Assembly (NCBI GenBank): GCA_900319465.1
Contig: ONOL01000001.1
Span: 32,843-96,842 of the forward strand
Reading direction: 5' to 3'
Length of the DNA stretch: 64,000 bases
DNA from: an uncultured Eubacteriales bacterium
Lineage (GTDB): Bacteria; Bacillota; Clostridia; Oscillospirales; Oscillospiraceae
In this document: positions 1-64,000 of the stretch, in pieces
Layout of the letters: the number at the start of each line of letters is the position of its first letter
How positions within the stretch are numbered: position 1 is the stretch's first letter
Translations under genes and position numbers: made by a program
The notes under the pieces: model-generated
What the model was told of the DNA's origin: nothing
Databases searched by the model: none
What the model saw: the letters and a program-made list of their open reading frames with translations, nothing else

Positions 1-200
1 TCCGCGTAGGCCAGCGTCACCGGCCGGCGGCTGCGGGTGTATTTGCCGCCGCGGCCCTCGTTGTGCGCCCGCAGCCGCCCCTCGAGGTCGTTGGTCCAGC
101 CGGTGTAGAGGCTGCCGTCGGCGCAGCGGAGCATATAGCAGACGTTCTTTTTTGTATCCGGCAGGGAGCCTTCCCTGCTTTCCGCAGACGGCGGCCTCAT
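1..200 (-). CDS. GIY-YIG nuclease family protein (N-terminal part; the gene runs off the window start)
   Basis: My translation of the reverse complement from the ATG at 200 gives [65 protein letters not shown]. This is the classic YxLxC..G..YvG.T.dL..R...H GIY-YIG (UPF0213) pattern. Its ATG overlaps the stop of the upstream DUF951 gene (ATGA). Confidence 0.6.
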
Positions 201-382
201 TCCCCGCCCCGCTTGATTTGTCTGACGTTTTTCTCGAATTTGGCCCTCGCGCCCATGATCTCATGCCCGCAGCCCAGGCAGCGGAGCCGGAAGTCCGCGC
301 CGATGCGCAGCACCGCCCAGTCCCGGCTCCCGCAGGGATGGGCCTTCTTCATGGTAAGGACGTCGCCGATCTGAATATCCAT
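197..382 (-). CDS. DUF951 family small protein
   Basis: 61-aa [46 protein letters not shown]. It has the conserved KKxHPCG and CxxCGH signature of DUF951 (YyzM-like) proteins. Confidence 0.6.
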
Positions 383-468
383 AGCCCCCGTAAAATGAAG
401 GACGAAGCAGGAACACGCAGGAAGCGCGGTGCCGCTTCGCGCCGGCCCCGCTCCGCGATTCCCCGCCC

Positions 469-1722
469 CTACTCATTTTTGATCCTTTCCCAATATGCCT
501 TTGCGGCCTGCTCGGTCTTGTTGTCGCCGAATTCGTAGTACTTCGCGCCCCTGAGCGCGTCGGGCAGGTACTGCTGTTTTACCCAGTGGCCCGGGAAGTC
601 GTGGGGATACTTGTAGCCCTGCTCCCGCTCGAAGCCCGTGCCGTCGGCGTGGACGTTCTGCAGCTCCCGCGGGATGCTGCCGGTCCTGCCCGCCTTCACG
701 TCGCCCCAGGCCCGGTCGATCGCCATGACGCCGGTATTGGACTTCGGCGCGGTGGCCAGCAGGATCACCGCCTCGGCCAGCGGCAGCTTCGCCTCCGGTA
801 GGCCGAGCTGCATCGCGGAATCCACGCAGGCCTTCACGATCGGCGCCGCCTGCGGCCAGGCGAGCCCCACGTCCTCGCTCGCGGAGCAGAGGATGCGGCG
901 GCAGGCGCCGATCAGATCCCCCGCCTCCAGAAGCCGCGCCAGATAGTGCAGCGCCGCGTCCGGATCGGAGCCGCGCAGGGACTTCATCAGCGCCGAGAGG
1001 ATGTCGAAATGGTCGTCCCCCTCCCGGTCGTAGCGCATGGCGCTGCGCTGGGAGATCGTCTCCGCGTCTTCAAGGGAGATGCCCTCCCGGTCCCAGGCCG
1101 CGGTGAACAGCAGCTCCACCGCGTTGATGGCCTTGCGCACGTCCCCGCCGCAGCCCGATGCGAGCCGCGCCGTGACGCCCTCCTCGAGCGTCAGCGGCGT
1201 CTCCCGCCGCGCGTTCATGATCTCCACCGCGCGCCGGACGGCCCTCTCCGCGTCGTCGGGGGAGACGGGCTTGAACTCAAAGACCGTGGAGCGGCTGAGG
1301 ATCGCGTTGAAAACGTAGAAATAGGGGTTTTCCGTGGTGGAGGCGATCAGCGTGATGCGCCCGTCCTCGATAAACTCCAGCAGCGACTGCTGCTGTTTTT
1401 TGTTGAAGTACTGGATCTCGTCCAGATACAGCAGCACGCCGCCCGGCGTCAGAAAGGTGTCCAGCTCGTCGATGATGCGCTTGACGTCGGCGATGCCGGC
1501 GGTGGTGGCGTTCAGCTTGCGCAGGGTGCGGTTCGTGCGCTCGGCGATGATGCGGGCGACGGTGGTCTTGCCGGTCCCGGAGGGGCCGTAGAAGATCATA
1601 TTGGGGATCTGCCCGCTCTCCACGATCCGGCGCAGCATACCGTTCGGGCCGAGGATGTGCCGCTGGCCCACGACGTCGTCCAGCGATGCGGGCCGGATTT
1701 CGTCTGCAAGAGGTTTGTACAT
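469..1722 (-). CDS. rarA: replication-associated recombination protein A (AAA ATPase RarA/MgsA)
   Basis: 417 aa. Walker A is GPSGTGKTT and Walker B is LLYLDEIQYFNK. The C-terminal MgsA domain (DxHFDxxSAxxKSxRGSDPDAAL) is present. RBS is AAGGTGAAGGA ahead of the ATG at 1722. Confidence 0.9.
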   Translation of the reverse strand: MYKPLADEIRPASLDDVVGQRHILGPNGMLRRIVESGQIPNMIFYGPSGTGKTTVARIIAERTNRTLRKLNATTAGIADVKRIIDELDTFLTPGGVLLYLDEIQYFNKKQQQSLLEFIEDGRITLIASTTENPYFYVFNAILSRSTVFEFKPVSPDDAERAVRRAVEIMNARRETPLTLEEGVTARLASGCGGDVRKAINAVELLFTAAWDREGISLEDAETISQRSAMRYDREGDDHFDILSALMKSLRGSDPDAALHYLARLLEAGDLIGACRRILCSASEDVGLAWPQAAPIVKACVDSAMQLGLPEAKLPLAEAVILLATAPKSNTGVMAIDRAWGDVKAGRTGSIPRELQNVHADGTGFEREQGYKYPHDFPGHWVKQQYLPDALRGAKYYEFGDNKTEQAAKAYWERIKNE

Positions 1723-1754
1723 GGTCCTTCACCTTGTCAGTCGTAGTAAATATC

Positions 1755-1783
1755 AGTATACCATGTTCCCGCGGGAATGGCAA
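1755..1783 (-). promoter_or_regulatory. sigma-A-type promoter for rarA
   Basis: On the minus strand: TTGCCA, 17 nt, TATACT, with a TGg extended -10. It lies about 35 nt upstream of the rarA RBS. Confidence 0.4.
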
Positions 1784-1794
1784 AGAAAAATCGG

Positions 1795-1886
1795 CTCTCC
1801 TTCTTTCGCTCTCCTTCTTTCGCTCTCCTTCTTCGCTCCTTCTTCCTCTCCTTCGACTCTCCTTCGCTCTCCTCGCTCTCCTCGCG
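1795..1886. repeat. pyrimidine-tract (CT-rich) imperfect tandem repeat with a ~13-14 nt unit
   Basis: CTCTCCTTCTTTCG occurs twice in tandem (1795-1808 and 1809-1822). Degenerate copies follow (CTCTCCTTCTTCG, CTCCTTCTTCC, TCTCCTTCG and others). The top strand is almost purely C/T for ~90 nt in the divergent rarA / DtxR-family intergenic region. Confidence 0.8.
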
Positions 1887-1914
1887 GAGAGGGAAAAACC
1901 GTTGTGAAATTTCC

Positions 1915-1943
1915 TTGCATTTCTCATGAATAGCTGGTAAACT
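1915..1943 (+). promoter_or_regulatory. sigma-A-type promoter for the DtxR/MntR-family regulator
   Basis: TTGCAT (1915-1920), 17 nt, TAAACT (1938-1943), preceded by a TGg extended -10. Confidence 0.45.
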
Positions 1944-1976
1944 ATTTATACATTTTATGCAGGGCGGTGATCCCAT

Positions 1977-2348
1977 ATGAAAATACAAAAAGCCTCCGAA
2001 GACTATCTGGAAGCCATGCTGATGATGAAGGAGAAGCATGGCTATATCCGCTCCATCGACATCGCCGCACAGCTCGGCGTCACCAAGCCGAGCGTCAGCT
2101 ACGCCACGAAGCGGCTGCGTGAAAACGGCTACATCACCATGAGCCGCGACGGTCTCATCACCTTGACGGACAAGGGATCGGCGATCGCAGAAAGCATGTA
2201 CGAGCGGCACAAGCTCCTGACCGCGATGCTGATCGGACTCGGCGTGGACCCCGAGACCGCCCGGGAAGACGCCTGCAAACTCGAGCACGATCTGAGCCAG
2301 AAGAGCTTCGAAGCCATCCGGGAGCATTTCCGGAGCAAGGCAGAATGA
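1977..2348 (+). CDS. DtxR/MntR-family metal-dependent transcriptional repressor
   Basis: 123 aa: SEDYLEAMLMMKEKHGYIRSIDIAAQLGVTKPSVSYATKRLRENGYI. This is the winged-helix plus dimerisation domain typical of iron/manganese-dependent repressors, and it lacks the SH3-like C-terminal domain. Confidence 0.8.
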   Translation: MKIQKASEDYLEAMLMMKEKHGYIRSIDIAAQLGVTKPSVSYATKRLRENGYITMSRDGLITLTDKGSAIAESMYERHKLLTAMLIGLGVDPETAREDACKLEHDLSQKSFEAIREHFRSKAE

Positions 2349-2357
2349 ATAATTATT

Positions 2358-2386
2358 CCCGCCGCTGTAAAGCGGCGGGTTTTTTC
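2358..2386 (+). terminator. rho-independent terminator
   Basis: CCCGCCGCT-GTAA-AGCGGCGGG (9-bp GC stem) followed by TTTTTTC, just after the stop codon. Confidence 0.7.
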
Positions 2387-2407
2387 TTCCCGGTGCGCGG
2401 CCGGGCG

Positions 2408-2875
2408 TTACAGATCGCGGATCTCGCAGACGATCCCGCCGTTGTCGTACACGGTCACGAGCGCCCAGGTGAGGCTGCGGCCCCTGCCCGCGGTTCCGGG
2501 ATTGAGGATCTGCACGCCGCCCCAGTCCTGATAGTCGGGGACATGCGTGTGGCCGTACATGGCGAGCTGCGCCCCCGCCTCCCGGGCGGCGTAGGCCAGG
2601 CTCGTAAGGCCGTAGTTCACTTGATAGGCGTGGCCATGGGTGATGAAGGCCTTTACCGGCCCGAGCTGCACCACGTCGCGCAGCGGGGCGGAGGAACCGA
2701 AATCGCAATTGCCGCAGACGCTGTACAGCGGGATTGCGGGAAACTCCCGGCGCAGGATCTCCGTGTCCCGGTCGTGGTCTCCGAGGTGGATGATCGCGTC
2801 CGGCCGGCAGCGGCGCACGGCCTCGACCATCAGGGCAGTGTTGCTGTGGGTATCGGAAAAAACAGCAGCTTTCAT
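2408..2875 (-). CDS. YfcE/MJ0936-family metallophosphoesterase
   Basis: 155 aa: MKAAVFSDTHSN...IIHLGDH...CGNCD...ITHGH...YGHTH. All the calcineurin-like phosphoesterase metal-ligand motifs are present. An AGGAG RBS precedes the start. Confidence 0.8.
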   Translation of the reverse strand: MKAAVFSDTHSNTALMVEAVRRCRPDAIIHLGDHDRDTEILRREFPAIPLYSVCGNCDFGSSAPLRDVVQLGPVKAFITHGHAYQVNYGLTSLAYAAREAGAQLAMYGHTHVPDYQDWGGVQILNPGTAGRGRSLTWALVTVYDNGGIVCEIRDL

Positions 2876-3031
2876 GGTGATTCTCCTGTAACGGTATCAT
2901 TTCTCGCCGCCGCGCATAGGATGAAGCAGGCGATCGAAAAGCCAAAAGCAAAAAACGGGAAGCACGCCCCGACAAGTCCTCCGCCGCGAAAGGCTTTTGC
3001 GGCGGAACAGAGGGAAAGGAGGGGACGGAAG

Positions 3032-3271
3032 ATGCAGGATCTGGAAGCGCTGGGCCGCGAGCTGCAGCGCCGGGGAAAGACCGGGGAGCTGAAAAAGCTG
3101 GCGGAATCCGCCGACGGGCAGCGGCTCGGCCGGATGCTGGACGCCGACAGGGTCCGGGAAGCCGCCCGGAGCGGCGACGGCGAAGCGCTCAGGAAGCTGC
3201 TGGGCGGCGTTCTGGCTACCGACGAGGGCAGGCGCCTGGCAAAGCAGCTCCGCGAGCTGATGGAGAAGTGA
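3032..3271 (+). CDS. hypothetical small charged/helical protein (79 aa)
   Basis: Internal ATG of ORF 2345..3271, preceded by AAAGGAGGGGACGGAAG. The upstream part of that ORF is antisense to the phosphoesterase gene. First gene of a compact three-ORF set. Confidence 0.45.
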   Translation: MQDLEALGRELQRRGKTGELKKLAESADGQRLGRMLDADRVREAARSGDGEALRKLLGGVLATDEGRRLAKQLRELMEK

Positions 3272-3282
3272 GGGGGGCGCCC

Positions 3283-3609
3283 ATGAGCGACTTGGAGGAA
3301 CAGTTAAACAGTATTCTGGGCGACCCGGAGCAGATGAGCCGGATCGCCGATCTGGCCAAATCGCTCATGGGCGGCGAAGACGGCGACGCACAGGCGCTGC
3401 CGGCCGGCGTTCCGGGCGGGCTTGCGTCCCTGATGCAGTCCGTGGCGGGCGGCGGGAAGGACGACGCGCAGGCGCTGCTGGAAGCCATGAAGCCGTGGCT
3501 CTCGGAAAAGCGGCGGCATAAGGTGGACCGGGCGGTGAAGATCGCGCGGATGGCGAAGCTCGCGGAGATGGCCATGGGCGAAGGCGCAGGGGAGCAAAAG
3601 GATGTATAA
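3283..3609 (+). CDS. hypothetical protein (108 aa)
   Basis: MSDLEEQLNSILGDPEQMSRIADLAKSLMGG... with an RBS-like GAGGGGGG upstream. Codon bias is consistent with the genome. Confidence 0.5.
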   Translation: MSDLEEQLNSILGDPEQMSRIADLAKSLMGGEDGDAQALPAGVPGGLASLMQSVAGGGKDDAQALLEAMKPWLSEKRRHKVDRAVKIARMAKLAEMAMGEGAGEQKDV

Positions 3610-3883
3610 GCGCTATCAGGGCAACAGCGGACGGGTCGAGTGGGTCGAGGAGCGGCCGGTGCCGCGGACGATGGCCTTCGCGCCGCCGCCTCCCCCGCCG
3701 CTGACAGGCACGCCGCGGCGGCCGTCCGGAGGGCTGGGCGAGCTGCTCGGGCGTTTCCTGCCCGGCGGGCGCGAACCGCTGGAGACGGAGGACCTGCTTC
3801 TGCTGCTGATCCTCTACCTTCTCTACCGCGAGAGCGGCGACAGGGAGCTGCTGATCATGATGGGCGCGATGTTCCTGCTGTGA
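3602..3883 (+). CDS. hypothetical protein (93 aa) with a proline-rich centre and hydrophobic C-terminus
   Basis: The ATG overlaps the previous stop by 8 nt, suggesting translational coupling. C-terminus is LLLLLILYLLYRESGDRELLIMMGAMFLL. Confidence 0.5.
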   Translation: MYKRYQGNSGRVEWVEERPVPRTMAFAPPPPPPLTGTPRRPSGGLGELLGRFLPGGREPLETEDLLLLLILYLLYRESGDRELLIMMGAMFLL

Positions 3884-3899
3884 GGCGGCTGCAAAAAAA

Positions 3900-3927
3900 G
3901 GGCGTGTGAATACACGCCCTTTTTTTA
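3900..3927. terminator. bidirectional rho-independent terminator
   Basis: AAAAAAA-GGGCGTGT-GAAT-ACACGCCC-TTTTTTT, between convergent genes. The T-run overlaps the tagO-like stop codon. Confidence 0.7.
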
Positions 3928-5007
3928 TTTTTCCGCTTGACTGCCCTTTTCTTCCTTCTGGGTGCGCGGGATCGAGTGCAGCACCAGCAGCCAGATCGTA
4001 ATGGAGATCAGGAAGGCCGCGGCGATGCAGACGATGCGCAGCACCACGCTCCGCCCCGTCATCAGCACGGCGATCAGCCCGAGCACCGCGGAGACGCCGT
4101 AGAGCACGGCCACCGCCTGCTTCTGGCTCATGCCGAGCGCGAGCAGCCGATGGTGGAAATGCCCGCGGTCTGCGTGGAAGGGGCTCTGTCCGTGGACGAT
4201 CCGGCGGATGAAGGCGAAGACCGTGTCCGCCAGGGGGACGGCCAGCGCCAGCAGCGGCACGAGGAAGCTGATGATCGCATGGAACTTGAACAGGCCGATG
4301 ATGGAGGCCGTGGAGAGCACAAAGCCCAGCATCTGGCTGCCCACGTCGCCCATAAAGATCTTGGCGGGGTTCAGGTTGTAGGGCATGAAGCCCACGCAGG
4401 CGCCGGTCAGCGCCGCGAGGATCAGGGATACGGAGGGCTCGGCGACGAAGAGGGATACCAGCAGCATCGTCAGGCTGCTGATGGTGGACACGCCTACCGC
4501 CAGCCCGTCCAGCCCGTCGATCAGGTTCACGGCATTGGTGCAGGCCACGATCCAGAACAGCGTGATCGGGATGGCCAGCCAATTGGTGTAAAGAAAGGTC
4601 GTGCCGCCGGAGGGCGTGAAGTTGGAGATGGCGTCCACCACGATGCCGCAGCGGATCGCCACGCCCGCCGCCACGATCTGCCCGGCGAGCTTGACCCAGG
4701 CGTTGAGGTTCACGATGTCGTCCAGCGCGCCCATCACCGCGATGATCACGGTGCCGAGCAGCAGGCCGACGATCTGGGTGGACATGTCCACGAACAGCAG
4801 CATGGACAGCACGAAGCCGAGAAAGATCGCAAGCCCGCCCATGCGGGGGATCGGATGATTGTGCACGCGCCGCTCGTCCTTCGGCACGTCAATGGCCCCG
4901 ATGGACTCGGCAAAGCGCTTGACCGGAGGGGTCGTCAGAAAGGCTATGGCAAAGGCGACGGCCGCCGCCAGCAGCAGCCGTTCCCAGAGAGCCAGGTATG
5001 GAAACAT
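3925..5007 (-). CDS. undecaprenyl-phosphate GlcNAc-1-phosphate transferase (MraY/WecA/TagO family, GT4 polyprenyl-P sugar-P transferase)
   Basis: 360 aa polytopic membrane protein: IDVPKDERRVHNHPIPRMGGLAIFLGF, NAVNLIDGLDGLA and HFHHRLL motifs. Confidence 0.85.
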   Translation of the reverse strand: MFPYLALWERLLLAAAVAFAIAFLTTPPVKRFAESIGAIDVPKDERRVHNHPIPRMGGLAIFLGFVLSMLLFVDMSTQIVGLLLGTVIIAVMGALDDIVNLNAWVKLAGQIVAAGVAIRCGIVVDAISNFTPSGGTTFLYTNWLAIPITLFWIVACTNAVNLIDGLDGLAVGVSTISSLTMLLVSLFVAEPSVSLILAALTGACVGFMPYNLNPAKIFMGDVGSQMLGFVLSTASIIGLFKFHAIISFLVPLLALAVPLADTVFAFIRRIVHGQSPFHADRGHFHHRLLALGMSQKQAVAVLYGVSAVLGLIAVLMTGRSVVLRIVCIAAAFLISITIWLLVLHSIPRTQKEEKGSQAEK

Positions 5008-5172
5008 TCTTCTCTATCTCCCGAATCGTATCAGTTCGGCCCGCCGGCCGTCATGGGGGGGAGTTCGGAGGGGTATCCCTCCGAGGAGTATGCTTATCGG
5101 AGGGCGAAACGCCGGAAAGCGCTTCGCCGCGCCGCTTTCCGGGCCTTCCGCCCCTGGGGGCGGGACGCGGAT

Positions 5173-6192
5173 TCAGCGGGCAACCAGGCCTACCTTTTTA
5201 TAGACCTTGCGCAGCGTCCTGTACGCGATGCGGGAGGCGCGCTCCGCCCCGTCCCGGCAGAGCGTTTCCAGATACGCTTTGTCCTTCATGATCTTTTCCG
5301 CTTCCTCGCGGATCGGGCGCAGGGCCTCGATCACGGCTTCGCCCACGGCGGGCTTGAAGACGCCGTAGCCCTTGCCGTCAAACTCCCGCTCGATCTCTTC
5401 AAAGCTCTCGCCGGTGACGGCGGAATAGATGCTCATCAGATTCGCCACGCCCGGCTTGTTCTCGGGATCATAGCGCACGCAGCGCTCCCCGTCGGAGTCG
5501 GTGACGGCGCGTTTGAACTTGCGGGCGATGTCCTCCGGCCTGTCCATCAGGCAGACGCGGCCGTTGCCCACCTCGTCGGACTTGGACATCTTGCTGCGCG
5601 GGTCGAGGAGGTCCATGATCCGCGCGCCCACCTTCGGGGAGAAGGGCTCGGGGACCTTGAAGGTCTCGCCGTAGAGGTTGTTGAAGCGCTGCGCCACGTC
5701 GCGCGTGAGCTCCACGTGCTGCTTCTGGTCGTCGCCCACGGGGACGAGATCCGGCTGGTAGAGCAGGATGTCCGCCGCCATCAGGGCGGGGTAGGTGAAG
5801 AGGCCGCCGTTGATGTTGTCGGCGTTCTTGGCGCTCTTGTCCTTGAACTGGGTCATGCGGCTGAGCTCGCCGAACATGGTGTAGCAGTTGAGCACCCAGC
5901 CCAGCTCCGCATGGGCGGGAACGTGGGACTGGATGAAGAGCGTGTTCTTCTGCGGATCGAGGCCGCAGGCCACGTACTGCGCGAGCTGCTCCAGCGTGCG
6001 CCGGCGCAGGTCGGCGGGGTTGTTGCGGATGGTCAGCGCGTGGAGGTCGGCCATGAAATAGTAGCAGTCATACTGCTCGGCGCGCTCCGCCCAGTTCTTG
6101 ATGGCGCCCAGATAGGAGCCCAGCGTCAGATCGCCGGTGGGCTTGATGCCGGAGAGCATGACCTTCTTCGCGGGAGAGCTGATGTTATCCAT
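5173..6192 (-). CDS. trpS: tryptophan--tRNA ligase
   Basis: 339 aa from the internal ATG at 6192 (MDNISSPAKKVMLSGIKPTGDLTLGSYLGAIKNW...KMSKSD). A class I HIGH-like region and KMSKS are present. The 105 codons upstream in the ORF-track entry cross the gltX promoter and are not coding. Confidence 0.9.
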   Translation of the reverse strand: MDNISSPAKKVMLSGIKPTGDLTLGSYLGAIKNWAERAEQYDCYYFMADLHALTIRNNPADLRRRTLEQLAQYVACGLDPQKNTLFIQSHVPAHAELGWVLNCYTMFGELSRMTQFKDKSAKNADNINGGLFTYPALMAADILLYQPDLVPVGDDQKQHVELTRDVAQRFNNLYGETFKVPEPFSPKVGARIMDLLDPRSKMSKSDEVGNGRVCLMDRPEDIARKFKRAVTDSDGERCVRYDPENKPGVANLMSIYSAVTGESFEEIEREFDGKGYGVFKPAVGEAVIEALRPIREEAEKIMKDKAYLETLCRDGAERASRIAYRTLRKVYKKVGLVAR

Positions 6193-6263
6193 AAAAATAC
6201 CTCGTATCGCGTATCGCTCGTATTCTCGGTAGCAAAATAGTATTTTATCAAAAGAACTGCATC

Positions 6264-6292
6264 TTGACAACAGGGAAAATGTAAAATATGAT
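6264..6292 (+). promoter_or_regulatory. sigma-A-type promoter for gltX
   Basis: TTGACA (6264-6269), 17 nt, TATGAT (6287-6292). Confidence 0.5.
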
Positions 6293-6397
6293 AGGATCAC
6301 GCTTTTCTGTGCCTCCCTGCGCAGGGGCAAACGCCCCGCCGGCCGTCCGGAACGGGTCCCCCCGGCGCCCGGGAGCCTATTTTGAAAGGAGAATCCT

Positions 6398-7870
6398 ATG
6401 GACATGACATGGTTTGACGAGGTGGAGGCGCGCATCCCCAAGGGGAAGGTGCGCACACGTTTCGCTCCCTCCCCCACGGGATATATGCACGTCGGCAACC
6501 TGCGCACGGCGCTCTACACCTGGCTGATCGCCCGGCACGCAGACGGCACCTTCATTCTGCGCATCGAGGACACCGATCAGGGCCGTCTCGTCGAGGGCGC
6601 GGTGGACGTGATCTACAAGACCCTCGCCGAGTGCGGACTCGACCACGACGAGGGGCCGGACGTGGGCGGCCCGGTGGCCCCCTATATTCAGACCGAGCGC
6701 AGGCCCTTCTACGGCAGATACGCGGAGCTGCTCATCGAGCGCGGCCACGCCTACCGCTGCTTCTGTGAAAAGAGCGAGAGCGAGGAGGACTCCGGTGAAT
6801 TCGACCGGGGCGACGATCCCTGCCGCGCCCTCCCGCGCGAGGAGGCCGAGCGCCGCGCCGCAGCCGGCGAGCCTTTCGTCATCCGCCAGCGCATCCCCCA
6901 CGAGGGCACGACCACCTTCCACGACGAGATCTTCGGCGACATCACCGTGGAAAACAGCACGCTGGACGACCAGGTGCTCATGAAGCGGGACGGGCTGCCC
7001 ACCTACAACTTCGCAAACGTCGTGGACGACCACATGATGGGCATCACCCACGTCGTGCGCGGCAGCGAGTACCTCTCCTCCGCGCCGAAGTACAATCTGC
7101 TGTATCAGGGCTTCGGCTGGGACGTGCCCGCCTACGTACACTGCTCCCCCGTCATGCGTGACGCCCACAACAAGATGTCCAAGCGCCACGGCGATCCCTC
7201 CTACGAGGACCTGATCGCGCAGGGCTATCTGACCGAGGCGGTGCTCAACTATGTGGCGCTGCTGGGCTGGAGCCCCCGCGGCGAGCAGGAGATCTTCTCG
7301 CTCGGCGAGCTCAAGAACGTGTTCGAGATGAGCGGCATCTCCAAGTCCCCCGCCATCTTCGACATCGAAAAGCTGCGCCACTTCAACAGCGAGTACATCC
7401 GCGCCATGAGTCCGGAGGCCTTTGCCCGGGCCGCCGAGCCCTACATCCGCCAGGCGGTGAAGAACCCCGCCTATGACGCTCACGCGATCGCGGCGCTGCT
7501 GCAGCAGCGCACCGAGGTGCTCACCGAGATCCCGGAGAAGCTTGATTTCTTCGACGAGCTGCCCCAATACGGCACGGAGCTCTTCGTGCACAAGAAATCC
7601 AAGTCCGACGAGGCTTCCTCGCTGGCGGTGCTGCAGAAGGTGCTGCCCGTGTTCGAGGCGCTGGAAAGCTGGGACGACGAGAACATCCTCGGCGCCATGG
7701 TGAAGCTCGCGGAGGAGATGGGCGCGAAAAACGCGAAGGTCATGTGGCCCGTGCGCATCGCCGCGGCCGGCAAGGCCGTCACCCCCGGCGGCGCGGTGGA
7801 GATCTGCCGCATCCTCGGACGGGACGAGACCCTGCGCCGCCTGCATGTCGCGGTCGAAAAGCTTTCCTGA
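6398..7870 (+). CDS. gltX: glutamate--tRNA ligase
   Basis: 490 aa: VRTRFAPSPTGYMHVGNLRTALY (HIGH), KMSKRHG (KMSKS). RBS is AAAGGAG. Confidence 0.95.
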   Translation: MDMTWFDEVEARIPKGKVRTRFAPSPTGYMHVGNLRTALYTWLIARHADGTFILRIEDTDQGRLVEGAVDVIYKTLAECGLDHDEGPDVGGPVAPYIQTERRPFYGRYAELLIERGHAYRCFCEKSESEEDSGEFDRGDDPCRALPREEAERRAAAGEPFVIRQRIPHEGTTTFHDEIFGDITVENSTLDDQVLMKRDGLPTYNFANVVDDHMMGITHVVRGSEYLSSAPKYNLLYQGFGWDVPAYVHCSPVMRDAHNKMSKRHGDPSYEDLIAQGYLTEAVLNYVALLGWSPRGEQEIFSLGELKNVFEMSGISKSPAIFDIEKLRHFNSEYIRAMSPEAFARAAEPYIRQAVKNPAYDAHAIAALLQQRTEVLTEIPEKLDFFDELPQYGTELFVHKKSKSDEASSLAVLQKVLPVFEALESWDDENILGAMVKLAEEMGAKNAKVMWPVRIAAAGKAVTPGGAVEICRILGRDETLRRLHVAVEKLS

Positions 7871-8007
7871 CGATGCTCCCGCCCTGCGAGGCGGGAATCA
7901 GAGGCGTGCCCCTTCTTCACAGCAGGCTGAATGGTTAAACGCTGTCATAAATTTCAACACAAAAACCGCCTCTTTCGGGAAAGACTATCCCAAAAGAGGT
8001 GTTTTTT

Positions 8008-9270
8008 ATGAAAAAGAAAACGAAGATCGTCCTCACGTCCTACGCGCTCGCGGCGCTGACGGCGCTGGGCGGCTGGGCGGCGGCCAAGGACGCGGGGCTC
8101 CGCTACCACCGCGCGGATGCGCAGCATATCTCCGCGCGCGCCTTTGAGGAGACCGTGCGGGCGGTGGACGCGCTCTCGGACGCGCTCGGCAAGAGCCTGT
8201 ACGCCACCGACGGCGGGATGTGCGCGCGCGTCTGCGCCGAGGCCTACGCCGAGGCAAACGCCGCCGAGGGCGCGATGCTGGCGCTCCCCTTCGCGACCCA
8301 GGAGCTGGAGGAGCTCGCCGCCTTCCTGAACGTGGCGGGCGACTACGCCGTCTCCCTCTGCCCCACGGCGGCGCGCGAGGGCTTCGGGGAGGAGGACGTG
8401 GCGCATCTGCGCGCCCTCTCCGCCGCCGCGGCGGATTTTGCCGAAAACCTGCGGCAGATGCAGGCGGATTTGAACGCCGGCGACCTGCGCTTTGACGAGC
8501 GGGAAAAACGGCTTCCCAACGTGGGCGGGGAGCCCGGCGAGCTGCTCTCCGCCCGCCTGCTCGACTACCAGAAGGGTCTTGCGCCGCGCGAGCCGTTCTC
8601 CTACGACGGGCGCTTCGGCTGCGAGGAGAAGAGCCGGGCAGGGTATCTGACCGAGGAGGAGATGCTGCGCGAGGCGGCGAGCTACGCAAACGCCGAGCCC
8701 GAGGCGCTGACGCTCCTGTACCGCTACGAGGGGAGCGAGGGCCGGCGCTGCTACCGCTGCGGGGATCTGTTCCTCTGCGTCAGCCGCTGCGGGGTAGACA
8801 GCATGGCGCAGTCGCGGCTTGTGGGCGAGGCGAAGCTCAGCGAGAAGGAGGCCCGCGCGATCGCCGAGGCCTTCCTTGCCGGGCACGGCTTCGAGGGCCT
8901 CTCCCCCGCCGGGGAAGAAAACAGCGGCACGGTGCTCTCCCTGCGCTACTGCGCCGTGCAGGACGGCGCGGACTGCCCGGACAACACGCTGCAGATCGCC
9001 GTGGCGCTGGACGACGGCTCCATTTACCGCTTCAACGCCGAAAATTACAGCAGCGAGAAGGCCGACGTGAGCTGGAATGTGGATCAGGAGGGCGCCGCCG
9101 AGGCCCTGCCCGCAACGCTCACGGTGCGCGAGACGCGACGGCTCATCTGCAAGAGCGAGGGCAAGCGGGATCTCGCCTGCTACGCCTTCTTCTGCGAGGA
9201 TGAGGACGGGCGCGGCGTGACGGTCTACGTGGACGCCGCCACCGGCAAGCAGTTTCGCATCGAGCTCTGA
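8008..9270 (+). CDS. ypeB: germination protein YpeB-like (PepSY-domain protein)
   Basis: 420 aa from the ATG after the GAGGTG RBS. It has an N-terminal TM segment, then a region following the YpeB pattern (RAFEETVRAVDALSDALGKSLYA...ALPFATQELEELAAFLNVAGDYAVSL). The C-terminus has PepSY-like repeats ending ...YVDAATGKQFRIEL. Confidence 0.65.
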   Translation: MKKKTKIVLTSYALAALTALGGWAAAKDAGLRYHRADAQHISARAFEETVRAVDALSDALGKSLYATDGGMCARVCAEAYAEANAAEGAMLALPFATQELEELAAFLNVAGDYAVSLCPTAAREGFGEEDVAHLRALSAAAADFAENLRQMQADLNAGDLRFDEREKRLPNVGGEPGELLSARLLDYQKGLAPREPFSYDGRFGCEEKSRAGYLTEEEMLREAASYANAEPEALTLLYRYEGSEGRRCYRCGDLFLCVSRCGVDSMAQSRLVGEAKLSEKEARAIAEAFLAGHGFEGLSPAGEENSGTVLSLRYCAVQDGADCPDNTLQIAVALDDGSIYRFNAENYSSEKADVSWNVDQEGAAEALPATLTVRETRRLICKSEGKRDLACYAFFCEDEDGRGVTVYVDAATGKQFRIEL

Positions 9271-9325
9271 CGCGGGCAGCTCCCCTCCGGGAGGGAACCA
9301 TTTTCCCCTCTGTTCGTCATAATCC

Positions 9326-9354
9326 TTGCGTACCCGGCAAAGATAGGGTACAAT
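9326..9354 (+). promoter_or_regulatory. sigma-A-type promoter for the lipoprotein gene
   Basis: TTGCGT, 17 nt, TACAAT. Confidence 0.45.
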
Positions 9355-9386
9355 GAACTGACAAGACGACAGGGAGGGGATCCGGA

Positions 9387-10250
9387 ATGAAGTCTGTAAA
9401 ACGCAGCCTGTGCCTGCTTCTGGCGCTGGCGCTGGCTTTCACGCTGTGCGCCTGCAGCCTCACGCCGCGCATGGCCGTCAGCATGCAGAAGATGGGCAAG
9501 GTGAAAAGCCTGCACAGCGACACCACGGTCGAGATTGAGGCCTCGCTGTCGTTTCTGGGCGAGGAGATGCCGCTCTCCTTTGCGATGCGCATCCTCGGCG
9601 ACCAGCAGAGGGACCCCGCGATGGGTTCCTATGAGATGAGCATGACCGCGATGGGCGTCACGCAGAAGATGCTCCTGTGCAGCGCGCAGGAGGAGGACGG
9701 GAGCTTTACGGTCTATCTCTCCCCGGACGGAGGAAAGAGCTGGGAGAAGAAATCGGTGGATCCCAGGGCGTACGCGGAAAGCGCAGAGAGCACGCCGGAG
9801 CTCAACATCGGGAACGTGCTCAAGCTGGGCGTCAGCCTCGCGAGCCTCTTTGAGGAGGCGGGCACGGTCGACCTGCCGGGGGGCAGGGGCGTCGTCTACG
9901 AGGGCACGATCCCTCCCGAGATCCTGCAGGAGCTCCTGCGCCGCGCAGCCGCATCCGAGAAGCTGAAGGCTGTCTTCCCCATTGAGCTTGACGAAGAGCT
10001 GCTCGCGACGGTCGGCGGCGTCCCCGTCAGGCTGGTCGTGGACGAGCAGAGTGATATGCCTGTGCGCCTGGAGGCGGATCTCACCGAAGCGATGGCCGGC
10101 ATCGTGCCCGGGATCGTGCAGCAGGTGATGGACAGATTCGGCCTTCCCGGCGAAGGGATGGCCATCACGGTCAGCAAGCTCGCCGTGTCGACGGCGCTGT
10201 CCGATTTCGACGAGGCGGTCGTAACGCTGCCGGCCGATATCGCGGCATAA
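9387..10250 (+). CDS. putative lipoprotein of unknown function
   Basis: 287 aa. The signal peptide has a lipobox-like LTLCAC|S (MKSVKRSLCLLLALALAFTLCACS). RBS is GGGAGGGG. Confidence 0.6.
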   Translation: MKSVKRSLCLLLALALAFTLCACSLTPRMAVSMQKMGKVKSLHSDTTVEIEASLSFLGEEMPLSFAMRILGDQQRDPAMGSYEMSMTAMGVTQKMLLCSAQEEDGSFTVYLSPDGGKSWEKKSVDPRAYAESAESTPELNIGNVLKLGVSLASLFEEAGTVDLPGGRGVVYEGTIPPEILQELLRRAAASEKLKAVFPIELDEELLATVGGVPVRLVVDEQSDMPVRLEADLTEAMAGIVPGIVQQVMDRFGLPGEGMAITVSKLAVSTALSDFDEAVVTLPADIAA

Positions 10251-10267
10251 GCGGAGGAACACAGAAA

Positions 10268-10295
10268 ACAGGGAGGCGTGAAAACGCCTCCCTGT
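10268..10295. terminator. hairpin terminator between convergent genes
   Basis: ACAGGGAGGCG-TGAAAA-CGCCTCCCTGT (11-bp stem). The U-tract is weak. Confidence 0.55.
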
Positions 10296-10311
10296 TCAAG
10301 CTGTTTATGGC

Positions 10312-11424
10312 TTACTTTCCGTCCCGGCCGGTCAGATCCTTCAGCTTTTCGCTGAGGGTGGCCGCGGCGCTGCCGCCCGCGCGCAGCGCGCTCTCGCCCG
10401 CTTTACGGGCGGTTTCCGCCGCCTTCTTTGCGTTTTCCGTGACGAGGTTTTTGGTCTTCTGGAAGCTCTCGCTGCCGGTCAGGCCCTTGAGGGCGTTTTC
10501 GCCCACCTTCATGGCTTCCTTGAGCCCGCCGGTGATGCCCTCGTTGCCGTAGCTGCGCACGCCCTCCTCGCTCTCGAAGAAGAGCGCCAGCGCGCCGGGG
10601 CCGACGTGGCAGCCGGTGACCGGCTCGTAGTCGGCGAGCAGGATCTGCTTCGGCGGGCGGTTCCTGTTCAGCAGGGCCACCAACTCGTCCGCATCCTCCC
10701 GGCAGGCCGCGTGCACCACGCCCACGATCTGCTCCTCCGGCGCGACGACCAGCTTGTCGTACATGGCGGCCAGCGCCTCCACGGACTTTTTGCGGCCGCG
10801 CAGCTTGCCGAAGGCGACGATCTTGCCCTCCTCGTTGCCCTTGAGCAGGGGCTTGATGTTGAGCACCGTGCCCACGATGGCCGAGAGGTTGGAGAGCCTG
10901 CCGCCGCGGCGCAGGTGCATCAGATCGTCCACCGTAAAGACGTTGAACATCTTCTCCACATGCTCCTCCAGGACGGCGACGGCCTCCGCCGTGTCCACGC
11001 CCCGGTCCCGCAGCTCAGCCGCGCGCAGGGCGATGATGCCCTCGCCGAGAGCGGCGCCGCGGGTGTCGATGACGGCGACCGTGCGCTCGGGGTATTTCTC
11101 CCTGAGCATCTCCGCGCCGATGCGCGCGGAATTGCAGGAGCCGGAGATGCCCGAGGACATCGCCACATAGATCACGTCCTGCCCCGCGCTCACGTAGGGC
11201 TCGAAAAAGTCCAAATACTGCTGGGGGGAGATCTGCGAGGTGGTCACCCGCAGGCCGCGCTTGATGCGGCCGTAGAAATCCTCCGCGTCAAAGCTGTCGG
11301 TATCCAGGCAGGTGTGCTCCTGCCCGTCATACAGATAGGTTAAAGGGATCACCTGCAGACCGTAGTCCCGGATCTGTTCGTTCAAAAGATTGCCTGATGT
11401 ATCGGTCAGGACTGCAAAGCTCAT
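10312..11424 (-). CDS. DegV-family fatty-acid-binding protein with a C-terminal extension
   Basis: 370 aa from the ATG at 11424 (MSFAVLTDTSGNL...). A typical DegV core of ~285 aa is followed by an ~85-aa Ala/Lys/Glu-rich low-complexity tail. Confidence 0.85.
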   Translation of the reverse strand: MSFAVLTDTSGNLLNEQIRDYGLQVIPLTYLYDGQEHTCLDTDSFDAEDFYGRIKRGLRVTTSQISPQQYLDFFEPYVSAGQDVIYVAMSSGISGSCNSARIGAEMLREKYPERTVAVIDTRGAALGEGIIALRAAELRDRGVDTAEAVAVLEEHVEKMFNVFTVDDLMHLRRGGRLSNLSAIVGTVLNIKPLLKGNEEGKIVAFGKLRGRKKSVEALAAMYDKLVVAPEEQIVGVVHAACREDADELVALLNRNRPPKQILLADYEPVTGCHVGPGALALFFESEEGVRSYGNEGITGGLKEAMKVGENALKGLTGSESFQKTKNLVTENAKKAAETARKAGESALRAGGSAAATLSEKLKDLTGRDGK

Positions 11425-11499
11425 GGGGTCTGTCCTCCGTTGTCGTTGTCGGAAATGGATTCCGCATAGCATACCGCGGCGTTACTCCGCTATGTGCTT

Positions 11500-11528
11500 A
11501 TTGTACCCGGCGGGCGGGAAAGGGGCAA
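11500..11528 (-). promoter_or_regulatory. sigma-A-type promoter for degV
   Basis: Minus strand: TTGCCC, 17 nt, TACAAT. Confidence 0.4.
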
Positions 11529-11580
11529 GCTACTGGGCCTCTCCCCTTCCCTACACCTGCCCGCCCTCCGGTAGAATCCG

Positions 11581-11618
11581 AAAAACCGGACTCTACTCTG
11601 AGTAGAGTCCGGTTTTTT
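11581..11618 (-). terminator. rho-independent terminator of pepF (symmetric A-run and T-run)
   Basis: AAAAA-CCGGACTCTACT-CTG-AGTAGAGTCCGG-TTTTTT. Perfect 12-bp stem. Confidence 0.8.
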
Positions 11619-11678
11619 CACGGCTTTGCGGGCTGATTGCACAGTTTTCCGGCAGGGCCACGCGCGGCGGCCCGCTTT

Positions 11679-13481
11679 TCACTCGCAGAGCTTCTCCATC
11701 TCCCCGAGCAGCTCGCCGAAGAGGCCGAGCGCGGCGTTCACCGGCTCGGGCGAGGACATATCCACCCCCGCGATCCGGAGTAGCGCGATGGGGTCGGCGC
11801 TGCTGCCGCCGGAGAGGAAGCGCTTGTAATCCGCAACCGCGCTCTCGCCCTCCGCGAGGATGCGGTTGGCGATGGCGACGGCCGCGGAGAAGCCGGTCGC
11901 ATACTGGAAGACGTAGTAGTTGTAGAAGAAGTGGGGGATGCGCGTCCACTCATAGGCGATCTGCGGATCGGACACCATGTCCGGCCCGAAGTAGCGCTTG
12001 TTGAGCGCAAGGTATTTCCCGCTCAGGCTCTCGGCGGTCAGCGCCTCGCCCCGTTCGGCCATGCGCCCCATCTCCAGCTCGAACTCGGCAAACATGGTCT
12101 GGCGGTAGATGGTGCCCTTGAACTGGTCGAGGAAGTGGTTGATGAGATAGGCCCGCTCCTTTTTGTCCGCGGTTTTGCCGAGCAGATAGCGCATGAGCAG
12201 CACCTCGTTGCAGGTGGAGGCCACCTCGGCCACGAAGATCACATAGTCGCTCGTGCAGACGGGCTGGTACTTTGTGCTGTGGTAGCTGTGCAGCGCGTGG
12301 CCCATCTCGTGCGCGAGCGTGAACATGCTGTCGAGCGTGTCCTTCTGGTTCAGAAGCACGTAGGGGTGCGGGCGGGCCGTGCCGGAGGAGTAGGCGCCGC
12401 CGCGCTTGCCGACGTTCTCATACACGTCGATCCAGCGGTTTTCAAAGCCCTCCCTCAGAAGCGCCGTGTAGTCCTCCCCGAGGACGGAGAGCGCGTCGAG
12501 CACGGTGGCCTTCGCCTCCTCGAAGGGGATCGTCCGCGCGCTGTCGGGGACGACGGGGGTATACACGTCGTACATATGCAGCTCCTCCACCCCGAGCAGC
12601 TTCTTGCGCAGGGCGACGTAGCGGTACATCTTATCCAGATTCGCGTGCACGGCCTCGATGAGCTTTGTGTAGACCTCCACGGGCACCTCCGTGCGGTCGA
12701 GGGCGGCCTCGAGCGTGCTGGCGTAGCCCCTCGCGTCGGCGAAGAAGCGCAGCTGCTTGAACTGCGCGTCCAGTGCGGCGGCCAGCGTATTCTTCATCTC
12801 CGAGAAGCGCTCGTAGAGCTTCTCAAAAGCGTCCCGGCGCAGGGTGCGGTCCGCGCTCTCGAGCAGGAGGCCGTAGGAGCCGTTCGTCAGGGTATGGCGG
12901 TTGCCCTCGCTGTCGATCGCGTCGGCAAAGCGCAGGTCCCCGTCGCGCAGGGCGTTGCCGATGTTGTCGGGCGCGTCGGCCATCTCCCCGGCCGCGGCCA
13001 GCAGGCGCTCCTCCGCGGGGGAGAGGATATGGGCCGCGCGGCGGCGGATCTGGTAGAGGCTGCGGCGATAGGTCTCCAGCCCGGGCTGGGCGATATAGAA
13101 AAGGTTCAGGGTGTCCTCGTCGATGGCCATGATCTCCGGCGCGGCAAAGGCCGAGGCGCTGGACGCCGCCACCAGCGTGGCGATGGCTTTGCCCCGCATA
13201 TCCTGGCAGCTTCCGTTGCCGGTGTCCTGGTCGGCCTTGCAGCCGGCGTAGCCGAAGAGCATACCGAGGCGCACTTCCAGCTCGTCCTCAAGCCGGAAGT
13301 ACGCGAGCAGGGCCTCCGCGCTCTCGCCCAGGCGCCCCTTGAAGGCGGCAATGCGCTCCGGCATCGCCTTCAGCGCCTCGTATTCCGCGAACCACTTTTC
13401 GTCGCTCTCGTACATATCCTGCAGGTTCCAGGTAAATTCCTCCGGCACTTGTTCGCGTGTCGGAATGTTCTTGTGATCCAT
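11679..13481 (-). CDS. pepF: oligoendopeptidase F (M3B family)
   Basis: 600 aa from the ATG at 13481 (MDHKNIPTREQVPEEFTWNLQDMY...). The zinc motif is HEMGHALHS. Confidence 0.9.
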   Translation of the reverse strand: MDHKNIPTREQVPEEFTWNLQDMYESDEKWFAEYEALKAMPERIAAFKGRLGESAEALLAYFRLEDELEVRLGMLFGYAGCKADQDTGNGSCQDMRGKAIATLVAASSASAFAAPEIMAIDEDTLNLFYIAQPGLETYRRSLYQIRRRAAHILSPAEERLLAAAGEMADAPDNIGNALRDGDLRFADAIDSEGNRHTLTNGSYGLLLESADRTLRRDAFEKLYERFSEMKNTLAAALDAQFKQLRFFADARGYASTLEAALDRTEVPVEVYTKLIEAVHANLDKMYRYVALRKKLLGVEELHMYDVYTPVVPDSARTIPFEEAKATVLDALSVLGEDYTALLREGFENRWIDVYENVGKRGGAYSSGTARPHPYVLLNQKDTLDSMFTLAHEMGHALHSYHSTKYQPVCTSDYVIFVAEVASTCNEVLLMRYLLGKTADKKERAYLINHFLDQFKGTIYRQTMFAEFELEMGRMAERGEALTAESLSGKYLALNKRYFGPDMVSDPQIAYEWTRIPHFFYNYYVFQYATGFSAAVAIANRILAEGESAVADYKRFLSGGSSADPIALLRIAGVDMSSPEPVNAALGLFGELLGEMEKLCE

Positions 13482-13518
13482 GCAAACGATCCTCCGTATC
13501 CTGTGATTATGCGCTTCC

Positions 13519-13547
13519 AGTATACCACAGGATGGCCGTCCCCGCAA
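13519..13547 (-). promoter_or_regulatory. sigma-A-type promoter for pepF
   Basis: Minus strand: TTGCGG, 17 nt, TATACT with a TGg extended -10. Confidence 0.45.
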
Positions 13548-13664
13548 GGGAGGCCCCTCACAATTCAGCGGGGGGCTTCGACACGAAAGCCGCGCCTGTT
13601 TTCCCCGGCCGGGGCCGAAAGAGCGCCCGCGGCGCCGGACGCGGCAAAAACTTTGGCGCAGCCC

Positions 13665-13692
13665 TTGCAAAACGGTCGAAGCGTGGTAGAAT
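13665..13692 (+). promoter_or_regulatory. sigma-A-type promoter for the serine hydrolase gene
   Basis: TTGCAA, 16 nt, TAGAAT with a TGg extended -10. Confidence 0.45.
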
Positions 13693-13722
13693 GGGAATAC
13701 TCGTTACCATAGGGAGAAGACC

Positions 13723-15441
13723 ATGAAGCTGCTGAAAACGCTGATCTCCGCCGCGCTGATCCTGTGCGTGCTGCTGTCCCCCGCGCCTGCCGCCCTGGCC
13801 AAGGACGGCGACCCCCGCTTCGACGGGAAAACCTGGGAGGAGGTCGTGGAGGATTTCAACGCCCGCCTCGGCATCGGCGAGCGCAACGCGGCCTACGGCT
13901 ACCGCAACACCGTCACCGGCGAGGAGCACTTCTTCAACGCCGACCAGTATATGGTCTCCGCCAGCATGTACAAGGTGCCGCTGAACATGATCGTGGCCGA
14001 AAAGGTCTACGAGGGGGACATCTCCTTCGACACGCTGATCGGCGGCCTGAGCTACCGGCAGCTGCAGGAGGGCAGCATCATCCATTCGGATAACGACTTT
14101 GCCCGCGTCCTCTGGATGTATGTGGGCAGCGGCGTCTACCGCTCGTACCGGCGCGTGATCGCCCCGCTGATGGGCGAGGACGCGGACACGGTGGATCCCC
14201 AGTTCTATGTGAACAACTACTTCACGCCCCGGCAGATGATCCACTGTCTGAACGAGCTTTACACCAACGCCGAGCGCTACCCCGGCGTCATCGAATGCAT
14301 GAAGCAGGCGGAGCCCACGGAGTATTTCCGCCGCAGCGAGAACCGCTACGAGATCGCCCACAAGTACGGCTTCTGGGAAGACGCCACCCTGCATATGAAC
14401 GACTGCGCGATCGTCTATACGGACGAGCCGATTCTGATCGTCTGCTTCACCGACGGGCTGCACAACGCCTATCAGGTGCTGGCGGAGTTCTGTACGCTGA
14501 TGTGCGATTACGCCCAGTACGAGCTGGCACACCGCAAGCCCGCGGAGGGCGCGGCGGAGCGGGCGCTGGAGGGGCTTTCCCTGCCCCGTCTGCAGACGCA
14601 GGCGGAGACGCCGCTGCCCCAGCCCGTCCCCACGCCGGAGCCCACGGAGCCGCCCGTTGAGCAGAGCGCCGCGCAGGAGGCGGCCGCCGTTCCGCCCTGG
14701 ATCTGGATCGCCGCCGCGGCGGGGCTCGGGCTCGTGTTCGTGCTCTGCGCGCTCGGCCGCAGGAAGCTGCGCAGGAAGCGGCTGCTCGCCGGGCTCCTGT
14801 CCCTGCTGCTCGCCGCCGGCGCGGGCGGGATCGCCTGGATGAGCCTCTCCCCCGCCGCCCTGAACGGCGCGGACAGGCTCCTTCCCGCCATGGCCGTCCC
14901 CTCGGAGGAGCCGGAGCCGCCCGTCCCCGATCCCGGGGAGTTCGTGATGAGCTTCTTCGACGCGCTGGAGCTGCGGGACTATAAGAAGTTCTACGCCATG
15001 CTCGACGGCTATGCCAGCCTGGGGCTGGAGCAGGCGCAGGAGGACGCGGTCGGAAGCGTGTTTATCGAAGCGCTGAAGGACAGCTATTCTTACCGCCTGG
15101 TGGGCGAGAGCCGGATCGACGGAGAGCTGGCCGAGCAGGACGTGACGCTGCGCTCGCTGGATCTGAACGCGGCCGAGCAGGTCCTGCGCGAGGAGGCGCG
15201 CCGCCAGCTCGACCGGATCACTGAAGAGCGGAGTTACCCCGAGCTCTGCGACGAAAACGGCGATTACAAGCCGGAAGTCGCGCAGGAGGCCGTCAACGCC
15301 GCCGTTTCGGAGCTCTCCGCCCGGATCGCGGACTGCTGCGCCGAACGCACGCTCACGCTGCATCTCATTTACAGCGACGGCTGGCACGTGCGCGGCGAGG
15401 ACGCGCTGGTGAACGCCGTGACCGGCGTCGGCTCCGACTGA
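13723..15441 (+). CDS. secreted class-A beta-lactamase-fold serine hydrolase with a central TM region and a C-terminal domain of unknown function
   Basis: 572 aa with a signal peptide. SxxK is present (SASMYK) and an SDN-like motif (HSDND). A Pro/Glu-rich linker is followed by two hydrophobic segments (WIWIAAAAGLGLVFVLCAL and LLAGLLSLLLAAGAGGIAW), then a ~190-aa domain. Confidence 0.65.
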   Translation: MKLLKTLISAALILCVLLSPAPAALAKDGDPRFDGKTWEEVVEDFNARLGIGERNAAYGYRNTVTGEEHFFNADQYMVSASMYKVPLNMIVAEKVYEGDISFDTLIGGLSYRQLQEGSIIHSDNDFARVLWMYVGSGVYRSYRRVIAPLMGEDADTVDPQFYVNNYFTPRQMIHCLNELYTNAERYPGVIECMKQAEPTEYFRRSENRYEIAHKYGFWEDATLHMNDCAIVYTDEPILIVCFTDGLHNAYQVLAEFCTLMCDYAQYELAHRKPAEGAAERALEGLSLPRLQTQAETPLPQPVPTPEPTEPPVEQSAAQEAAAVPPWIWIAAAAGLGLVFVLCALGRRKLRRKRLLAGLLSLLLAAGAGGIAWMSLSPAALNGADRLLPAMAVPSEEPEPPVPDPGEFVMSFFDALELRDYKKFYAMLDGYASLGLEQAQEDAVGSVFIEALKDSYSYRLVGESRIDGELAEQDVTLRSLDLNAAEQVLREEARRQLDRITEERSYPELCDENGDYKPEVAQEAVNAAVSELSARIADCCAERTLTLHLIYSDGWHVRGEDALVNAVTGVGSD

Positions 15442-15461
15442 TTCCTTCCCAAAAAGAAAAA

Positions 15462-15490
15462 GGGAGCTTTCTTTGAAAGTTCCCTTTTTT
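15462..15490 (+). terminator. rho-independent terminator
   Basis: GGGAGCTTTC-TTT-GAAAGTTCCC (one mismatch) followed by TTTTTT. Confidence 0.6.
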
Positions 15491-15526
15491 ATGCGTTTTT
15501 ATGCGGAAAACCCGGCCGCGCCCGTT

Positions 15527-16252
15527 TCAGTCTCCGTGCCCTGCGTAGCGGAAGGGCAGCTCCATACGGTTGGCCTCCAGCAGCGCCCGGTCCCGCAGGA
15601 CCTTCTCCGCCGGGCCGTCGGCCGCGATGCGGCCGTTCGACAGCAGGATCACCCGGCTGCAGGTATCCAGGATCATGTCGAGATCGTGGGAGGTGATGAG
15701 CTTCGTCTGCTTCAGCTCCCGGATCGTGTTGATGACGATGCGCCGGTTGTAGGGGTCGAGCGCGGCGGAGGGCTCGTCCATCAGGATCGCCTCCGGCTCC
15801 ATGGCAAGGATCGTGGCGATGGCGGCCATGCGCTTTTCCCCGCCGGAGATCCTGTGGTTGTGGCGGTGCTTGAGCTCCGTGAGATGCAGCCGTTCGAGCA
15901 CCCCGTCCACGCGGCGCTCCGCTTCCTCCCGGCTCAGGCCGTAGTTGAGGGGCGCGAAGATCATGTCCTCGTACACGGTGGGCATGAACATCTGGTTGTC
16001 GGAGTTCTGCAGCACGAAGCCCAGCTTGCGCCGGATCTTCGCGAGATTCTCCTTCTTCACCGGCTCACCGTCCACAAGGATCGTGCCCTCGCCGGTCAGC
16101 AGGCCGAGCAGCAGCTTCATGACCGTGGACTTGCCCGCGCCGTTTGCGCCGATCAGGCCGACGGATTCCCCGTCCCCGATGGAAAAGGACAGGTCCCGCA
16201 GAACCGGCCGCCCCTTTTCGTAGGCAAAGCTCACATGCTGAAATTCGATCAT
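15527..16252 (-). CDS. cbiO: ECF transporter ATPase (CbiO-type)
   Basis: 241 aa from the ATG at 16252 (MIEFQHVSFAY...). Walker A is GANGAGKST, signature is ISGGEKR, Walker B is ILMDEP. A GAGGTGA RBS lies inside the end of cbiQ. Confidence 0.85.
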   Translation of the reverse strand: MIEFQHVSFAYEKGRPVLRDLSFSIGDGESVGLIGANGAGKSTVMKLLLGLLTGEGTILVDGEPVKKENLAKIRRKLGFVLQNSDNQMFMPTVYEDMIFAPLNYGLSREEAERRVDGVLERLHLTELKHRHNHRISGGEKRMAAIATILAMEPEAILMDEPSAALDPYNRRIVINTIRELKQTKLITSHDLDMILDTCSRVILLSNGRIAADGPAEKVLRDRALLEANRMELPFRYAGHGD

Positions 16253-16257
16253 CCGTC

Positions 16258-17061
16258 TCACCTCACGATCAGACCGCCCGCGATCCGCGCCACCGGGACC
16301 AGCCGCAGCAGCAGGAAGGCCGCGAGACAGCCCAGCAGATACAGCCCGTCCTTCCGGGAGAAGGCGCGGATATCGGCGTAATGAAAATGCTCATGGTAGC
16401 CCCGCAGCATCATGCTGCCGTAGAGCTCCTGCGCCCGGTCCATGCTCCGGAGCAGGAGCTGCCCCAGGAAGGAGCCCCAGGCGGATACGTGGATGCCCTT
16501 CTGCCCCGGCGCGCGCAGATGGTAGGCGTCGGTCATGACGGCAAGCTCCTCCGTCATCACGCCCACATAGCGATAGGTCAGCAGCAGAAGCGTCACCAGC
16601 ATCGCGGGGACGTGCAGCCTGCGCAGCGCGGCGCAGAGGGAGTCGATGGGCGTCGTGGCCATCAGCAGGAAGGAGGCCATCAGGCACAGCACGCCCTTGA
16701 GCATCAGCGTCAGCATGGACGCCACGCCGCCGGACACGGCGACGCCTCCCACGCTCAGCAGCGGCGCGCGGTCGAACAAGGGGTTGAAGAGCCCCACCGC
16801 CATCACCAGCGGCAGCACGATCCGGAGCTTGTAAAAGCAGGTGCGCAGCGAGACGCCGCCCACCTGAAACAGCAGCACCGGCCAGAGGAGCATCGGGATC
16901 AGCCCCGTCAGGTCGTACTTGGGGAAAGAGACCGCGGTGAGGATATATGCGATTGTGCTCAGCAGCTTCGCCGCCGGATGCAGGCGGTGAAGGGGGGAGG
17001 CCCCCGCTGCCAGCTCGTCCATTTCCCCGAGCTCGTGCAGCGCCTTTTCCATCTTGTTCAT
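16258..17061 (-). CDS. cbiQ: ECF transporter transmembrane (T) component, CbiQ family
   Basis: 267 aa from the ATG at 17061: MNKMEKALHELGEMDELAAGASPLHRLHPAAKLL... The protein is polytopic, with the LHRLxP start typical of CbiQ. Confidence 0.8.
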   Translation of the reverse strand: MNKMEKALHELGEMDELAAGASPLHRLHPAAKLLSTIAYILTAVSFPKYDLTGLIPMLLWPVLLFQVGGVSLRTCFYKLRIVLPLVMAVGLFNPLFDRAPLLSVGGVAVSGGVASMLTLMLKGVLCLMASFLLMATTPIDSLCAALRRLHVPAMLVTLLLLTYRYVGVMTEELAVMTDAYHLRAPGQKGIHVSAWGSFLGQLLLRSMDRAQELYGSMMLRGYHEHFHYADIRAFSRKDGLYLLGCLAAFLLLRLVPVARIAGGLIVR

Positions 17062-17120
17062 AGGCTTCGTTCCGTTGTGTGAAATCGCTTGTATTATAGC
17101 CTTTTGCCGGCGGGATTGCA

Positions 17121-17157
17121 AGAAGCAGGGGATGTGCGCGCCACATCCCCTGCTTCT
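17121..17157 (-). other. intercistronic GC hairpin between cbiM and cbiQ
   Basis: AGAAGCAGGGGATGTG-GCGCG-CACATCCCCTGCTTCT-type palindrome with ~16-bp arms and no U-tract. Confidence 0.5.
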
Positions 17158-17172
17158 TCAATTGCCCGCGCT

Positions 17173-18225
17173 TCAGCTCTGCTGCCGCCGCCTGCGGAAG
17201 AAGCCGCCGGCGAGGCAGATCAGGACCGCGACGCCCGCCACCATTGCCGAGCCCACGACGCCGGACACCGTGGTGCCCGCGGGCGTGTCGCTGTTCGAGA
17301 AGGCGTAGTCGGGCAGGAACGCGGTCTTCTCCTGGATGCCCGCCGCCGTTTCGGAGGCTTTGCTCTTGAGGCCGTAGTCGTCCTCATCGAGCCCCATGTT
17401 CTCGCTGTAACCCGCCTCGCTGTTGCCGAAGAGCGCCCACTCCAGCCCGTCGGGGTTGGAGCTGGCAAGCAGGCTCAGACCGCCGCCGACCACGAGCACC
17501 ACCGCGGCCAGCACCGCGATCACGGCCTTCAGGGAGCGCTTTCCGCCCGCGCCCTCCGCCGGGCTCAGCTCCTGCAGGAGCTCGGGGCGGGATTCATACA
17601 CGAACAGCAGCACCGCCGCGGTGACCAGGCCCTCCACGAGGCCGATGGCCAGGTGGATCGGCTGCATCAGCGCGACGAAGGCGCCGAAGGGCAGCTCGGT
17701 GATGCCGGAAAGGCTGGTCTCCAGCACGACGGAGAAAGCGCCGAGCTGCAGCGTGATCACGCAGCCGAGGACGGAGGCGAGGACGATGCGCCCGCGCTGG
17801 GCGCCCTTCTCCTCCCCGAAGAGACGGCTCTTCACGATGGGGCGCCAGATCAGAAAATAGCCGACAAAGCAGCCGTAGAACGCCATGTTCCAGACGTTCG
17901 CCCCCAGCGCCATCAAGCCGCCGTCGGCAAAGAACAGGCATTGGATCGTGAGGATCACGATCATGGACAGGAAGCCCGCGTAGGGGCCGAGCAGCGCGGA
18001 GAGCAGCATACCGCCGCACATATGGCCGGAGGAGCCGGTGCCGGGGATGGTGTAGTTGATCATCTGCCCCGCGAAGACCAGCGCGGCCGTGACCGCCATG
18101 GTCGGGAGCTTCTGCGGCTCGTCGTCCTTTCTCAGCTTGTGGATGGATACGCCGGCAACGGAGCCGGACGCCACGTACATCGTCGCGGCTACGGCGGGGG
18201 CCAGCAGCGCGTCTGCCATATGCAT
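17173..18225 (-). CDS. cbiM: CbiM/NikM-family ECF substrate-capture component fused to a PDGLE (CbiN-like) domain
   Basis: 350 aa. The N-terminus MHMADALL is the processed His2 metal-binding end typical of CbiM/NikM. The C-terminal part contains SSNPDGLEWA (PDGLE domain) plus a final TM segment. Confidence 0.85.
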   Translation of the reverse strand: MHMADALLAPAVAATMYVASGSVAGVSIHKLRKDDEPQKLPTMAVTAALVFAGQMINYTIPGTGSSGHMCGGMLLSALLGPYAGFLSMIVILTIQCLFFADGGLMALGANVWNMAFYGCFVGYFLIWRPIVKSRLFGEEKGAQRGRIVLASVLGCVITLQLGAFSVVLETSLSGITELPFGAFVALMQPIHLAIGLVEGLVTAAVLLFVYESRPELLQELSPAEGAGGKRSLKAVIAVLAAVVLVVGGGLSLLASSNPDGLEWALFGNSEAGYSENMGLDEDDYGLKSKASETAAGIQEKTAFLPDYAFSNSDTPAGTTVSGVVGSAMVAGVAVLICLAGGFFRRRRQQS

Positions 18226-18266
18226 GGGATCACCTCATTCGATCAAATTTTTGTTGGATTGCTGTC

Positions 18267-18295
18267 AGTATAGCGCCTCCTTTTTCCCGTCGCAA
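18267..18295 (-). promoter_or_regulatory. sigma-A-type promoter for cbiMNQO
   Basis: Minus strand: TTGCGA, 17 nt, TATACT. This leaves only a ~40-nt leader, too short for a riboswitch. Confidence 0.45.
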
Positions 18296-18318
18296 GCCCC
18301 CCGGGGGGATAGAAATGC

Positions 18319-18352
18319 AAAAAAAGCGCCCGGGGCGTCGCCCCGGGCGCGG
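18319..18352 (-). terminator. rho-independent terminator; copy 1 of a duplicated 28-nt GC hairpin
   Basis: Minus strand: GCGCCCGGGGC-GAC-GCCCCGGGCGC followed by TTTTTTT. The 28-mer AGCGCCCGGGGCGTCGCCCCGGGCGCGG (18325-18352) recurs exactly at 18561-18588. Confidence 0.7.
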
Positions 18353-18448
18353 AGACAGTCTAAAAACCGCGTGCAAGATTTGGACAATAGAGTCGCGGGG
18401 GAGCGCGAGGGGCAAGGCCCGCCTCGCGTTTGGATCACCCGCCGTCCG

Positions 18449-18474
18449 AAAAAGGCTGGGGGATCAGCCTTTTT
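18449..18474. terminator. symmetric A/T-flanked hairpin (bidirectional terminator-like)
   Basis: AAAAAGGCTG-GGGGAT-CAGCCTTTTT. Confidence 0.5.
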
Positions 18475-18560
18475 CGGGTAATGGCATTTTGCCCCGGGCA
18501 AAATGCCCGGCGGCAGAAGCGCCGTCAATGAAGTCCGGATCGGACTGCATTGACAAGCTG

Positions 18561-18588
18561 AGCGCCCGGGGCGTCGCCCCGGGCGCGG
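18561..18588. repeat. copy 2 of the duplicated 28-nt GC hairpin
   Basis: Exact repeat of 18325-18352. It sits 9 nt after the glmM stop and has no U-tract on the minus strand. Confidence 0.8.
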
Positions 18589-18596
18589 TATGCTGT

Positions 18597-19943
18597 TTAT
18601 GCCAGATGTCCCTTGGCCTTGATGACCTCGATCACGGAATCGACGTACTTCTCGCAGACCTCGTCGCTCTCGGCTTCCACCATAACGCGGATAACCGGCT
18701 CAGTGCCGCTCTCGCGCACGAGGATGCGCCCGGTGTCGCCCAAGGCGTCGGCAACGGCCTTGACCGCCGCCTGCACGTCGGGATCGTTCTGCGCGTCGGG
18801 CTTGGACTTGACGCGCACATTCTTCAAAACCTGCGGATAGAACACCACGGGGGCGGCCAGCTCGCTCATGGGCTTGCCCTTGGCCAGCATGACCTCCATG
18901 AGCTTGAGGCTCGTGAGGATGCCGTCGCCGGTGGTCTCGTACTTGAGGAAGATGGTGTGGCCGCTCTGCTCGCCGCCGATGCGGTGGCCGTTCTGGACCA
19001 TGTTCTCGTAGACGTACTTGTCGCCGACCTTGGTCTTTTCATACTCGATGCCGACCTTGTCGAGCGCCTTGTAGAGGCCGAAGTTCGACATGACGGTGGT
19101 GACGACCTTGTTGTTGAGGAGCTTGCCGCGCTCCTTCATGTACAGGCCGTAGATATAGAGCGTATGGTCGCCGGTGACGACCTGGCCCTTCTCGTCCACG
19201 CAGAGGCAGCGGTCGGCGTCGCCGTCGTAGGCGAAGCCCACGTCCAGTCCGTTTTCCACCACGTATTTCTGCAGGTGCCCGATATGGGTGGAGCCGCAGT
19301 CGGTATTGATGTTATAGCCGTCGGGCTCGGCGTTCATGACGTAGGTCTTGGCGCCCAGCGCGTCGAACACCGCCTTGGCGATCTGCCAGGAGGCGCCGTT
19401 GGCGCAGTCGAGGCCCACCTTCACGCCCTTGAAGCTGTATTTCGACATGGAGATCAGATGGCCGATGTAGCGGTTGCGGCCCGCCACGTAGTCCACGGTG
19501 CGGCCGATGGCTTCCCGCTCGGCCACGGGGATCTCCAGCTTGCCGTCGATGTAGTCCTCGACCTTCAGGATCGTCTCCTCCTCCATCTTCTCGCCGCTGC
19601 CGTTGAGCAGCTTGATGCCGTTGTCGTAGAAGGGGTTGTGGGAGGCGGAGATCATGATGCCGCAGTCGAAATCGTCCACACGGGTGATGTAGGCGACCGA
19701 CGGGGTGGTGGTCACGTGCATGATATAGGCGTCCGCGCCGGAGGCCATCAGGCCGGTGCACAGGGCGTACTCGAACATATAGGAGGAGCGGCGGGTGTCC
19801 TTGCCGATGACGATCTTGGCCTTTTTGCCCTGGTTGGCGCCGTAGTACCAGCCGAGAAAACGGCCGATCTTGATGGCGTGCTCATAGTCCAGCGTTTTGT
19901 TCGCTTCGCCGCGGAAGCCGTCTGTGCCGAAATATTTGCCCAT
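18597..19943 (-). CDS. glmM: phosphoglucosamine mutase
   Basis: 448 aa from the ATG at 19943: MGKYFGTDGFRGEAN..., active-site SASHNP, GEQSGH. The start overlaps the nagB stop by 1 nt (TAATG). Confidence 0.95.
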   Translation of the reverse strand: MGKYFGTDGFRGEANKTLDYEHAIKIGRFLGWYYGANQGKKAKIVIGKDTRRSSYMFEYALCTGLMASGADAYIMHVTTTPSVAYITRVDDFDCGIMISASHNPFYDNGIKLLNGSGEKMEEETILKVEDYIDGKLEIPVAEREAIGRTVDYVAGRNRYIGHLISMSKYSFKGVKVGLDCANGASWQIAKAVFDALGAKTYVMNAEPDGYNINTDCGSTHIGHLQKYVVENGLDVGFAYDGDADRCLCVDEKGQVVTGDHTLYIYGLYMKERGKLLNNKVVTTVMSNFGLYKALDKVGIEYEKTKVGDKYVYENMVQNGHRIGGEQSGHTIFLKYETTGDGILTSLKLMEVMLAKGKPMSELAAPVVFYPQVLKNVRVKSKPDAQNDPDVQAAVKAVADALGDTGRILVRESGTEPVIRVMVEAESDEVCEKYVDSVIEVIKAKGHLA

Positions 19944-20734
19944 TACAGACGCTCCTTCCTCTCGATATCGAGGAAGTACTTGTAGGTATCCACGGTCAGC
20001 TCGCCGCAGGCGGCCTCGTCGCAGGCGATGATGGCGCCGTTGTGCATCTGCAGCGCGGAGCAGGTCCACTTGTGGCTGACGTTGCCCTCCACGGTGGCGG
20101 CGAGGGCGCGGGCCTTGTTGTGGCCGGAGATGAGCACGAGGACCTCCTTGGAATCGGTCACGGTGCCGATGCCGACGGAGAGCGCCTGCGCGGGGACCTT
20201 CTCGGGGTCGCCCCCAAAGAAGCGGGAGTTGACGATGCGGGTGTCGGTGGTCAGGTCGCGCACGCCGGTGCGGGAGCAAAGGGAGGTGAAGGGCTCGTTG
20301 AAGGCCAGGTGCCCGTCCACGCCGATGCCGCCCATGAAGAGGTCGATGCCGCCGTAGGAGGCGATCTTGGCCTCGTAGCGGGCGCACTCGCCCTCGGGAT
20401 CGTCGGTCATGCCGTTGAGGATGTTGATGTTCTCCGGCTTCATGTCCACAAGGTGGTCAAAGAGATTGTCGTGCATGAAGTACCAGTAGCTCTGGTCGTG
20501 CTCATGGGGCAGGCCGAGGTATTCGTCCATGTTGAAGGTGACGACGTTCCGGAAGCTCACTTCGCCCGCCTTGTTCCTCCGCACGAGCTCCTTGTACACG
20601 CCGATGGGGCTGGAGCCGGTGGGAAGGCCGAGCACGAAGGGGCGATCCTCCTTGTGGGCGTTGATCTTCGCGACGATGTAATCGGCCGCCCATTTGCACA
20701 TCTTGTCGTAATTGTCCTGGATCACAACACGCAT
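19943..20734 (-). CDS. nagB: glucosamine-6-phosphate deaminase/isomerase (NagB, ~266-aa E. coli-like type)
   Basis: 263 aa: FVLGLPTGSSPIGVYKEL...FNMDEY...GGIGVDGHLAFNEP. Confidence 0.9.
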   Translation of the reverse strand: MRVVIQDNYDKMCKWAADYIVAKINAHKEDRPFVLGLPTGSSPIGVYKELVRRNKAGEVSFRNVVTFNMDEYLGLPHEHDQSYWYFMHDNLFDHLVDMKPENINILNGMTDDPEGECARYEAKIASYGGIDLFMGGIGVDGHLAFNEPFTSLCSRTGVRDLTTDTRIVNSRFFGGDPEKVPAQALSVGIGTVTDSKEVLVLISGHNKARALAATVEGNVSHKWTCSALQMHNGAIIACDEAACGELTVDTYKYFLDIERKERL

Positions 20735-20757
20735 TTTTCGTTTCTCCTTTTCAGATA

Positions 20758-21414
20758 TCAGTATTTCTCAACGATGTCACCGCTGTTCTTGAAAATGCTG
20801 TTCTCGGGAACCACGCCGCGCACGCAGGAGGTTGGGTAGACGTTGCTGTGCCGCCCGATGACGGTACCGGGGTTGCAGACGCTGTTGCAGCCGACCTCCA
20901 CATAGTCGCCCAGCATGGCGCCGAACTTCTTGATGCCGGTCTCGATCTGCTCGGTGCCGTTGTGTACGACGACCAGCTTTTTGTCGCTTTTGACGTTGGA
21001 GGTAATGGAGCCCGCGCCCATGTGGCTGTAATAGCCGAGGATCGAGTCGCCCACGTAGTTGTAGTGGGGGGTCTGCACGTGGTCGAAGAGGATCACGTTC
21101 TTGAGCTCCACGGAGTTGCCGACGACGCAGTTCGCGCCCACGAGGGCGGAGCCGCGGATAAAGGCGCAGTGGCGCACCTCGGTCTCCGGCCCGATGATGC
21201 AGGGCGCGCCGAGATAGGCCGATGGGAAGACCTTCGCCGTCTTATGCACCCAGACGTGCTCGGAAACTTCCTCATAGTCCTCGCCAAGCGTCGGGCCGAG
21301 GCGCAGGATCAGGTCCTTGATGCCCTTGAGCGCCTCCCAGGGATAGGTAAAGCCGCGCAGGTAGTCCGCCGCGAGCGTATGGTCCAGATCGTATAGATCG
21401 CTGATGGTATACAT
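20758..21414 (-). CDS. left-handed beta-helix (hexapeptide-repeat) acyltransferase, GlmU C-terminal-domain-like (putative GlcN-1-P N-acetyltransferase)
   Basis: 218 aa with successive hexapeptide turns (IIGPETEVRHCAFIRGSALVGANCVVGNSVELKNVILFDHVQTPHYNYVGDSILGYYSHMGAGSITSN). It has no nucleotidyltransferase domain. A GGAGG RBS precedes the start. First gene after the glmS ribozyme. Confidence 0.65.
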   Translation of the reverse strand: MYTISDLYDLDHTLAADYLRGFTYPWEALKGIKDLILRLGPTLGEDYEEVSEHVWVHKTAKVFPSAYLGAPCIIGPETEVRHCAFIRGSALVGANCVVGNSVELKNVILFDHVQTPHYNYVGDSILGYYSHMGAGSITSNVKSDKKLVVVHNGTEQIETGIKKFGAMLGDYVEVGCNSVCNPGTVIGRHSNVYPTSCVRGVVPENSIFKNSGDIVEKY

Positions 21415-21439
21415 ATGCTGTTACTGCCTCCATTGATGA

Positions 21440-21592
21440 ACTGGGACTGCCTCGTGTCAAGAAAAGCTCTGTTACCGTGTTGATTCGGCTTTTTTCCTCT
21501 TCTCTGACGGCTCACGCAAGCCGTGGCAGCATCCGCCGAGTCTTTCGATCACTGCCAACCTCGTCGACCGGTCGCGGTCCTGGCGCTAACAG
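21440..21592 (-). ncRNA. glmS ribozyme: glmS ribozyme (GlcN6P-activated self-cleaving riboswitch)
   Basis: Minus strand reads GUU-A|GCGCCAGGAC-CGCGAC-CGGUC-GACGAGGU-UGGCAG-UGAUCGAAAGAC-UCGGCGGAUG-CUGCCA-CGGCUUGCGUGAGCCG-UCAGAGAAGAGGAAAAAAGC...GCUUUUCUU. This matches the conserved core blocks AGCGCCAGRAC, the P1 hairpin, GACGAGG, CGAA, UCGGCGGAUGC, the compensatory UGGCAG/CUGCCA helix (GGAGG/CCUCC in Bacillus), and the P3 and P4 hairpins. The predicted cleavage site is between 21587 and 21586. Confidence 0.8.
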
Positions 21593-21762
21593 GCCCCGGC
21601 CTCCTCCCCGGCCGGAACGTGCTTTGTTCGGGCGGCCGCATCCCGCGTGCAGTCCGTCGCACGGGATGCGGGGTCACCATACTGTTTTTGTATTGTACTC
21701 CGAAATCGCTCCGGCCGCAAGGAAAAGATACGGCCGGGGCGTCTCACGCCCGTAATATTTGT

Positions 21763-21791
21763 ATTTTACCATATTCTGTCGGCGTTTTCAA
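21763..21791 (-). promoter_or_regulatory. sigma-A-type promoter for the ribozyme-led operon
   Basis: Minus strand: TTGAAA, 17 nt, TAAAAT with a TGg extended -10. It lies ~165 nt upstream of the ribozyme cleavage site. Confidence 0.45.
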
Positions 21792-21855
21792 CAGAATCCG
21801 CCGCTTCCTTTTGGTCATTGCGTCTAAGACGCCGGCACCGGGCAGGCCGCTTCGC

Positions 21856-21884
21856 TTGACGCTGTTTCAGAAAACGGTTATACT
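21856..21884 (+). promoter_or_regulatory. sigma-A-type promoter for cls
   Basis: TTGACG, 17 nt, TATACT. It is back-to-back with the divergent promoter at 21763-21791. Confidence 0.45.
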
Positions 21885-21914
21885 TGTCTTATCTGACGGA
21901 ACGGAGGCTGGCCG

Positions 21915-23495
21915 ATGGGCGTTGAGCGCGATCAAAGACCGGGACTGCGGCTGCTGAAAAAGGGCCGCAGGGGCCTGCTGCGCGCGGTATTCAGCCGGGC
22001 GGGGCTGTTTTTTCTGCTCATTGTGCTGCAGGCGGTGATCCTGATCTTCCTCTTCGGGCGGCTGCGGGACTTCCTGCCCCACGCCGTGACGCTCTCCGCC
22101 CTGTTTTCCGGCGTGATGGCGCTCTTTCTGCTCAACAGCCGCCACAACCCCAGCGCCAAGCTCACCTGGATCGTGGTCATCATGCTCTTTCCCGTCGTCG
22201 GATCGCTGCTCTACCTTTTCACGCGCAACGATCTCGGCCACCGCATGCTGCGCGACCGCTACGCCGCGCTCACCGAAGCGACGCGCAACCGCGTCCCGCA
22301 GGACGAGGAGGCCTTCGCGCGCCTCGCCGCGCAGGCGCCGGACGCCGTCGGCCTCGTGCGCTACGTCAACCGCACCGGCTGCTACCCGGTCTTTAACGAG
22401 AGCGAGTGCCGCTATTTCCCGCTGGGGGACGCGCTGTTCCCCGTGCTGCTGGAGGAGCTGGAGAAGGCGGAGCGCTTCATCTTCCTGGAGTTTTTTATCG
22501 TGGACGAGGGCCTGATGTGGGGGCAGGTGCTGGAGATCCTCGCCCGCAAGGCCTCCGAGGGCCTTACGGTGCGGCTGATGTACGACGGGAGCTGCGAGTT
22601 CTTCACGCTGCCGCGGGACTATCCGAAGCGGCTGAGCCTGCTCGGCATCGAATGCCGCCCCTTCGCGCCCATCGCGCCCTTCGTCTCCACCCACTACAAC
22701 TACCGCGACCACCGCAAGCTGCTCGTCATCGACGGCAAGGTGGCCTTTACGGGCGGCGTCAACCTGGCCGACGAGTATATCAACGAGGTCAGGCGCTTTG
22801 GGCACTGGAAGGATACCGCCGTGTGCCTGCGCGGCGAGGCCGCCCGGAGCTTCACGCTGATGTTCCTGCAGATGTGGAATCTGAGCGAGAAGGAGCCGGA
22901 CTTCCGCTTCTTTCCGGACGCGCCCGCCGAGCGCTTCCCCGACGCCTCCGGCTTCGTCATGCCCTATGCCGACTGCCCGCTGGACGAAGACCGGGTCGGC
23001 GAGTGGCTGTATCTGGACATCCTCAACCGCGCGCAGCGCTACGTCTACATCATGACGCCCTATCTGATCCTCGACGGCGAGATGGAGACGGCGCTGAAGT
23101 TTGCCGCCGAGCGCGGCGTGGACGTCGAGATCCTGCTGCCGGGCATCCCGGACAAGAAGCTGCCCTACGCGCTGGCCCGGACGCACTACCCCTCGCTCCT
23201 GCGCTCGGGCGTGAAGATCTATGAGTACCGCCCCGGCTTCGTGCACGCCAAGGTCTTCGTCAGCGACGACCGGGAGGCCGCGGTGGGCACGATCAATCTG
23301 GATTACCGCAGCCTCTACCACCACTTCGAGTGCGCCGCGTGGATGCGGGACACGGACTGCATCCCGGAGATCCGGGAGGATTTTCTGCAAACCCGTCGTT
23401 TCTGCCGCGAGATCGACGCCGGGGCGCTCGGGCGGGAGCGCTGGACGGTGAAGCTCGCGGGCTTCCTTATGAAGATCATCGCCCCGCTGATGTAA
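21915..23495 (+). CDS. cls: cardiolipin synthase (PLD superfamily)
   Basis: 526 aa with N-terminal TM helices. Two HKD motifs are present (HRKLLVIDGKVAFTGGVNLADEY and HAKVFVSDDREAAVGTINLDYRS). Confidence 0.9.
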   Translation: MGVERDQRPGLRLLKKGRRGLLRAVFSRAGLFFLLIVLQAVILIFLFGRLRDFLPHAVTLSALFSGVMALFLLNSRHNPSAKLTWIVVIMLFPVVGSLLYLFTRNDLGHRMLRDRYAALTEATRNRVPQDEEAFARLAAQAPDAVGLVRYVNRTGCYPVFNESECRYFPLGDALFPVLLEELEKAERFIFLEFFIVDEGLMWGQVLEILARKASEGLTVRLMYDGSCEFFTLPRDYPKRLSLLGIECRPFAPIAPFVSTHYNYRDHRKLLVIDGKVAFTGGVNLADEYINEVRRFGHWKDTAVCLRGEAARSFTLMFLQMWNLSEKEPDFRFFPDAPAERFPDASGFVMPYADCPLDEDRVGEWLYLDILNRAQRYVYIMTPYLILDGEMETALKFAAERGVDVEILLPGIPDKKLPYALARTHYPSLLRSGVKIYEYRPGFVHAKVFVSDDREAAVGTINLDYRSLYHHFECAAWMRDTDCIPEIREDFLQTRRFCREIDAGALGRERWTVKLAGFLMKIIAPLM

Positions 23496-23598
23496 TACGG
23501 ATACCCCAGAACAAGACACTCTTTGCGTCTTCTGACAGCCGGACGATTATTGCGGGCAACCGTTCCTGCACTTTTTCATGCTTTCTTGGCATGGTTTA

Positions 23599-23637
23599 CC
23601 CCCTGATGCAGTACTTCTATTTTCCTACATCAGGGGG
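23599..23637 (+). terminator. possible cls terminator hairpin
   Basis: CCCCCTGATG ...19-nt loop... CATCAGGGGG, followed by T-rich sequence. The loop is larger than usual. Confidence 0.35.
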
Positions 23638-23658
23638 CTCTTTGTCTATTGTCCGTTT

Positions 23659-23820
23659 TTACTGGTTCGGTTCACGGAGGAAAGCGTGACGGGTCTTTTT
23701 TGCACCGCGCCGCAAGACGGTGCGGATGCGGCCTTCGCCGGGGGCCGGGCGCAGCATAACCTCGCCTAAGGTTACGGCGTCAAAACGGCATTCTTCTCTC
23801 GGTCTCGGCTTCCGTTCCAT
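23659..23820 (-). pseudogene. kdgK: truncated remnant of 2-dehydro-3-deoxygluconokinase (kdgK 5' fragment)
   Basis: A 53-codon ORF starts 2 nt after the eda stop: MERKPRPREECRFDAVTLGEVMLRPAPGEGRIRTV... Residues 12-35 follow the KdgK/PfkB N-terminal pattern (xxDVVTFGEIMLRLSPPxxxRIxQT). The match then stops, and I found no GGAExN continuation in any frame. Confidence 0.5.
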
Positions 23821-23822
23821 CT

Positions 23823-24464
23823 TCAGGCCCGTGCCTCTTCCACGATCTCGCGGGACTTTCGGCAGAGCTCCGTGATCTCGTCCCACTTGTTGTTGTCGAT
23901 CAGGTCGGCGGTGACCATGTAGCTGCCGCCGCAGGCCGCGATGACCGGGCAGGACAGGTACTCTTTCAGGTTTTTCAGGCTGATGCCGCCCGTGGGCATG
24001 ACCTTGAACATGGGGAAGGGCGCGGAGAGCGCCTTGATCTTGGCAAGGCCGCCCGACTGCTCGGCCGGGAAGAACTTGATCAGCTCCAGGCCGAACTTCA
24101 GCGCCTGGTGGTACTCGCTGGCGGTGGTGCAGCCGGGGTAGATCGGGATGTCCTTCTCCTGCGCGCAGGCCACGAGCTCCGGGTCGAAGCCGGGGCTGAC
24201 GATGAAGTCGCCGCCCGCGGCGATCACCGCGTCGATCTGGGCGGTGTTTGTGACGGTGCCCGCGCCCACGAACATGTCGGGGCAGGCTTCCTTCATCAGC
24301 TTGATGGCCTTGTCCGCGCCGGCGGCGCGGAAGGTGACCTCCGCGACCGGCACGCCGCCCGCGCACAGGGCCTTGGCAAGACCCACGGCGTCGCGCTCGG
24401 GGTGGTTGAGCTTGATGACCGGCACCACGCCGATCCGGGAGATCGCGGTGTTCATGGCATTCAT
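23823..24464 (-). CDS. eda: KDPG / 4-hydroxy-2-oxoglutarate aldolase
   Basis: 213 aa from the ATG at 24464 (AGGAGG RBS): MNAMNTAISRIGVVPVIKL...AEVTFR...GAGTV...VSPG...KFFPAE...MPTGGI. Confidence 0.9.
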   Translation of the reverse strand: MNAMNTAISRIGVVPVIKLNHPERDAVGLAKALCAGGVPVAEVTFRAAGADKAIKLMKEACPDMFVGAGTVTNTAQIDAVIAAGGDFIVSPGFDPELVACAQEKDIPIYPGCTTASEYHQALKFGLELIKFFPAEQSGGLAKIKALSAPFPMFKVMPTGGISLKNLKEYLSCPVIAACGGSYMVTADLIDNNKWDEITELCRKSREIVEEARA

Positions 24465-24619
24465 TCGGGGTTCCTCCTGTATGTTCCTAAAATATGGATA
24501 AAACGGATATCTTTTCCCTGTTCGCCGCCGAAGCGCCCTGCTGAGGGCCGCGCCGCCCGGCGCCGCTCTCATATCCCCCTCCCCCTGCTCATATACATGG
24601 AAGCAAGAGAGAGTAGGGA

Positions 24620-24895
24620 GTGGTGTCTTTGCGTACCAACATCGAGGAGAGGGCCGTGGAGCTGGCCGAATACATCATTGAAAACCGCTGTACCGTCCGC
24701 GCCGCCGCCGCCCGCTTCGGCGTCAGCAAATCCACCGTGCATAAGGATCTGACCGAGCGCCTGCCGGGGATCCGCCCGGCGCTCTTCCGCCGGGTGCGCG
24801 CGCTTCTGGATCTCAACAAGGCCGAGCGGCATATCCGCGGCGGGCTCGCCACCCGGCGGAAGTACCGGGGAGAGCAGGCGGCGGGAGAGCTCTGA
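24620..24895 (+). CDS. spoIIID: sporulation transcriptional regulator SpoIIID
   Basis: The block FGVSKSTVHKDLTERLP...RHIRGGLATRRKY is almost identical to the B. subtilis SpoIIID HTH and basic tail. The start codon is GTG; the exact start is uncertain by one codon. Confidence 0.9.
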   Translation: MVSLRTNIEERAVELAEYIIENRCTVRAAAARFGVSKSTVHKDLTERLPGIRPALFRRVRALLDLNKAERHIRGGLATRRKYRGEQAAGEL

Positions 24896-24945
24896 AAAAA
24901 ACATCGCGTTCTGAGCGCCGCCCTTCCGGGGCGCGACGAAAACTC

Positions 24946-24980
24946 GGGCTGAGAAAAACCGTGTTTTTTCTCAGCCCTTT
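24946..24980. terminator. bidirectional rho-independent terminator
   Basis: GGGCTGAGAAAAA-CCGTGT-TTTTTCTCAGCCC-TTT, between convergent spoIIID and the GT4 gene. Confidence 0.65.
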
Positions 24981-24992
24981 GCTTCCTCGTTC

Positions 24993-26432
24993 TCAGCGGA
25001 AGCGGTCGATCTGGCGGTAGAACTCGCTCAGCTCGGCGTTCAGACGGCGGGCCTCCTCCTGCAGCTCGGCGAGCAGCCCGTCGACGTTGCTCTGGACGCT
25101 GGAGGAGAGCTGCTTCTGCAGCGCCTTCCGGCGCTCCGAGAGCGCGCGCAGATGCGCGCCGGTGCGGATCTGCTGCTGCACCTCCCGGCTGCGGTTGAGC
25201 ACGGCCATCAGCTCCGCCATGCCGTGGAAAAAGTCGTCGGAAAAGCCCTCGTGCTTCGGGCAGCGGCCCATGCGGTAGTTCTCGATCACCGCGCCGTAGC
25301 GCTCGTAAGCATTCTTCACGGCGCTCTCCCAGGAGATGTAGATCTCCCGCTGCGCGCCCTCACCGACGCGCCGCATGCTCTCCGGCGCGGCCAGGATCTC
25401 CGTGAGCCTGGAAGCGAGCGAGGCGGCGTTCTCCTCGATCAGGAAACCGCTCACGCCGTCCTGCACGTCCTCGGCGGCGCAGCTTCCGGCGACGAGGACG
25501 CTCCCCAGCGCGCAGGCCGCCGCCTCGCGCACCACGAGGCCGTTGGTGTCGAAGGTGGAGGGGAAAAGGAAGAGGTCGGCGCGGCAGTACCAGGCGCGGA
25601 TGCGCTCGCGGTCGCGGATGGGCTCGGAGAAGAGCACCTTGCCCGTCAGCCCGAGGGAAGCGGCGTACGCCACGATCTCCTCCTTGTCGGCGCCGCCGCC
25701 GACAAAGACCATGCGGAAATCCTGCCCCGCGCTGTCGAGCGCCTTGAGCGCGTCCAGGAGGATGCGGATCCCCTTGTACCACATCATGCGGCCGACGAAC
25801 AGGAACACCGGCAGGCCGGCGGGCAGATCAAAATCCCCGGTGACCTCCCGGATCAGCGCCTCGTCCACGCGCCCGCGCGGGAAGTCCACGCCGTTCGGCA
25901 TGACCCGGTACTCCCCCTGATAGCCCAGCTTGCGCAGGTTGTCCCCCGCGCCGTCGGAGACTGTCCAGACCTCGTCGCAGGCGGCGATGTTCTGCACCAG
26001 CAGCTTCGCCGCGCCCTCCTGCAAAAGCCGGGAGCGGACGGCGTTGGCAATGTCGATGTCGAACTTCGTGTGGTAGGTGAAAACCACCGGCACGTCGATC
26101 CGGTCCCGCAGGGAGCGGGCGACCATGGTCGAAGTGATGGGGCAGTGGCTGTGGATGATATCAAAATCTGCCTCCTCCAGCGTCTTCATCATCTCCGCCG
26201 AGAAGGGCATGCCCGCCCGGTAGCCCACCAGCTTTGTAACGTCCACGCTGGGATAGCGCACCACCGGGAAGGGATAGACGGAGTCGTCCGCCTCCGGGTA
26301 ATACGGCGTGACCACGGTGGGGCGGCCGAGCCCGTCGGCAATGATCCGCCCGTAGTTGGTGACCGCGTTGGCCACGCCGTCGATGGCGGGCGGGAAGGAG
26401 TCGTTGATCAGACATACGTTGTAGTTTTCCAT
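24993..26432 (-). CDS. GT4-family glycosyltransferase (GT-B fold) with a C-terminal coiled-coil tail
   Basis: 479 aa from the ATG at 26432: MENYNVCLINDSFPPAIDGVANAV...FLFPSTFDTNGLVVREAAACALGSVL (EX7E-type region). The last ~90 aa are helical and charged. Confidence 0.8.
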   Translation of the reverse strand: MENYNVCLINDSFPPAIDGVANAVTNYGRIIADGLGRPTVVTPYYPEADDSVYPFPVVRYPSVDVTKLVGYRAGMPFSAEMMKTLEEADFDIIHSHCPITSTMVARSLRDRIDVPVVFTYHTKFDIDIANAVRSRLLQEGAAKLLVQNIAACDEVWTVSDGAGDNLRKLGYQGEYRVMPNGVDFPRGRVDEALIREVTGDFDLPAGLPVFLFVGRMMWYKGIRILLDALKALDSAGQDFRMVFVGGGADKEEIVAYAASLGLTGKVLFSEPIRDRERIRAWYCRADLFLFPSTFDTNGLVVREAAACALGSVLVAGSCAAEDVQDGVSGFLIEENAASLASRLTEILAAPESMRRVGEGAQREIYISWESAVKNAYERYGAVIENYRMGRCPKHEGFSDDFFHGMAELMAVLNRSREVQQQIRTGAHLRALSERRKALQKQLSSSVQSNVDGLLAELQEEARRLNAELSEFYRQIDRFR

Positions 26433-26733
26433 ATTGTTCCTCCGTATCGGGTCCCTCCGCCGGGCGCGGCGCTCCCGGCAGGGGTTGGATTCATTATAAC
26501 CCACTTTATCCGTTTTGCAAGCGGGCAGCGCCGGCCTGCCCTCATCCTCCTGCCGCCGGCTCCCCGGAAGCGAAGCGGCGCGCGCCTCCCTTCCGCGATG
26601 CGAAAGAGCTCCCTCCATTTTCCCATATTTTCCGGTCAATCTTCTTCTCTTCAACAGCGCCTTGTGACAGGCTTCTTGGAATTACATAATTATAATGATT
26701 TCACATTTATGTAAACTCAGGAGGCGAGTTTTT

Positions 26734-29058
26734 ATGGCATTGGGAGAACAGGGACGGCTGCTGAGCCTGCAGAGGACGGCGGAGGGCCGGCTTGACCGGC
26801 GTTTTTTCACGGCGGCGCACTGCGGCATTTACTTCACGCTGGGCTTTGCGACGGCCTGCGCGCAGGTGGCGGAGAACGGCGCGCCCTTCGGCATGGCGCT
26901 GGTCGCGGCGGCGGGGCCGGGGCTGAGCGGCGTGGCGGCGCTGTTGGGGGCGACGCTGGGCTATCTCGCGTCAAGCGGGCTCGAGTGGGGCATCCGCTAC
27001 GTGGCGGCGGCGGTGCTCGTATACACGGTGGCCTTCGTGTTCCACGAGCTGCCCGTCTACCGCACGCCTTTCTTCATGCCCGCGGCGGCCGCCTCGGTCA
27101 TGGCGGTGACGGCGTGGCTCGGCGGGGTGAGCCTCGCGCGCGATCTGGTCGGGCTGCTGTCGGCGATGTTTCTGGAGACCGTCCTCGCCTTCGGCGGGGC
27201 TTTCTTCTTCCGGGAGGCGCTCGCGGGCGACGGGGAAGACGGCGGGCTGCGGCACGGCGTGGCCGTGATGCTCCTGCTCTCGACGCTGCTGATGACGCTC
27301 TCGCGCCTGATCGTCCTTGACACCGTCTCGATCGGACGGGTGCTGGCGCTGCTGCTGGTGATGGCCTCCGCCATGAAGGGCGGGGCGCTCGCCGGCGCGG
27401 CGGTGGGGACGGTGCTGGGCCTCGCCATGGACGTCGGGAACCCGGGCGCGCCCTTCTACACGATGGCCTACGCCCTCTCGGGCCTTCTCTCCGGCGTGTT
27501 CGGCCGGCACGGGCGCTTCCTCTTCGCCCTCGCCTTCATCCTCAGCGGCGCGCTCGCCGTAGTCTGCGTCTGGACGACGGAGATCTACGTCAGCGCCCTG
27601 TTCGAGACCTTCTGCGCCTCGGTGATCTTCATGCTGCTGCCCGCGTCGTGGCTGGGGCAGCTCGGGATGGTGCTGCAGGGCGCGGAGCGCGGCAGCGGGG
27701 AATCCGGCCTGCGGCGTTTCGCCGCGCGGCGCGTCAAGAATCTCAGCGAGGCCTACGGCGAGCTGTTCGAGACCGTGAGGCGCAGCGTGGAGGAGCCTGT
27801 GAACGACGAGAACGTCGCCCGCGTGTTCGACCGGGCGGCGGATGCGGTCTGCGTGCGCTGCAAGAGCAAGAACCAGTGCTGGAACGCGGACTATCTGGAC
27901 ACGCTCTCCGCCATGAACGACGCCACCCGCGCCATGGTCGCCAAGGGCAGCCTCTCCCCGGAGGACCTGCCCGGCCATTTCCGCGCGAAATGCGGCAATC
28001 TCAACGCCTTCGTCACCGCCGTCAACGGGGAGCTGCGCTCCATGGCCTACCGGCGGCAGCTCCGCGCCCGCCTGTCGGAGAGCCGGAGCGTAGCCTGGGA
28101 GCAGTACGCCGACATCGCGCAGGTGCTCGGCAGCGTCGCGGACGAGCTCGGCAGCATCAACGGCGCCGACCCCCTCGCCGAGCGGCGGCTGCTGCGCTAT
28201 CTGCGCGCGCGGGACCTCGACGCGGAGGCCTCGGTCTACCGGGACGGCAGCGGGCGCATGCGCATCGTGATCGAGAGCGGGCGCCTCACGCCGCTGACCG
28301 ACGAGCCCGACTATCTGGAGAAGCTCTCGGCGGTGGTGGGGGTGCGCCTGTGCCGTCCGGAGGAGACGGCGGCGGGCGCGTCGCGGCTGACGCTGCTGGA
28401 GGCCGAGCCGCTGGCCGTGTCGGTCGGGATCGCCGCTCTGAAAAAGCGGGGCGAGAAGGTCAGCGGCGACAAGGGCAGCTACTTCAAGACCGACGCGGGC
28501 GTGCTGTGTGTGCTGCTCTCCGACGGCATGGGCACCGGCGACGAGGCCGCCCGGGACAGCGAACGGGTCGTCGCCATCCTGGAGAAGTTCCTGCGCTCCG
28601 GCGTGGACCCGGCGGTGGCGATGAAGATCCTGAACTCCGTCATGCTGCTGCGCAGTCCCGACTCCTGGGGCTACGCCACGGTGGATCTGATGTGCGTGGA
28701 CCTCTTCAGCGGCGACGCCTGCTTCTATAAATACGGCGCCGCCCCCTCCTATGTAAAGAACGGGACGAGCATCCGGCGCATCGAGGGCGAAAGCCTCGCC
28801 GCAGGCCTGAGCGCCGGGGACGGGGCGGGCATCGCGCCGGACACGGTGCGCATGCGCCTCAAGCCCGGATCGCTCGCGCTGGTGGCCTCCGACGGGGTGC
28901 TCGCGGACGCGGAGGACGACTGGCTCAAGAGCCTGCTGGCGCAGGAGGGCTCGGACATGAAGGCGCTGGCACGCCTGGTGCTGCGGCAGGCGGAGGAGCG
29001 CTTCGGCGCCGCCGACGACATGACCGTGGTCACGGTCCGGGTGGAGGAGCGCGTATGA
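26734..29058 (+). CDS. spoIIE: stage II sporulation protein E (PP2C phosphatase, polytopic N-terminus)
   Basis: 774 aa from the ATG after AGGAGG. About 10 TM helices are followed by a central domain and a PP2C domain (VSGDKGSYFKTDAGVLCVLLSDGMGTGDEAARDS...ASDGV...DDMTVV). Confidence 0.9.
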   Translation: MALGEQGRLLSLQRTAEGRLDRRFFTAAHCGIYFTLGFATACAQVAENGAPFGMALVAAAGPGLSGVAALLGATLGYLASSGLEWGIRYVAAAVLVYTVAFVFHELPVYRTPFFMPAAAASVMAVTAWLGGVSLARDLVGLLSAMFLETVLAFGGAFFFREALAGDGEDGGLRHGVAVMLLLSTLLMTLSRLIVLDTVSIGRVLALLLVMASAMKGGALAGAAVGTVLGLAMDVGNPGAPFYTMAYALSGLLSGVFGRHGRFLFALAFILSGALAVVCVWTTEIYVSALFETFCASVIFMLLPASWLGQLGMVLQGAERGSGESGLRRFAARRVKNLSEAYGELFETVRRSVEEPVNDENVARVFDRAADAVCVRCKSKNQCWNADYLDTLSAMNDATRAMVAKGSLSPEDLPGHFRAKCGNLNAFVTAVNGELRSMAYRRQLRARLSESRSVAWEQYADIAQVLGSVADELGSINGADPLAERRLLRYLRARDLDAEASVYRDGSGRMRIVIESGRLTPLTDEPDYLEKLSAVVGVRLCRPEETAAGASRLTLLEAEPLAVSVGIAALKKRGEKVSGDKGSYFKTDAGVLCVLLSDGMGTGDEAARDSERVVAILEKFLRSGVDPAVAMKILNSVMLLRSPDSWGYATVDLMCVDLFSGDACFYKYGAAPSYVKNGTSIRRIEGESLAAGLSAGDGAGIAPDTVRMRLKPGSLALVASDGVLADAEDDWLKSLLAQEGSDMKALARLVLRQAEERFGAADDMTVVTVRVEERV

Positions 29059-29366
29059 TCCTCTCCCGTCTCAGAAGCCGCTTTCTCCCGCGCAGGGCCA
29101 GTCCCCGTCCCGTCCGGGGCACCGTGAGCAGCGTGATCGTGGTCCGGGAGCCCGCCCCCTGCTTCCGGGAGGCTCTGTTTGTCCTGCGGGACGAGTATCT
29201 GGCCGACCCGAGCCGGGATCGGGAGGCGCTGATGCGCGAGGCGCGCGAGGCGGCGGCCGCCTTCTCCGGCGCAGAGGCGCCGCGGCGGAAGCCCTGGCTG
29301 CTGCCGGCGGCGCTTGCGGGGCTCGGGGCGGCGGCGCTGGCCGTCTGGTATTTTCTTCTTTGTTGA
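29055..29366 (+). CDS. hypothetical tail-anchored small protein (103 aa)
   Basis: ATGA overlap with the spoIIE stop. The N-terminus is Arg-rich, and there is a C-terminal TM segment (WLLPAALAGLGAAALAVWYFLLC). The composition could also be a GC artefact. Confidence 0.4.
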   Translation: MILSRLRSRFLPRRASPRPVRGTVSSVIVVREPAPCFREALFVLRDEYLADPSRDREALMREAREAAAAFSGAEAPRRKPWLLPAALAGLGAAALAVWYFLLC

Positions 29367-29379
29367 CAGCGCGGAGACC

Positions 29380-29415
29380 GCGGGAGGGGATGCAATCCCC
29401 TCCCGCGTTTGCCGT
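29380..29415 (+). terminator. rho-independent terminator
   Basis: GCGGGAGGGGA-TGCAA-TCCCCTCCCGC followed by GTTTGCCGTTTG. Confidence 0.55.
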
Positions 29416-29433
29416 TTGTGCGCCCTCTTGCGG

Positions 29434-29462
29434 TTGACAAGCCCCCGCGCCCGGGGTAAGAT
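29434..29462 (+). promoter_or_regulatory. sigma-A-type promoter ahead of a ~250-nt leader
   Basis: TTGACA, 17 nt, TAAGAT. Confidence 0.45.
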
Positions 29463-29718
29463 ATTCTTATCTGAATATGGAAAATACCAGTCAGGATGGG
29501 GCTTATGTACCCTTCGCGGATCGCCGGCAACGAATGGCTCCTGTCCCGCTCCGGGCGCGCGCCCGGCGCTCGGCAATCGTCCGGCGCTATGCGCTCAATC
29601 TCCTGCGCGCCGAGGCCCGGCGCAGGAAACAGGAAAAACAGATGAAACACGAGGCCTGACGCAAAGCCCGTTCCGGCCTTCGCTCTTTCCCCCCCATTCC
29701 ATCCACCCGGAGGTTTCC

Positions 29719-31392
29719 ATGCTGACACGCCCGAACCTGCCAGACAAGCGCATGCTGCGCATCGCCGCCCTGCCGGGGCTGCTGCTCGCGCTCTGCGCCT
29801 GCTTCGGCTTCTGCCTGATCGCGTACGACCGCGTCCCCTACGCCTCCCCCCTGCTGTGGGCGGCGGCGCTGGGGCTTACGCTCGTGTGTACGCTGCTCTT
29901 CTGCGCCCTCTGGCTGGCGCTGGCGAAGGCGGAAGCGCTGCTCGAGCGCGCGAAGCCGCGATTTTCCGGGCTGTTCGGGCGGCAGTGGCTCCTGTGGCTG
30001 CTGATCCTGCTCTGCTGGACGCCCTGCTGGCTCGCCGTCTTTCCCGGCAACTTCGCCTACGACACCGGCGGCGAATACGACCAGTGCGCCTTCGGCTTCA
30101 GCCGCGCCTATCCGCGGCTGCACTCCTGGCTCAACATCGAGATCATCAACCGCAGCTTCGGTCTCACCGGCTCCTTCAACGCGGGCGTCGCGCTCTTCAC
30201 GCTGCTGCACATGGCGCTGCTGGCGCTGCTGTTTTCCTGGATGCTCCGCCGCCTGCACCGGCTCGGCCTGAACGGCTGGGTACTGCTCGCGGGGCTTGTC
30301 TGGTGCGCGCTCTTTCCCACGGTGCAGATGCTCGCCGTGAGCCCCATCCGCGACATGATGTTCGCCGGGAACCTCACCGCGCTCTGCTTCCTGCTCGTGC
30401 TCCTCGGCCGGGACCGCGCCGCTTTCTGGCGCTCCCCCGGGCTGATCCTCGGGCTCGCCGCCCTCAGCGCCCTGACGATCCTCTCTCGCAACAACAGCTC
30501 TCCCCTGCTCGCGCTCTGCGTGCTCGCGCTGCTCGCCCTGGTGCTGCTCCTGGGCGCCGGAAAGGACAATCGCCGCGGCGCGCTTCTCTTCGCGGCGGCG
30601 GCCTTCCTGCTCTACGGCGGGTTGAACGCCTTTCTGAGCGCCGCCTGCCGCCCCGAGGCGGAGGCGAGCGTCGTCAGCGGTTACGCCGCGCTGACCCAGC
30701 CCATCACCCGCTGCTACGCGCTCGACGGGAAGGACTGGAGCGAGCAGGAGCGCAGCCTCTACGCCTCCTTTTTCCGCACCGAGGGGCAGACCTACGTGGA
30801 AAACGACGGGGACGTGTCCCTGGCCGCGCTGAAGAAGCTGCGCGGCGAGAACGGGCTGGGCGACTTTGCGCGCCTCTGGCTGACGCTGTTTCGCCGCTAC
30901 CCCGGCACCTATCTGGACGCATGGCTCGCCCATACCCGGGCGCTCTGGCTCCCCGGCGACGTGATCGACGGCTATGTGCGCTCCGGCGGCTACGAGGGGC
31001 GCGAGACCTGTTACTTCTACTACACGCGCGATCTCCCCGGCCCCGGGCACTTCCGGGAGCTGCTGCCCGCGGTGCACGATTTCTATGAGCGCATCGGCAC
31101 CATGCTGAGCTTCGAGCGCATCCCCGTGCTGCGGGAGATCTTCTCCGTCGGCTTCCATTTCTGGCTGCTGCTCGGGACGCTCTTCTACCTCCGCTGGCGG
31201 CGCAGGCAGGCGGGCGCGCTGCTGCTCCTGCTGGCCTACGCCCTGCTCTCCGCCCTCTGTCCGCTGATCCTGGTGCGCTACTTCGCGGCGCTCTATCTCG
31301 CCTTCCCGCTGCTGCTCGCGTCGCTGCTGCAGCCGGGGCGGCTGTACGCGGAGCAGCCGCGGGCGGTCACGGTATCCGCCGATCCGAAGTAA
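29719..31392 (+). CDS. large polytopic membrane protein of unknown function (glycosyltransferase-C-like topology)
   Basis: 557 aa from the ATG after GGAGG: MLTRPNLPDKRMLRIAALPGLLLALCACFGF... About 11 hydrophobic helices surround a soluble loop of ~150 aa. I recognise no catalytic motif. Confidence 0.6.
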   Translation: MLTRPNLPDKRMLRIAALPGLLLALCACFGFCLIAYDRVPYASPLLWAAALGLTLVCTLLFCALWLALAKAEALLERAKPRFSGLFGRQWLLWLLILLCWTPCWLAVFPGNFAYDTGGEYDQCAFGFSRAYPRLHSWLNIEIINRSFGLTGSFNAGVALFTLLHMALLALLFSWMLRRLHRLGLNGWVLLAGLVWCALFPTVQMLAVSPIRDMMFAGNLTALCFLLVLLGRDRAAFWRSPGLILGLAALSALTILSRNNSSPLLALCVLALLALVLLLGAGKDNRRGALLFAAAAFLLYGGLNAFLSAACRPEAEASVVSGYAALTQPITRCYALDGKDWSEQERSLYASFFRTEGQTYVENDGDVSLAALKKLRGENGLGDFARLWLTLFRRYPGTYLDAWLAHTRALWLPGDVIDGYVRSGGYEGRETCYFYYTRDLPGPGHFRELLPAVHDFYERIGTMLSFERIPVLREIFSVGFHFWLLLGTLFYLRWRRRQAGALLLLLAYALLSALCPLILVRYFAALYLAFPLLLASLLQPGRLYAEQPRAVTVSADPK

Positions 31393-31410
31393 TTCATACA
31401 AAGAAAAATC

Positions 31411-31452
31411 CGCTCGCCGGGACAGCGATTTCATTCGCTGTCCCGGCGAGCG
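31411..31452. terminator. bidirectional terminator hairpin
   Basis: Perfect 18-bp stem CGCTCGCCGGGACAGCGA-TTTCAT-TCGCTGTCCCGGCGAGCG, between convergent genes. Confidence 0.65.
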
Positions 31453-31479
31453 TGTTTCGTTTCCTTTTCGGGGCGCCGC

Positions 31480-32670
31480 TTACTTCGCGTTATACTTCTC
31501 GATGGCGACGGCAAGCACCTCCATCGCCCGCTCGATATCGGCGCAGTTGATGGTGTAGGCCATGCGCACCTCGTTTTTGCCCTTGCCGGGCGTGCCGTAA
31601 AAGGGCTCCCCGCAGGCGAAGAGCACCGTGTCCCCGTGGTCGTCGAACTCGTTGAGGAGCCAGTGCTGGAAGCGGTCCGAGTCGTCCACGGGCAGGGCGG
31701 CCATCACATAGAAGGCGCCCTTCGGCTCCCGGCACACCACGCCGGGGATCTTCTTCAGGCAGCGCATCAGCGTGTCGCGCCGGCGTTTGTACTCCTCGCG
31801 CACCGCCTCGAAATAGCTGGGGTCGAGCCGGTAGAGGGCGGCCGCCGCCACCTGGTCCACCGTGGCCGAGCAGAGGCGGCACTGGCACCACTTCATCGCC
31901 TGGCGCATGAAGTCCTGATTGCGGGAGATGAGCATACCCACGCGGGCGCCGCAGGCGGAGAAGCGCTTGGAGACCGAGTCGATGACCACGACGTTCTGCT
32001 CGTAGCCCTCAAACTGCAGGGCGCTCATCAGCGGCTCGCCGCCGTACACGAACTCGCGGTACACCTCGTCGCAGACGATGAGCAGGTCGTGCTCCTTCGC
32101 GATGTCGAGCATCAGCTTCAGCTCCTCCGGCTCCAGCACCGCGCCGGTGGGGTTGCCGGGGTTGGTGATCATGATGGCGCGGGTGCGCTCGTTGATGCAG
32201 GCCTCGACCCGCTCGCGCACGGCGTAGCGATAGCCCTCCTCCGGACAGGTGGTCACCGGGCGGATCGTCGCCCCGGCGAGCGTCACGGAGGTGTGATAGT
32301 TGGGATAGAAGGGCTCGGGGATCACGATCTCGTCCCCGTCGTCCAGGATCGCTGCCATGGCCATCTGCAGCGCCTCGCTGCCGCCGGTGGTCGCGTAGAT
32401 CTCGCTGCGCTCAAGCTGGACGCCGATGCGCGCATAGTACGCCCGCACCGCGTCCAGCAGCTCGCCGACACCGGGAGAGGGCGCATAGGCCAGCACCGGC
32501 TGGGCAAAGGCCTTGAGCGCGTCAAAATAGGCCGCGGGCGTGACGATGTCCGGCTGGCCGATGTTCAAATGGTAGATCTTTTTGCCGTTCTCCACGGCTT
32601 TGGCGGCCTCGCCGTTGAACTTGCGCATCGGGGAGAGTCCGCAGCGTTCCATTTTCGATGAATACTTCAT
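31480..32670 (-). CDS. class I/II PLP-dependent aminotransferase (aspartate/aromatic type)
   Basis: 396 aa from the ATG at 32670 (AAGGAG RBS): LNIGQPD...GGSEALQMAMAAILDDGDEIVIPEPFYPNY...VIDSVSKRFSACGARVG (the PLP-binding lysine is in SVSKRF). Confidence 0.85.
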   Translation of the reverse strand: MKYSSKMERCGLSPMRKFNGEAAKAVENGKKIYHLNIGQPDIVTPAAYFDALKAFAQPVLAYAPSPGVGELLDAVRAYYARIGVQLERSEIYATTGGSEALQMAMAAILDDGDEIVIPEPFYPNYHTSVTLAGATIRPVTTCPEEGYRYAVRERVEACINERTRAIMITNPGNPTGAVLEPEELKLMLDIAKEHDLLIVCDEVYREFVYGGEPLMSALQFEGYEQNVVVIDSVSKRFSACGARVGMLISRNQDFMRQAMKWCQCRLCSATVDQVAAAALYRLDPSYFEAVREEYKRRRDTLMRCLKKIPGVVCREPKGAFYVMAALPVDDSDRFQHWLLNEFDDHGDTVLFACGEPFYGTPGKGKNEVRMAYTINCADIERAMEVLAVAIEKYNAK

Positions 32671-32830
32671 GGGTCGTTCTCCTTTCATTTGGCATTATTT
32701 TACTATACCCGAAAGCGCCGCGCAAGAGACAAGCCGCGATTTTTAACCCGCCGGGCTTGCTCTGCCGCACCGTTTTTGATATGATATAATGAAAGAATGT
32801 ACGAATATACGACAGGGAGGAAGCTTTCGC

Positions 32831-35800
32831 ATGCTGCGTCTGCTCATCGGCAAGGCGGGGTCGGGCAAGACCGCCGCCGTTATCGGGGAGATCCGCCGGG
32901 CCGTCCAGGCCGGGCGGGGCGGCAGCATGCTTCTCGTGCCCGAGCAGTACAGCCACGAGGCCGAGCGCGAGCTCTGCCGCGCTTGCGGCGACTCCCTCTC
33001 CCTCTACGCCGAGGTGTTCAGCTTCACGGGGCTCGCCCGGCGCGTGCTGCAGCAGCAGGGCGGCGCGGCCGTTCCATGGCTCGACAAGGGCGGCCGGCTG
33101 CTGTGCATGGCGCTCGCGCTCGAGCAGGTCGGCTCCCGGCTGCGGGTCTACGACGAGGCGAGGCGCCGCAGCGAGCTGCAGGCCATGCTGCTGGCCGCCG
33201 TGGACGAGTGCAAGAGCGCCTGCGTCACCCCCGAGATGCTTGAGGAGGCCGCCGCCGGCTGCGACGACAGTCTGGGCGACAAGCTCTCCGACCTCGCGCT
33301 GATCCAGTCTGCCTACGACGCGATCGCGGCCAACGGCCGCGCCGACCCCTCCGACCGGCTCAGCGTGCTCGCGGAGAAGATCGCCTCCTCCGATCTCGGC
33401 CCGGCCAACCGCGTCTACGTGGACGGCTTCATCGACTTTACCCGGCAGGAGCAGGCGGTGCTGACCGCGCTGCTGCAGAAGGGCGTGGAGCTCACGGTCT
33501 GTATGACCGTGGACGAGCCGGAGGGCGAGAACGAGATCTTCGCCCTCTCGCGCATCTCCTGCCGCCGCCTTCTGGACGCGGCGCGGGAGCTCGGCGTCCC
33601 CTCGCGCACCGAGACGCTGCGCGGCGCCTCCAAGCCGGACGTGCTGCGCTTTTTCAGCGATCATATGTTTTCCTGGTCCCCGGCGCGCTGGGAGGGATCG
33701 GAGCCCCCGGTGTACCTGGCCGCCGCCGAGAGCATCAGCGCCGAGTGCGAATACGCCGCGGCGCGCATCCTTGCGCTTGTGCGAAACGACGGCTTCCGCT
33801 GGCGGGATCTCGCCGTCGCGGTGCGCGGCTTCGAGGCTTACCGCGGGACGCTGGAGAGCGTGTTCCGGCACTACGGCATCCCCCTTTTCACCGCGCAGCG
33901 CAGCGAGCTGCTGCAAAAGCCGCTGCCCGCGCTGATCGCCCTCGCCTATGAGATCCTTGAGAGCGGCTGGGACGTGGACGACCTCATCAGCTACCTGCGC
34001 ACGGGGCTCACAGGCCTCTCCCTGGAAGAGTGCGACGAGCTCTCCGACTACATCTACAAATGGCAGCTTCGCGCCGGCGCGTGGGAGCGCGTGGGCGCCT
34101 GGCGGCAGCACCCCGACGGCTACGGGGCGCCCTACGACGAGGCGGCGGAGGAAGCGCTGCGCCGCCTGAACGCCCTGCGCGAACGGCTGCGCGCTCCCCT
34201 GCTGCATCTGCGGGAGCGCGGCCTCGCCGCGGAGACCGCGGAGGGGCAGGCCGCGGCGCTGGCCGCCTTTCTGGAGGAGCTGCGTCTGCCCGAGCAGCTT
34301 GAACGGCGCTCGCAGGCGCTGGAGGCAAACGGGCAGCAGGCGCTGGCCGCCGAATACCGCCAGCTCTGGGAGCTCACGGTCTCGGCGCTCGAGCAGGCCG
34401 CCGCGATCCTCGGCGAGAGCGCCATGGATATGTGGGACTTCGGGCGGCTCTTCCTGCGGATGCTCAGCCAGTATGACGTCGGGATCATTCCGGTCTCGCT
34501 GGACCGGGTCTCCGCCGGCGACTTCGACCGGATGCGCCGCCGCACGATCCGGCACCTTTTCGTGCTCGGCTGCAGCGACGACCGCCTGCCCCTCGCGGGC
34601 GAGGAAAACCGGGTCTTTACCGGTGAGGAGCGCGAGCGCCTGCTGCAGATGAACATCGACCTTGGGGGCGGGGACGGCGAGCTGTGGCGGGAGTTTTCCC
34701 TGATCTACCACTGCCTGACCCTGCCCGACCGGGGGCTGCACCTGAGCTATCCCGTCACCGGCGCGGACGGCGAGGCGCTGCGGCCCTCGCTGGTCTTCAG
34801 CCGCGCCGAGGCGCTTTTCTCCCTGTCGGTGGAGAGCGCCGCCGCTTCCCAACTGCGCCTTGCCGCCGAAGCGCCGGCGCTGACGCTTGCGGCTTCCGCG
34901 CTGCACGGCGCCCGCGGCGCCGCGCAGGCGGCCGCGGCCTACTTCCGCGAGACGCAGCCGGAGCGCTTTGCGCGCATCGAGCAGGCCGCCGCGATGCGTC
35001 GCGGGCGGCTCTCTCCCGAGGCGGTGCGCGCCCTGTACGGCAGCCGCCTGCGCCTGAGCGCGTCGCGGATCGATAAATTCGCCTCCTGCCGCTTCGCCTA
35101 TTTCTGCCAATACGGCCTGCAGGCCAAAAAATACGAGCCGGCGGGCTTCACGCCCCCCGAGATCGGCACCTTCATGCACTACGTGCTCGAGCACGTGGCG
35201 CGCGCGGCGGCCGCGCGCGGCGGCTTTGCGGCGTTGAGCGACGAGGAGCTGCACGCGCTGACCGAGGATACCGTCGCCGCCTACGTGCACGGGGAGCTCA
35301 ACGACTTCAAGGAAAAAAGCAGCCGCTTCCTGCACCTTTTCCGCCGCCTCACGCGGGACGTGCACCGGGTCGTGGACGACATGGCGGGCGAGCTGCGGCG
35401 CTCGGACTTCGTGCCGCTCGATTTCGAGCTGGACTTCTCCAGGGCGCAGGATATCCGCCCGGTGGAGCTCGGGCGCGGCGAGGCCGCCGTCACGCTCACC
35501 GGCATCGCCGACCGCGTGGACGGCTGGGTGCACGGGGACAAGCTCTATCTGCGCGTGGTGGATTATAAGACCGGAGTCAAGAAATTCTCCCTGTCCGACG
35601 TGTGGTACGGCATGGGGCTGCAGATGCTGCTCTACCTCTTCGCGCTGGAAAACGACGGCGCGGGGCGCTACGGGCGCGAAATCGTCCCGGCGGGCGTGAT
35701 GTACGTCCCGGCCCGCAGCGTCCTGCTGCCCATGGACGCGGACGCCGACGACGAGCACGTGGAGAAGGAACGGCGGAGCCTGCTGCGCCGCAGCGGCCTC

Positions 35801-36214
35801 GTGCTGGACGATCCCGCGTTGATGGAGGCCTGGGAGAAGGGCGAGGACAAGCGCTACATCCCGGTCAAATTCAAAAACGGCAAGGCCGGGGCGGATGGCG
35901 TCGCCTCCCTGGAGCGGCTGGGCGAGCTCGCCGGACACATCCGCAAGACGCTGGGCGGCATGGCCGAGGCCCTGAGCCGCGGCAGCGTCGCCGCCGACCC
36001 CTACTACCGCAGCCAGCAGGAGAACGCCTGCCTCAACTGCGAATACTTCGACGCCTGCCATTTTGCCGACGGCGAAAACGGCGAGCACATCCGCTATCTG
36101 CCGAAATACAGCGACAAGCAGGTCTGGGGCATGCTCGAGGAGCAGCGCCTCGACCGGCAGGACGGGGAGGCTCCCGCGGAAGAAGCCCGCCGGAGCGCAC
36201 AAACGCACCTTTGA
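32831..36214 (+). CDS. addB: ATP-dependent helicase/nuclease AddAB, subunit B
   Basis: 1127 aa from the ATG after GGGAGG: MLRLLIGKAGSGKTAAV (Walker A). The C-terminal RecB-type nuclease has Fe-S cluster cysteines (...FASCRFAYFCQYGL ... CLNCEYFDAC). Confidence 0.9.
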   Translation: MLRLLIGKAGSGKTAAVIGEIRRAVQAGRGGSMLLVPEQYSHEAERELCRACGDSLSLYAEVFSFTGLARRVLQQQGGAAVPWLDKGGRLLCMALALEQVGSRLRVYDEARRRSELQAMLLAAVDECKSACVTPEMLEEAAAGCDDSLGDKLSDLALIQSAYDAIAANGRADPSDRLSVLAEKIASSDLGPANRVYVDGFIDFTRQEQAVLTALLQKGVELTVCMTVDEPEGENEIFALSRISCRRLLDAARELGVPSRTETLRGASKPDVLRFFSDHMFSWSPARWEGSEPPVYLAAAESISAECEYAAARILALVRNDGFRWRDLAVAVRGFEAYRGTLESVFRHYGIPLFTAQRSELLQKPLPALIALAYEILESGWDVDDLISYLRTGLTGLSLEECDELSDYIYKWQLRAGAWERVGAWRQHPDGYGAPYDEAAEEALRRLNALRERLRAPLLHLRERGLAAETAEGQAAALAAFLEELRLPEQLERRSQALEANGQQALAAEYRQLWELTVSALEQAAAILGESAMDMWDFGRLFLRMLSQYDVGIIPVSLDRVSAGDFDRMRRRTIRHLFVLGCSDDRLPLAGEENRVFTGEERERLLQMNIDLGGGDGELWREFSLIYHCLTLPDRGLHLSYPVTGADGEALRPSLVFSRAEALFSLSVESAAASQLRLAAEAPALTLAASALHGARGAAQAAAAYFRETQPERFARIEQAAAMRRGRLSPEAVRALYGSRLRLSASRIDKFASCRFAYFCQYGLQAKKYEPAGFTPPEIGTFMHYVLEHVARAAAARGGFAALSDEELHALTEDTVAAYVHGELNDFKEKSSRFLHLFRRLTRDVHRVVDDMAGELRRSDFVPLDFELDFSRAQDIRPVELGRGEAAVTLTGIADRVDGWVHGDKLYLRVVDYKTGVKKFSLSDVWYGMGLQMLLYLFALENDGAGRYGREIVPAGVMYVPARSVLLPMDADADDEHVEKERRSLLRRSGLVLDDPALMEAWEKGEDKRYIPVKFKNGKAGADGVASLERLGELAGHIRKTLGGMAEALSRGSVAADPYYRSQQENACLNCEYFDACHFADGENGEHIRYLPKYSDKQVWGMLEEQRLDRQDGEAPAEEARRSAQTHL

Positions 36215-36226
36215 GGATCGTATGCC

Positions 36227-39200
36227 ATGTCTGATTTTACGCCCACAAGTTCACAGGCCGCCGCCATCGAGCGCCGGGGCGGCGCCACGCTCGTCTCCGC
36301 GGGCGCGGGCAGCGGCAAGACCAAGGTGCTCATCGAACGGCTCATGCGCTACGTCCGGGACGAGGCGCACCCGACAGACCTCGACAGCTTCCTCATCATC
36401 ACCTTCACGAAGGCCGCCGCCGGAGAACTGCGCGGCCGCATCACCGGGGAGCTGAGCCAGGCGCTCGCCCTCGATCCGGGCAGCCGCCGCCTGCGCAGGC
36501 AGAGCGCGCTCGTGCGCCGCGCGCGGATCGGCACGATCCACAGCTTCTGCGCCGCGCTCCTGCGCGAAAACGCCCACCGCGCCGGACTGAGCCCGGACTT
36601 CCGGATCGCCGACGAGGAGCGCGCCGCCGCCATGAAGGCCGCCGCGCTGGAACGCACGCTCGAGCGCTGCTACGAGAAGCAGGAGGAGCTGCCGGGCTTT
36701 GCGCTGCTGGCGGACACCGTGGGCGCCGGGCGGGACGACCGGAGGCTCGCGGAGCTGACGCTGACGCTCTATGACAAGATGCAGTGCCACGCCCGGCCCG
36801 AGCGCTGGGCGGCAGAACAGGTGGCGCTGCTGCGCGAGCGCGCCGGCGACGTGGGCGAGACGCCCTGGGGCCGCGAGATCCTGGCGCGCGCCGCAGAGAA
36901 GCTCGACTACTGGTGCGCCGAGTTCGACCGGCTGACGCCCCTCGTCACGCAGGACGAGAAGATCCGCAAGGCCTATTCCCCCAGCTTTGACGAGACGGCG
37001 ACGGCGCTGCGCGCGCTGCGCCGCGCGCTCGACCGGGGCTGGGACGCGGCGCGCGAGGCGCTGCCGATCCCCTTCCCGGCGCTCGGCAAGCTCCTCAAAT
37101 ACGGCGATCCCGCCACCGCTGACTTCGTCAAGGATCGGCGGGCAGTCTGTCGGAAGGCCATGGATGGGCTCGCGGCCACCTTCGCCTCTCCTTCCGCGCG
37201 CCTGCTTGCCGACATGGCGGCCACCGAGCCCGCCATGAGCGCCCTGCTGCGCCTGGTGCTGGACTTTGAAAAGGAGTACGCCCGCGACAAGCGCCGCCTG
37301 AACCTCGTGGACTACGCCGATCTGGAGCACATGGCCGCCCGCCTCCTCACCGGGGAGGACGGCAGCCCCACGGAGCTGGCCCGGCGCTTCGCCGAACGCT
37401 GCACCGAGATCATGGTGGACGAGTACCAGGACGTGAGCCGGGTGCAGGACGCCATCTTCCGCGCCGTCTCCAGGGACGGGAAAAACCTCTTCCTCGTGGG
37501 GGACGTGAAGCAGTCCATTTACCGCTTCCGTCTGGCCGATCCCACGATCTTCACCGAAAAATACGAGAATTACGCCGACGACCCCGCCCCGGGCGAGCCG
37601 GGGCGCATCCTGCTGCGGGAAAATTTCCGCTCCCGCCGGGAGGTGCTGGACGCTGCGAACGCGGTGTTCTCCCTGTGTATGTCCCGCGCGCTCGGCGACG
37701 TCGATTACGACGAGGCCGCCGCGCTGCGCTGCGGCGCGAGCTACCCCGGCGCGGGCGCCGTGCCGGAGCTGACGCTTCTGCGCCTGCCGCAGGGCGGCGA
37801 CGACGAGGAGAGCCCCGACAAGACCGCCGCGGAGGCGGCCTATGTTGCCCGGCAGATCCGCCGTCTGGTGGACTCCGGCGCCGAGGTGACGGAGCGCGGC
37901 GCCTCCCGCCCGATCCGCTACGGAGATATCGCGATCCTGCTGCGCTCGGTGAACAACGTCGGCGCGGTCTACCGCCGGGAGCTCGCGCGCGCGGGTGTGC
38001 CCGTGGGAAGCGGGCAGGGCGGCGGCTTTTACAGCAGCGTGGAGGTCTCCTCCCTGCTGAGCATGCTCGCCGTGGTGGACAACCCCCACCAGGACATCCC
38101 GCTGATCGCGGTGCTGCGCTCGCCCGCCTTCGGCTTTTCGCCGAGCGAGCTGGCCCGCGTCCGCGCCCGCGCTAAAGTCGGCGGGCTGTACGGCGCGCTG
38201 CTGCTCGACGCGCGGGAGGAGGAGAAGAGCCGCGCCTTCGTCGCGCTGCTCGAGCGGCTGCGGCAGGAAGCGCCGGATCTGCCCGCAAGCGAGCTCACCT
38301 GGCGCATCATCGAGGAGATGGATCTGATCGCCGTCTGCTCGGCCATGTCCGACGGCGGCCTCCGCCGCGCCCGGCTGATGGCCATGGTGGAGCTCTCCGA
38401 GCGCTTCGAGGCGACCGGCTACCGCGGGCTGCACCGCTACGTGCTCTGGCTGCGCCGGCTGGCGGACAGGGGGCAGGAGCCCGCCCTCGGCTCCGACGGC
38501 GCCGCCGCCGTGCAGATCCTCTCCGTCCATAAATCCAAAGGCCTGGAATTCCCCGTGGTCTTTCTCTGCGACACCGCCCGGCAGTTCAACCGCCGGGACA
38601 GCGCCGCCGCCGTGCTGGTGCACCCGGCGCTCGGGCTCGGGCCCAAGCGCACCGACCTGGAGCGCCGGATCGAGTATCCCACCCTCGCCCGCAGCGCGAT
38701 CAAGCTGCGCCTCGAACGGGAGATGCTCTCGGAGGAGCTGCGGCTGCTGTATGTCGCGATGACCCGCGCCAGAGAGCGGCTGTATCTGACGGCCGCCCTG
38801 AAAGACCCGGAAAAGGCCGTCGAGAGCGCCCGGCTCACGCTGAGCGTGCCGATGGCGGTGGAGGCGCTGGCGAAGGCCAGAGCCCCGGCAGACTGGCTGC
38901 TCGCCGCGGCGCTGGCCGACGGCGGCGAGCACCTGCGTCTTCGCATCGCCGAGGCGGAGGCCGGGACCGGCGAAGCGGAAGCCGAGGCGGAAACGGGCGA
39001 AGACGGCGGGGCCCCGGCAGATGAGCTGCGGCACAACCTCGCCTTCCGCTACCCCCACGCCGCCGCCGAGACGCTGCCCTCCAAGATCACGGCCACCGAG
39101 CTCAAGGGCCGTCTGGAGCCGGACGAGGAGGCCGAAAGCCTTGCGCCGAAGCGCCGCCGCCCCTTCCGTACGCCCGATTTCCGCCGGGGCGAAAAGCCCC

Positions 39201-39718
39201 TGACCGGCGCCGAAAAAGGCACCGCCACGCACCTCGTGCTCCAGTATATGGACTTCTCCCAAACCGGCAGCCTCGCGCAGATCCGCGGGGAGATCGAGCG
39301 GCTGCGCGCCGCACGCACGCTCAGCGACCGGGAGGCGGAGGCCGTGGACGCGGAGGCCATCCGCACCCTCTTCGCCTCCGCACTCGGGCGGCGCATGCTC
39401 TCCGCCCCCACGCTGCGGCGGGAGTTCAAGTTCTCCCTGCTCATCGACGCCGGGGAGCTGCTCGGCACGGAGCCCGGGGAGGAGCTGCTGCTGCAGGGCG
39501 TGGTGGACTGCTTCCTCGAGGAGGAGGGGCAGCTCACGATCATCGACTACAAGACCGACCGGCTCCGTAGCCGTTCGGAGGCGGAGGCGCGCGCGGCGCT
39601 CTACGCCCCCCAGCTTCGCGCCTACGCCGCCGCGCTCACGAGGATCTGCCGCAAGAGCGTGCGCGAATGCGCGCTCTATTTCCTCTCCGTGGGCGAGACC
39701 GTGATCGTGAAGCTCTAA
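36227..39718 (+). CDS. addA: ATP-dependent helicase/nuclease AddAB, subunit A (UvrD/Rep family)
   Basis: 1163 aa: SAGAGSGKTKVL, VDEYQDVS, the UvrD helicase motifs, and a C-terminal RecB nuclease (GVVDCFLEEEGQLTIIDYKTD). Confidence 0.9.
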   Translation: MSDFTPTSSQAAAIERRGGATLVSAGAGSGKTKVLIERLMRYVRDEAHPTDLDSFLIITFTKAAAGELRGRITGELSQALALDPGSRRLRRQSALVRRARIGTIHSFCAALLRENAHRAGLSPDFRIADEERAAAMKAAALERTLERCYEKQEELPGFALLADTVGAGRDDRRLAELTLTLYDKMQCHARPERWAAEQVALLRERAGDVGETPWGREILARAAEKLDYWCAEFDRLTPLVTQDEKIRKAYSPSFDETATALRALRRALDRGWDAAREALPIPFPALGKLLKYGDPATADFVKDRRAVCRKAMDGLAATFASPSARLLADMAATEPAMSALLRLVLDFEKEYARDKRRLNLVDYADLEHMAARLLTGEDGSPTELARRFAERCTEIMVDEYQDVSRVQDAIFRAVSRDGKNLFLVGDVKQSIYRFRLADPTIFTEKYENYADDPAPGEPGRILLRENFRSRREVLDAANAVFSLCMSRALGDVDYDEAAALRCGASYPGAGAVPELTLLRLPQGGDDEESPDKTAAEAAYVARQIRRLVDSGAEVTERGASRPIRYGDIAILLRSVNNVGAVYRRELARAGVPVGSGQGGGFYSSVEVSSLLSMLAVVDNPHQDIPLIAVLRSPAFGFSPSELARVRARAKVGGLYGALLLDAREEEKSRAFVALLERLRQEAPDLPASELTWRIIEEMDLIAVCSAMSDGGLRRARLMAMVELSERFEATGYRGLHRYVLWLRRLADRGQEPALGSDGAAAVQILSVHKSKGLEFPVVFLCDTARQFNRRDSAAAVLVHPALGLGPKRTDLERRIEYPTLARSAIKLRLEREMLSEELRLLYVAMTRARERLYLTAALKDPEKAVESARLTLSVPMAVEALAKARAPADWLLAAALADGGEHLRLRIAEAEAGTGEAEAEAETGEDGGAPADELRHNLAFRYPHAAAETLPSKITATELKGRLEPDEEAESLAPKRRRPFRTPDFRRGEKPLTGAEKGTATHLVLQYMDFSQTGSLAQIRGEIERLRAARTLSDREAEAVDAEAIRTLFASALGRRMLSAPTLRREFKFSLLIDAGELLGTEPGEELLLQGVVDCFLEEEGQLTIIDYKTDRLRSRSEAEARAALYAPQLRAYAAALTRICRKSVRECALYFLSVGETVIVKL

Positions 39719-39735
39719 GCTCCCGCCGATTTCCC

Positions 39736-39773
39736 GCACAAATCGCACAAACGCACAAATCGCGCACAAATCG
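39736..39773. repeat. four tandem copies of GCACAAA(T)C
   Basis: GCACAAATC GCACAAAC GCACAAATC GCGCACAAATC, immediately upstream of the rpmE -35 element. Confidence 0.7.
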
Positions 39774-39784
39774 GAAAGAAATGC

Positions 39785-39813
39785 TTGCAATCCGGAAACG
39801 GCTGTGCTATACT
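39785..39813 (+). promoter_or_regulatory. sigma-A-type promoter for rpmE
   Basis: TTGCAA, 17 nt, TATACT with a TGc extended -10. Confidence 0.5.
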
Positions 39814-39889
39814 TCGCTTTGCGCCATGTAACTATGCCTGCTCGCGAGGGCACAATCATGGCAGCCTTTGATGAGGAGCGTACGCAAAA

Positions 39890-40090
39890 ATGAAAGCAGG
39901 GATCCATCCCAACTACAAGCCGACCACCATTCGCTGCGCCTGCGGCAATGTGATCGAGACCGGTTCCACCAAGCAGAACATCACCGTTGAGATCTGCTCC
40001 AAGTGCCACCCCTTCTACACCGGCAAGCAGAAGCTGGTCGACACCAGCGGCCGCGTGGACAAGTTCAACAAGAAGTACGGCATCAAGTAA
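39890..40090 (+). CDS. rpmE: 50S ribosomal protein L31 (Cys-containing, zinc-binding type)
   Basis: 66 aa: [48 protein letters not shown]. Confidence 0.95.
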
Positions 40091-40110
40091 TCGGCCTGAT
40101 CGGCGATACA

Positions 40111-40147
40111 AAAACACCCGCCTCGTGGGAGGCGGGTGTTTTTGGTT
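40111..40147 (+). terminator. rho-independent terminator of rpmE
   Basis: AAAA-CACCCGCCTC-GTGG-GAGGCGGGTG-TTTTTGGTTTT. Confidence 0.8.
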
Positions 40148-40230
40148 TTCCGAGGGCGCCGTTTCGGGGCGCGGCAAAGGGACGGCTCCCGTTCCTTCGC
40201 CGCGTCGCTCTCCGAAAGGACGGCGGGCGT

Positions 40231-41217
40231 TCAGCGTTCCTCCCGGAAATACGCGAGACCCAGGGAGGCGGGCGGCTGGTTTTCGCGCTTGTTGCGCATG
40301 GAGGAGAGCACCAGCACGATGATCGTCACCAAATAGGGGATCATCTTGTACAGCTCCTTGACGGCAAGGTTCATGCCCGAGGGGATGAAGATATGCAGGA
40401 TATACAGACCGCCGAAGAGGAAGGACGCGAGCACGCCCACGTTCGGCCGCCAGACCGTGAAGATCACCAGCGCGATCGCGAGCCAGCCGCGGTCGCCGAA
40501 GGAGTCGTTGGTCCAAATGCCCTTGGTATAGTCCATGACATAGTACAAACCGCCGAGTCCGGCGATCATCGCGCCGGAGCAGGTCGCGACATACTTGTAC
40601 CGGGAAACGTTGATTCCGGCGGCGTCTGCGGTATTCGGGCTCTCGCCCACGGCGCGCAGGTGCAGTCCGACGCGCGTACGGCGCAGCAGGAAGGCCGCGC
40701 TGAGCGCGAGGATCACCGCGAGGTACACGAGAAAACCGTAGGAGAAGAAGAGCTTGCCGAGGACGCCCAGCTTTTCGCCCCAAGCCGGGGTCGCGCTGAA
40801 AAAGGCGCTGGTCTTGGACAGAACGATGGCGGGGACGGGGAGGCCGGAGAGCTTGATGAGCGAGCCGCCGAAGAAGTTGCCGATGCCGACGCCGAAGGTG
40901 GTCAGCGCAAGGCCGGAGACGTTCTGGTTGGCGCGCAGCGTCACGGTCAAAAAGCAGTAGATGAGCCCCATCAGCAGCGATCCGGCCAGAGAGCAGCCGA
41001 GCGGGATCAGAACGGCCAGAAGGGCGTTCATTTCCGCGGCCGTCTGTTCGTAGAAGAACGCGCCGATCACGCCGCTGATCGCGCCGACGTACATGATGCC
41101 GGGAATGCCGAGGTTCAGGTTGCCCGATTTCTCGGTGAGGGTCTCGCCGGTGCTGCCCAGAAGCAGGGGCGTGCCCTGTACGATGGCGCGGGGGATAAAG
41201 CCCAGAAAATCAAACAC
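40231..41217 (-). CDS. BMP-type nucleoside ABC transporter permease 2 (NupQ/RnsD-like)
   Basis: Polytopic protein. I prefer the GTG at 41217 (VFDFLGFIP...) because AAGGAGGGG lies 6 nt upstream. The track ATG at 41244 has no RBS. Confidence 0.8.
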   Translation of the reverse strand: MFDFLGFIPRAIVQGTPLLLGSTGETLTEKSGNLNLGIPGIMYVGAISGVIGAFFYEQTAAEMNALLAVLIPLGCSLAGSLLMGLIYCFLTVTLRANQNVSGLALTTFGVGIGNFFGGSLIKLSGLPVPAIVLSKTSAFFSATPAWGEKLGVLGKLFFSYGFLVYLAVILALSAAFLLRRTRVGLHLRAVGESPNTADAAGINVSRYKYVATCSGAMIAGLGGLYYVMDYTKGIWTNDSFGDRGWLAIALVIFTVWRPNVGVLASFLFGGLYILHIFIPSGMNLAVKELYKMIPYLVTIIVLVLSSMRNKRENQPPASLGLAYFREER

Positions 41218-42322
41218 GGTTCGCCCCTCCTTTCTCAGAAGCATGACGGAACTGAAGCTGATAATTGATGAAGAACTCGCTGCCGATGATAAAGAAGAGG
41301 ATGATGCCGGTCAGGATATCGGAGAAGGAGGCGTTGAGGCCGAAGTCGGTCGCGACCTGGCCGGAACCGCGCTGCAGGAAAACGATCAGAAAGCTCGTCA
41401 GCACCATCCACACGGGGTTGAATTTGGCAAGCCAGGAGACCATGACGGCGGTGAAGCCGCGCCCGTCGGTGATCGTTGTGGTCAGGGTGTGGTTTGTGCC
41501 GGCGACGAGCAGCATACCGGCCAATCCGCAGAGCGCGCCGGAGAGCAGCATCGTGCGGATGATGACCTTTCCAACCTTGATGCCGACATAGCGGGCGGTG
41601 CGCTCGGATTCGCCGACGACGGCGATCTCATAGCCGTGCTTGGAGTAGTTGAGGTAGAGATACATCGCGACGGTCAGCACCGCGACGATAAGGATGTTCA
41701 GCAGATACTTGGACGGCCCGACCTGGGGCAGCCAGCCTGCGTTTGAGCTCTGGTTGATGATGCCGATGGTGCCGGAGCCCTTCGGGGATTCCCAGATGAT
41801 GACGTAGTAGGCCACGAGCTGGGTGGCGACGTAGTTCATCATCAGGGTAAACAGGGTCTCGTTGGTGTTCCATTTGGCCTTGAAGACGGCGGGGATCAGG
41901 CCCCAGATCGCGCCGGCCGCCACGCTTGCGAAGGTGACGACGACGATCAGCAGCCAGTTCGGGAGCTTGTCGCCGAGCAGGATCATGCAGGCGGCCGTGG
42001 CGAGGCAGCCGGCGAGCATCTGCCCGTCGCCGCCGAGGTTCCAGCAGCGCATCCGGAAGGCGGGGGTGATGGCAAGCGACACGCACAGCAGCATCGCGAT
42101 GTTCTGGCAGAGCATCCAGATCCGGCGGGAGGTGCCGAAGGAGCCCTCAAAGATCGTGACGTAGATCTTGAGCGGGTTTTCGCCGGTCATCATCGTGGTG
42201 ACCAGCGCGCAGGCCAGCAGCGCCAGCACCAACGCCGCGCCGCGGATCGCCCAGGCCCGATACCAGGGCAGGGCCGCGCGTTTGGAAACATGAAACAGGG
42301 GGTTATGCGTTTTGTTATTCAT
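41210..42322 (-). CDS. BMP-type nucleoside ABC transporter permease 1 (NupP/RnsC-like)
   Basis: 370 aa polytopic protein with a GGGAGGGAAAG RBS. It overlaps the ATPase stop by 8 nt. Confidence 0.85.
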   Translation of the reverse strand: MNNKTHNPLFHVSKRAALPWYRAWAIRGAALVLALLACALVTTMMTGENPLKIYVTIFEGSFGTSRRIWMLCQNIAMLLCVSLAITPAFRMRCWNLGGDGQMLAGCLATAACMILLGDKLPNWLLIVVVTFASVAAGAIWGLIPAVFKAKWNTNETLFTLMMNYVATQLVAYYVIIWESPKGSGTIGIINQSSNAGWLPQVGPSKYLLNILIVAVLTVAMYLYLNYSKHGYEIAVVGESERTARYVGIKVGKVIIRTMLLSGALCGLAGMLLVAGTNHTLTTTITDGRGFTAVMVSWLAKFNPVWMVLTSFLIVFLQRGSGQVATDFGLNASFSDILTGIILFFIIGSEFFINYQLQFRHASEKGGANRV

Positions 42323-43844
42323 CGGCTTTCCCTCCCAGTCTCGTCATCATCAGGCCGACCTCGCGCTTCTTTGCGCCGCGGCCGGGCACGATGCCGGAGA
42401 CCTTTCCGCCGCAGAGCACGAGGATGCGGTCCGCCAGCTCCAGCAGCACGTCAAGATCCTCGCCGACATAGATGACGGCGACGCCCGCGGCCTTCTGCTT
42501 GTTGATGAGATCGTAGATCGTATAGGAAGAGTTGATATCCAGCCCGCGCACAGCGTAGGCCGTCAGCAGCACGGTGGGCGCCGAAGCGATCTCACGCCCG
42601 ACGAGCACCTTCTGCACGTTGCCGCCGGACAGGCGGCGCACCGGCGTCGCGACGCTGGGGGTGCTGACTTCCAGATCGCGCACCACAGTCTCGGCGAGCT
42701 TGTGGGGCGATTTGCGGTCGGTGAAGACCGAGCGGCCGCGGCGGAAGGAGCGGAGCATCATATTGTCCGCGAGGTCCATGTTGCCGACCAGGCCCATGCC
42801 GAGGCGGTCCTCCGGCACGAAGGACAGGCTCACGCCCATCTGCTGGATGCTCAGCGGGTCCTTGCCGATGAGCTCCTCCCGGCTGCCGTCGTCCTCGATG
42901 TAGCTGACGGAGCCGCGCTCCACCGGCTGCAGGCCGGCAATGGCTTCCAGAAGCTCCTTCTGTCCGCAGCCGGAGATGCCCGCGATGCCGAGAATCTCAC
43001 CGGAATTGGCGGTAAAGCTCACGTCGTCGAGCTTGAGGATGCCGTCCATGCTGCGCACGGTGAGGCCCTTGACCTCGATGCGCGGCTTGGGGTCGACCGG
43101 CTCGGGGCGGTCGATGTTCAGCGTGACGGCGTGGCCGACCATCATGTTGGTCATTTCCTGGGCGTTGGTCTTTTTTGTCGGCATGTCGCCGATGAACTGG
43201 CCGTGGCGCAGGATCGCCACGCGGTCGCTCAGCGCCTCGACCTCGTGCATCTTGTGGGTGATGATGACGATGGCCTTGCCGTCGTCGCGCATATTGCGCA
43301 GCACGGCGAAGAGCTTTTCGGTCTCCTGCGGGGTGAGGACCGCCGTGGGCTCGTCCAGGATCAGGATGTCCGCACCGCGGTAGAGCACCTTGACGATCTC
43401 CACGGTCTGCTTCTGGGAAACGGACATATCGTAGATCTTCTGGTCGGGATCGACCTCAAAGCCGTAAGCGTCGCAGATCTCGCGGATCTTCCTGGCAGCG
43501 AGCTTGAGATCGAGCTTGCCGGGAAGCCCCAGTACGATGTTCTCGGCGGCGGTGAGCACGTCGACCAGCTTGAAGTGCTGGTGGATCATGCCGATGCCCA
43601 GATCGAAAGCGTCCTTGGGGGAATGGATGACCACGTCCTTCCCGTCGATCTGGATCTCGCCCTCATCGGGGAAATAGATGCCGGAGAGCATGTTCATCAG
43701 CGTGGTCTTGCCGCTGCCGTTCTCGCCGAGCAGGGCGAGGATCTCGCCGCGGTAGATGTTCAGCCAGACCTTGTCGTTGGCGAGGACCGGCCCGAAACGC
43801 TTGGTGATGTCGCGCATGGTAACTGCGGGAATCTTGTTGTCCAA
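42315..43844 (-). CDS. ABC transporter ATP-binding protein with duplicated ATPase domains (NupO/RnsB-like)
   Basis: 509 aa with two NBDs (GENGSGKTT ... ILDEPT; second signature LSGGNVQK). The start is TTG, 7 nt after AGGAGG. An ATG 9 codons downstream is the alternative. Confidence 0.85.
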   Translation of the reverse strand: MDNKIPAVTMRDITKRFGPVLANDKVWLNIYRGEILALLGENGSGKTTLMNMLSGIYFPDEGEIQIDGKDVVIHSPKDAFDLGIGMIHQHFKLVDVLTAAENIVLGLPGKLDLKLAARKIREICDAYGFEVDPDQKIYDMSVSQKQTVEIVKVLYRGADILILDEPTAVLTPQETEKLFAVLRNMRDDGKAIVIITHKMHEVEALSDRVAILRHGQFIGDMPTKKTNAQEMTNMMVGHAVTLNIDRPEPVDPKPRIEVKGLTVRSMDGILKLDDVSFTANSGEILGIAGISGCGQKELLEAIAGLQPVERGSVSYIEDDGSREELIGKDPLSIQQMGVSLSFVPEDRLGMGLVGNMDLADNMMLRSFRRGRSVFTDRKSPHKLAETVVRDLEVSTPSVATPVRRLSGGNVQKVLVGREIASAPTVLLTAYAVRGLDINSSYTIYDLINKQKAAGVAVIYVGEDLDVLLELADRILVLCGGKVSGIVPGRGAKKREVGLMMTRLGGKADE

Positions 43845-43877
43845 AGTCGAAACCTCCTTGGAAAGAGATCAAAAAAG

Positions 43878-43905
43878 TCAATTGCGAAACTCGTTTCGCA
43901 ATTGA
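43878..43905. promoter_or_regulatory. perfect 13-2-13 palindrome (candidate operator or RNA hairpin)
   Basis: TCAATTGCGAAAC-TC-GTTTCGCAATTGA, located 25-30 nt upstream of the ATPase RBS. Confidence 0.4.
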
Positions 43906-44156
43906 GGACTCGCGCTGATCGCAGCGGCTTTAGGCCGCTTTGGTCGGCGCGAGGCCTCGCAGAGCTCGGCTCAGGGTGTTTTTGAGGCGGCAAAGCTGCC
44001 TCAAAAACGATTTGACATGTCCTCCGGGGCGATCATCCGAGCTCGTTCGGGGCTTTCGCAATCGCCTCAAGAGATCAAAATGCTGTAAAAGGAAACGCGG
44101 GGGCGGGATCGTCACCGCGCTGCCTTTTGCAGCATGATGGGGAATATGTTGACAAA

Positions 44157-44186
44157 GGGAAGTCCCGGAGGGGTCCGGGACTTCCC
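44157..44186 (-). terminator. intra-operon hairpin just after the binding-protein gene (partial terminator or stabiliser)
   Basis: GGGAAGTCCCGG-ACCCCT-CCGGGACTTCCC (12-bp stem) followed by TTTGT on the minus strand. Confidence 0.5.
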
Positions 44187-44197
44187 GAAATGTTTTC

Positions 44198-45388
44198 TTA
44201 GAACGCGGTATCGAGCAGGGTGATGCCGTCGATCTTCACGTCGAAGTAAGGAGCGGAGCGGAACTCGGACTCGTGGAAGTAGCCGTCGGAAACGACCTCG
44301 GTGTCGCCCTCGTAGGCGGGATCGGTGTCGACGTCGGCCATGTAGCTGGTGAGCTCTTCGCCGTCAACGGTGAAGGTGGAGGTGTCGAAGACATGCAGCT
44401 CGCCGGCAGCCATGGCGGCGGCGGCAGCCTCGATGGCCTCAGCGGTGCCCTCGGCGGCAACCGCCTCGTTCAGGTCGGTCAGCGCGACAGCGCCGGAAGC
44501 GTAGTCGCCGCTCCAGTCGGTCGCGATCTCGGTGCCGTTGGCAACCGCGTCAATGATGTAGGCAAAGTAGGGAGCCCAGTCGATGCGGGAGGAGACGATG
44601 TAGGTGTTGGGGCCGGCAGCGATGGTGGAGCCGTTGTAAGCAACGTTGGGGATGTTGTTGGCCTCGCAGGTGGAGGGAGCGCCAAGCGTGTCGGCGTGCT
44701 GGCTGATGAGGACGCAGCCGTTGTCGATCAGCTTCTGCGCAGCCTCGGTCTCAAGGGCGAGGTCGCCCCAGGAGCCGGTGAAGGTGACTTCCATCGTGGC
44801 TTCGGGAACGATGGAGCGGGCGCCGAGGAAGAAGGAGGTGTAGCCGGAGATGATCTCGGCGTAGGTGAAGGCGCCGACGTAGCCGATCTTGGCCTGCTCG
44901 GCAGTGATCGTGCCGGCGTCGATCATCTCTTTGAGCTTCATACCGGCGGCGATGCCGGCGAGGTAGCGGCCTTCATAGATGGAGGCGAAGGCGTTGTGGT
45001 AGTTGGCGAGCTTCTCGGTATGGGCCTTGGTGCCGGTGGCGTGGCAGAACTGCACGTCGGGGCACTCCTTGGCGGCCTGGATCAGGTAGTCCTCATGGCC
45101 GAAGCTGTCGGCGAAGATGAGGTTGCAGCCCTGGTCGATCAGGTCGAGCGCGGTCTCGTAGCACTCCTGCCCCTCGGGGATGTTGGTCTTGAGGATGTAC
45201 TCGGCGCCGGCGGCCTCGCAGGCTTCCTTCGCACCGTTCATGAAGTTGAGGTCATAGGTCATGTTCTCGTCATGCAGGAAAATGAAACCGACCTTGACAG
45301 GCGTCTCGGCGGAGGCAGTGGGCGCGTTGAAGGCGCAGAGACCGGCAACCATGCACAGAGCCATCAGCATTGCGATGAACTTTTTCAT
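44198..45388 (-). CDS. BMP-family (PnrA/NupN-like) nucleoside-binding protein
   Basis: 396 aa from the ATG at 45388 (GGAGAG RBS): MKKFIAMLMALCMVAGLCAFNAPTASAETPVKVGFIFLHDENMTYDLNF... The 124 upstream codons in the track ORF cross the riboswitch leader. Confidence 0.85.
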   Translation of the reverse strand: MKKFIAMLMALCMVAGLCAFNAPTASAETPVKVGFIFLHDENMTYDLNFMNGAKEACEAAGAEYILKTNIPEGQECYETALDLIDQGCNLIFADSFGHEDYLIQAAKECPDVQFCHATGTKAHTEKLANYHNAFASIYEGRYLAGIAAGMKLKEMIDAGTITAEQAKIGYVGAFTYAEIISGYTSFFLGARSIVPEATMEVTFTGSWGDLALETEAAQKLIDNGCVLISQHADTLGAPSTCEANNIPNVAYNGSTIAAGPNTYIVSSRIDWAPYFAYIIDAVANGTEIATDWSGDYASGAVALTDLNEAVAAEGTAEAIEAAAAAMAAGELHVFDTSTFTVDGEELTSYMADVDTDPAYEGDTEVVSDGYFHESEFRSAPYFDVKIDGITLLDTAF

Positions 45389-45654
45389 TTGATTCTCTCC
45401 TATAAAATTTTTTATTCGAGCCGAAAAGGGACCGCGAACGATCCCACCCAGCTCACCTAAACCGCTATTGCAGTGAAGGGCAGCGTCAGAAGAAATCCGT
45501 TTCTCCGCAAAAGCGCCGTCTGTGCGGATTCCTTCTTCCCTTTCCGGCCGGGCGCGCTTCGGCGCTCTCCGATCCGGGCCGGGAACGGGGCTTCCCGGAA
45601 AAACGGAGGCGCTCACGCAATCCGCCGCCCCGCCCCCGGGAAGGCGGGCGCGGG

Positions 45655-45696
45655 TGAAAAAACAAAACGAGGGGTCCGGATCGGAAGCCCCTCGGA
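45655..45696 (-). terminator. intrinsic terminator of the riboswitch expression platform
   Basis: Minus strand: CGAGGGG-cttccgatccgga-CCCCTCG followed by TTTTGTTTTTT, ~50 nt downstream of the aptamer. Confidence 0.6.
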
Positions 45697-45742
45697 AAAA
45701 TGCCGGACGCGGGCCCGGAAAGGTTCCGGCCCTGCCCTGCAT

Positions 45743-45812
45743 CTTCGATAGTCCGGTCATTTACGGTGTCCGGGTAGAAACTTCAAATCCATATTATTTG
45801 CGATATATCGAA
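45743..45812 (-). promoter_or_regulatory. purine riboswitch aptamer, guanine class
   Basis: Minus strand: UUCGAUA-UAU-CGCAAAU-AAUAUGG-AUUUGAA-GUUUCUACC-CGGAC-ACCGUAAAU-GACCGG-AC-UAUCGAA. P1 is 7 bp. The conserved blocks UAUNNNNNNNAUAUGG, GUUUCUACC and CCGUAAAU are all present. The specificity position before the 3' P1 strand is C (as in B. subtilis xpt, ...CCGACUAUG), which indicates guanine/hypoxanthine. Confidence 0.85.
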
Positions 45813-45832
45813 CCCTATTGAATTATGACAGT

Positions 45833-45861
45833 ATAGTAACAGCCGCGCCGGAAAAAGTCAA
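45833..45861 (-). promoter_or_regulatory. sigma-A-type promoter for the riboswitch-led transporter operon
   Basis: Minus strand: TTGACT, 17 nt, TACTAT. The aptamer starts ~15-20 nt after the -10 element. Confidence 0.5.
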
Positions 45862-45983
45862 GTGTGAATTTGGCCATTTTCAACATTTTTTGATTCAACT
45901 ATTTGTTAAAAATGTTGAAAGCAATCGCTTCCAGAATTCTCCAGTTTTTCCGGGCGCCATGCGGGTTTGCGGCCTTCGGCGCC

Positions 45984-46556
45984 TCAGCGGCAGAAGCTGA
46001 GGGAGTCGTCGCTCATGGAGGCGATGCGAGCCAGCGATTCGATGCGCAGGCCCTGCGCCCTGAGCAGGTCGCCGCCGCCCTGAAACGCCTTCTCAATCGC
46101 GATGCCGGCGCCGACAACCGTGCCGCCCGCCTGCTCCACCAGCGCCTTGAGCCCGACGAGCGCGGCGCCCGTGGCCAGAAAGTCGTCCACGATCAGGACG
46201 CGGTCCTGCGGCCCGAGATATTCTCTGGACACCACGACGGTGTTGGTGTTGCCGTGGGTGAAGGACTCCACCTGCACGGAATAGAGCTCATCGGAGATGT
46301 TTTTGGTCTTGCTCTTCTTGGCGAAGACCACCGGGCACTGAAAGACGAAGCCCGCGAGGCTCGCAATGGCGATGCCGGAGGCCTCGATCGTAAAGATCTT
46401 GTTGACGCCCTCGCCCGCGAAGAGGCGCTTGAGCTCGAGCGCCATCTCATAGAGAAGCTGCGGGTCGATCTGGTGATTGAGAAAGCTGTCCACCTTCAGG
46501 ATGCCGCCGGGTCTGACCTTGCCCTCGGAAAGGATCCTCTGTTCCAGAAGCTCCAT
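45984..46556 (-). CDS. xpt: xanthine phosphoribosyltransferase
   Basis: 190 aa from the ATG at 46556 (GGAGG RBS): MELLEQRILSEGKVRPGGILKVDSFLNHQIDPQL...VLIVDDFLATGAA (PRPP-binding motif). Confidence 0.9.
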   Translation of the reverse strand: MELLEQRILSEGKVRPGGILKVDSFLNHQIDPQLLYEMALELKRLFAGEGVNKIFTIEASGIAIASLAGFVFQCPVVFAKKSKTKNISDELYSVQVESFTHGNTNTVVVSREYLGPQDRVLIVDDFLATGAALVGLKALVEQAGGTVVGAGIAIEKAFQGGGDLLRAQGLRIESLARIASMSDDSLSFCR

Positions 46557-46574
46557 ATCTGTTTCCTCCAAAAA

Positions 46575-46612
46575 AACCGAAAAAAGCCCGTCGTTTGGTT
46601 TTTCGACAGGCT
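46575..46612 (-). terminator. rho-independent terminator of rpmB
   Basis: Minus strand: AGCCUGUCG-AAAAACCAAA-CGACGGGCU followed by UUUUUUCGGUUUUUUU. Confidence 0.8.
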
Positions 46613-46632
46613 TTGTTTCGGGTAATGTTCAA

Positions 46633-46821
46633 TTACACAGCGCGGGTGACCTTACCGCTGCGCAGGCAGCGGGTGCAGACGTAGACATGCTTGGGAGAAC
46701 CGTCCACGATGGCCTTGACGCGCTTCACGTTCGGCTTCCAGGTACGGTTGGAGCGTCTGTGAGAATGGCTGACCTTGATGCCGAAGGCCACGTCCTTGTC
46801 GCAGAACTGGCATTTTGCCAT
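46633..46821 (-). CDS. rpmB: 50S ribosomal protein L28
   Basis: 62 aa from the ATG at 46821 (AGGAGG RBS): MAKCQFCDKDVAFGIKVSHSHRRSNRTWKPNVKRVKAIVDG. Confidence 0.9.
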   Translation of the reverse strand: MAKCQFCDKDVAFGIKVSHSHRRSNRTWKPNVKRVKAIVDGSPKHVYVCTRCLRSGKVTRAV

Positions 46822-46869
46822 GGCTTGAAGCACCTCCTTGCTCGTGTTATGCTGATAAACAGCTCATTT

Positions 46870-46898
46870 ATATTAGCAGAAGGGGCTGGCAATTGCAA
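46870..46898 (-). promoter_or_regulatory. sigma-A-type promoter for rpmB
   Basis: Minus strand: TTGCAA, 17 nt, TAATAT with a TGc extended -10. Confidence 0.45.
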
Positions 46899-46969
46899 GA
46901 AAAATTTTCGCTTACCCCGGAAAAATCTGAATTTTCCCGCCGGATGCGCCGGAAGCGCACAGAAAGGGC

Positions 46970-46998
46970 TTGCAAAATTGCCGTATATACTGTAAAAT
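46970..46998 (+). promoter_or_regulatory. sigma-A-type promoter for efp
   Basis: TTGCAA, 17 nt, TAAAAT. Confidence 0.5.
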
Positions 46999-47051
46999 GA
47001 TACAGCTAATGCTATCGTTACAGATAAATTTCATTCGGGAGGTCCCAATTT

Positions 47052-47609
47052 ATGATTACTGCAGGCGAATTCAGAAACGGCGTTACCTTTGAGATGGACG
47101 GCAACGTCATGCAGGTCGTCGAGTTCCAGCACGTCAAGCCCGGCAAAGGCGCCGCCTTCGTGCGCACCAAGATGAAGAACGTCATCACCGGCGCCGTGAC
47201 CGAAACTTCCTTCAACCCCACCGCCAAGTTCGAGAACGCCACCGTTGACCGTATGACCATGGAGTACAGCTACAACGACGGCAACCTCTACTACTTCATG
47301 AACCCCGAGACCTATGAGCTCGAGCCGGTGGACGGCTCCGTCCTGGGCGACAACTTCAAGTTCGTCAAGGAAAACATGGAGTGCACCATCTACTCCTACA
47401 AGGGCAAGGTCTTCAACGTCGAGCCCCCCTTCTTCGTGGAGCTTGAGGTCACCGATACCGACCCGGGCTTTGCCGGCAACACCGCCACCAACGCCACCAA
47501 GCCCGCCACCCTGGAGACCGGCGCCGAGATCAAGGTTCCCCTCTTCATCGACCGCGGCGAACGCATCAAGGTCGATACCCGCACCGGCGAGTATCTGTCC
47601 AGAGCGTAA
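47052..47609 (+). CDS. efp: elongation factor P
   Basis: 185 aa: [43 protein letters not shown]. Confidence 0.95.
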
Positions 47610-47629
47610 GGCGCACATATCGGGAAATC

Positions 47630-47658
47630 GGGGGAAGGGGATCTCTTCCCCCTTTTTT
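47630..47658 (+). terminator. rho-independent terminator of efp
   Basis: GGGGGAAG-GGGATCT-CTTCCCCC followed by TTTTTT. Confidence 0.7.
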
Positions 47659-47684
47659 ACACTTTCAGTCAGGAGGTCTGTGAG

Positions 47685-48200
47685 ATGACGATTGTTGAGA
47701 AAGCTGCCTATCTGAAGGGTTTGACCGAGGGCCTGGGCGTCGAGCCCGAATCCCGGGACGGAAAGCTCTGGAGCGCGCTGAACGATCTGCTGTCCGACAT
47801 GGCGCATGAGATCGAGGACCTCCAGGCTGCCAGCATGGATTACGCCGAGGTGATCGACGACATCTGCGAGGATCTGAGCTATCTCGAGGAGCTGACGGAC
47901 GATCTGGACGAGTCCGGGGACTTCGACGATTTCGAGGACGCTGAGGACGAGGCGGACGACAAGGTCTACGATCTGGCCGACTACGGCCTCGGCGGCGACT
48001 TCGACGAGGACGCCGGGGAAGGCGGGGAGCCGGAGGGGGACGACGAGGAAGTCGAGTACGACGGCGTGATGTACGATGTGACCTGCCCGAGCTGCGGCGA
48101 GGAGATCAGCTTCGACGAGGAGACGCTGGAGCTGGGCAGCATCACCTGCCCGAGCTGCGGCGAGGTGCTGGAGTTCGATCTGGGTGAGGATCGCGAGTAA
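47685..48200 (+). CDS. highly acidic protein with a C-terminal double CPSCG zinc ribbon
   Basis: 171 aa with an AGGAGG RBS. The N-terminus is helical, the centre is a long D/E-rich segment, and the end has ...VTCPSCGEEISFDEETLELGSITCPSCGEVLEF. Confidence 0.6.
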   Translation: MTIVEKAAYLKGLTEGLGVEPESRDGKLWSALNDLLSDMAHEIEDLQAASMDYAEVIDDICEDLSYLEELTDDLDESGDFDDFEDAEDEADDKVYDLADYGLGGDFDEDAGEGGEPEGDDEEVEYDGVMYDVTCPSCGEEISFDEETLELGSITCPSCGEVLEFDLGEDRE

Positions 48201-48216
48201 TCAGTATGAAGAACCG

Positions 48217-48247
48217 AAACGGGACGCAAAAGCGTCCCGTTTTTTTG
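48217..48247. terminator. bidirectional rho-independent terminator
   Basis: AAACGGGACGC-AAAA-GCGTCCCGTTT-TTTT, between convergent genes. Confidence 0.75.
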
Positions 48248-48266
48248 CGCCGTTTTTAAAGAGGCG

Positions 48267-49235
48267 CTATACCCTGACGCTCACCTCGCCGGAGCTGAGC
48301 TTGCGGAGGCTCCCGTCGGGCAGGCGTGCCAGCAACCCGAAGTCCCGGCAGAGCGCCACCGCCTCGGCGCGCACCGGCTCCGCGCCGGGCATGAGGATGT
48401 TGATGGGCTTTCCGAGCACCAGCGAGCGGCGCTGATAGGCTTCAAACAGCGCGGGATCGCCGGGATCGGCGCTGTAAGCCATGAGCTTGTCCAGCACGCG
48501 CGCCGCGAGGCGGCAGCGCAGCTCCGGCGGCTTCTCCCCGTCAAAGACCGCGCCGGCGATCCCCTGCAGCTCCGGCGGGAAATCCCCCGCGGGGGCGGCG
48601 GTATTGATGCCGATGCCGGGCACCGCGTAGGAGAGGCTGCCGCTCTCGCAGTCGAGGGAAGCCTCGGTCAGGATGCCGCAGGCCTTCCGGCCCCCCACGA
48701 ACACGTCGTTGACCCACTTGATCTGTGTCTCCCGCCCGGAGAGCTCCTCAATGGCCTCGCACACGGCGACGGCGGCGCAGGCCGTGATCCCCACCGCCTC
48801 CGCCGCAGGAAGCTGCGGACGCAGGAGCAAGCTCAGATACAGCCCGGAGTCCGCCGGGGAATAAAAACGCCGGCCCATCCTGCCGCGCCCGGCGGTCTGC
48901 TCGCCCGCGATCACGGCGATCCCCTCCGGCGCGCCGTCCGCCGCCATGGCCTTCAGCACCGTGTTGGTGGAGCCGACGCTCGCAAAGACCAGCGGCGTGA
49001 TCGCGGGATTCTGCAGATATTTCCGCACGCCCTGTTCCGAGAGCACGTCGCTTTTCGAGCAGAGGCGGTAGCCCCGCTTCGTCACCGACTCGATGGCGTA
49101 GCCCTCGGCGCGAAGCTGCTCCACGGCCTTCCACACCGCCGTGCGGCTGACCGAGAGCGAGCGCGCGAGCGCGGCGCCCGAGAGATAGGCGTCGGCGTTC
49201 TGCCAGAGCAGCTCCAGGACCCTTTCCTTCATCAT
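48267..49235 (-). CDS. birA: bifunctional biotin--[acetyl-CoA-carboxylase] ligase / biotin operon repressor
   Basis: 322 aa from the ATG at 49235. It has an N-terminal wHTH (LSGAALARSLSVSRTAVWKAVEQLRAEGYAIES) and the ligase motif GRGRMGRRF. ATGA overlap with the bioY stop. Confidence 0.9.
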   Translation of the reverse strand: MMKERVLELLWQNADAYLSGAALARSLSVSRTAVWKAVEQLRAEGYAIESVTKRGYRLCSKSDVLSEQGVRKYLQNPAITPLVFASVGSTNTVLKAMAADGAPEGIAVIAGEQTAGRGRMGRRFYSPADSGLYLSLLLRPQLPAAEAVGITACAAVAVCEAIEELSGRETQIKWVNDVFVGGRKACGILTEASLDCESGSLSYAVPGIGINTAAPAGDFPPELQGIAGAVFDGEKPPELRCRLAARVLDKLMAYSADPGDPALFEAYQRRSLVLGKPINILMPGAEPVRAEAVALCRDFGLLARLPDGSLRKLSSGEVSVRV

Positions 49236-49786
49236 GCCCTGCGTCCCTTCTGCAGCAGCGGATACAGCCGCCCCGTGAGCGCCGTTGCCAGCGCGATCTT
49301 CACCGCATCCGGCAGCAGGTAGGGCAGCACGCACCACGAGAGCGCCGTCCCCACGCCGATGGGGCCGCTGCTGCGGGCGTAGACGAGAACGAACCAGGCC
49401 GTGCCGAAGGCATAGCACAGCAGGATGCCCGCCGCCATCGAAAGGATCAGCACGGGCGGCTTTCTCCCCAGCTTGTCCACCGCGAGGCCGACGGCGGCCG
49501 CCGTGAACAGAAAGCCCAGCAGATAGCCGCCGGTGGTGCCGAGCAGCGCAGCGATCCCGCCCCGGAAGCCCGCAAAGACCGGCGCGCCGACGGCCCCCAG
49601 CAGCAGGTAGACCGCCACCGTCCAGAAGCCGGTGCGCAGCCCGAACAGCGCAGCCACAAGGCAGATGGCGAAGGTCTGCAGCGTGAAGGGGATGGTCGTG
49701 GGTACGGAGATCCACGCGCAGAGCGTGATCAGCGCCGCCCCCATGGCGATGAGGGCGAGGTTTTGAGGTGCGGTTTTGTTTTTCAA
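49232..49786 (-). CDS. bioY: biotin transporter BioY (ECF S component)
   Basis: 184 aa polytopic protein: ...TFAICLVAALFGLRTGFWTVAVYLLLGAVGAPVFAGFRGG. TTG start with a GGAAGGA RBS. Confidence 0.85.
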   Translation of the reverse strand: MKNKTAPQNLALIAMGAALITLCAWISVPTTIPFTLQTFAICLVAALFGLRTGFWTVAVYLLLGAVGAPVFAGFRGGIAALLGTTGGYLLGFLFTAAAVGLAVDKLGRKPPVLILSMAAGILLCYAFGTAWFVLVYARSSGPIGVGTALSWCVLPYLLPDAVKIALATALTGRLYPLLQKGRRA

Positions 49787-49964
49787 AGCGATCCTTCCTT
49801 TTTAGAAGCTTTCGGACGGGGACAAACGGGCGGCTTTGCTGTCGACGGTTTTGCAGTTGGAACACGCCGCAAGGCGAAAAGAACGAACGGGGGCGCCTCT
49901 GCGCCGCCGTCTTGCCGCAAACAGGGAAAAAGGCGCCTGTGTCCTTGCGAAAGAATAGCATAAG

Positions 49965-50015
49965 CCCCTCGGATTGTCAACCTTAATCAAAAATATAGGT
50001 TGACAATCCGAGGGG
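49965..50015. promoter_or_regulatory. BirA operator overlapping the bioY-birA promoter
   Basis: CCCCTCGGATTGTCAACC-N15(AT-rich)-GGTTGACAATCCGAGGGG. The core TGTCAACC-N15-GGTTGACA fits the Firmicute BirA box TGTnAACC-N14-16-GGTTnACA. On the minus strand TTGACA, 17 nt, TATTCT uses the left half-site (49965-49982) as the -35 element. Confidence 0.65.
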
Positions 50016-50027
50016 TGCTGTCGTCGT

Positions 50028-51650
50028 TTACAAAAGCTGTTTTCTCTCCAGCATATAGTCGAACCAGGCGACGAACTCCGCGCCGAGGCGCTTTACCAGC
50101 GCCCGCGCCTCCTCCGGCCGGGCGGCGGCGAGATACAGGCACTGCTGCGCGAGCTGGTAGCGCCGCGCCGTCGTGAAGCGCGCAAGCTCCTCGTCCGTAT
50201 ACTCCCCGAGCGCAGCAAGCTGCCGCTGCGCCTTGAAGAAACGGATAAAGCTCTCGGCGGTCTCCCGCCCGACGATCGGTTCGAGAAGCGAGAAGTCGTT
50301 GCGGGAGCTGTCCAGCGCTTTGGAGGCCATCTCCCAGCGGCGGGGGTCGGCGTTGCCCTCCGTGCCGGTGAAGGGGGTGCGCAGATAGAGGTCGTTGTTG
50401 GCCAGAAACTCCATCACGAAGGGGTTGATGCGGCTGCGAACCGCCCAGGGCATCCAGTTTTCCACGGTGGTGCGGATGTAGATATGGGCGAAGCGGCCGA
50501 AGAGCGGCTCCGCCAGATCATGGGCGGCGCTCGACTCGCTGCGGTCGTTGCCGGCGGCCACGATGCGGGCGTTTTCCGGCAGCGGCCAGCGGTTGTTCAC
50601 AAAGCGCTCCAGGACGATCTTGAAGATGACCGACTGGGTCTGCTTCGTGGCGTTGGTCAGCTCGTCGAAGAACAGGATGTGGAGCTTCCCGTCCTCACAG
50701 AGTCGCTCCAGCTTCACGAGCCACACGGGCTTCACGTCCACGATCTCGTCCCGCGCCTCGTTGTAGATGGCGCGGCCGTTGATGGTCTCCGGGTTCTCGT
50801 TCACCAGCTCGATGTCCAGCGCCTGCGGGTCGATCTGCCGGACGCGGTCGCTCTTGCCGTCGCCGGACAGGCCGTGCAGGAACACCGGGATGTTCGCCTC
50901 CACATAGGCGCGGATCAGGCTCAGCTCGTCGTGCTCCGCGACGCGGAAGGCCGCGTCCTGCGCGGCGCTCTCCCCCTCGAAGCACAGCTCCTTGAGGAAG
51001 TCCTCCCGCAGATACGCCGCCGCCTCGTCCCTCGACAGCCCGCCGAAGAGCGCCATGCAGCTCAGAAGCAGCGCCGCGTCCGGATCGTAGAGCCAGCGCA
51101 CGGGGCGCAGCTCGAGGAATACGCTCTCGCCCTCGCCCACCGGCGTGCCGTCGGAGAGGCGCACGAAGCCGTTGACGCCGCCCTGCCGGAGTGTGAGACG
51201 GATCAGCTCCTTCGACCCCAGCCGATAGACCGGGACGGGCTCGCCGCAGACACGGACGCGCCGCCCGGTGTCGGGAAGGCTCCCCCGCGCGTATTCCCGC
51301 GCCGCCATATCCCGCAGGCTGCTCTCCAGGACCGCGCCCGGGTAGCTGCCGTACTCGGCGGTGGTCACGCCGCCGTCCGTGCGGATGCGGCGCAGCAGCC
51401 GCTCCTCCCCCTGCTCCAGCAGCAGGGCGGGGCGCACCGCGCATACGTCCGCGCCGCCCGCGCGGCCGAAACGGTCCGCGCAGCCGTCGGCCAGATAGTA
51501 GTTGATCCCGCCGCCGGGTTCGTGGAGGAAACCGTCGTCCGGGGCGGTCATCAGCGCCAGATCCGAGGCGGGCGCGGCCGCGCCGACCCTTGCCAGCAGG
51601 GGCAGCGGCTTTCCGAAAACCTGCTCAAGTGATAAGAAAATCGATTTCAT
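50028..51650 (-). CDS. MoxR/AAA_5-like ATPase with a ~290-aa N-terminal region of unknown function
   Basis: 540 aa from the ATG at 51650. Walker A is GLSGDGKS, Walker B is LHILFFDELTNA, and a sensor-like VAAGND is present. I recognise no motif in the N-terminal half. Confidence 0.75.
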   Translation of the reverse strand: MKSIFLSLEQVFGKPLPLLARVGAAAPASDLALMTAPDDGFLHEPGGGINYYLADGCADRFGRAGGADVCAVRPALLLEQGEERLLRRIRTDGGVTTAEYGSYPGAVLESSLRDMAAREYARGSLPDTGRRVRVCGEPVPVYRLGSKELIRLTLRQGGVNGFVRLSDGTPVGEGESVFLELRPVRWLYDPDAALLLSCMALFGGLSRDEAAAYLREDFLKELCFEGESAAQDAAFRVAEHDELSLIRAYVEANIPVFLHGLSGDGKSDRVRQIDPQALDIELVNENPETINGRAIYNEARDEIVDVKPVWLVKLERLCEDGKLHILFFDELTNATKQTQSVIFKIVLERFVNNRWPLPENARIVAAGNDRSESSAAHDLAEPLFGRFAHIYIRTTVENWMPWAVRSRINPFVMEFLANNDLYLRTPFTGTEGNADPRRWEMASKALDSSRNDFSLLEPIVGRETAESFIRFFKAQRQLAALGEYTDEELARFTTARRYQLAQQCLYLAAARPEEARALVKRLGAEFVAWFDYMLERKQLL

Positions 51651-52758
51651 GCTTCTCTTTCTCCTCGTTGGGCTGACTGTAAATGACCCGCCCGCCCTTC
51701 GGGTGGATCGTCGTGTTGCCGTAGACGACCCAGATCGCGTCGCAGCGCTCCTCGGGCATCTCGGCAAAGCCGTCGGTAAAAATGATGCGGTTCTCCGCGT
51801 CGCCGGTGAAGGCGCGGATGGCGGCGCGGAAGTCCGTGCCGCCCGCGCCGTTGAGCGCCAGATTCTCGATGTCCTGCTCGCTCCTCACGTCCTGGAAGCC
51901 GTAGAAGCGGGTGTCGAAGCAGCCGACGCGCACCACGGCGTCCTGCCGCAGCAGGCCCTTTACGCCGCGCACAAAGGCGCGCAGCAGCTCCGCGTCCACG
52001 GAGGCGCTGGTATCGAGCAGGATCTCCGCGTGCGCGACCGGGTAGGCGCGAAACTCGTGCCGCAGCACGCCGTCGCGGATCGTGCTGCCGGGGAACCAGT
52101 CAAAATCCAGCTGCATGCTGGGCTCCAGCAGCTCCGCAAGCCCGGCTACGGCCGCGGCGATGCCCGGGTCCTCGATGCTGCGTGCGCGCGCCTCGCTCTC
52201 CCTGCCGGCCTGTCTGCTCGCGGGATCGGGCCGCAGCTCGCGGTCGAGGGGCTCCGTCTCCCGGTCGCTCTCCCCGCTCTCCTCTTGCTTTTGCAGCAGG
52301 AGCTCGTAGAGGCTCTCGGCGCTCTGCTCTCCCGCGCCGGGGAGGAAGACCGCGTCCTCCGGCAGGGCGAAGCCGTCCTCCCGGAGCATGGCGTTGACCA
52401 CCGCGCCGCTCGCCTTCTTCCAGAGCCGCGCGTCCTTCCCGCGGCCGCGGGCGAAATGCCTGAGCTGCAGGTGCAGAAGCTGCTGGGCGAGGTAGAAGCG
52501 GCGGCTCTCCTCGGTGTAATACGGCATCAGCCGCCCGTTATACAGGATCTGCCGCCCGTCGTTGTCCACCGGGCGGGCGCTCATCGACTCCCGGAAGCTG
52601 AGCGTCCGGATCCGCGCGCTCCACTGGGGATAGCGCTCTTCCAGCCAGTCGCAGGCGTCTTTGAAATCCACGGCGCTCCCCCCTTTCCGCCGGCCCGTTT
52701 CGCCGGCAGTATTTCCCATCCGTATCCGGCGAAACGCTTTCCGGCGCTTCGCCGCCAT
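51625..52758 (-). CDS. vWA-domain protein with an N-terminal DUF2201-like (degenerate metallopeptidase-like) region
   Basis: 377 aa if it starts at the ATG at 52758. The MIDAS motif DxSxS is present (ILLDTSASVD). The N-terminal region aligns to the DUF2201_N pattern, but the expected HExxH reads LHLQLRH. It overlaps the AAA gene start by 26 nt. Confidence 0.7.
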   Translation of the reverse strand: MAAKRRKAFRRIRMGNTAGETGRRKGGSAVDFKDACDWLEERYPQWSARIRTLSFRESMSARPVDNDGRQILYNGRLMPYYTEESRRFYLAQQLLHLQLRHFARGRGKDARLWKKASGAVVNAMLREDGFALPEDAVFLPGAGEQSAESLYELLLQKQEESGESDRETEPLDRELRPDPASRQAGRESEARARSIEDPGIAAAVAGLAELLEPSMQLDFDWFPGSTIRDGVLRHEFRAYPVAHAEILLDTSASVDAELLRAFVRGVKGLLRQDAVVRVGCFDTRFYGFQDVRSEQDIENLALNGAGGTDFRAAIRAFTGDAENRIIFTDGFAEMPEERCDAIWVVYGNTTIHPKGGRVIYSQPNEEKEKHEIDFLIT

Positions 52759-52764
52759 AGCTGC

Positions 52765-52793
52765 ATTATAATCGACAGCCGCCGCAAAGGCAA
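52765..52793 (-). promoter_or_regulatory. sigma-A-type promoter; possibly gives a leaderless vWA mRNA
   Basis: Minus strand: TTGCCT, 17 nt, TATAAT. The ATG at 52758 begins 7 nt after the -10 hexamer, and no RBS precedes it. Confidence 0.4.
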
Positions 52794-52851
52794 GCGCGCC
52801 GCCGAAGACCGCAGGCACAGAAGGCCGGATCGGGCTTCTGCGACAAGCTGA

Positions 52852-52875
52852 GGCGGCGTGCAGAAGCACGCCGCC
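52852..52875 (-). terminator. hairpin after the MMPL gene (terminator-like, without a U-tract)
   Basis: GGCGGCGTGC-AGAA-GCACGCCGCC, a 10-bp GC stem 26 nt after the stop. Confidence 0.4.
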
Positions 52876-52900
52876 TGTCGTATGTTCTGTTTTGCCCGAT

Positions 52901-55900
52901 TCAGGCGCCGAGCCCCTCGCCGCGGATCAGCAGCACGCCGTTGATCGCGGAGGAAACGGCCAGCAGCGCCGCAGCCAGCATCATCCAGGGGCTCAGGTCG
53001 ACACAGCGGCTGTGCCACAGGATGGCCGCCGCGGCGGAAAGCAGCATCGCCAGCATCGCCAGCACCGCCGGGAATCGCGTCCACCGGGTCGACAACAGCA
53101 GCGCCACAAGCGCGCAGAAGGCGGCGACGGCCAGCAGGATGGCCAGATATCCGGCGATGTGCTCCTGCTCCGCCGCGGCTTCCACCCGGCTGCGGAAGAA
53201 GAGCTCCGCCTGGTCCAGCGCCTCCAGCGGGCTTGCGTTCCGGCTGATCTCCTCTTTCAGACCCGGCTCGGCAAAGAGCTGATCCATCTGCTCGGCAAGC
53301 AGCGCCTCGTCGCCGCTCACGGCGTCGAGCGCGGACATGCTCTCGCTGAGCTCCTCGCGGTTCTGCGCGAGGGTCTCGCGCCCCTCCTCGAGCTGGGCGG
53401 CGGCCTCGTCGAGCGCCTGTTCGCCCTCCTTGAGCTGGGCGGCGGCGCTGTTGAGCTGCGCGCGGCCGTTGTCGATCTGCTGTCCGCCCGCGTTCAGTTC
53501 GGCGTAGCCGGCGTCCAGCTTGGCCTTGCCCGCGGCGAGCTGCGCCTCCGCGTCTTTCAGCTGGGCCTGCCCCGCGGCCTGCGCGGCATAGCCCTCGTCC
53601 AGCTTGGCCTTGCCCGCGGCGAGCTGCGCCTCCGCGTCTTTCAGCTGGGCTTCGCCCTCGGCGAGCTGTGCGTAGCCGGCATCCAGCCTGGCCTTGCCCG
53701 CGGCAAGCTGCGCCTCGCCGTCGGCGAGCTGCGCCTGCGCGGACTCGTACTGGGAGAGCAGGCCGTAAAAATCGGTGGCATCCGCCGCGGCCTGCGCCGC
53801 AGTCAGCGTTACGCCGAGCGCCAGCGCGGCGGCGGAATCCCCGGAGGAGACGGCGTGGTCATACTGCGCCTGCAGCTCCACCACGCGGTTGTGCAGCGCC
53901 AGCGCGCTCTGGTAGAGCGGGGTCACGGCGTCCAGCCTGGCCTTGCCCTCGTTGTATTTGGCAAGTCCCGCGTCGTATTCGGCCTGGCCCTGCGCAAGCT
54001 CCGCCTGCGCCGCGTCATACCGGGCCTTGCCCTCATTGTAGCGGGCGAGCGCCGCGTCGTACTCGGCCTGGCCCTGCGCAAGCTGCGCGGAGCCGGCCTC
54101 CAGCCGGGCTTTGCCCTCGTTGTACTGGGCGACGCCGGCGTCGTACTCGGCCTGGCCCTGCGCGAGCTTGGCCGCGCCTGCGTTGTATTCGCTGACGGCG
54201 CCCTGCAGCCTTGCGTTGCCCGCGTCGTACTTGGCCTTGCCCTCGTTATAGCTCTCCAGGCCCTCCTCGTACTGGGCTTCGCCCTCGGCCAGCTGCTCGG
54301 AGCCGATCTTGTCGGTCATGAGCTGCTCGGCGAAGGCGTAGGAGAGCGCGTCCTGCTCGGCGCGCGACGCCTCGACGCGGCGGGCAAGGGGACGCAGCGC
54401 GTCGGCCTGTTTGATCATATTGTCGGCATAGCGCTTCATGCTGTCGCGGTAGCTGCCAGCGGTGAGCATCCCGAAGGGCACGGCGAGGATCGCCAGCACC
54501 AGCGCAAGGCTCAGCAGGGCGGCGGCGAAGCTGCGGCGGTTGCGCGCGAAGAAGCCCGCGACGGCGGAGTTGTCCCGGTCGATGGTCGTGGCGGCGACGA
54601 AGCGGTCGCCCAGCACCAGGACCTGCGGCAGCGCGAAGAGGATCAGCAGCAGCGAGATACTGGTGCCGGTGCCGACGTAGTAGCCCATGCCGGCAATGAT
54701 GCACTGGGAGACCTGGAAGCCGATCAGCAGGCCGGCGCAGACCATCATGAGCCCGGAGGTGATGATGGTGGGGAACGCGACGTTCAGCGTGCTGATGATC
54801 GCCTCGCGGCGGTCCATGGTCTCGCGGAACTCCTTGTAGCGGGAGGAGACCACGATCGCATAGTCGATGTTCGCGCCCATCTGGATGGCGCTGACGATCA
54901 GGTAGCAGAGGAAGAAGACGTAATCGCCCCGAAGCGCGGCGATGGCAAAGTTGATCCATATGCTGCCCTGAATGACGAGGATCAGCAGCAGCGGCATACC
55001 GAAGGATTTAAAGGTGAAAAACAGGATCACCATGACCAGCACCAGCGACATGAGTCCCACCACCCGGTTGTCCGTGGCGAAGGATTCCTTGAAGTCCTTG
55101 GCGCTGACCGAGTCGCCGGTCAGGCAGACGCCGCCGTCGTAATAGTCCTCCGCCATCACGCGCACGCGCTTGAGGAAGGCGAAGGTCTCGTCCGACTGGA
55201 CCGGCAGATCCAGATCCAGCACGAGGCGGCTGTAATTCTCGCTCCGGAGCGTCGCGCTGACCATGCTCAGCCGGCTGTAAAGCCCGTCGATCATGTCCTT
55301 CTGCGCGGCCGTGAGCGCCACCGCGCCGTCCTCGGCATGATCGTGCAGGAAGAGGAAGAGGTCGAGCAGGCCTGCGCGGTAGCCCTCCAGATCCTCAGAC
55401 GCCGCGCTGTGCTCGCCCTGTCCGGCCGCGTAATAGGCGAAGATCGCCTGCGCGGTCGTCTCGTCGATCTCCGCGAGGCGGGAGAAGTCGCGGAAGCCGA
55501 TCTCGTCGCCGAGCTTCAGGCCGTCCTTGATCTCGATCGCGGCGATGCCCGTGGCGCTTTTGACCTCGCTGCACGCGGCGAGCTCGCCCAGCAGCGCTTT
55601 CTCCGAAGCGTAATCCCCCGCGGGCACGAGCACCGCGACCAGATTGCTGCTGCCGAACGCGTCCTCGATCTCGGCCTGCGCCATCTCCCGCTCCGTCTTG
55701 TGGAGCGCCGGGACGGCGTCCTGCGCGTAGGCGTAGTCGGTCTGTCCGAATAGATAGTACGCGCCCGCGACCAGGAGCACGAACAGGATGGGGACCACAT
55801 GGCGCGTGGCATAGGCAAATTTGCCCACAAAGCTGATCTTCGGCACGAAGCGCCTGTGCTTCGTGCGATCCATGGCCTTGCCGAAGAGGACCAGCAGCGA

Positions 55901-56827
55901 GGGCATGAACAGAAACACCGTCAGAAGGCTGCACAGGATGGCCTTGATCAGGCACACGCCCATGTCCACGCCGAGGCGGAATTTCATGAAGGTCATGGCC
56001 GTCAGGCCCGCGATGGTGGTCAGGCTGCTGGCAAAGATCTCCGGAATGGAGGCGGCCAGCGCCTTCTCCGCCGCCTCGCGGACCCCAAGCGTCTCATGCT
56101 CCTCCTTATAGCGGTTGCAGAGGATGATGGCGTAGTCCACCGAGAGCGCGAGCTGCAGGACGATGGCCACGGAATTGGAGACGAAGGAGATCGTGCCGAG
56201 GAGGAAGTGCGTCCCGAGGTTGACGACGGCCGCGACCAGGAAGGTCAGGATCATCACGGGGATCTCCGCGTAGGTGCTGGAGGTAAAGAGCAGGACCGCG
56301 AGCACCACGAGCACCACGAAGATCAGCACCGTGGACATCTGCTCGGCGAGAAGCGCGGCCAGACTGTAACCGACGCTGGAATAGACGGTGGTATCGTAGC
56401 CCGCCAGCAGCGACTCCACGGCCTTCAGGGCCTCGCGGCTGGACTCCGCTTTCGCCACGTCGGAGAAGGTCAGCTCAAAGAGCGCGTTCCCGTCCTTGTA
56501 GTGCGCCTGCGTGTCATCGTAGGAAACCAGGATCACGTCCCTGACCCCGGACAGGGTCTCCGAGAGCGCTTTCGCCTGTTCCTGAGAGATCCCGTGCACC
56601 ATGACCTTGGCCGTGCCGTAGGTGACGAATTCCCTCTCCATGATGTTCAGGCCCTGGTGCGCCTCCGCCTCCTCGGGAAGGTAGACCGTGATGTTGTTCT
56701 CCACCTTGATCCAGCGGACGGAGAAGACGGAAAACACGATCGCCGCGAGAAACAGCGCGCAGAAAAGCCATCGGTATTTGACAATGCAGCGGGCGATATT
56801 TTCGATAGCAGTTGATTTTTTGTTCAT
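52901..56827 (-). CDS. MMPL/RND-superfamily transporter fused to a long xxxLxxG heptad coiled-coil region and extra C-terminal TM helices
   Basis: 1308 aa from the ATG at 56827 (MNKKSTAIENIARCIVKYRWLF...). It has two MMPL-type 6-TM modules (e.g. LALSVDYAIILCNRYKEE and MGANIDYAIVVSSRYKEF). About 330 aa of Ala/Gln/Glu/Gly heptads follow (AQLAAGKAKLDEGY, AEYDAGVAQYNEGKARLEAG...), then 3 terminal TM segments. Confidence 0.8.
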   Translation of the reverse strand: MNKKSTAIENIARCIVKYRWLFCALFLAAIVFSVFSVRWIKVENNITVYLPEEAEAHQGLNIMEREFVTYGTAKVMVHGISQEQAKALSETLSGVRDVILVSYDDTQAHYKDGNALFELTFSDVAKAESSREALKAVESLLAGYDTTVYSSVGYSLAALLAEQMSTVLIFVVLVVLAVLLFTSSTYAEIPVMILTFLVAAVVNLGTHFLLGTISFVSNSVAIVLQLALSVDYAIILCNRYKEEHETLGVREAAEKALAASIPEIFASSLTTIAGLTAMTFMKFRLGVDMGVCLIKAILCSLLTVFLFMPSLLVLFGKAMDRTKHRRFVPKISFVGKFAYATRHVVPILFVLLVAGAYYLFGQTDYAYAQDAVPALHKTEREMAQAEIEDAFGSSNLVAVLVPAGDYASEKALLGELAACSEVKSATGIAAIEIKDGLKLGDEIGFRDFSRLAEIDETTAQAIFAYYAAGQGEHSAASEDLEGYRAGLLDLFLFLHDHAEDGAVALTAAQKDMIDGLYSRLSMVSATLRSENYSRLVLDLDLPVQSDETFAFLKRVRVMAEDYYDGGVCLTGDSVSAKDFKESFATDNRVVGLMSLVLVMVILFFTFKSFGMPLLLILVIQGSIWINFAIAALRGDYVFFLCYLIVSAIQMGANIDYAIVVSSRYKEFRETMDRREAIISTLNVAFPTIITSGLMMVCAGLLIGFQVSQCIIAGMGYYVGTGTSISLLLILFALPQVLVLGDRFVAATTIDRDNSAVAGFFARNRRSFAAALLSLALVLAILAVPFGMLTAGSYRDSMKRYADNMIKQADALRPLARRVEASRAEQDALSYAFAEQLMTDKIGSEQLAEGEAQYEEGLESYNEGKAKYDAGNARLQGAVSEYNAGAAKLAQGQAEYDAGVAQYNEGKARLEAGSAQLAQGQAEYDAALARYNEGKARYDAAQAELAQGQAEYDAGLAKYNEGKARLDAVTPLYQSALALHNRVVELQAQYDHAVSSGDSAAALALGVTLTAAQAAADATDFYGLLSQYESAQAQLADGEAQLAAGKARLDAGYAQLAEGEAQLKDAEAQLAAGKAKLDEGYAAQAAGQAQLKDAEAQLAAGKAKLDAGYAELNAGGQQIDNGRAQLNSAAAQLKEGEQALDEAAAQLEEGRETLAQNREELSESMSALDAVSGDEALLAEQMDQLFAEPGLKEEISRNASPLEALDQAELFFRSRVEAAAEQEHIAGYLAILLAVAAFCALVALLLSTRWTRFPAVLAMLAMLLSAAAAILWHSRCVDLSPWMMLAAALLAVSSAINGVLLIRGEGLGA
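53514..53651. repeat. intragenic direct repeat: two identical 54-nt copies spaced 84 nt apart
   Basis: GTCCAGCTTGGCCTTGCCCGCGGCGAGCTGCGCCTCCGCGTCTTTCAGCTGGGC occurs at 53514-53567 and again at 53598-53651. The 84-nt period equals 28 codons, or 4 heptads. Confidence 0.85.
53971..54168. repeat. intragenic 84-nt periodic repeat, three copies
   Basis: CGTCGTA(T/C)TCGGCCTGGCCCTGCGC(A/G)AGCT occurs at 53971, 54055 and 54139, with similar flanks (GGCCTTGCCCTCGTTGTA...). Confidence 0.8.
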
Positions 56828-56926
56828 CTTGTTGTTATTCCTCCGGAAGCGCGCTTTCCTTCTGCCGCTACCAAGTGATCGCAAGCGTTCGACGCGCAAG
56901 GTCCCCGGCCCGGGTCCGGGGCGGTC

Positions 56927-58291
56927 TCAGATACTCTCGTCGATCAGTTCCTTCAGGCTCCGCTCCGGATGGGCGACGCCGTTTTCGAGAAACTTCAGCA
57001 GGAAGGCGTGGAGCTTCTCGACGCTCTCGGGCTGCACGTAGTCCTGGGCGTACCAGTAGGTGGCGCAGAGCGTGCCGCGGCTGCTGTCGGGAAGGATCAT
57101 CAGATACAGCGGGGTCGGGATCAGGCCCTGGGAGACGAAATCGCCGTCGAGCTCAAGCTCGTCCCGGGGCAGCTCCATCGGCGGGAAATACGTCAGCCAG
57201 GTGGTGCCGTAAAAGCTGTCCGCAGGGGTCTTGTAGCGCCGGTAGACCTGGTTCATCACGTCGACGTTGATGACCTTGCAGATGCGCATGGCGTCTCCCT
57301 GCGCCTCATAGACCTTGTCGATGGCCTCGGAGAAGCTCTGGCTCTCGGGGATGACGATGCGCAGGAAGTGGGAGTTTGCCAGGTTCATGCCGCAGTTTTT
57401 CTCATAGAGCGTGCCGCGCGCGGCGAGCAGGCCGTTGACCATTACGTCATCGGTGCCGCTGACACGGCCGAGGTAGCTGCGAAGGGCCAGCATATAGAGG
57501 ATCTGCGGGGAAACATGGAAGCCGCGGGCGGCCTTGCTGACGCGGGTGACAAATTCCGGCGGCAGGGGATGGCGGATGGTCTCGCCGAAGAACTGCGTGA
57601 ACTGCTGGCGCCGGCCGCAGCGCGCGCCCTCGACGAACTCGGGAGAGCCGAGGCCGTTGACGGAGGTAAACTGCGGCTCGGTCGCGTAGTAGCGTTCCAG
57701 GAAGCTGTCGCGCTGCTTCTGCCAGCGCTCGCTGCCGGTGAACGCGCGGTCGTTCTCAATGAGCTTCCAGGGCTCGTCCGCCGGCTTGGGAAGCGCCTTC
57801 CCGTCGCGCATGGCGACGTATACCCGGCACACGTATTCCAGCGTCCGGAGCCCGGAATAGCCGTCCATGATGATGTGCTGGATCACGAAATACATACCCA
57901 GGTGGCCGTCGGGATAGTGGATCAGGCGGAAGCGGGCGAGGGGCAGGTCCTCGATCGTGCCGGGGAAGAACTCCTGGTTCCATTCGCGGAAGATCTCATC
58001 CTGGCGCGCCACTTCCTCTTCCGTAAACGTTACCGCCGTGACGGGAGCCGGCGCCTCGTCGCTCATGTACTGGCGCATTTTCCCGTCCTCGCCGCGGCAG
58101 ACGCGCACCCGGCAGTAGGGCAGACGCCGCACGCTCTCGGCGATGGCCTCGATGAGGAGCGCCTCGTCCATCTCGCTCCTGAAATCCACATGCGCGATGA
58201 GCTGCAGCGAGTCGATGGTCTGCAGCATATCCGCCAGGGCGACGATGCCCTCCTGCGCGCGGGTCAGGGGATAGGTTTTTCTTTCTTCCAT
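56927..58291 (-). CDS. stand-alone condensation-domain protein (NRPS C / PapA-like acyltransferase fold)
   Basis: 454 aa: PLTRAQEGI... with the active-site motif VIQHIIMDGYS (xHxxxDG). A GAGGAGAAGG RBS lies 14 nt after the carrier-protein stop. Confidence 0.8.
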   Translation of the reverse strand: MEERKTYPLTRAQEGIVALADMLQTIDSLQLIAHVDFRSEMDEALLIEAIAESVRRLPYCRVRVCRGEDGKMRQYMSDEAPAPVTAVTFTEEEVARQDEIFREWNQEFFPGTIEDLPLARFRLIHYPDGHLGMYFVIQHIIMDGYSGLRTLEYVCRVYVAMRDGKALPKPADEPWKLIENDRAFTGSERWQKQRDSFLERYYATEPQFTSVNGLGSPEFVEGARCGRRQQFTQFFGETIRHPLPPEFVTRVSKAARGFHVSPQILYMLALRSYLGRVSGTDDVMVNGLLAARGTLYEKNCGMNLANSHFLRIVIPESQSFSEAIDKVYEAQGDAMRICKVINVDVMNQVYRRYKTPADSFYGTTWLTYFPPMELPRDELELDGDFVSQGLIPTPLYLMILPDSSRGTLCATYWYAQDYVQPESVEKLHAFLLKFLENGVAHPERSLKELIDESI

Positions 58292-58304
58292 CTCAGCCTT
58301 CTCC

Positions 58305-58529
58305 TCAGACCTTTCCCGAGAGGTAATCGACCAGATCCTGAAGCGTAAAGATGCTTCTCAGATCCGCCGTCTCGATCTCGACGCCGAACTCGTCCTCGAG
58401 ATCGCCGACCATCGTCATCACGTCCAGCGAGCTCATGCCCAGATCCTCGATAAAGGTGGTCTCCGGCGTCAGGCCGGTTTCGGGCTCTTCGACGTAGTTG
58501 AGAAGAATTTCACAGATTTTTTCGTACAT
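58305..58529 (-). CDS. acyl/peptidyl carrier protein
   Basis: 74 aa from the ATG at 58529: MYEKICEILLNYVEE...FIEDLGMSSLDVMTMVGDLEDEFGVEI. The phosphopantetheine attachment site is DLGMSS. Confidence 0.8.
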   Translation of the reverse strand: MYEKICEILLNYVEEPETGLTPETTFIEDLGMSSLDVMTMVGDLEDEFGVEIETADLRSIFTLQDLVDYLSGKV

Positions 58530-58578
58530 GGTGCGTCTTCCTTTCACGACAAACTTTTATTTGGGGAGATGCGTGCTT

Positions 58579-60297
58579 TCACGCCTCGGCATCTTCCTCG
58601 GCGGTGATAAACCTGTATTTTTCGGGGGTGTCGATCAGGCGCAGCGCCTTGATCTGATTGGCGGAAGCGCCCTGGGAGATCCGCATGTCCCGATAGCGCC
58701 GGAACGCGCCGGCGCGGACGGGGCGCAGCTTTGCCGGGCCGATCTGGCCGTTTTCCCGATAAAAGCCGTAGTCCCAGCAATTGACGCCGAGCGCCTCTTC
58801 AAAGCGCGCCAGAAAGGCCTGCCTTTCCTCCCCGTCCAGCGGCCGCTCGGTCTCCAGGAAGAGCTCCAGATGCGGCGCGGCGGCCCCGATGTCGGCGTAA
58901 AGGCTGTAATCGAGCACGCGGGTGTCCACCGCCTGCGCGGCTTCCCGGACGGTATCGGCCAGATGGCGGCCCGTCAGGTGGATCCCGCAGATATCGGTGA
59001 GGTTGTTGGCCCGGTAGGCAAACTGGATGCAGGGCGTCTCGCCGATAAAATCGGTGACGCAGACCACGTCCAGCAGGCGGTAGCGGTAAAGGCCCGCGAG
59101 GTTTGTCAGCACGATCTCGTAATATTTGCCGCGTTCAAGCTCGCAGGGCAGCAGGATGCGGTCCGTTTTCGTCTCGCCGTCCTCCACGGGGAAGAACTCG
59201 AAGAAGCCGGAGTCCGGCAGCAGCAGGTAGCTCGGGTCGTCGAGCCTCAGGGCGACGCCCATGGTGCACTCGGAGGAGGAATAGAGGCTGTGGCAGTGCC
59301 TGACCCCGGGGTCGAAGAGCGTGTGCAGCTTCTCGGTAAAGGGCGTGAAGTCTCCCCCGCCGATGCAGACGAGAATGCTCATCTGTTTCCACACGCGCGA
59401 CATGACCGGCCCCTTCTCCGGCGTGGAGAAGATCTCCCGCAGCTCGGCGGCGCGGGCGGGGTCGGGGCGCAGGGCGCGCTCAAGCTTTCTGCGCGCTTTC
59501 GGCGAGACGGGCGCGTCGGGGCTGAGCGTGCCGGTCTCAATATCGCGCGCCAGCCGCTCCCAGTTTTCCAGGATGTAGGTCATCATGTCCAGCATACTGG
59601 AACTGAACACCGCCGAGGCGTACTTCAGGTCCGCATCGCGCAGGGCGTAGAGGGCCTTGAGGTATCTGGGATCCCCGATCCCCTCGCCGTCGAGAAGCGC
59701 GGCCGGGAAGGGGGTGAAGAGCGGCAGAAAGTACTTGACGCTGTTGAGCGAGTAGGAGGACACCATGCCCTGGTCCACCTTCCCCTTCTGCCGCTCCGCG
59801 TTCGCCTGGCCGACCGTGTCGATGATCACGAAGCCCTTCGCCGTCGCGGCGGGGACGCCGCGCTCGCGCAGGATGGGCAGGAGGTCCGAGAGCATGACGC
59901 AGATGCATTTGAAGTACGGGATATAGGTCTCCATGACCTGGGGGATCAGCTTGCGCTCCCGGGTGGTGCCGGAGGTCGTGGCAAAGTAATTGATCCGGCG
60001 GCCGGTCATCAGGCCCTGCTCCCCGTTCTCGGCGGTACGCCGCACGTAGTCGCGGTAATCGTCATAGTCGGAGACGGGAACCATCTTCCGGTAGTCCGAC
60101 ACGCTGCGGATCTCCGAAAAGCGGTACTTCCGCCCGTACTCGGTGTCCCGGCTGCGCCGCAGCAGCTTATTGAGCATCCGCTCGCCCGTCGCTCTCCCGC
60201 GGCGGGCCTTGCGCTCGTAATCCGCGCGGAAGAGCCTGCCGATCAGGCAGCCGCCATGGAACACAACGGCGTTTACGGCTTTGCTGAGAACATTCAT
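58579..60297 (-). CDS. GH3-family acyl-acid amido synthetase-like adenylating enzyme
   Basis: 572 aa: ...FSEIRSVSDYRKMVPVSDYDDYRDYVRRTAENGEQGLMTGRRINYFATTSGTTRERKLIPQ... This follows the GH3 N-terminal pattern (f...vP...Yed..p.i.r...Ge..il.......f..SSGTT.g..K.iP), and the size fits. Confidence 0.7.
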   Translation of the reverse strand: MNVLSKAVNAVVFHGGCLIGRLFRADYERKARRGRATGERMLNKLLRRSRDTEYGRKYRFSEIRSVSDYRKMVPVSDYDDYRDYVRRTAENGEQGLMTGRRINYFATTSGTTRERKLIPQVMETYIPYFKCICVMLSDLLPILRERGVPAATAKGFVIIDTVGQANAERQKGKVDQGMVSSYSLNSVKYFLPLFTPFPAALLDGEGIGDPRYLKALYALRDADLKYASAVFSSSMLDMMTYILENWERLARDIETGTLSPDAPVSPKARRKLERALRPDPARAAELREIFSTPEKGPVMSRVWKQMSILVCIGGGDFTPFTEKLHTLFDPGVRHCHSLYSSSECTMGVALRLDDPSYLLLPDSGFFEFFPVEDGETKTDRILLPCELERGKYYEIVLTNLAGLYRYRLLDVVCVTDFIGETPCIQFAYRANNLTDICGIHLTGRHLADTVREAAQAVDTRVLDYSLYADIGAAAPHLELFLETERPLDGEERQAFLARFEEALGVNCWDYGFYRENGQIGPAKLRPVRAGAFRRYRDMRISQGASANQIKALRLIDTPEKYRFITAEEDAEA

Positions 60298-60315
60298 AGA
60301 GCCATCGTTCCTCTC

Positions 60316-61968
60316 TTATTTGTTCGCGCTGCTCGTCGATTTCGCGTTGAGCAGATACCGTTTGATCTTCATGGTGGTGGTCTTCTCAAAGGGAAGGCTG
60401 CGCAGGCGGATCTTGTGGATGTTCTTGCTCAGGGGCATCTGCTTGTTGAAGAGCTTTACGTCCTCGGTCAGCCGCGTCTGCGCGTCCGGGTAGGCCTCCT
60501 CGTCCAGATAGAACTCCGCCGTAATGTCCCGGCCCTCCTCGTAGACCGCCACTTCCTTCACGTATTCGATCCGGCCGAGCTTCTCCTCCAACTCCTCGGG
60601 GGAGACGTTCTTGCCGTTGGCGAGGATGATGAGGTTTTTCTTGCGTCCGGTTATGTACAGGAAGCCGTCGCCGTCGAGGCGGCCGTAGTCCCCGGTCTTG
60701 AACCATTCGCCGTCAAAGGCCTCCGCGGTCGCCTCCGGGTCCTTGTAGTAGCCCTTCATCACGTTGCTGCCCGAGACGTAGATCTCGCCGATGCCGTTCT
60801 CGTCCGGGTCGTAGATCTTTATGCGGTTGCAGGGCAGGGGCTGCCCCACGCTGCCGAAGCGGAAATGCTCGTTCCGGTTCACCGCCACCACCGGCGAGCA
60901 CTCGGTGATGCCGTAGCCGTTGATGACGTTGATGCCCATGTCGTACAGGTCCCGCTGCAGCTTCTCGTCGAGCGCGGCGCCGCCGCAGATGATCATCTCC
61001 AGATTGCCGCCCAGACTGTTATGGACCAGGTGGAAAAGATGCTTGCGCAGGTCGATGCCGACCTTCATCAGGGCGCGGCTGACTGTGAGCGCGCGCTTGA
61101 GGTCGCCCTCCTTCCCCTGGTTGCGCGCGTTCTGCCAGATGCCCTTGTGCAGCATCTCCACCATCAGCGGCACCGCGGAGATGTTCTGCGGCTTGTTGCG
61201 GTTGAGATCCTTGACGACGCGCTTCATGTTGGGGCTGATGTGCGCGTCCACCGAGTAGAGGAAGGCCGCGAACATCGCCGACGCCCAGGAAAAGGTGTGG
61301 TTCATGGGCAGGAAGATCTGGGTGTTGCGCGCCGTGACGCATTTGCAGGTGGCCGCGACGTCACTGGCGAGGTTGCCGTGCGTGAGCATAACGCCCTTGC
61401 TCTTGCCCGAGGTGCCAGAGGTGTAGACGATGCAGGCCAGGGTATCCGGCTGTACGTCGACCCGATCGAAGGCCGTGCTGCCTTCCGCCAGCAGCCGCTC
61501 GCCCTCCGCGATATCCGCCTCCAGCTCTGCCAGCGGAAAAAAGGTGATCGGCGGCAGCGCGTCGCCCAGGCTCCGGAAACACTCGACCGTGCTCCGCAGC
61601 CGTTCCGAATAGAACAGCGCCGCACAGTCACAGCGGCGCACAAGCTCCGCCAGGTCCTTCTGCGGCAGCTCCTTGTCCAGCGGCACCGCGACGTTGCCGC
61701 TGTTGGTGACGCCGAAATACGCCAGGCACCACTCGGTGGAATTCTCCCCCAGCAGGGCGATGTTGCGCCCGGCATAGCCTCGCTCGAGAAGGAAGGTCCC
61801 CAGCGCGCGGATCTTTTTTGCCGCCTCGATGAAGCTCATCGGCTCGTCGTTCTGACGGCCGGTATAGAAAATGGTGTGCTCCCCGCCGTTCTCCTCGCCG
61901 TAACGGATCAGGCCGCGCAGCGTATCCACGTCCGGGATGTCGTAATAGGGATAAGGCCGGTTTTTCAT
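60316..61968 (-). CDS. AMP-binding enzyme (long-chain fatty acyl-CoA / acyl-AMP ligase, FadD-like)
   Basis: 550 aa from the ATG at 61968 (GGAGG RBS). Motifs: YTSGTSGKSKGVMLTH, GYGITECS, FKTGDYGRLDGDGFLYITGRKKNLIILANGKNVSPEELE. Confidence 0.85.
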   Translation of the reverse strand: MKNRPYPYYDIPDVDTLRGLIRYGEENGGEHTIFYTGRQNDEPMSFIEAAKKIRALGTFLLERGYAGRNIALLGENSTEWCLAYFGVTNSGNVAVPLDKELPQKDLAELVRRCDCAALFYSERLRSTVECFRSLGDALPPITFFPLAELEADIAEGERLLAEGSTAFDRVDVQPDTLACIVYTSGTSGKSKGVMLTHGNLASDVAATCKCVTARNTQIFLPMNHTFSWASAMFAAFLYSVDAHISPNMKRVVKDLNRNKPQNISAVPLMVEMLHKGIWQNARNQGKEGDLKRALTVSRALMKVGIDLRKHLFHLVHNSLGGNLEMIICGGAALDEKLQRDLYDMGINVINGYGITECSPVVAVNRNEHFRFGSVGQPLPCNRIKIYDPDENGIGEIYVSGSNVMKGYYKDPEATAEAFDGEWFKTGDYGRLDGDGFLYITGRKKNLIILANGKNVSPEELEEKLGRIEYVKEVAVYEEGRDITAEFYLDEEAYPDAQTRLTEDVKLFNKQMPLSKNIHKIRLRSLPFEKTTTMKIKRYLLNAKSTSSANK

Positions 61969-62105
61969 GCCGCAAGCCTCCGAACAGTTGACTGACAATA
62001 ATCTAACAATGCATCCGGGATATTGCTTTGTTTTTCCTGTTTTTCTTCAAAAAACGGTAAGAAACAAGCTCTTTTCCCGATGGTATACTATCACGAATCT
62101 ATCCG

Positions 62106-62134
62106 ATTGTACAGCAGGAATCCGGGATTTACAA
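62106..62134 (-). promoter_or_regulatory. sigma-A-type promoter for the ligase-GH3-carrier-C-MMPL operon
   Basis: Minus strand: TTGTAA, 17 nt, TACAAT, followed by an unusually AT-rich ~130-nt leader. Confidence 0.45.
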
Positions 62135-62391
62135 GGAAAAAAAATGAGAATTCCGGCCGCCGGTTTTCGCTCCGCCCGCCGCTCTGGAAAGCGCCGCGCG
62201 TCAGCGATTCGGTTTTCCTATCCTTTCCAGACGGAAAAAATAGGGAAGAAAATGGCGCAAAACCCCCTCCCCCCTCTTTCTTCCCGGAGAGAATGGGTGT
62301 ATAATATAAAAAAACGAAAGGATCGAAGGTGATTTTTGGAAGAAACGACCAAAATCCCCGCGTCAGCGTATCCTGTGATTTCTTATTATAG

Positions 62392-64000
<1,609 letters not shown>

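Follow-up and report, generated by a model that had tools for sequence, protein, structure and literature searches.

The glmS ribozyme (Rfam RF00234) is the textbook metabolite-cofactor ribozyme, in which GlcN6P serves as cofactor for self-cleavage of the leader of the mRNA that encodes glucosamine-6-phosphate synthase; its canonical form lies in the 5' UTR of glmS in Bacillus subtilis, B. anthracis and Thermoanaerobacter tengcongensis, and reviews describe it as found only before glmS and as acting by repression only (PMC5473149, PMC6765202). The enzyme NagB, by contrast, is described in E. coli as an allosteric hexamer (PDB 1CD5/1FS5) of amino-sugar catabolism that is induced by amino sugars together with nagA and nagE, although an anabolic NagB-family enzyme is established in Giardia and Entamoeba, organisms that lack GlcN6P synthase (PMC4281351). 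Two further systems bear on the locus analyzed here, namely the bifunctional sugar-1-P nucleotidylyltransferase/GlcN-1-P N-acetyltransferases represented by bacterial GlmU and by ST0452 of Sulfolobus tokodaii, and an HDV-like ribozyme, drz-Fpra-1, that lies upstream of glmM in Faecalibacterium prausnitzii (Passalacqua et al., 2017, as cited in PMC6765202). The original prediction, made from sequence alone, was that a glmS ribozyme controls an operon that contains a GlmU-C-like acetyltransferase, nagB and glmM but no glmS, and that NagB is used there anabolically as a GlmS substitute, with the whole branch from GlcN6P to GlcNAc1P under feedback control by one ribozyme. Analysis of the window (the whole 64-kb stretch of DNA from an uncultured Eubacteriales bacterium) confirms that the observation is real, whereas the interpretation placed on it is supported only in part.

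A covariance-model scan of the whole window finds RF00234 at 21450-21598 on the minus strand with a score of 65.9 bits against a gathering score of 37 (E = 6e-13), over the full model (positions 1-167 of 167). The cleavage site A/GCGCC falls between A21587 and G21586, and the GACGAGG and UCGGCGGAUG core is present, as are helices P1 (which is short), P2, P3, P4 and P4.1. In an alignment of 42 cassette ribozymes the core columns are invariant, and 15 of 30 predicted pairs show compensatory double changes. Both strands of the double pseudoknot (the 5' GCGCC strand and the GGCG of UCGGCGG) are present and complementary (CGCC/GGCG), but as they never vary the alignment offers no covariation for this pairing, which the covariance model does not represent either. 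The coordinates originally given (about 21440-21592 for the ribozyme and 18597-21791 overall) are accurate to within a few bases, and the upper limit, 21791, coincides with a promoter-like site at 21763-21791 on the minus strand (TTGAAA, a 17-nt spacer and TAAAAT with an extended -10 TG; 10 of 12 consensus matches), a motif that is shared with the closest relative (locus L009) in an alignment and whose function is inferred. The intervening 5' leader (21599-21762, minus strand) contains a G+C-rich hairpin of roughly 12 bp at about 21636-21671 that is not conserved in relatives with the same gene order, and no Rfam family matches this leader at E <= 1.

The first gene follows the ribozyme after 35 nt with no terminator-like site between, and a GGAGG ribosome-binding site (21427-21431, minus strand) lies 12 nt before its ATG. 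It encodes a 218-aa left-handed beta-helix (LbH) acetyltransferase (20758-21414, minus strand) with Pfam matches to Hexapep and LbH; its best NCBIfam match is the C-terminal part (positions 215-393 of 393) of TIGR03992 Arch_glmU (E = 1e-40), although scores for both bifunctional models (TIGR01173, TIGR03992) are below the cutoffs, consistent with a protein that has no nucleotidyltransferase domain and is homologous to the C-terminal GlcN-1-P acetyltransferase domain of ST0452 and GlmU. The GlmU acetyltransferase residues R333, E349, K351, H363, Y366, A380, N386 and K392 are kept in all 80 homologues, with the changes N377H and S405C. After a gap of 23 nt comes nagB (19943-20734, minus strand; 263 aa; TIGR00502, 374 bits against a cutoff of 236.9), whose stop overlaps the start of glmM (TAATG). 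The glmM gene (18597-19943, minus strand; 448 aa) scores 536 bits against a cutoff of 447.6 for TIGR01455 and has four PGM/PMM Pfam domains and the SASHNP active-site motif. A 25-nt perfect palindrome, GCGCCCGGGGCGACGCCCCGGGCGC, lies 10 nt after the glmM stop (18562-18586) and has no T-run; a second copy at 18316-18350 (minus strand) is followed by TTTTTTT and is the probable intrinsic terminator of the operon. Translated searches with E. coli GlmS, the GlmU N-domain, NagA and NagE find none of them in the 64 kb, and the ribozyme therefore lacks, within the window, the glmS neighbor by which its family is usually described (a description that is not a structural requirement).

This arrangement is not unique to the window. 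The best 80 of more than 593 related species genomes all carry the cassette, and in 56 of these 80 loci the ribozyme immediately precedes it (41 before nagB and 15 before LbH), at 17-250 nt from the first gene and with a median gap of 45 nt. The remaining 24 loci have no detectable ribozyme, including all 11 loci with the order nagB-glmM-LbH. Rfam scores lie above the gathering score in every case tested. The GC content of the cassette tracks that of the host genome (0.37-0.62, with LbH GC3 of 0.24-0.90) while the proteins remain 78-97% identical; the cassette is therefore native and under very strong purifying selection, and NagB (mean 89.7%) is no less constrained than GlmM (86.7%). In a sample of 80 metagenomic ribozyme contigs, 10 ribozymes precede nagB or LbH rather than glmS, and one of these (L126) represents an unrelated lineage in which a 106.8-bit ribozyme lies directly before a short-type nagB. 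The cassette ribozymes form their own sequence subgroup, as an nhmmer profile built from them scores them at 97-142 bits, against 81 bits or less for the ribozymes that precede glmS.

The NagB protein belongs to the E. coli-type (hexameric) subfamily, with about 60% identity in the PDB matches, the same length and the C-terminal helix present. The catalytic residues D72, D141, H143, E148, R172 and K208 are conserved (H143 in 72 of 73 clade members). However, the GlcNAc6P allosteric site (Y121, D141, E148, S151, R158, K160 and Y254, as listed in PMC4281351) is incomplete: R158G, K160R and S151T are found in all 73 clade members, whereas Y121, D141, E148 and Y254 are kept, and residue 161 is also changed (T161D in the window, T161D/N in the comparison with E. 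coli).

The explanation favored here, with somewhat better than even confidence, is that a functional glmS ribozyme forms the 5' leader of a three-gene transcript encoding the LbH acetyltransferase, NagB and GlmM. In this view accumulation of GlcN6P would promote self-cleavage between A21587 and G21586, and the 5'-OH product would be degraded as in Bacillus, such that all three enzymes would be made only when GlcN6P is scarce. NagB, lacking Arg158 in its activator site, would run mainly in the aminating direction (Fru6P + NH4+ to GlcN6P) in the ammonia-rich rumen or gut, and GlmM and the acetyl-CoA-driven LbH enzyme would pull this thermodynamically unfavorable reaction toward GlcNAc-1-P and on to UDP-GlcNAc; NagB would therefore act as an ammonium-dependent GlcN6P synthase, alone or alongside the glutamine-dependent GlmS. 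The identity of the ribozyme, the anatomy of the operon, its conservation and covariation, the altered allosteric site and the presence of glmS in the operons of relatives are established by the analysis, whereas actual GlcN6P-dependent cleavage, the OFF sign of regulation, the direction of NagB flux and the substrate of LbH are inferred, in the absence of experimental evidence from these organisms.

Support for an anabolic NagB is thus circumstantial, although several independent lines favor a biosynthetic rather than a catabolic role for this clade: its remodeled allosteric site, its conservation equal to that of the housekeeping GlmM, its linkage to glmM and to a GlcN-1-P-acetyltransferase-like protein, and the ribozyme-nagB unit of the unrelated lineage L126. 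In addition, glmS lies in the same ribozyme-led operon in the relatives L033 (with a 14-nt gap) and L034, takes nagB's place in L040, and occurs as ribozyme-glmS-LbH in a distant contig of 27% GC (L170), and the regulatory sign must therefore suit a synthase. The equilibrium constant is 0.2 M and the Km of the E. coli enzyme for NH4+ is 31 mM (PMC11593775), a high value that counts against the proposal; rumen ammonia is in the millimolar range. That NagB serves as a GlmS substitute is not shown, as the search for glmS was confined to the 64-kb window and GlmS coexists with NagB in the same operon in several relatives (L033, L034, L060, L070, L083 and L022), so that NagB may supplement GlmS rather than replace it and is not necessarily the source of GlcN6P. 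The original argument that repression by GlcN6P has the wrong sign for a catabolic deaminase is also weaker than stated, because GlmM and LbH consume GlcN6P or GlcN1P and would be repressed together with NagB, and one relative (L088) has ribozyme-LbH-glmM with no nagB at all; the regulatory sign alone therefore does not fix the direction of NagB. Nor is LbH the only GlcN-1-P acetyltransferase in at least one close isolate, YRB3002, which carries a full-length canonical GlmU 1.5 kb downstream, making the role of LbH redundant or different.

The co-occurrence of GlmS and NagB in those six relatives, the thermodynamic preference for deamination and the control of LbH-glmM where no nagB is nearby (L088) also leave possible, although less likely, that NagB is an equilibrium buffer or relief valve rather than a net synthase, with GlmS encoded in the operon or elsewhere making GlcN6P, the reversible NagB clamping it near [Fru6P][NH4+]/Keq and draining any excess, and the ribozyme simply scaling the whole GlcN6P node (NagB, GlmM and LbH) to demand. 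Against this, co-expression of a synthase and a deaminase from one mRNA would give a glutamine-wasting futile cycle unless ammonia is high, in which case NagB is net anabolic anyway; repression of a relief valve just when GlcN6P is high is counter-productive; most loci (for example the window, and 16-kb loci such as L010) show no glmS nearby; and L040 has glmS exactly where nagB sits in the commonest gene order. A considerably less likely alternative is an ON switch, in which cleavage removes an inhibitory or destabilizing leader, for example the hairpin at 21636-21671, so that GlcN6P induces its three consumers, including a catabolic NagB. Substrate induction would be coherent, since all three gene products act on GlcN6P or on its immediate product, about 165 nt of leader with a strong hairpin precedes the cleavage site, and 5'-OH RNAs are reported to be stable in bacteria that lack RNase J-type decay (Collins et al., 2007). 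However, closely similar ribozymes head operons that include glmS (L033, L034, L170), where an ON switch would give positive feedback on GlcN6P synthesis, the leader and its hairpin are not conserved, and no ON-acting glmS ribozyme is known.

Least likely of all is that the ribozyme is a relic left behind after glmS was lost or moved and no longer regulates anything. The presence of glmS next to the cassette in some relatives (L022, L026, L040) does suggest an ancestral ribozyme-glmS operon, and the ribozyme is undetected in 24 of 80 loci, but the invariance of the core, the compensatory changes across genomes of widely differing GC3, the retained position before the first gene in 56 loci and the scores above the gathering score all speak against decay. 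At the other extreme, the evidence does not rule out, although it makes no better than unlikely, that this bacterium and many of the several hundred rumen and gut Firmicutes species carrying the cassette have no GFAT at all; the ribozyme-controlled NagB would then be the sole, essential GlcN6P synthase, assimilating free ammonium directly into peptidoglycan precursors, and the ribozyme would be the feedback regulator of an ammonium-dependent hexosamine pathway that bypasses glutamine and saves ATP, a pathway not previously recognized in bacteria.

What is new is that in a large, ecologically important group of rumen and gut Firmicutes the glmS ribozyme heads nagB-LbH-glmM operons, which widens the known regulon of this riboswitch class. 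The prediction that a NagB clade with a remodeled allosteric site works as an ammonium-dependent GlcN6P synthase is specific and testable and, if correct, would change how cell-wall precursor supply and nitrogen economy are modeled in ruminal bacteria. Automatic pipelines would annotate these genes as amino-sugar catabolism, and the finding also bears on the design of antibacterials targeted to the glmS ribozyme, because the target gene set differs between lineages.

Compared with the canonical riboswitch of B. subtilis, B. anthracis and T. tengcongensis, the RNA is of the same family and likewise sits at the 5' end of an mRNA of hexosamine metabolism, but the genes downstream are an LbH acetyltransferase, nagB and glmM instead of glmS. 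The Giardia and Entamoeba deaminases are used in the aminating direction to feed hexosamine polymer synthesis, are insensitive to GlcNAc6P and conserve only part of the E. coli allosteric-site residues (PMC4281351), which resembles the loss of Arg158 throughout the present clade; those organisms are, however, eukaryotes that regulate the enzyme transcriptionally during encystation, whereas here the organisms are bacteria, control is inferred to be by ribozyme, glmS is present in at least some relatives and an aminating flux is hypothetical. E. coli NagB is of the same subfamily with all catalytic residues conserved, but differs in its allosteric residues and in its co-regulation with nagA and nagE, neither of which is found in the window. 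The LbH protein aligns with the C-terminal domain of ST0452 and GlmU (PDB 2GGO and 5Z09, E = 4e-22) and keeps the catalytic His/Tyr/Asn/Lys set, yet is a stand-alone protein, its substrate being inferred, that coexists with full-length GlmU in YRB3002. Finally, drz-Fpra-1 is likewise a self-cleaving RNA next to glmM in a gut member of the Clostridia, with activity reported to be modulated by GlcN6P, but it belongs to a different ribozyme class and has a different position, since the overlap of nagB and glmM in the window leaves no room for an RNA element between them.

Scanning of the 64-kb window against Rfam 15 returned two matches above the gathering score, one of which is the glmS ribozyme (RF00234) at 21450-21598 on the minus strand, with a score of 65.9 bits against a gathering score of 37, E = 6e-13, and all 167 model positions aligned; the invariant A|GCGCC places the cleavage site between A21587 and G21586. 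Downstream on the same strand lie three genes. After 35 nt and a GGAGG ribosome-binding site comes a 218-aa ORF (21414-20758), whose only domain is a left-handed beta-helix (LbH) and which matches the C-terminal acetyltransferase part of archaeal GlmU (TIGR03992 positions 215-393, E = 1e-40). It is followed after a 23-nt gap by nagB (20734-19943; TIGR00502, 374 bits against a cutoff of 237), and then by glmM (19943-18597; TIGR01455, 536 bits against 448), which overlaps the nagB stop in TAATG. A sigma-70-like promoter (TTGAAA, 17 nt, TG-TAAAAT) lies at 21791-21763, and the next gene upstream, encoding a cardiolipin-synthase-like PLD protein, is divergent. When the window was searched by tblastn with E. 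coli GlmS, the GlmU N-domain, NagA and NagE, none of these was found. Every element of the arrangement described in the original prediction, a glmS ribozyme heading an operon of an acetyltransferase, nagB and glmM without glmS, is therefore correct.

A perfect 25-nt G+C-rich palindrome, GCGCCCGGGGCGACGCCCCGGGCGC, follows glmM at 18562-18586 and recurs at 18326-18350, 236 nt away, so that the two copies bracket the spacer between glmM and cbiM; none is expected by chance. Only the distal copy is followed by a T-run (T7), which makes it a terminator-like site. The length of the spacer differs between metagenome copies of the same locus (334 nt in copy L002 against 372 nt in copy L001). The operon is followed by a cbiM(-PDGLE)-cbiQ-cbiO ECF-type cobalt/nickel transporter (17173-18225 (-) and downstream). 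A second regulatory RNA was sought both in the leader and in the 370-nt glmM-cbiM spacer, but nothing scored credibly at E <= 1; the leader, including a roughly 12-bp G+C-rich hairpin at about 21636-21671 (-), is not conserved in relatives. Elsewhere in the window, a purine riboswitch (RF00167, 69.4 bits) at 45729-45830 (-) lies upstream of a gene for a Bmp/PnrA-like ABC-transporter substrate-binding protein, which is an ordinary association.

The arrangement is a conserved one. The exact 218-aa protein occurs on contigs in 308 blocks of the assembly collection, including ENA metagenome assemblies, mostly from cattle-rumen projects, with the same synteny. A scan of one genome per GTDB species found more than 593 species with a close relative, of which the best 80 loci (designated L009-L088) were analyzed; these are mostly rumen MAGs, plus the isolates "Ruminococcaceae bacterium" YRB3002 (FMTG01) and P7 (FMUA01). 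All 80 carry the LbH gene together with glmM, nagB or both: 68 have all three, nagB is seen in 73 and glmM in 77. Identities to the window proteins are 85-97% for LbH, 81-97% for NagB and 78-94% for GlmM. As a simple regular expression for the ribozyme missed 11 loci, detection was instead performed using an nhmmer profile spot-checked with Rfam, which finds the ribozyme immediately upstream of the first cassette gene in 56 of the 80 loci, directly before nagB in 41 and before LbH in 15, with a median gap of 45 nt. The order ribozyme-nagB-LbH-glmM occurs in 40 loci, ribozyme-LbH-nagB-glmM (the order of the window) in 7, ribozyme-LbH-glmM-nagB in 4, and nagB-glmM-LbH, without ribozyme, in 11. 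In an alignment of 42 of these ribozymes the catalytic core never varies, and 15 of 30 predicted pairs show compensatory double changes, for example A-U to C-G in P1 (20 sequences) and A-U to G-C in P4.1 (18 sequences).

Because the protein identities are high across genomes labelled as different families and even classes (Lachnospiraceae, Ruminococcaceae, Anaerovoracaceae, Acidaminococcaceae, Erysipelotrichaceae), with GC running from 0.35 to 0.65, it was asked whether recent horizontal transfer could explain them. It was rejected: cassette GC (0.37-0.62) and LbH GC3 (0.24-0.90) match each host genome, and identities sit at a plateau of 85-90% both within and between gene-order types. The flanking genes are unrelated between loci. 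The cassette is therefore long resident in very different genomes and under unusually strong purifying selection, and is neither a recent mobile insert nor a decaying relic, although older transfer is not excluded. Identities of 78-97% are unusual for metabolic enzymes, and point to extreme constraint (perhaps a complex) or to old lateral spread.

Beyond the three cassette genes, the only recurring neighbors were glmS (9 loci by tblastn), an F420-ligase-like gene (10 loci) and a stand-alone NTP_transferase (6 loci), the last two occurring only in loci with the order nagB-glmM-LbH. The NTP_transferase (PF00483), of 302 aa, and the F420-ligase-like gene recur within a few kb of the ribozyme-less cassettes (L065, L067, L068, L075, L076, L084), and the transferase could be the separate uridylyltransferase partner of LbH; neither gene is found in the window.

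To gauge how common the arrangement is among glmS ribozymes, the metagenome collection was scanned with a generic core pattern, and the genes downstream were classified on 80 contigs, an arbitrary sample, so that the fractions are only indicative. The ribozyme precedes glmS on 66 contigs and nagB or LbH on 10, while 4 contigs end before any gene. Nine of the ten belong to the same cassette clade. The tenth, L126 (metagenome contig LSQX01286677.1), represents an independent lineage, in which a 106.8-bit ribozyme at 6682-6834 (-) lies directly before a short, monomeric B. subtilis-type nagB (TIGR00502, 302 bits); a fused AmmeMemoRadiSam-type protein and a radical-SAM gene follow, and then the usual cdaA-cdaR-glmM operon, with no glmS on the 9.7-kb contig.

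The NagB encoded in the cassette belongs to the hexameric subfamily of E. coli, Vibrio and human and not to the monomeric Gram-positive one, the best PDB matches being 7LQM, 5HJ5, 3HN6 and 1CD5, against 2BKV at much lower scores. The catalytic residues D72, D141, E148, R172 and K208 are conserved in all 73 clade sequences, and H143 in 72. However, of the seven residues reported to bind the activator GlcNAc6P in E. coli (Y121, D141, E148, S151, R158, K160, Y254; PMC4281351), three are changed in every member, R158 to Gly, K160 to Arg and S151 to Thr, and the neighboring T161 is Asp or Asn. The same paper attributes the GlcNAc6P insensitivity of the anabolic Giardia enzyme to partial loss of these residues.

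GlmM is a standard GlmM with the SASHNP motif; in the loci with the order nagB-glmM-LbH it lies near cdaA-cdaR, the usual home of the housekeeping glmM. The LbH protein is closest to the C-terminal domain of Sulfolobus tokodaii ST0452 (2GGO and 5Z09, E = 4e-22) and to the GlmU acetyltransferase domains, and equivalents of E. coli GlmU R333, E349, K351, H363, Y366, A380, N386 and K392 are kept in all 80 homologues; a GlcN-1-P N-acetyltransferase activity is therefore plausible, as inferred from sequence alone. In YRB3002 (locus L010) a canonical full-length glmU (11504-12967), followed by pth and mfd, lies 1.5 kb downstream of the ribozyme-nagB-LbH-glmM operon. The stand-alone LbH enzyme is thus additional to GlmU there, not a replacement.

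The gene glmS lies within 8 kb of the cassette in 9 of the 80 loci. In L033 the order is ribozyme-LbH-nagB-glmM-glmS, with a 14-nt gap before glmS, and in L034 it is ribozyme-nagB-LbH-glmM-GT2-glmS, with no second ribozyme. L060 and L083 have nagB-LbH-glmM-glmS; in L070 glmS lies 4 kb downstream on the same strand; L022 has glmS-nagB-LbH-glmM, and L026 has glmS-ribozyme-LbH-nagB-glmM. In L040, which has glmS-LbH-glmM and no nagB, glmS occupies the slot that nagB holds in the commonest order. A distant 27%-GC contig, L170, has ribozyme-glmS-LbH. It follows that the cassette is part of de novo UDP-GlcNAc synthesis and is historically tied to glmS. Furthermore, very similar ribozymes regulate operons that contain glmS, where an ON switch would give positive feedback on GlcN6P synthesis, and the regulatory sign is therefore inferred to be the classical OFF. 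Finally, NagB and GlmS can be produced from one mRNA, which is a glutamine-wasting futile cycle if NagB deaminates but is sensible if both are GlcN6P synthases that use different nitrogen donors. The same data show that an operon without glmS does not mean a genome without glmS.

What the analysis itself establishes is a genuine ribozyme in a 5' leader, the tri-cistronic anatomy, selection on both RNA and proteins, the altered allosteric site, and the presence of glmS in the same operon in relatives; actual cleavage, the OFF sign of regulation by GlcN6P, the direction of NagB flux and the acetyltransferase activity of LbH are inferences. In Bacillus, GlcN6P-dependent cleavage leads to rapid mRNA decay (Collins 2007, as cited in PMC5473149), and by analogy GlcN6P would turn the operon off here. 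NagB would work mainly in the direction Fru6P + NH4+ -> GlcN6P. With Keq = 0.2 M (PMC11593775), 1 mM Fru6P and 10 mM NH4+ give about 50 uM GlcN6P at equilibrium. Rumen ammonia is in the millimolar range. GlmM and an irreversible acetyl-CoA-dependent step would pull the flux, which may explain why an extra acetyltransferase is co-expressed. That the ribozyme is real is all but certain, and that it controls the operon as an OFF switch is likely; that NagB is net anabolic under physiological conditions is only somewhat more probable than not, and that it fully replaces GlmS in this genome remains doubtful.

The original prediction, that a ribozyme repressing at high GlcN6P has the wrong sign for a catabolic deaminase and that NagB therefore acts anabolically as a GlmS substitute, is thus borne out only in part. 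GlmM and, by inference, LbH also consume GlcN6P or its product and would be repressed by it, and one locus, L088, has ribozyme-LbH-glmM with no nagB at all; the ribozyme would thus be used as a pathway-sufficiency sensor, and the argument from sign alone does not fix the direction of NagB. The stronger arguments are the change in the allosteric site, the housekeeping-level conservation, the co-operonic or position-swapped glmS, the independent case of L126, and the lack of nagA or transporter genes nearby. Among the relatives, a NagE-like PTS gene is seen only in L087 and nagA only in L077, a MAG labelled Erysipelotrichaceae that has the cassette without a ribozyme, with nagA 2 kb upstream and a second, short-type nagB (41% identity) 1 kb downstream (L077 4677-5816 and 11876-12616), suggesting a division of labor between two NagB paralogues.

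Of the alternatives, the one that retains some weight, although it is considered less likely than an anabolic NagB, is that NagB serves as an equilibrium buffer or relief valve alongside a GlmS encoded elsewhere. An ON-acting ribozyme that induces consumers of GlcN6P is improbable, as both the glmS-containing operons and the non-conserved leader argue against it, and a relic ribozyme is more improbable still in view of the covariation and the invariant core.

Both the RNA and the enzymes belong to known families, and it is their combination that is not described in the literature searched. Full-text literature searches pairing the glmS ribozyme with nagB or deaminase, or with rumen or ruminococcal bacteria, found nothing relevant, and the reviews consulted likewise do not describe the combination, although an earlier mention, for instance in the main surveys of glmS ribozyme distribution (McCown 2011, PMC3062183; McCown 2012, PMC5315370; Ferre-D'Amare 2010, PMC3409577; Collins 2007, PMC2113035), cannot be excluded. 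In the cassette described here a glmS ribozyme heads nagB-containing operons without glmS, in hundreds of species, and does so together with a NagB clade that, within the E. coli-type hexameric subfamily, has lost a key allosteric residue; it would imply an ammonium-dependent route to GlcN6P in bacteria.

Follow-up and report, generated by a model that had tools for sequence, protein, structure and literature searches.

A five-gene operon of an uncultured rumen Oscillospiraceae bacterium that joins fatty-acid-amide-type enzymes with a GH3 amido synthetase and an MMPL exporter

The characterised fatty acid amide (FAA) gene clusters of Clostridia encode only a condensation enzyme (C), a carrier protein (T) and an acyl ligase (A), to which some add a PPTase, a lipid-transport-like protein and a hydrolase (PMC10871352, PMC13310621, PMC13060934). 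FAA C domains reportedly prefer amines and exclude both proteinogenic and nonproteinogenic amino acids. OaaC, the FAA condensation enzyme of Coprococcus eutactus, uses 5-aminovalerate as acceptor, which bears a free carboxylate (PMC13310621). OlsH, a bacterial GH3 protein, forms lipid-amino acid amides with ATP alone (PMC12493201), and among MMPL exporters, MmpL5 works through a coiled-coil tube (PMC12501195). In Legionella, knock-out of a GH3 gene embedded in a cluster left the product of that cluster unaffected (PMC5640695), so co-location is no proof of participation.

The window analyzed here is a 64-kb stretch of DNA from an uncultured rumen Oscillospiraceae bacterium, a MAG according to exact protein matches; ruminant rumen or gut assemblies are the source of some contigs encoding the exact proteins and of the relatives found. 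Five co-directional ORFs occupy 52901-61968 of the minus strand in the order A, GH3, carrier protein, C and MMPL. Gene starts follow those that independent gene callers had set on metagenome contigs of identical sequence, and the features are as follows.

62106-62134, minus strand: promoter-like element, TTGTAA-17 nt-TACAAT, 9 of 12 consensus positions
61969-62105, minus strand: AT-rich 5' leader, 41% GC
60316-61968, minus strand: A, AMP-binding acyl ligase, 550 aa, PF00501
58579-60297, minus strand: GH3 acyl-acid amido synthetase, 572 aa, PF03321 + PF23571 + PF23572
58305-58529, minus strand: T, acyl carrier protein, 74 aa, PF00550, phosphopantetheine site DLGMSSLD
56927-58291, minus strand: C, free-standing condensation enzyme, 454 aa, PF00668, motif QHIIMDG
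52901-56827, minus strand: MMPL/RND exporter, 1308 aa, PF03176 in two stretches
53150-54470, minus strand: coiled-coil module of MMPL, residues about 790-1225
52851-52876, minus strand: GC-rich hairpin, probable terminator, 25 nt 3' of the MMPL stop

All five ORFs of the preliminary description were present where it had placed them, and the gaps it gave between the genes (18, 49, 13 and 99 nt) were exactly reproduced with the gene-caller starts. Its AT-rich leader was likewise recovered, with a GC content of 41% compared to 64% for the cassette and a GGAGG 8 nt 5' of the A-gene ATG; an Rfam scan of this leader returned no credible match and no known riboswitch or T-box. The single promoter-like element that it had proposed fared less well, as two matches of the same 9/12 grade occur in the region versus 1.5 expected by chance, and the match is therefore by itself no evidence. 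The hairpin 3' of the MMPL gene, absent from the preliminary description, has a folding energy of −27.7 kcal/mol (z = −4.9; 0 of 200 shuffles fold as well) and is not followed by a T-tract. The next gene beyond MMPL has its own separate promoter-like site in front, which together with the hairpin fits a 3' operon boundary. Terminator-like sites numbered 6 in the region versus 7.2 expected by chance, with none in the intergenic gaps, and no PPTase gene was found within the window. Overall, we conclude that the five genes are a real operon.

Matches of all five proteins passed the Pfam gathering scores, confirming the families to which they had been assigned. The ligase A matched PF00501 at 1.2e-65, and its translation displays the usual ANL signatures (YTSGTSGKSKG, GRKKN and the C-terminal MKIKR). 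The best NCBIfam model was long-chain-fatty-acid-CoA ligase, with all ligase matches below cut-off; among solved structures, feruloyl-CoA synthetase ranked on top, and fatty-acyl-CoA synthase, FadD13 and FadD5 scored nearly equal. A is a stand-alone ANL ligase of the fatty-acyl-CoA-synthetase type and is presumed to load the carrier. The carrier protein matched PF00550 at 1.6e-12, and ACP models of NCBIfam matched below their cut-offs. The 74-aa length and DLGMSS site reported earlier stood. Carriers of relatives conserve the serine that precedes LD, with (N/T)SLD in this place.

C matched PF00668 at 1.5e-26, and its xHxxxDG motif is intact as described (QHIIMDG), with H139 and D143 invariant in 21 homologues. 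Its nearest solved relative is OaaC (PDB 12KH), matched over the full length with an E value of 9.4e-22 and 80 bits, followed by a CDA starter C domain at 40 bits. This order agrees with the literature, in which FAA C domains are placed beside starter C domains (PMC13310621), and C therefore belongs with the FAA enzymes. The preliminary description was correct in linking stand-alone C, carrier and ligase sets of gut Clostridia to the production of fatty acid amides. Its view of C as PapA-like, however, held for the logic of the system and not for the family: C gave no PapA_C match in Pfam, no PapA structure was among its PDB matches, and it resembles FAA and starter C domains instead.

The GH3 protein contains three Pfam domains (PF03321, 4.6e-60; GH3_M, 1.5e-22; GH3_C, 7.8e-20) and aligned with plant GH3 structures over its full length (E 1e-50, 176 bits). 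Its AlphaFold model (pLDDT 86) superposed on AtGH3.15 with a TM score of 0.82, and its nucleotide-binding motifs do not vary among 25 homologues. In NCBIfam, OlsH was the sole matching model, at 91 bits versus a cut-off of 620, and the OlsI-type partner of OlsH is absent here. On these sequence and model comparisons the protein is a full three-domain acyl-acid amido synthetase of the plant type, and it is probably the second amide-forming enzyme of the cassette.

MMPL matched PF03176 at 2.3e-38 in two stretches, and the HAE3 and MMPL models of NCBIfam matched below their cut-offs. Hydropathy indicated a 12-TM core, an extra TM, a coiled coil of ~440 aa and three terminal TMs. The coiled coil is built of xxxLxxG-type heptads, encoded by 21/42/84-nt tandem repeats, and has a predicted location outside the cytoplasm. 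Similar modules, with blastp values of 1e-17 to 1e-18, form part of the FtsX permease of a related locus (L009), and another locus (L012) has one in a separate protein of 888 aa. MMPL-type pumps are typically lipid exporters, a point that bears on the acyl group. We consider it very unlikely that this group is an aromatic or phenylpropanoid acid, such as plant-wall ferulate or phenylpropionate, and the product a small aryl-amide conjugate. Such a product would agree with the rank of feruloyl-CoA synthetase among the solved relatives of A and with the below-cut-off scores of the fatty-acid ligase models, as well as with GH3, whose closest solved relatives are plant enzymes conjugating aromatic acids. 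Lipids as typical MMPL cargo argue against it, as do the near-equal scores of the fatty-acyl enzymes in the same PDB search, the long-chain-fatty-acid ligase as best NCBIfam model of A, and the kinship of C to the fatty-acyl-using OaaC and starter C domains.

Synteny was identical on contigs from many samples: the GH3 protein was indexed in 376 collection blocks, with the same gene order at the six places listed. As judged by sequence comparison, the five-gene set turns up in varying form on many unrelated contigs, far beyond chance; synteny in related genomes spans GH3 identities of 43-78%, several gene orders and different exporter types. These orders include A-GH3-T-C-GH3-GtrA-MMPL-MMPL (L007), A-T-C-GH3-MMPL (L099, L100), A-C-GH3-T-ABC-FtsX (L009) and GH3-A-GH3-C-T-MMPL (L011-13, L016). 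That the genes are merely chance neighbours without joint function is strongly disfavoured and retains hardly any probability: although the promoter match is at the level of chance, such neighbours would not be expected to recur through rearranged orders and exchanged exporters, nor to show the tight spacing and the single hairpin 3' of the last gene.

The five-gene combination put forward in the preliminary description is thus real and recurrent but is not the conserved unit. Thirteen related loci have A-T-C-MMPL without GH3, and GH3 is present in 0, 1 or 2 copies per cassette at two different positions; across the loci compared, A-T-C-MMPL is the conserved core and GH3 an optional module. 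Identity to relatives is 70-86% for A throughout the cassette family, 66-84% for the carrier protein and 58-66% for MMPL, whereas C ranges from 38 to 76%, compared to 58-86% for A and MMPL together. One pair of loci shares 99% identity and yet differs by replacement of the C gene and no other. These comparisons mark C as the family's variable specificity element. Since the family keeps A, T and the exporter but swaps, gains or loses C and GH3, it probably makes diversified lipid head groups. In sister cassettes, GH3 was also seen alongside LPG_synthase_TM (lipid-flippase-type) and lipase-like proteins, and secreted lipase- or esterase-like proteins are encoded nearby.

Four other GH3 clades, as delimited by fast neighbour joining with no support values, also place GH3 beside a C, A or T gene, and this adjacency takes at least 5 gene orders. 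This pattern argues that the linkage is functional, and we propose that GH3 and C work on a single molecule. We consider it quite unlikely that the two instead work in parallel, the carrier-independent GH3 and the carrier-dependent A/T/C each making separate amides from scavenged acids that share the MMPL pump, possibly so that free fatty acids or plant acids of the rumen are detoxified and expelled. About 14 loci carry GH3-CBAH-ABC-FtsX, with an exporter but without C, T or A, and A-T-C-MMPL exists without GH3, so each route is self-sufficient somewhere; the neighbouring lipase- and esterase-like proteins would also suit substrate scavenging. Pump sharing, however, does not predict the adjacency of GH3 and C in four further clades, and in the window GH3 interrupts the A-T-C unit, separating A from T.

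Our preferred reading, to which we give about an even chance, is that the operon makes and exports an amide-linked lipid conjugate by FAA logic extended by GH3 and served by MMPL. By family membership, A would adenylate a carboxylic acid and pass it onto the phosphopantetheine arm of the carrier; the likeliest substrate is a medium- or long-chain fatty acid acquired from the rumen. C would then act like OaaC and transfer the acyl group to a free small-molecule acceptor, at its amino group. Were this acceptor also to bear a carboxylate, as an amino acid or omega-amino acid does, GH3 could adenylate that carboxylate and couple a second amino acid or amine, giving an N-acyl 'dipeptide-like' head group; the amine preference of FAA C domains leaves fewer such acceptors possible. 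By analogy with MmpL4, MmpL5 and MmpL10 of mycobacteria, the pump would remove the product from the membrane, and its extracytoplasmic coiled coil would carry it through the cell wall. We infer every chemical step from sequence. The order of C and GH3 is not readable there and was placed from the 0/1/2-copy pattern: a core with no, one or two GH3 genes, together with the C of a GH3-containing cassette (L099) being closest to that of a cassette lacking GH3 (L096; 53%), suggests that GH3 is a downstream extension or tailoring step.

The reverse order appears unlikely. An OlsH-like GH3 would first join a free (hydroxy) fatty acid to a diamino or hydroxy amino acid, and A/T/C would add a second acyl chain to the resulting N-acyl amino acid, at its remaining amine or at a hydroxyl, giving a two-tailed envelope or membrane lipid that MMPL would flip or export. 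In mycobacteria, PapA proteins, which are free-standing and C-like, attach second acyl chains ahead of MmpL export. OlsH, the only characterised bacterial GH3, carries out just this initial reaction on free fatty acids in the presence of ATP and Mg2+ and is the only NCBIfam model to match, and the pairing of GH3 with LPG_synthase_TM and lipase-like proteins in sister cassettes is in keeping with lipid assembly. But the OlsH match is far below its cut-off, its partner is missing, and plant GH3s are closer. In addition, the 13 cassettes without GH3 oblige C to work on a simple free acceptor, and cassettes with two GH3 genes would require three acyl chains.

Overall, the interpretation given in the preliminary description is supported. 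Its view that no characterised system is known to combine this core with GH3 and MMPL agrees with the literature searched, in which we found no description of a C, carrier, A, GH3 and MMPL system. Compared with the Clostridia FAA clusters, this cassette adds GH3 and MMPL to A, carrier and C; it thereby joins a GH3 enzyme and a giant coiled-coil MMPL to FAA machinery, an uncharacterised combination that is conserved in relatives.

The region at 52901-61968 holds five genes whose families could all be assigned and whose catalytic motifs are intact, in an operon-like arrangement whose synteny is conserved but modular among relatives. With the start codons that independent gene callers had picked on metagenome contigs of identical sequence, the five co-directional minus-strand genes of the preliminary description were confirmed as open reading frames in a row, the same gaps were recovered between them (18, 49, 13, and 99 nt), and each proposed family was assigned by Pfam above its gathering score. 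The cassette, from first gene to last, is composed as follows.

60316-61968, minus strand, AMP-binding acyl ligase (A), 550 amino acids
58579-60297, minus strand, GH3 amido synthetase, 572 amino acids
58305-58529, minus strand, carrier protein (T), 74 amino acids
56927-58291, minus strand, free-standing condensation enzyme (C), 454 amino acids
52901-56827, minus strand, MMPL transporter, 1308 amino acids

These five genes probably form one transcription unit and share a single transcript, a conclusion drawn from the tight gaps, a hairpin behind the last gene, a promoter-like site before the next one, and the unrelated functions of the flanks. The hairpin, at 52851-52876, lies 25 nt past the MMPL stop codon and has a perfect, GC-rich 11-bp stem (−27.7 kcal/mol, z = −4.9). 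The gene that follows has its own promoter-like site (52793-52765) matching 10 of 12 positions, which is better than the cassette's. Of the single promoter-like element and AT-rich leader that had been placed before the cassette, only the leader stood: positions 61969-62105 have 41% GC, against 64% in the cassette, and GGAGG lies upstream of the first ATG, that of the A gene. The promoter-like site at 62134-62106 matched 9 of 12 positions and was discounted as evidence, because 1.5 equal matches are expected by chance in the region. An Rfam scan of the leader for a riboswitch or T-box that could name an amino acid substrate returned sub-threshold microRNA noise alone.

Downstream of the cassette are genes for a DUF2201 metallopeptidase/VWA protein, a 540-amino-acid protein without a Pfam family, BioY, and BirA; upstream lies a divergent pyruvate:ferredoxin oxidoreductase gene. 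All of these were rejected as cassette members since their functions are unrelated and they are not found beside the cassette in other species, and since, on the downstream side, the hairpin and a separate promoter-like site intervene. The two genes directly downstream (50028-52719, minus strand) encode a putative metallopeptidase with a VWA-like domain (364 amino acids) and, overlapping it, the 540-amino-acid protein, and are kept as a pair in the window's species only. A stem that resembles a terminator and has a T-run (62242-62273, minus strand) precedes the promoter-like site of the cassette; it has no Rfam match and sits in an AT-rich region of about 480 nt common to the cassette and the divergent oxidoreductase gene. 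Elsewhere, an open reading frame on the plus strand (47685-48200) encodes a very acidic protein of 171 amino acids with a zinc-ribbon motif at its end and sub-threshold Pfam zinc-ribbon matches; it is unrelated to the cassette. A search of the window for a phosphopantetheinyl transferase (PPTase) by tblastn, using approximate sequences of Sfp and AcpS as queries, gave nothing significant.

The A protein is an ANL-superfamily ligase (PF00501, 1.2e-65) whose best models and solved relatives are the fatty-acyl-CoA synthetases FadD13 and FadD5 and a feruloyl-CoA synthetase; all equivalog models scored below their cut-offs. The 74-amino-acid carrier (PF00550, 1.6e-12) has the expected phosphopantetheine site, DLGMSSLD, with its serine kept in relatives. 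In the condensation enzyme (PF00668, 1.5e-26) the xHxxxDG motif described earlier is indeed intact, reading QHIIMDG, with H139 and D143 invariant among homologues. Its best PDB match was OaaC (12KH), the condensation enzyme of a fatty acid amide (FAA) system from Coprococcus eutactus, at 80 bits and E 9.4e-22 over residues 4-451 of 454, followed by the CDA starter C domain at 40 bits; FAA C domains have been placed beside starter C domains (PMC13310621). Judged by sequence, the enzyme belongs with the Clostridial FAA condensation enzymes. Pfam gave no PapA_C match (PF16911) in it at E ≤ 0.01, and no PapA chain was among its PDB matches at E ≤ 1e-3.

All three GH3 domains were recognized by Pfam (N, M, and C at 4.6e-60, 1.5e-22, and 7.8e-20; 203.8, 79.9, and 72.2 bits against cut-offs of 23.6 each), and full-length similarity extended to the crystal structures of plant GH3s (E 1e-50, 23-27% identity). 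A structural model with a mean pLDDT of 86.2 matched AtGH3.6 in Foldseek (E 4e-38) and superposed on AtGH3.15 with a TM score of 0.82 and an rmsd of 4.0. The nucleotide-binding motifs TSGTT(x4)K(x2)P (107-119), YSSSE (339-343), and YRYRLLD (404-410) align with those of OsGH3.8, and residues G110, K116, P119, Y339, S342, E343, Y404, R405, and D410 are invariant in 25 homologues. By family and predicted fold, the protein is thus a complete, true GH3 acyl-acid amido synthetase. Its sole NCBIfam match was the lyso-ornithine-lipid synthetase OlsH (NF052613), and we considered whether it is an OlsH orthologue; this candidate was rejected because the match reached 91.2 bits against a cut-off of 620, and no OlsI-type alpha/beta-hydrolase gene was found in the cassette or its flanks.

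The transporter matched MMPL (PF03176, 2.3e-38) in two stretches, and its hydropathy profile fits a core of 12 transmembrane (TM) segments in the order TM1, loop, TM2-6, TM7, loop, TM8-12. Beyond this RND core come one extra membrane segment, a heptad coiled coil of about 440 residues, and three final membrane segments. Judged by hydropathy and by the positive charges beside the membrane segments, the coiled coil would lie outside the cytoplasm. Scores against the named NCBIfam subfamilies fell below their cut-offs (HAE3, TIGR00921, 121.7 of 351.9 bits; actII/MMPL, TIGR00833, 110.8 of 874.7; MmpL3, 33.3 of 1400; HpnN, 48.2 of 751.85). The coiled coil is encoded at 53383-54183 by tandem repeats of 21, 42, and 84 nt. 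P0170, a protein in the same 90% cluster, is 28 amino acids shorter, which equals one 84-nt unit. At L005, a homologous locus on another metagenome contig, the frame is broken in the repeat region, where a 100-nt segment replaces 29 nt, probably as an assembly artefact; variation of length and frame in these repeats reflects either repeat-number polymorphism or assembly trouble. Similar coiled-coil modules occur in an unrelated MacB-type permease (L009:9478-13692, 1404 amino acids) and as a separate, N-terminally anchored protein of 888 amino acids beside a short, 692-amino-acid MMPL (L012:11372-14038), and the module seems to go with the pathway and not with one transporter type. It may act as an export tube or an oligomerization device, by analogy with reports on MmpL5 and MmpL10.

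Relatives of the cassette were collected as approximately 140 loci via GH3 and C homologues, and a tblastn survey of them used as queries the five window proteins and neighbors from related loci. A genome scan with the GH3 alignment found relatives, and one with a single GH3 protein found none. A, GH3, C, and MMPL all had exact matches in the protein collection (4 of 4 looked up), under generic names only. GH3 and C are exactly MBQ5405760 and MBQ5405762 of an uncultured Oscillospiraceae metagenome-assembled genome (MAG); this MAG also encodes MBQ5405759 and MBQ5405763, variants that share 90% clusters with A and MMPL, respectively. Many metagenome contigs carry the same 10.5-kb stretch, cassette included, at 99.9% identity. 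Assemblies from ruminant rumen or gut are the source of some of these contigs and of the relatives; a cultured carrier of this cassette type was not among the relatives. The grouping of the five genes proved syntenic in related genomes, where the cassette recurs with variations down to a GH3 identity of 43%.

Cassette architectures at homologous loci on other metagenome contigs, with identity to the window protein
L007: A-GH3-T-C-GH3-GtrA-MMPL-MMPL; GH3 78%
L099 and L100: A-T-C-GH3-MMPL; C 54%
L009: A-C-GH3-T-ABC-FtsX; GH3 47%
L011-13 and L016 (L016, a Mogibacterium MAG): GH3-A-GH3-C-T-MMPL, then a separate 888-amino-acid coiled-coil protein; GH3 43-44%

GH3 copy number in the family is 0, 1, or 2, and the gene lies either between A and T or after C. 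Thirteen loci read A-T-C-MMPL without any GH3; compared with the window, they hold the closest C relatives at 38-47% identity, with A at 68-83% and MMPL at about 58-71%, and coiled coils are present in their complete MMPLs. The conserved core is therefore A-T-C-MMPL, with GH3 as an optional module. The rate of evolution differs greatly among the parts of the cassette.

Identity to the window protein across the family
A: 70-86%
T: 66-84%
MMPL: 58-66%
C: 38-76%

The variability of C is clearest in two GH3-less loci, L096 and L098, which have the same flanking genes. Their DNA is 99% identical through A and up to the final base of T, and identity at this level resumes shortly before MMPL. The C genes in the intervening stretch (L096:8985-10420 and L098:8997-10390) are unalignable as DNA and their proteins are 38% identical, a clean allelic replacement of the C gene alone. 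The window cassette thus belongs to a broader A-T-C-MMPL family, not described before, in which C is hypervariable and can be swapped; this adds to what the preliminary description contained. At a further locus (L112:2-2606) a second C gene precedes the carrier gene, in the order C-T-C-MMPL, so that the head-group enzymes are expanded there by duplication of C and not by GH3.

In a quick neighbor-joining tree, all members of the window GH3 clade are linked to C, and most also to A, T, and an exporter; four further GH3 clades hold GH3 beside C, A, or T genes. The sister clade consists of GH3 in a cassette with an Ntn hydrolase (CBAH), ABC, and long-FtsX genes, mostly in Ruminococcus MAGs. In this sister cassette GH3 is joined by an Ntn hydrolase of the choloylglycine-hydrolase family (CBAH/AAT), an ABC ATPase, and an FtsX permease that is of the MacB type and very long. 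The cassette was seen at L010, L017, L019, L020, L022, L024-L028, L033, L037, and L059, in some cases together with an LPG_synthase_TM protein and an ATP-grasp ligase; we know of no described function for it. Acutalibacteraceae loci (L040:6566-7939; also L041, L044, and L052) carry A-C-T-GH3 cassettes followed by a second, distant HxxxDG acyltransferase with weak matches to Condensation, PapA_C, and Transferase, and have a second A on the opposite strand that is 50% identical to the window A.

For the reaction sequence, we propose that a carboxylic acid, which is probably a fatty acid obtained by scavenging, would be adenylated by A and loaded onto holo-T. Lipase- or esterase-like secreted proteins are frequent neighbors of GH3/C cassettes, which hints that acyl substrates are released from external lipids; a rival reading holds that the acyl group is non-fatty, an aryl group. 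Secreted lipase-, esterase-, or alpha/beta-hydrolase-like proteins adjoin such cassettes at L018:6364-8910, L094:6921-8465, and L009:13735-15740. C, like OaaC, would then acylate a free small molecule at its amine, and GH3, following the chemistry of its family, would adenylate a free carboxylate on the same molecule and couple it to an amine, after which MMPL would export the product.

As C and GH3 would both form amides on one molecule, a bifunctional linker is needed; in a rival reading, the two enzymes run parallel, independent routes that share the pump. The linker could be an amino-carboxylate, with its amine acylated by C and its carboxylate extended by GH3 to give acyl-X-Y, or a diamine or diamino acid, with one amide on each nitrogen. 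We favor the amino-carboxylate, with C acting first and GH3 second, for three reasons. The A-T-C-MMPL core works with 0, 1, or 2 GH3s, the pattern of an add-on extension; the C of a GH3-containing cassette (L099) is closest to that of a GH3-less one (L096); and OaaC uses 5-aminovalerate as an acceptor (PMC13310621), which leaves a free carboxylate. The chief alternative reverses the two steps in the manner of OlsH: a free fatty acid would first be joined to an amino acid by GH3, and the N-acyl amino acid so formed would receive a second chain from C. This order matches the sole biochemical precedent for a bacterial GH3 but is a poorer fit to the cassettes with no GH3 and with two.

With C acting first on an amino-carboxylate, the cassette family could tentatively be read as a modular lipopeptide route without a ribosome or NRPS modules, a reading that we hold to be possible and rather doubtful as a whole. 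The FAA-type trio of A, carrier, and C would make an N-acyl amino acid, and one or two GH3s would extend its C terminus by one residue each; natural populations would vary the head group by replacing the C gene as a whole and by gaining or losing GH3, and MMPL, with its coiled-coil tube of about 440 residues, would deliver the product through the Gram-positive wall. Should this hold, it would give a bacterial GH3 its first role linked to a carrier protein, and Clostridial fatty acid amides their first dedicated exporter.

Fatty acid amides of gut Clostridia are potent ligands of host receptors. To our knowledge, they are known solely as one-step products of C-T-A sets, mostly from Lachnospiraceae, with no export route described, and OlsH (2025) is the sole bacterial GH3 of known function. 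The present loci extend FAA-related machinery to rumen and gut Oscillospiraceae and to Mogibacterium-type genomes, where it has its own large lipid pump and can be extended by GH3. Exchange of C between otherwise identical loci suggests that chemical diversity is under selection, as one would expect of molecules that act between microbes or between microbe and host. At 9.3 kb, the locus is a small and tangible target for expression, which could reveal new N-acyl lipids, a new use of GH3 chemistry in biocatalysis, and a Gram-positive equivalent of the coiled-coil export tube of mycobacterial MmpL proteins.

Full-text literature searches returned no report of C, carrier, A, GH3, and MMPL in combination, nor was the window's combination described in the literature on GH3 in bacterial gene clusters or on MMPL, Clostridia, and fatty acid amides. 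This agrees with the preliminary description, whose author knew of no characterized system with that combination, and the interpretation given there holds as far as it is testable.

Among known systems, the plant GH3s (OsGH3.8, VvGH3-1, and AtGH3.5/6/11/12/15) resemble the window GH3 in full-length homology, two-domain fold, and the motifs TSGTT...K..P, YxSSE, and YRxxxD; they differ from it in that its host is bacterial and its gene shares an operon with the genes of a carrier-protein pathway and of a pump, and phytohormones are unlikely substrates. OlsH/OlsI of Singulisphaera acidiphila (PMC12493201) is likewise a bacterial GH3 in a lipid-amide context with the three nucleotide-binding motifs kept, and ATP-dependent, carrier-independent amide formation is the chemistry expected of both. 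However, the window GH3 scores higher against plant GH3s than against OlsH, has no OlsI partner, and is embedded in a carrier-protein pathway linked to an exporter.

The nearest GH3-containing cluster in the literature searched is the legionellol cluster of Legionella pneumophila (lpg2225-2234), which makes a secreted, ornithine-derived lipid surfactant and has in common with the window a GH3 protein, acyl-CoA synthetase/ligase genes, an ACP, and an efflux pump (PMC5640695). It has KASIII/PKS-type enzymes and an MFS pump in place of the C domain and MMPL, and knock-out of its GH3 left legionellol production unchanged (PMC5640695).

Mycobacterial FadD/PapA/MmpL systems (sulfolipid, PDIM, and trehalose polyphleates; MmpL4/5 for mycobactins) similarly combine an acyl-AMP ligase that loads a carrier, a free-standing C-fold acyltransferase that passes the acyl group on, and an MMPL-family RND pump for lipid export. 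MmpL4, MmpL5, and MmpL10 also have extracytoplasmic coiled-coil domains, and that of MmpL5 works as a trimeric tube (PMC12501195, PMC12183618). The logic of these systems, invoked in the preliminary description, is followed in the window, but its proteins failed the tests for PapA and the MmpL subfamilies: C has no PapA_C match, and MMPL scores below the subfamily cut-offs. A polyketide synthase is absent as well. The usual products of PapA enzymes are esters on trehalose or phthiocerol. The coiled-coil domains of mycobacterial MmpLs are inserted in a periplasmic loop, whereas that of the window follows the 12-TM core and lies between extra TM segments.

Also among the closest known systems are the FAA cassettes (Chang et al. 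2021; OaaA/OaaACP/OaaC of Coprococcus eutactus; ebf/ecf of Elmassry et al.), which share with the window a free-standing A, carrier, and C, an xHxxxD motif with a non-canonical first residue, and a Clostridia host from the animal gut. Their genes run C-T-A (PMC13060934) where the window has A-GH3-T-C, and neither a GH3 nor a dedicated exporter like the 1308-amino-acid MMPL is reported for them (PMC10871352, PMC13310621, PMC13060934). The ebf/ecf sets add a PPTase, an SCP2-like protein, and a hydrolase to C, T, and A, a minimal composition from which the window's A-GH3-T-C-MMPL departs. Their motif is (D/H)HxxxD followed most commonly by S or A, with G in 17% (PMC13310621), against QHIIMDG here; identity of C to OaaC is low, and the window host belongs to Oscillospiraceae, not Lachnospiraceae. 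As predicted from its genes, the cassette works like the Clostridial FAA systems but stands outside the three-gene family as described, set apart by its gene order, its GH3, its MMPL, and its occurrence in other bacterial families.
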